This document shows, piece by piece, positions 1 to 7,286 of a stretch of DNA of 7,286 bases. Both the position numbers and the translations under genes were made by a program. The notes beneath the pieces are model-generated. The model ran no database searches. It was given only the letters and a program-made list of their open reading frames with translations, and had not been told where the DNA came from. Source of the stretch: a virus; the IMG/VR virus record IMGVR_UViG_3300007042_000002, positions 1 to 7,286 of that record; one strand, given 5' to 3'. Positions within the stretch are counted from its first letter, which is position 1. The number at the start of each line of letters is the position of its first letter.

Positions 1-99
1 AGAGCATCTATGAGCCTGCTCCGGTTGAGAGCCTTCCGCTTCGTGTTTGCCTGTCGCCGACGATGAAGCACGCCGACGACCCGGCAAACCCTCAAATCA
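1..99. repeat. Terminal redundancy, left copy (identical to 7188..7286)
   Basis: Base-by-base comparison gives 99/99 identity with the last 99 nt of the window. Confidence 0.95.
31..99 (+). repeat. 69-bp direct repeat, copy B (same sequence as 7218..7286)
   Basis: 66/69 identical to 7003..7071. Internal layout is TTTGCC (46..51), then CGCCGACGA (55..63), a 7-nt spacer, CGCCGACGA (71..79), then GGCAAA (83..88). Confidence 0.9.
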
Positions 100-123
100 A
101 CATTTCAGAACACTCAAACCCCC

Positions 124-160
124 AGCGATTTTGTGGGGCCCGCAAACCCACAAAATCGCT
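124..160. repeat. Perfect hairpin with 14-bp stem and 9-nt loop; candidate packaging-signal or origin hairpin
   Basis: agcgattttgtggg (124..137) is the exact reverse complement of cccacaaaatcgct (147..160). No U/T run follows on either strand, so it is not a classic terminator. Confidence 0.6.
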
Positions 161-175
161 AAAAGCAAAAGCGAA

Positions 176-193
176 GGGTTGGGCTGGGAAGGG
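176..193 (+). other. Canonical G-quadruplex motif GGGTTGGGCTGGGAAGGG
   Basis: Four G3 tracts (176-178, 181-183, 186-188, 191-193) are separated by 2-nt loops. A fifth GGG lies at 202-204. Confidence 0.6.
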
Positions 194-206
194 TGTAATT
201 TGGGCA

Positions 207-245
207 AATATACGTTTAACGAAAAATATACGTTTAACGAAAAAT
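207..245. repeat. Tandem 18-bp iteron aatatacgtttaacgaaa, two full copies plus a partial third
   Basis: 207..224 equals 225..242 exactly, followed by aat. Each unit contains the inverted core CGTT-T-AACG. Confidence 0.85.
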
Positions 246-302
246 TAAGGGTATAGTTTGGGCGATATTAGGGTGTCAAGCTAAGAAACCCCCCTACCCC
301 CC

Positions 303-1240
303 TTTTTTGACCCCACCTGTATTGCAAGGATTTACGGTTCTAATCAAGAGAATATTAACGATTTCTTAGCGGATGCCCCTAACGTCCATGGTGTCGGTGA
401 GCATACGAATTTCACCGGCCGGGCCTTAATCCCACATCCGGAGGACACATCTGTAAAGCTGGTTACGGTTGCAGTAAAACGGTGTGCCACGTTCTGCAGT
501 TCGTGTTGCATTGCGCCTGTCCTCTCGACGGGCAACGGTGCGTACAGTATTGATTTCACTTCGGATATTCTCCTCTTAGTCTCCAGTAGCTTCGACCGGG
601 GGCCTAGCCCTCGCGCAGCCGTCTCAGCGTAAAACTAGACTTAAATATCATCCCTTGATAGGTGCTTTGGTACTTAGCCCTCTACACCGTAGATTTTCCG
701 TTACTCTGTTCCTGCTCCAGGGAGCCAAGAGAGCCCTCTTGCGCTCTGTGGTCCTACACCTGTAAAACAGTGGTGGACCGAACCACTGTCCCTACTACTA
801 ACCACCTCTTGCACCTCCTTAAAAACTGCCTTTTTTTCAGGGTATGCACATTTGCGAATAAATGTCAATCCCCTGCCGTATGAAATTCGTATTGCTTTTT
901 AGCAAGAATCATGCCAACTGCAAAAACCCCCTAAAATCCTGTACCAATCGCGCAAAAGCAAAAGCCTTTAGCCGATAGATCCTTGCCCCGCTGAAGCCGG
1001 TGTTACCACCACTAAAAATCAACGTTCAATGCCATTAGGCCGCCAAGCGCGAATACGCTCCACTAGCCTGCGCCTACTTGCATCCGCGCCAAAGCTTCAA
1101 CACTTGGGGAAAGTCTTAATACTCAACCACTTAGGCCCGGCCACTCAGTGGCCGACGGTAGATTCATGCACACGGAACGAAGAGCGCCACCGTAGGGGGG
1201 TACCCCCTACACCCCCAATCAAGGCTTCGATTAACTCTAC
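303..1240. other. ORF-free, GC-enriched, hairpin-dense segment; candidate structured ncRNA or non-coding insertion
   Basis: No ORF with a credible start and protein-like sequence in six frames. Hand GC counts of 60-nt lines are 32, 30, 37, 30 and 31 of 60 here, against 21 and 24 of 60 in the zot-like and pIII-like genes. Local hairpins at 395..417, 516..532, 726..741, 767..789, 1138..1154 and 1192..1210. Confidence 0.4.
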
Positions 1241-1248
1241 TGCAAGAT

Positions 1249-1315
1249 TTTATTATCTTGAAGTATTCAATTTATTATCTCAAACATTATCTAGAACATT
1301 AAATTTTATTATTTT
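1249..1315. repeat. AT-rich tract with reiterated (TTT)ATTATCT motif; candidate origin or nick region
   Basis: tttattatct occurs at 1249..1258 and 1271..1280, attatct at 1286..1292, and a degenerate attattt at 1308..1314. aacatta occurs twice (1283..1289 and 1295..1301). The tract abuts the stop of the zot-like gene. Confidence 0.4.
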
Positions 1316-2376
1316 ATTTCAGATATTCCTGTGAATCTTCTCTGAGATTGTCCGCCTCTACGGCTATTGCGATCTTCTCCATAAGGATTATAGACAGGCC
1401 CACGACTAGCCAATGTCCTGCATTGGGCTAGCCCTATCTCGTATTTAGTTCCCTGCTCTGTAATGCATGTACAACTGTGATCTTTCCAACGCCCATTAGC
1501 ATCTAGACCCTGTCCAGAAGACATACAGAATAATTCAGGATCTGCAGCCACCGAACGATCATCATAAATCGGTGCAGTCCACGGCGCTGAAGCTATACGG
1601 GGTGTGTGATCTTCTACATAATCCTTAACATTTTCCCAGCGTTTTTCTTTGTCCTCTTTCTTCTTACTCATTGCATAATCAAATGCAATATCAGTGGGCA
1701 ATATCTTTTGTTCGGTTTGAGTTATTTCATTGTTACTCATACCGCTACGTATTTGCCAAATCACATAAGCCAGAAGTAACCCTGCCACACCAAATAACAA
1801 CATTGCCCGTTTAGCACGAGCTGAAACCGTACGCTTTACAGTATGAATCTCTGCCGATTTATATAAGCCGTAGCAGTCTTTAGGATAAACCCATGTTTCA
1901 TGATCTTCACAAGCTAATGCTCGATCACTTCTAACATTATCTATAACTCGACTACGTCTATAAACTGTTGCAGATTGTTTGCCGTTCTCTCTAACTAAAT
2001 GTTCATGCAGTCCAACTAATGCCCTGATGTTTGCATGAATTAATGCCGGAGATTGAGTTATTAGAATTAATCGAATTCCCTCATGCCGGATCGTCTCCAT
2101 AGCTTGAATATAAGCCGGAACCGCACCCGCTGCGGCTCTGAAAAACCGCTGCGCTTCGTCTACTACCAAAATTGCGCCAGTTGGTAACTCTTCCCATTTA
2201 GTAGGGTCTGGAAAATCTAACACCCCATCAATAGTAAGTTCTGCTAAATTCGATACAAATACCTGCTCATTCGCTGCAATTGCCTGCTTGATATACCACA
2301 CAGCCCGTAGTGTCTTACCGTTGCCGGGTACCCCAGTTAGCAGGGTAATGGAAGCTGTTTTAGCAATCGCACTCAT
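1309..2376 (-). CDS. Zot/pI-like phage assembly P-loop ATPase (355 aa)
   Basis: N-terminal Walker A GVPGNGKT (aa 15-22) and Walker B ILVVDE (aa 69-74). A single central TM segment AMLLFGVAGLLLAYVIWQI (aa 191-209) is followed by a C-terminal domain. It is the last gene of the morphogenesis module, the topology typical of the Zot/pI family. Confidence 0.9.
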   Translation of the reverse strand: MSAIAKTASITLLTGVPGNGKTLRAVWYIKQAIAANEQVFVSNLAELTIDGVLDFPDPTKWEELPTGAILVVDEAQRFFRAAAGAVPAYIQAMETIRHEGIRLILITQSPALIHANIRALVGLHEHLVRENGKQSATVYRRSRVIDNVRSDRALACEDHETWVYPKDCYGLYKSAEIHTVKRTVSARAKRAMLLFGVAGLLLAYVIWQIRSGMSNNEITQTEQKILPTDIAFDYAMSKKKEDKEKRWENVKDYVEDHTPRIASAPWTAPIYDDRSVAADPELFCMSSGQGLDANGRWKDHSCTCITEQGTKYEIGLAQCRTLASRGPVYNPYGEDRNSRRGGQSQRRFTGISEIK

Positions 2377-2381
2377 CTGTA

Positions 2382-2400
2382 TTTGTCAAGTCTTGACAAA
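2382..2400. promoter_or_regulatory. Perfect 9-1-9 palindrome tttgtcaag-t-cttgacaaa, 5 nt upstream of the zot-like start codon
   Basis: The two arms are exact reverse complements. The start codon at 2376 has no Shine-Dalgarno sequence. The half-site TTGTCAAG recurs at 2449..2456 and 6598..6605. Confidence 0.55.
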
Positions 2401-2447
2401 AGTTCGTTTGTATGATACGAGAAATTCAAGTACATCATTTGGCTATA

Positions 2448-2466
2448 GTTGTCAAGACTTCACAAA
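2448..2466. promoter_or_regulatory. Degenerate second copy of the 19-bp palindrome (gttgtcaag-a-cttcacaaa)
   Basis: 16/19 identical to 2382..2400, with centres 66 bp apart. It overlaps the stop of the pVI-like gene. Confidence 0.45.
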
Positions 2467-2760
2467 GAATATTTTCTTTGCCATAACCAAAGTCATGAAA
2501 GACACCATAATGCTAGCGGCTTTGTTTATACCCAAAAGATTGAACCAACATTGCCAAGCGGAAGGAATCATGTTCCAAGCATTCATTGCATTATCAATCA
2601 TTGGCTGGATAATCATTTCATTGGTTGCAATGAGTATCCCTAAACGCCCCAAGAAACTCACTGCAATTTGCACTAAATACATTTGCGCAAAACGGACTAA
2701 CCAAGGCCCTAATGCAGCAAGAAAAGCAACTAATACCGGAACCGCCGCAGGCAATGCCAT
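2452..2760 (-). CDS. pVI-like minor coat / membrane protein (102 aa)
   Basis: Strongly hydrophobic with multiple TM segments. It sits between the adsorption-protein and assembly-ATPase genes, as gene VI does in Ff phages. A GGAGG lies 7 nt upstream of the ATG, which starts 3 nt after the upstream stop. Confidence 0.8.
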   Translation of the reverse strand: MALPAAVPVLVAFLAALGPWLVRFAQMYLVQIAVSFLGRLGILIATNEMIIQPMIDNAMNAWNMIPSAWQCWFNLLGINKAASIMVSFMTLVMAKKIFFVKS

Positions 2761-2763
2761 TAT

Positions 2764-4206
2764 CTAACCTCCTAAGCGAATGGCGACCCAAAGATATGTG
2801 CAAGACACGATTAACCAGCCAATCATGTTTGCTAAATCCCACCAATCTGACCCCATTTCAATATCATGACCCAGCAAAGTAAATCCAGTAGCGCATTGGC
2901 TTACGTTTTGAGCGCCAAAGAGATTAGTTTTTAATTCCTTATTTTCATGTACATGCCATATTGAGGATTCATCTACCGGCGGGCCTGTATCGCTACCCAA
3001 TGCCTGTAGCCCGGCTACCTCTTCAGCACGCCAGTTAGTATCTTGATTACCTCCATTATCTAACGTTGCTAGTTTCTCTAATGCACAAGTAGAGCGCCAT
3101 TGCATTATCAAACTGCTAAATTCCAAGGCATCACATTTATCCCCCGTGCATACCGGAGGACGATCACACGCGCCACCGCTTATATTCCGATTCTTGCGGG
3201 TATTGCAATCAATCCGCCATAGAATCCGAGACTGTCCACACAATATAGGATCCCCTGAACAAGAGGGAGGCATATTACAACCATCACCGCCGCTAAAACG
3301 GTTTCCCCCGGAACCCGTTTCACCGGCTCCATTATCTGAATTATTTGATTCCCCTGAATCATCATTATTTTTAGGATCTTCTGCAATCCATTTGCATGTA
3401 CCATCCGGCCCTAGTTTTTGTCCCATCGGGCAAGCTTCATTATCTAGTTCGCACTCTCCAGAAATATTCAACATTCCCGCAGAACATTCGTTTTCTAATC
3501 TTTTACAGTAGGCTAAACCATACTGAATAGCTCCCGGAGTTCCTTTAGGAACTCTGCTCATTCCATCGGGACACAACTCAAGTAAACATTTCCCTGATGC
3601 GTCTTTATTATCTTCTTCGCACTTTTCCGAAGTTCCTATACAAATACCCCCATGATCCTCAAGCCAAGTATCACCAAATTCTAAACAATCACCTTTAAAG
3701 GTATTCGGATCACAGAAAGAACCCGTATGCCCAAAAGTAATACCAGAAGCCCACTCTATACAACCCTCGTTGCAATAAAAAGAACCTTCAGGATAAGGAA
3801 GGCCGATATTAATCTTTAATCCCTCTCCACCTACTTCACAAGCATCCTGACATTCTTTTGTATATGGGTTAAAAACATCGCCATCTGTACATATTGTGTC
3901 ATCTACCAACCAGTAAAAATACATGTACCCCTGTTCATCCCCACAATAAGGCGACGACACCCCACCATGCCCATTCATCATGCACCAAAAAGAAGTTCCC
4001 TCTACCCTACAATAGCCCGGGTTATCATAATGCCCCTCATAAGGTGAACCTTTCAAAGAAGCATCCAAATCCGCTAAGGTCTGCATACATGCTGACCAAG
4101 CTGCCGACTTAGTCGGGTATTCATACCAACCCGCCTTAGCTTCACTAAAAAAGAAAATCAAAAACACTGCTATACATTGCCATGTAAGCACTTGCTTGAT
4201 ATTCAT
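2764..4206 (-). CDS. pIII-like adsorption / minor coat protein, Cys-rich (480 aa from ATG 4206; the ORF is open to TTG 4233)
   Basis: Signal peptide MNIKQVLTWQCIAVFLIFFFSEAKA. About 29 ectodomain cysteines. G/S/N/D-rich linker (aa 286-318 of the 489-aa ORF). C-terminal hydrophobic anchor WLIVSCTYLWVAIRLGG. ATG 4206 follows the upstream micro-ORF stop by 1 nt. Confidence 0.85.
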   Translation of the reverse strand: MNIKQVLTWQCIAVFLIFFFSEAKAGWYEYPTKSAAWSACMQTLADLDASLKGSPYEGHYDNPGYCRVEGTSFWCMMNGHGGVSSPYCGDEQGYMYFYWLVDDTICTDGDVFNPYTKECQDACEVGGEGLKINIGLPYPEGSFYCNEGCIEWASGITFGHTGSFCDPNTFKGDCLEFGDTWLEDHGGICIGTSEKCEEDNKDASGKCLLELCPDGMSRVPKGTPGAIQYGLAYCKRLENECSAGMLNISGECELDNEACPMGQKLGPDGTCKWIAEDPKNNDDSGESNNSDNGAGETGSGGNRFSGGDGCNMPPSCSGDPILCGQSRILWRIDCNTRKNRNISGGACDRPPVCTGDKCDALEFSSLIMQWRSTCALEKLATLDNGGNQDTNWRAEEVAGLQALGSDTGPPVDESSIWHVHENKELKTNLFGAQNVSQCATGFTLLGHDIEMGSDWWDLANMIGWLIVSCTYLWVAIRLGG

Positions 4207-4207
4207 T

Positions 4208-4297
4208 TCATTCGTCCCAACCATGGGAAGCAATTACTGCCGCGCATATCCACCAAATCAGCACCAATAAACCGTAGAAATTCTCAAACCCTTTCAT
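4208..4297 (-). CDS. 29-aa hydrophobic micro-ORF (MKGFENFYGLLVLIWWICAAVIASHGWDE), not in the ORF track
   Basis: My own translation. It has a single TM-like core, and its TGA stop is 1 nt before the pIII-like ATG (tgaaATG). That junction type matches the gV-like/38-aa junction. The RBS is weak. Confidence 0.45.
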   Translation of the reverse strand: MKGFENFYGLLVLIWWICAAVIASHGWDE

Positions 4298-4362
4298 CTC
4301 TCTTGTTCTTATCTTCCTGTAAAAAGCTACTATCTACGAGTATCGTGCCGCTATCCCTTGCT

Positions 4363-4402
4363 GCTGGCCCCGTCCCTTGCCAAGCTGCGGGACAAGGCCA
4401 GC
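4363..4402. repeat. GC-rich imperfect hairpin in the coat/pIII gap
   Basis: Outer stem gctggcc (4363..4369) pairs with ggccagc (4396..4402). Inner stem gtccc (4372..4376) pairs with gggac (4389..4393). tcccttgc is directly repeated at 4354..4361 and 4373..4380. Confidence 0.5.
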
Positions 4403-4443
4403 GCTGCGCGCTTAGCGCACGATGTTAGAAATATCGAGAGACT

Positions 4444-4486
4444 GTACTTATTTAAAAAATATGTCCCATATTCTTTAAATAAGTAC
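4444..4486. repeat. Long AT-rich hairpin with 20-bp stem (1 mismatch) and 3-nt loop
   Basis: gtacttatttaaaaaatatg (4444..4463) pairs with catattctttaaataagtac (4467..4486). Confidence 0.7.
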
Positions 4487-4502
4487 GCTCAGGCCGCGCG
4501 CT

Positions 4503-4537
4503 GTATTAAAGAGAGTTACAAGAACTCTCTTTAATAC
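4503..4537 (-). terminator. Perfect hairpin (15-bp stem, 5-nt loop) 10 nt downstream of the major coat stop; possible terminator or mRNA-stabilising element
   Basis: gtattaaagagagtt (4503..4517) pairs with aactctctttaatac (4523..4537). Its position matches the post-gene-VIII terminator of Ff phages, but no U-run follows, so it is not a canonical intrinsic terminator. Confidence 0.4.
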
Positions 4538-4547
4538 GCTTGCTACA

Positions 4548-4778
4548 TTATCGGGGTTTCAGTAAGTTAGCCGCTCTGATTGCCCATAACACCACTGCAA
4601 AAGCAATCACCAGCCCGATAACCGCCACTTTATAAGTGCTGAACTCTGCCAGTATTCCGCTAGTATCTGGCGGGGTTGATTGAGCAAAAGCAAACCCCGG
4701 AACCAAAGACATAAACATCAAGAAAACAGCCGCTTGTGCATGGCTTACTTTTGTTTTTACCGTTTGCAACATTTTCAT
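4548..4778 (-). CDS. Major coat protein, pVIII-like (76-aa precursor)
   Basis: Signal peptide ends in AFA before QS. The mature ~44 aa has an acidic N-terminus (D, E), a hydrophobic core VAVIGLVIAFAVVLWAI and a basic C-terminus RAANLLKPR. A GAGGT lies 5 nt upstream of the ATG. Confidence 0.9.
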   Translation of the reverse strand: MKMLQTVKTKVSHAQAAVFLMFMSLVPGFAFAQSTPPDTSGILAEFSTYKVAVIGLVIAFAVVLWAIRAANLLKPR

Positions 4779-4781
4779 TTT

Positions 4782-4973
4782 CTACCTCGTTGGCTTGAAA
4801 AACCGCTTTGCTGCGGCAATTAAAAAAAGGCTAGAAAAAAACGCAAACCCCACTGTATTAGCCTCACCTACAGTAGGCAGATAATCAAACAGCATAGGTT
4901 TCTCAACCCATGCTGTTTGATTACAGGTTCCATCACTGGCGGGTATTGCATCTAAACACACCAGATAACGCAT
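4782..4973 (-). CDS. Small membrane protein (63 aa), candidate virion-cap protein in the pVII/pIX position
   Basis: C-terminal TM segment VGFAFFSSLFLIAAA followed by the basic tail KRFFKPTR. It lies between the ssDNA-binding and major coat genes and is separated from its neighbours by 3 nt on each side. Confidence 0.6.
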   Translation of the reverse strand: MRYLVCLDAIPASDGTCNQTAWVEKPMLFDYLPTVGEANTVGFAFFSSLFLIAAAKRFFKPTR

Positions 4974-4976
4974 AAA

Positions 4977-5093
4977 TTAATGTCCCAGTTTGCGGATAGC
5001 TAATGCAAATAAAACTGCGCATGAACTAACACCGCTTGCAAATCCCACCGCTAATAATGTGTACGGGTGAGCTGTTGCAATTAACTGATACAT
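4977..5093 (-). CDS. 38-aa hydrophobic micro-ORF (MYQLIATAHPYTLLAVGFASGVSSCAVLFALAIRKLGH), pVII/pIX-like; not in the ORF track
   Basis: My own translation. The ATG at 5093 is 1 nt after the gV-like TGA (tgatATG), and its stop is 3 nt before the next ATG. Size and hydrophobicity resemble the Ff pVII/pIX proteins of 32-33 aa. Confidence 0.55.
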   Translation of the reverse strand: MYQLIATAHPYTLLAVGFASGVSSCAVLFALAIRKLGH

Positions 5094-5094
5094 A

Positions 5095-5427
5095 TCAGGC
5101 GGCCTTAATCACTCGCGGAGCCTGTTGCTTCGCTACAGATTCCGGATTAATTAAAGTAAACCGGCGAGATAATGCCAAGCTGCCATAGCGGCCCGGTTCA
5201 ATATCGGCCATTACATTCCAAAGTCTTACCGTTCCAACTGATAAGGCTTCCTCTGGACGTTCTACAGGAATATCTACCCTACATGAGACCTCATCATCTA
5301 ATTGAATAATTGCACGTTGAAAATATACTGTTCTCGGGACCCCTAAGCGGGTCTGTATCTGCCTGTATTCAAGCTCTCCTTTAATCACTACTTTCGGCAA
5401 TTTAACTGTCGTCTCTTCGCTACTCAT
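5095..5427 (-). CDS. Gene-V-like ssDNA-binding protein (110 aa)
   Basis: It lies immediately after Rep. The C-terminal motif GRYGSLALSRRFTLI parallels the M13 gVp sequence GQFGSLMIDRLRLV. Size and beta-rich pattern fit an OB-fold. Confidence 0.75.
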   Translation of the reverse strand: MSSEETTVKLPKVVIKGELEYRQIQTRLGVPRTVYFQRAIIQLDDEVSCRVDIPVERPEEALSVGTVRLWNVMADIEPGRYGSLALSRRFTLINPESVAKQQAPRVIKAA

Positions 5428-5496
5428 CTTCGCTTCTTCTCTCTTCGTCTATGGGTTTAATTAATGATCCTAAACAACTGCATTTAAAGAGGCGGA

Positions 5497-6207
5497 TCAC
5501 TTCTCTTTAAATAAATCGCTATTTCCATATACGTTCAATAAAAATTTATCCAAATTTTCATTGAACTTTCCGACATCCTCTTCTGCGTTTTTCCCCTCTG
5601 ATTTTTCCCTAGATTGATCTAACAATCTGCGATGGTTAAATACTAAAGGCTGAAACAATTCATCTTTCTCTAAACGCCTTCCATAATCCATCTTTGGCGG
5701 TTTCCACTTTCCAAAATTTTCAGAAAAATCGACTAAACCACCCTTAACCACATACTTAGAAACATAATGCGCAACATCTGTTGAACTCGTCGGACGCTCT
5801 AATCGATTCCGACCAAATTCCTTAAACCAAAATTCATGCCACTCATACCGCGACATCAATTGATTAAGATCAGCCGTTGGCGCAGATACCACCGCATGAA
5901 AATGCAGGCGGCCATCTCTGTGAAATTCCGTTCCTCGCGCCCATTGCAAACCACCATGGACCGCTTTATTCCAATATTTCCCATAAACTTCCCTGTTAAT
6001 GTAATGAACGAAGTATCTAAACGCCTTATCTGCCGCTTCCGGGTGCATCCCACCTGTGCGACCACTCGCCCGCTCCCTTCGAAAAGTGAGCGTCCAAAAT
6101 TGATGCCAGTTATACCGGGCCAATAAATCCCCATACGCCTGTGCTGCTTGCGCCTGCGAACTCGCCCGAGAAAATAAAGCTGATTCGTCCTTAAATCCCT
6201 CATACAA
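5497..6207 (-). CDS. HUH rolling-circle replication initiator (236 aa from TTG 6207; the ORF is open to GTG 6291)
   Basis: Motif 1 FWTLTF, the HUH motif RLHFHAVV, and the catalytic Tyr motif AHYVSKYVVK. TTG 6207 is preceded by AGGTGG with a 5-nt spacer and overlaps the upstream stop. The 6208..6291 extension reads as Cys/Trp-rich, out-of-frame-looking sequence. Confidence 0.85.
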   Translation of the reverse strand: MYEGFKDESALFSRASSQAQAAQAYGDLLARYNWHQFWTLTFRRERASGRTGGMHPEAADKAFRYFVHYINREVYGKYWNKAVHGGLQWARGTEFHRDGRLHFHAVVSAPTADLNQLMSRYEWHEFWFKEFGRNRLERPTSSTDVAHYVSKYVVKGGLVDFSENFGKWKPPKMDYGRRLEKDELFQPLVFNHRRLLDQSREKSEGKNAEEDVGKFNENLDKFLLNVYGNSDLFKEK

Positions 6208-6472
6208 TCCGTCCACCTGTGTACATCCAGTCAAAGCCCAGACGCATCGCCAAATCTTCAAACAAATCCGGCTGAATAAATTCCCGTTCACTCACGCCCG
6301 CTAACTGCTTTGCCGTTTCGTGCGCACGCTGTGCCGGTCTACCTCTGTCCCAATAATCCCGATACCAAAACATGTAGTTATCGCGTTTTTCGCCAATTAC
6401 TAAGCCTCTATAAACCCGTAACCGGTAACGCTTACGAGGAATACCCCCGCTTTTAAGGCATTTTTGTGTCAT
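6200..6472 (-). CDS. Small basic protein (90 aa), first gene of the minus-strand operon; possibly DNA-binding
   Basis: The ATG has GAGGGT 8 nt upstream. The sequence is protein-like, with an HTH-like stretch AHETAKQLAGVSEREF. Its stop overlaps the proposed Rep TTG start. Confidence 0.55.
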   Translation of the reverse strand: MTQKCLKSGGIPRKRYRLRVYRGLVIGEKRDNYMFWYRDYWDRGRPAQRAHETAKQLAGVSEREFIQPDLFEDLAMRLGFDWMYTGGRIV

Positions 6473-6617
6473 TGAGTAAAACCCTCTTGCCCCGGATGCT
6501 CTGGAATATTTCGGCCTCCCTGTCCAGAGCAGGCAGGAAAGCCGAAATAGTCACGTGACTTTGTGACTTACCAATATGCAACCTAATTACTAGACAATTG
6601 TCAAGGATATACGTGTC
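6473..6617. promoter_or_regulatory. Divergent control region between the Rep operon and the repressor gene
   Basis: 12-bp perfect palindrome agtcacgtgact (6549..6560). GTGACTT is repeated at 6555..6561 and 6563..6569. Near-palindrome ctagacaattgtcaag (6590..6605) carries a minus-strand TTGACA. Two inverted repeats interleave: 6497..6504 with 6524..6531, and 6507..6515 with 6541..6549. Confidence 0.6.
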
Positions 6618-6905
6618 ATGTCAACAGTTGCAAAACTTCTAGACGAAGTCAAAGACCGGAAAAAAATCAGATCAGACAATGCACTAGCAAAAAAACTAGA
6701 AACACAAAGGCAAGTCGTATCACAATGGAGATACGGACTTAGCTACCCAAGTGAAGAGAACATTGCGCAATTAGCTGAAATGGCAGACGACGACCCCGGG
6801 AAGTGGCTCCTAAACATCAAAATTTCTAGAACTGAAGGAAAAGCCCGTTTAGGATGGGAATCTATTGCCAACCGTCTGTCAAACACAAACCCGATTCACG
6901 CTTAA
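6618..6905 (+). CDS. Cro/CI-type (XRE-like) HTH transcriptional repressor (95 aa)
   Basis: HTH signature SDNALAKKLETQRQVVSQWRYG. It is oriented divergently from the replication and morphogenesis operon. An AAGGA lies 10 nt upstream of the ATG. Confidence 0.75.
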   Translation: MSTVAKLLDEVKDRKKIRSDNALAKKLETQRQVVSQWRYGLSYPSEENIAQLAEMADDDPGKWLLNIKISRTEGKARLGWESIANRLSNTNPIHA

Positions 6906-6922
6906 AAACAATAACTACATAC

Positions 6923-6964
6923 GCGCTTTTGCCTTCTAATCATGAAGCCTTTCGGCAAAAGCGC
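6923..6964. repeat. Perfect 11-bp inverted repeat with a 20-nt spacer, just downstream of the repressor gene
   Basis: gcgcttttgcc (6923..6933) pairs with ggcaaaagcgc (6954..6964). It shares the TTTGCC/GGCAAA arms with the 69-bp repeats. No T-run follows. Confidence 0.6.
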
Positions 6965-7002
6965 CCTAACCATCGGCGGGGTTATGTCACCAACATACCC
7001 CC

Positions 7003-7071
7003 GCCTTTTGCTTCGTGTTTGCCCGTCGCCGACGATGAAGCACGCCGACGACCCGGCAAACCCTCAAATCA
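7003..7071 (+). repeat. 69-bp direct repeat, copy A
   Basis: Three mismatches against 31..99 (7008, 7009, 7024). It lies 215 bp upstream of copy B on the circular map and has the same nested inverted and direct repeat layout. Confidence 0.9.
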
Positions 7072-7187
7072 GCCCCGCAACACCTCAAGCAAAAAACCGT
7101 GCAAAAGAATGCGATTTAAGCGCGTCTAACGCTTCACATGGGTGATTCCCTATCCCAAGCCCTAGGAATCGATTCTAGGCATGTTTT

Positions 7188-7286
7188 AGAGCATCTATGA
7201 GCCTGCTCCGGTTGAGAGCCTTCCGCTTCGTGTTTGCCTGTCGCCGACGATGAAGCACGCCGACGACCCGGCAAACCCTCAAATCA
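7188..7286. repeat. Terminal redundancy, right copy (identical to 1..99)
   Basis: 99/99 identity with nt 1..99. The repeat starts and stops exactly at the window edges. Confidence 0.95.

What the first reader, a model, noticed from the sequence alone, without database searches (positions are those of the whole stretch)
303..1240. About 0.9 kb of ORF-free, GC-enriched, hairpin-dense DNA in the inovirus cargo slot
Seen: from the zot-like stop (1309) down to about nt 300 no frame holds a credible gene. The only listed ORFs (71, 73 and 101 aa) have odd composition and poor start contexts. Hand GC counts per 60-nt line are 32, 30, 37, 30 and 31 here, against 21 and 24 in structural genes. Short GC-rich hairpins are frequent (395..417, 516..532, 726..741, 767..789, 1138..1154, 1192..1210). 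Established: the position after the zot/pI gene is where inoviruses carry accessory cargo (for example ctxAB in CTXphi), and a 7.2-kb inovirus normally has a ~0.5-kb intergenic region. Inference: about 13 percent of a size-constrained ssDNA genome spent on non-coding, compositionally foreign sequence suggests a function. Options are a large structured ncRNA, a non-coding mobile insertion, or a decayed gene. I could not match it by eye to RNase P, tmRNA, SRP, group I/II introns or known ribozyme cores.
Basis: partly seen in the sequence, partly recalled or inferred. Interest (0 to 1): 0.7.

Follow-up and report, generated by a model that had tools for sequence, protein, structure and literature searches.

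The report
Conserved structured noncoding element in inovirus
A small filamentous phage gives about 13% of its genome to a 0.93-kb stretch that codes for no protein, is kept by selection in its one known relative, and folds through nested long-range helices, so it is probably a new large structured RNA of unknown function.

Summary
The window is a circular 7,187-nt inovirus with its genes on the - strand. The stretch after zot has no gene. ORFs over its best-conserved block lie in different frames in the only relative that carries it (L001, Zot 85% identical), and 19 of 22 indels are not multiples of three. It is under selection: 74% identity against 55% at four-fold degenerate sites, with perfect runs of 31, 27 and 26 nt. 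Corrected bounds are about 284-1216.

"Hairpin-dense" does not hold thermodynamically: local fold z-scores are ordinary. Comparison does show conserved structure. Seven helices keep pairing through at least two compensatory changes, against 1.6 expected and 0-3 in coding controls. One is a 20-bp helix joining 871-892 to 403-423. One-sided changes fit G-U pairs on the - strand, and a conserved promoter-like site follows the zot stop.

Rfam, tRNA/tmRNA, protein and DNA searches found no homolog. The best reading (about 0.5) is a new large structured RNA on the phage sense strand. A folded single-stranded DNA element is the main rival. Decayed gene is rejected, and mobile insertion is unsupported. 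Only two sequences exist and there are no expression data.

The parts
284..1216 (-). The conserved noncoding element (about 933 nt), read 5'->3' from 1216 to 284 on the phage sense strand.
   Evidence: Homologous to L001 3379-4350. 887 ungapped columns are 74.0% identical, against 55% at 4-fold degenerate sites of the phage genes. Perfect runs of 31, 27, 26, 21 and 19 nt. 19 of 22 indels are not multiples of three. No Rfam, tRNA or tmRNA match.
1274..1302 (-). Promoter-like site just after the zot stop: TTAATG-17 nt-GATAAT. A start near 1267 would be about 50 nt upstream of the element.
   Evidence: Read from the sequence. The homologous L001 site TTAATA-16-GATAAT (3305-3332) was called by the scan. 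A second site, TTCACA-16-AATAAT at 1335-1308(-), was called in the window. These are consensus matches only.
1192..1210 (-). Invariant GC hairpin GTAGGGGG/CCCCCTAC at the 5' end. Its 3' arm can instead pair with 288-297.
   Evidence: local hairpin -16.2 kcal/mol, long-range alternative -19.7 kcal/mol.
288..302 (-). 3' strand of the closing helix P1. GUAGGGGGGU (297-288) pairs with ACCCCCCUAC (1201-1192). Alternatively 302-284 pairs with 1191-1174 through G-U pairs. It is also one copy of the flanking direct repeat GGGGG(N)GTAGGGGG, whose other copy is at 1203-1216.
   Evidence: Both blocks are invariant in L001, so there is no covariation test.
1138..1154 (-). Hairpin CGGCCAC-UGA-GUGGCCG. L001 has CAUCCGC-UAA-GCGGAUG.
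   Evidence: Three compensatory base-pair changes. A further outer pair is U-G in the window and U-A in L001.
1116..1124 (-). 5' strand of long-range helix P2, pairing with 350-358 across 774 nt.
   Evidence: GAGUAUUAA/UUAAUAUUC in the window, GAAUGUUAA/UUAAUAUUC in L001. Two one-sided transitions keep pairing only as G-U on the - strand.
350..358 (-). 3' strand of P2.
1046..1090 (-). Hairpin domain in the more variable 5' third of the element.
   Evidence: 9 bp with three compensatory and two one-sided changes.
871..892 (-). 5' strand of long-range helix P3, pairing with 403-423 across about 490 nt.
   Evidence: Found independently as a perfect 12-nt inverted repeat in the window and a perfect 17-nt one at the homologous place in L001 (3749-3765/4251-4267). 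20 bp with three compensatory and three one-sided changes, -27.4 kcal/mol.
403..423 (-). 3' strand of P3.
810..848 (-). Hairpin formed by two invariant blocks. It holds the perfect Shine-Dalgarno-like UAAGGAGGUG (about 820-811) inside the stem.
   Evidence: The short ORF that follows it is not conserved: 34 aa in the window, 12 aa in L001 (read).
792..808 (-). 5' strand of long-range helix P4, pairing with 456-477.
   Evidence: Conserved blocks pair. The one-sided changes U-G to C-G and G-C to G-U fit the - strand only.
456..477 (-). 3' strand of P4.
723..745 (-). Hairpin AGCGCAAGAG-GGCU-CUCUUGGCU.
   Evidence: Three compensatory changes.
564..649 (-). Sub-domain closed by 649-643/570-564, containing 628-615/603-589. 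In L001 the inner module is duplicated (3957-4009 and 4036-4088).
   Evidence: Two compensatory plus one one-sided change, and two plus three, respectively.
509..537 (-). Invariant 11-bp hairpin with a GAGAG loop, inside the longest perfectly conserved block (31 nt).
   Evidence: ORFs across it are in different frames in the two phages.
369..402 (-). Window-specific insertion of about 35 nt, absent from L001.

Best explanation
The element at about 1216->284 on the - strand (the phage sense strand) is a new, large (about 0.93 kb) structured noncoding RNA domain.

Proposed working:
- It is transcribed either from the conserved promoter-like site just after the zot stop, or as the 3' extension of the zot operon transcript (inferred).
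- The RNA closes on itself through nested long-range helices: P1 (1201-1192/297-288), P2 (1124-1116/358-350), P3 (892-871/423-403), P4 (808-792/477-456) and P5 (791-784/549-542). These bring its two invariant ends together and carry a dozen hairpins.
- The perfectly conserved blocks are mostly the strands of these helices.
- The Shine-Dalgarno-like motifs lie inside stems, so the RNA is not meant to be translated.

Shown: selection without a reading frame, helices kept by compensatory changes, and no relationship to any known RNA family.

Inferred: that RNA rather than ssDNA is the folded molecule, that it is one unit, and that it acts as a stable particle in trans, in the manner of the phage-borne ornate RNAs ROOL and GOLLD. 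The guessed role is to bind or hold back a host factor during chronic infection. That role has no direct evidence.
For: - No gene.
- Selection: 74.0% identity over 887 columns against 55% at 389 four-fold sites, with perfect runs of 31, 27 and 26 nt.
- Conserved structure: consensus fold -206.7 kcal/mol against -154+-7 for class-preserving column shuffles.
- Compensated helices: 7 helices with at least two compensatory changes against 1.6+-1.3 in shuffles, and 2 against 0.18 with at least three. Coding controls of similar length and identity give 0, 3 and 1, and none with three or more.
- P3 was found independently in each phage as a perfect 12- or 17-nt inverted repeat about 470-485 nt apart, differing by three compensated pairs.
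- Strand: one-sided changes in P2, P4 and the 1155-1137 hairpin keep pairing only as G-U on the - strand. Among candidate helices there are 28 G-T wobbles against 11 A-C.
- A promoter-like site on that strand is conserved in both phages.
- Typical ncRNA pattern: variable loops, a lineage-specific inserted hairpin and a duplicated module next to invariant stems.
Against: - Only two sequences exist, so covariation rests on one divergence event per column, and the alignment was anchored on P2 and P3.
- Single-sequence folding energy is not better than dinucleotide shuffles on the - strand of the window (z -0.86). It is better on the + strand (z -2.76), and L001 gives -2.28 (sense) and -1.88 (antisense).
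- The window's own MFE structure is not supported overall by L001 substitutions.
- Column shuffles do not keep dinucleotide content, so the z of -7.4 is inflated.
- The - strand is G+T rich, which favours G-T wobbles by chance.
- No terminator was found, there are no expression data, and no function can be read from the sequence.
- Every helix would form equally in the packaged ssDNA, which has the same sense.
Confidence: 0.5

Rival explanations
1. The folded molecule is the single-stranded viral DNA, not RNA. The element would be a structured ssDNA region of the rolling-circle product. Possible roles are an enlarged complementary-strand origin or priming site (like the Ff minus-strand origin or plasmid single-strand origins), a folded recombination site (like the CTXphi attP hairpin), or an assembly signal.
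For: - The supported strand is the gene-sense strand, which by Ff biology is also the packaged strand (inference).
- All Watson-Crick helices and their compensatory changes fit DNA as well as RNA, and G-T is the best-tolerated DNA mismatch.
- Strand-specific structured noncoding DNA is a known feature of rolling-circle replicons (established knowledge).
- No terminator bounds the element.
Against: - Known minus origins, packaging signals and folded attP sites are 100-300 nt, not 930.
- The strongest local folds, the usual mark of such signals, lie elsewhere: 6901-7100, 1-200 and 4301-4700, with z from -5 to -6.6.
- Several proposed helices depend on many G-U pairs, for example 1191-1174/302-284, and these are weak in DNA.
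- No dif-like site is present.
- Relatives with 59-69% Zot identity do without the element.
Confidence: 0.2
2. The region is not one unit. It would be a patchwork of separate short functional pieces (the 3' UTR of the zot operon with stabilising hairpins, small RNAs, protein-binding sites), and the long-range pairings apart from P3 would be chance.
For: - Conservation is blocky.
- Only some helices carry covariation.
- P1, P4 and the 537-509 hairpin are invariant and so untested.
- Some compensated helices cross the nested model, for example 938-932/558-552 and 1138-1133/426-421.
- Long UTRs that control RNA stability are reported for the filamentous phage SW1 (title and abstract of PMC4762005, listed).
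Against: - P3 (20 bp, three compensations) and P2 span 490 and 774 nt and are properly nested.
- The invariant blocks pair with one another rather than standing alone.
- The excess of compensated helices over shuffles and over coding controls is region-wide.
Confidence: 0.15
3. A non-coding mobile insertion (MITE-like or a recombination product) that entered the common ancestor of the two phages, with little or no function for the phage.
For: - The element is flanked by 13-14-nt direct repeats, GGGGGTGTAGGGGG (1216-1203) and GGGGGGTAGGGGG(G) (302-290). Two matches were found against 0.07 expected.
- GC is 6-7 points above the rest of the genome.
- The element is absent from all other relatives.
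Against: - No second copy was found in any search. The IMG/VR, metagenome and genome pattern scans gave only chance hits, shown to be chance. The phage and plasmid searches found nothing in this region.
- Both phages carry it at the same site.
- The repeat motif is absent from relatives.
- Conservation is well above neutral, so it is kept by selection whatever its origin.
Confidence: 0.1
4. A decayed protein gene, or a real gene hidden by sequencing frameshifts.
For: The position is where relatives carry a 112-114-aa gene. ORFs of 71-101 aa exist.
Against: - No frame is shared with L001.
- 19 of 22 indels shift the frame while the nucleotides on both sides stay identical.
- The 71-aa ORF has no real homolog among 1.84 billion representatives; its two hits are translations of tandem repeats.
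- No trace of the relatives' gene is present.
- 74% identity against 55% neutral is not decay.
Confidence: 0.03

Closest known systems
ROOL and GOLLD, large 'ornate' noncoding RNAs often carried by phages and prophages (PMC5737381; cryo-EM structures in PMC12286853)
   Same: Hundreds of nucleotides of protein-free, selected sequence in a phage genome. Many hairpins hang on nested long-range helices, loops and inserted modules vary, and the function is unknown.
   Different: No sequence or structure match to either family, or to any of the 4,227 Rfam models. The host here is a 7.2-kb ssDNA filamentous phage of a Xanthomonadales-like lineage. From my own knowledge, ROOL and GOLLD are found in tailed dsDNA phages and prophages of Firmicutes and relatives, often next to tRNA genes. 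No tRNA gene is present here. Only two copies are known here.
Intergenic region of Ff (f1/M13/fd) phages: packaging signal, minus- and plus-strand origins
   Same: Noncoding, strand-specific, hairpin-forming DNA after the last morphogenesis gene of an inovirus.
   Different: The Ff region is about 0.5 kb of strong local hairpins (established knowledge). In this phage the strong local folds sit at 6901-7100, 1-200 and 4301-4700. The element is an extra 0.93 kb with ordinary local stability and long-range pairings.
Single-strand origins of rolling-circle plasmids and the folded attP of CTXphi
   Same: Function depends on the fold of one particular DNA strand, and compensatory changes are expected.
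   Different: These are 100-300 nt (established knowledge). No dif-like sequence is present here. Size and architecture differ.
Long untranslated regions of filamentous phage SW1 (PMC4762005)
   Same: A filamentous phage using long noncoding transcript parts to control RNA stability (from that paper's title and abstract).
   Different: Those are 5' UTRs of coding operons. Here the element follows the last gene, is far longer, and closes on itself.

Membership tests
Any described RNA family (Rfam 15: ROOL, GOLLD, OLE, HEARO, group I/II introns, RNase P, tmRNA, 6S, riboswitches and others) | Match to the family covariance model at or near its gathering score | tested here: not met
   Whole window at E<=1: no match. 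Element alone at E<=10: one 17-bit noise hit in the window and six unrelated weak hits in L001, none shared between the two homologs.
tRNA / tmRNA | Cloverleaf or tmRNA fold detectable by ARAGORN | tested here: not met
   No gene in the window or in L001-L006.
Protein-coding gene or recent pseudogene | A reading frame shared between homologs, with indels in multiples of three | tested here: not met
   19 of 22 indels shift the frame, and ORFs over the 31-nt invariant block are in different frames.
Protein-coding gene or recent pseudogene | Protein homologs in sequence databases | tested here: not met
   The 71-aa ORF against 1.84 billion representatives gave only two artefactual hits to tandem-repeat translations. 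A six-frame query against 5.8 billion proteins gave nothing, but short matches could not reach its threshold. No Pfam hit for the two ORFs scanned, the 71-aa (344-559, -) and 101-aa (1029-1334, +) ORFs.
Structured noncoding RNA (generic) | Base pairs kept by compensatory substitutions more often than chance | tested here: met
   7 helices with at least two compensations against 1.6+-1.3 in shuffles and 0-3 in coding controls. P3 has three compensations over 490 nt. This rests on two sequences only.
Structured noncoding RNA (generic) | Folding energy below that of dinucleotide shuffles | tested here: inconclusive
   z = -0.86 (window, - strand), -2.76 (window, + strand), -2.28 and -1.88 (L001). 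Local windows are ordinary.
Structured noncoding RNA (generic) | A transcript of the element exists | not testable with these tools
   Only promoter-like consensus matches on the - strand. No terminator found.
Inovirus origin / packaging-signal region | Strong local hairpins in the viral strand | tested here: not met
   The strongest folds are outside the element, at 6901-7100, 1-200 and 4301-4700.
XerCD-dependent attP (dif-like site) | A dif-like 28-bp site | tested here: not met
Host-specific dif variants were not tested.
Non-autonomous mobile element (MITE-like) | Flanking repeats together with several copies in different contexts | tested here: not met
   Flanking direct repeats are present. 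No other copy was found in any collection searched, and the element is at the same site in both phages.
CsrA/RsmA-titrating RNA (CsrB/RsmZ type) | Excess of GGA / A(N)GGA motifs | tested here: not met
   18 GGA against 21.1+-3.9 in shuffles, and 19.3 per kb against 16.8 per kb in the rest of the genome.

The most novel reading that the evidence does not exclude
A previously unknown class of large (about 930 nt) ornate RNA encoded by filamentous ssDNA phages. It would be a self-closing, multi-helix RNA taking about 13% of a 7.2-kb genome, unrelated to ROOL, GOLLD, OLE or any Rfam family, made from its own promoter and acting as a stable RNA particle during chronic infection.
Probability: 0.4. 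Interest if true: 0.8.

Novelty: new variant of a known kind. Interest (0 to 1): 0.6.

Why it matters
Filamentous phages are among the most size-limited genomes known, and every added base lengthens the virion. Keeping 0.93 kb of selected, non-coding, structured sequence therefore implies a real benefit. If it is an RNA, it would be the first large ornate RNA in an ssDNA phage. It would also be a compact, genetically tractable system for asking what such RNAs do, which is still open for ROOL and GOLLD. If the fold works at the ssDNA level, it would be an unusually large cis-acting DNA structure for rolling-circle replication or assembly. Either way it marks a small, lower-GC clade of Xanthomonadales-type inoviruses that differs from its relatives exactly at this locus.

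Tried and rejected
Database and pattern searches that found nothing:
- Rfam on the whole window and on the element alone in both phages gave nothing usable. ARAGORN found nothing.
- Exact-pattern scans with conserved blocks: four in IMG/VR, two in metagenomes, two in GTDB genomes. All hits were chance (checked in 31, 47, 48).
  - The metagenome hits are GC-rich coding sequence reading VALFVP.
  - The five Nocardia hits are a ribosome-binding site plus start codon of a gene.
  - The metagenome collection does not hold the window or the L001 contig.
- blastn against phage and plasmid records gave nothing in this region.
- nhmmer with a two-sequence profile against all fetched relatives gave nothing.

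Protein-level proxies for a DNA search:
- The 71-aa ORF against 1.84 billion representatives gave two artefacts.
- A six-frame polyprotein query gave nothing. It was insensitive to short matches.
- The Zot C-terminal 120 aa, used to catch fragmentary close relatives, gave nothing closer than 69% identity.
- Contigs of Zot relatives P0003-P0005 have no such element.

Ideas rejected:
- CsrA sponge: no GGA excess.
- dif-like attP: no site.
- Small conserved ORFs behind the two Shine-Dalgarno-like motifs: only the first 5 and 11 codons are shared, then the frames differ.
- Group II intron domain V resemblance of the 537-509 hairpin: two single bulges and a GAGAG loop, with no Rfam support.
- The + strand as the functional strand: first suggested by a T-G pair in hairpin 516-532 and by the window z-score. 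Outweighed by one-sided changes in P2, P4 and the 1155-1137 hairpin, but not excluded.

Not done:
- A covariance model of the whole element could not be built, because the limit is 400 columns.
- The look-up of encoding contigs has no record of the window's own Zot, so its sample is unknown.
Full report
**What the window is.** Bases 1-99 repeat exactly at 7188-7286, so the window is a circular genome of 7,187 nt. The - strand carries the following genes:
- a Rep of the REP_ORF2-G2P family (5497-6291);
- small genes that include a likely major coat protein (4548-4778);
- a 489-aa adsorption-type protein (2764-4233);
- a DUF2523 protein (2452-2760);
- Zot/pI (1309-2376).

A helix-turn-helix protein on the + strand (6618-6905) is 40% identical to the DUF3693 repressor of a relative. 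The noncoding stretch therefore runs from 6906 through the junction to 1308, about 1.6 kb. The finding covers its larger part. Zot homologs place the phage among Xanthomonadales-type inoviruses. Those relatives are 59-62% GC, whereas this genome is 44.8% GC.

**Checking the observation.**
- No ORF above 101 aa lies in 250-1310.
- The element is 51.0% GC against 43.9% for the rest. The 5' half of rep and the ori-like region reach the same GC, so the composition is not clearly foreign.
- Hairpin density does not hold as a thermodynamic claim. 200-nt windows across 301-1300 give z from -2.6 to +2.7 on both strands. Regions 4301-4700, 6901-7100, 1-200 and 5401-5600 give z from -4 to -6.6.
- For the whole element, 100 dinucleotide shuffles give z = -0.86 (- strand) and -2.76 (+ strand). 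For the homolog the values are -2.28 and -1.88.

**A homolog, and only one.** IMG/VR contig IMGVR_UViG_3300007141_000001 (L001/L007/L010, which is JGI Ga0102738_1000414) has a Zot 85% identical to the window's and carries the same noncoding region at the same place. Every other relative found has Zot at 69% identity or less and lacks it. These relatives have zot, a 112-114-aa gene, a short spacer and then the repressor gene on the opposite strand. Eight exact-pattern scans of viral, metagenome and genome collections gave only chance matches. So did blastn against phage and plasmid records, a nucleotide profile search of all fetched loci, and three protein-level proxy searches. The repressor module is not conserved at DNA level between the two phages. 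The element therefore travels with the structural module, not with the immunity module.

**It is not a gene, and it is not decaying.**
- Six-frame comparison of the two copies gives only 10-30-aa pieces in all six frames.
- The ORF that JGI called in L001 (3977-4204) and the window's 71-aa ORF cross the same 31-nt invariant block in different frames.
- Of 22 indels, 19 are not multiples of three.
- No trace of the relatives' post-zot gene is present.
- The 887 aligned columns are 74.0% identical, with perfect runs of 31, 27, 26, 21 and 19 nt. Four-fold degenerate sites of five genes in the same two genomes are only 55% identical (n=389). The element is therefore under purifying selection at the nucleotide level.

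**Conserved structure.** The window's own MFE structure is not supported overall by the substitutions in L001. About 31-36% of changed pairs stay paired, the same as for random pairable columns. Only double changes are enriched, 0.54 against 0.35. Specific helices, however, are well supported.
- The repeat finder reported, independently in each phage, a perfect long-range inverted repeat at the homologous place. In the window it is 403-414 with 881-892 (12 nt). In L001 it is 3749-3765 with 4251-4267 (17 nt). The two versions differ by three compensated base pairs, and the full helix P3 is 20 bp.
- I re-aligned the two copies with P3 and a second long-range helix, P2, as anchors.
- The RNAalifold consensus on the - strand is then -206.7 kcal/mol, against -154+-7 for column shuffles that keep the pattern of conserved and variable columns. 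The + strand gives -165.8 against -115.5+-8. These shuffles do not keep dinucleotide content, so the z-scores are inflated.
- A more direct count covers helices of at least 6 bp that pair in both sequences. Seven carry two or more compensatory double changes, against 1.6+-1.3 in shuffles. Two carry three or more, against 0.18.
- The same count on zot, pIII and rep alignments of similar length and 73-80% identity gives 0, 3 and 1, and none with three or more.

**Architecture** (window coordinates, 5'->3' on the - strand).
- An invariant GC hairpin lies at 1210-1192.
- P1 closes the element. It is either 1201-1192 with 297-288 (10 Watson-Crick pairs, -19.7 kcal/mol, competing with the local hairpin) or 1191-1174 with 302-284 (rich in G-U).
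- A hairpin at 1154-1138 has three compensations.
- P2 joins 1124-1116 to 358-350.
- A more variable stretch holds the hairpin 1090-1046, with three compensations.
- P3 joins 892-871 to 423-403.
- Inside P3 are the 848-810 hairpin made of two invariant blocks, P4 (808-792/477-456) and P5 (791-784/549-542, two compensations).
- Also inside P3 are the hairpin 745-723 (three compensations), the sub-domain 649-564 (two helices with two compensations each) and the invariant hairpin 537-509.
- The invariant blocks are thus largely each other's pairing partners.
- Lineage-specific changes are of the kind seen in structured RNAs: a 35-nt insertion in the window (402-369), a 55-nt insertion in L001 and a duplicated 53-nt module in L001.
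- A few compensated helices cross this nested model. They may be chance, alternative pairings or pseudoknots.

**Which strand, and RNA or DNA.** One-sided substitutions in P2 (two), in P4 (two) and in the outer pair of the 1155-1137 hairpin keep pairing only as G-U on the - strand. On the + strand they would be A-C mismatches. Across candidate helices there are 28 G-T wobbles against 11 A-C, although the - strand is G+T rich. A promoter-like site on the - strand follows the zot stop in both phages: window TTAATG-17-GATAAT at 1302-1274, and L001 TTAATA-16-GATAAT. The scan also calls TTCACA-16-AATAAT at 1335-1308. No terminator was found. The - strand is the gene-sense strand, so by analogy with Ff phages it is also the packaged ssDNA strand. 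The sequence alone cannot separate an RNA fold from an ssDNA fold. The size, the ordinary local stability, the G-U-dependent pairings and the presence of much stronger hairpin clusters elsewhere make RNA the more likely molecule.

**Function.** Nothing in the sequence gives the function.
- It is not a CsrA-type sponge.
- It has no dif-like site.
- It has no tRNA-like part.
- It matches no Rfam family.
- The perfect Shine-Dalgarno-like UAAGGAGGUG, and a GAGAGGA-N8-AUG motif, both sit inside conserved stems. The short ORFs that follow are not conserved beyond 5 and 11 codons.

My committed reading is a stable, self-closing RNA made from the sense strand and acting in trans, in the manner of the phage-borne ornate RNAs ROOL and GOLLD, whose function is also unknown (PMC5737381, PMC12286853). 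I give the RNA reading about 0.5, ssDNA-level function 0.2, a patchwork of smaller elements 0.15, a passenger mobile insertion 0.1 and a decayed gene 0.03.

**Novelty and limits.** Large structured phage RNAs are a known kind, but none is described for inoviruses in the papers I could search, and this element belongs to no described family. The case rests on two sequences, an alignment partly anchored on the helices it supports, and no expression data. The next steps listed would decide it.

Noticed in passing
window 1-99 and 7188-7286: Exact 99-nt terminal overlap, so the contig is a circular genome of 7,187 nt. The noncoding stretch therefore continues across the window ends (6906-7187 plus 1-1308).
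   Followed up: yes
window 7017-7071 and 45-99 (=7232-7286); L001 4842-4907: A 55-nt direct repeat containing an imperfect palindrome (GTCGCCGACG...CGCCGACGAC) occurs twice, 215 nt apart. It is 91% conserved in L001 although the surrounding DNA is not. It lies in the most strongly folding part of the genome (z -5 to -6.5), so it is a likely origin or recombination site.
   Followed up: partly
window 206-241; third partial copy at 5527-5548: Tandem 18-nt repeat AAATATACGTTTAACGAA x2, absent from L001. Possibly protein-binding iterons.
   Followed up: no
window 4301-4700: Cluster of near-perfect palindromes (4444-4486, 4503-4537) between the pIII-like gene and the coat protein gene, with fold z from -5 to -6.6 on both strands. 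Candidate terminator and/or packaging signal.
   Followed up: no
window 124-160: Perfect 14-bp inverted repeat AGCGATTTTGTGGG/CCCACAAAATCGCT. It is kept in L001 (about 4421-4457) with several compensated positions, judging by eye from the alignment.
   Followed up: no
window 6618-6905 (+) against L001: The repressor module is not homologous at DNA level between the two phages, although the structural genes, rep and the element are. The two phages therefore look heteroimmune.
   Followed up: partly
window 6200-6472 (-): In the 90-aa ORF upstream of and overlapping rep, 4-fold degenerate sites are 78% identical to L001, against 52-57% in the other genes (n=27). This suggests an overlapping constraint.
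   Followed up: no
whole window against relatives L008, L054, L055: This phage and L001 are 45-46% GC, while all other Zot relatives are 59-62% GC. They are probably from a lower-GC host lineage that was not identified.
   Followed up: partly
P0121, P0122 (hits): Two 'proteins' of 1,724 and 1,232 aa in the representative library are translations of tandem-repeat DNA. They give inflated multi-stretch scores (E = 1.8e-14 and 3.5e-08) against an unrelated 71-aa query.
   Followed up: yes
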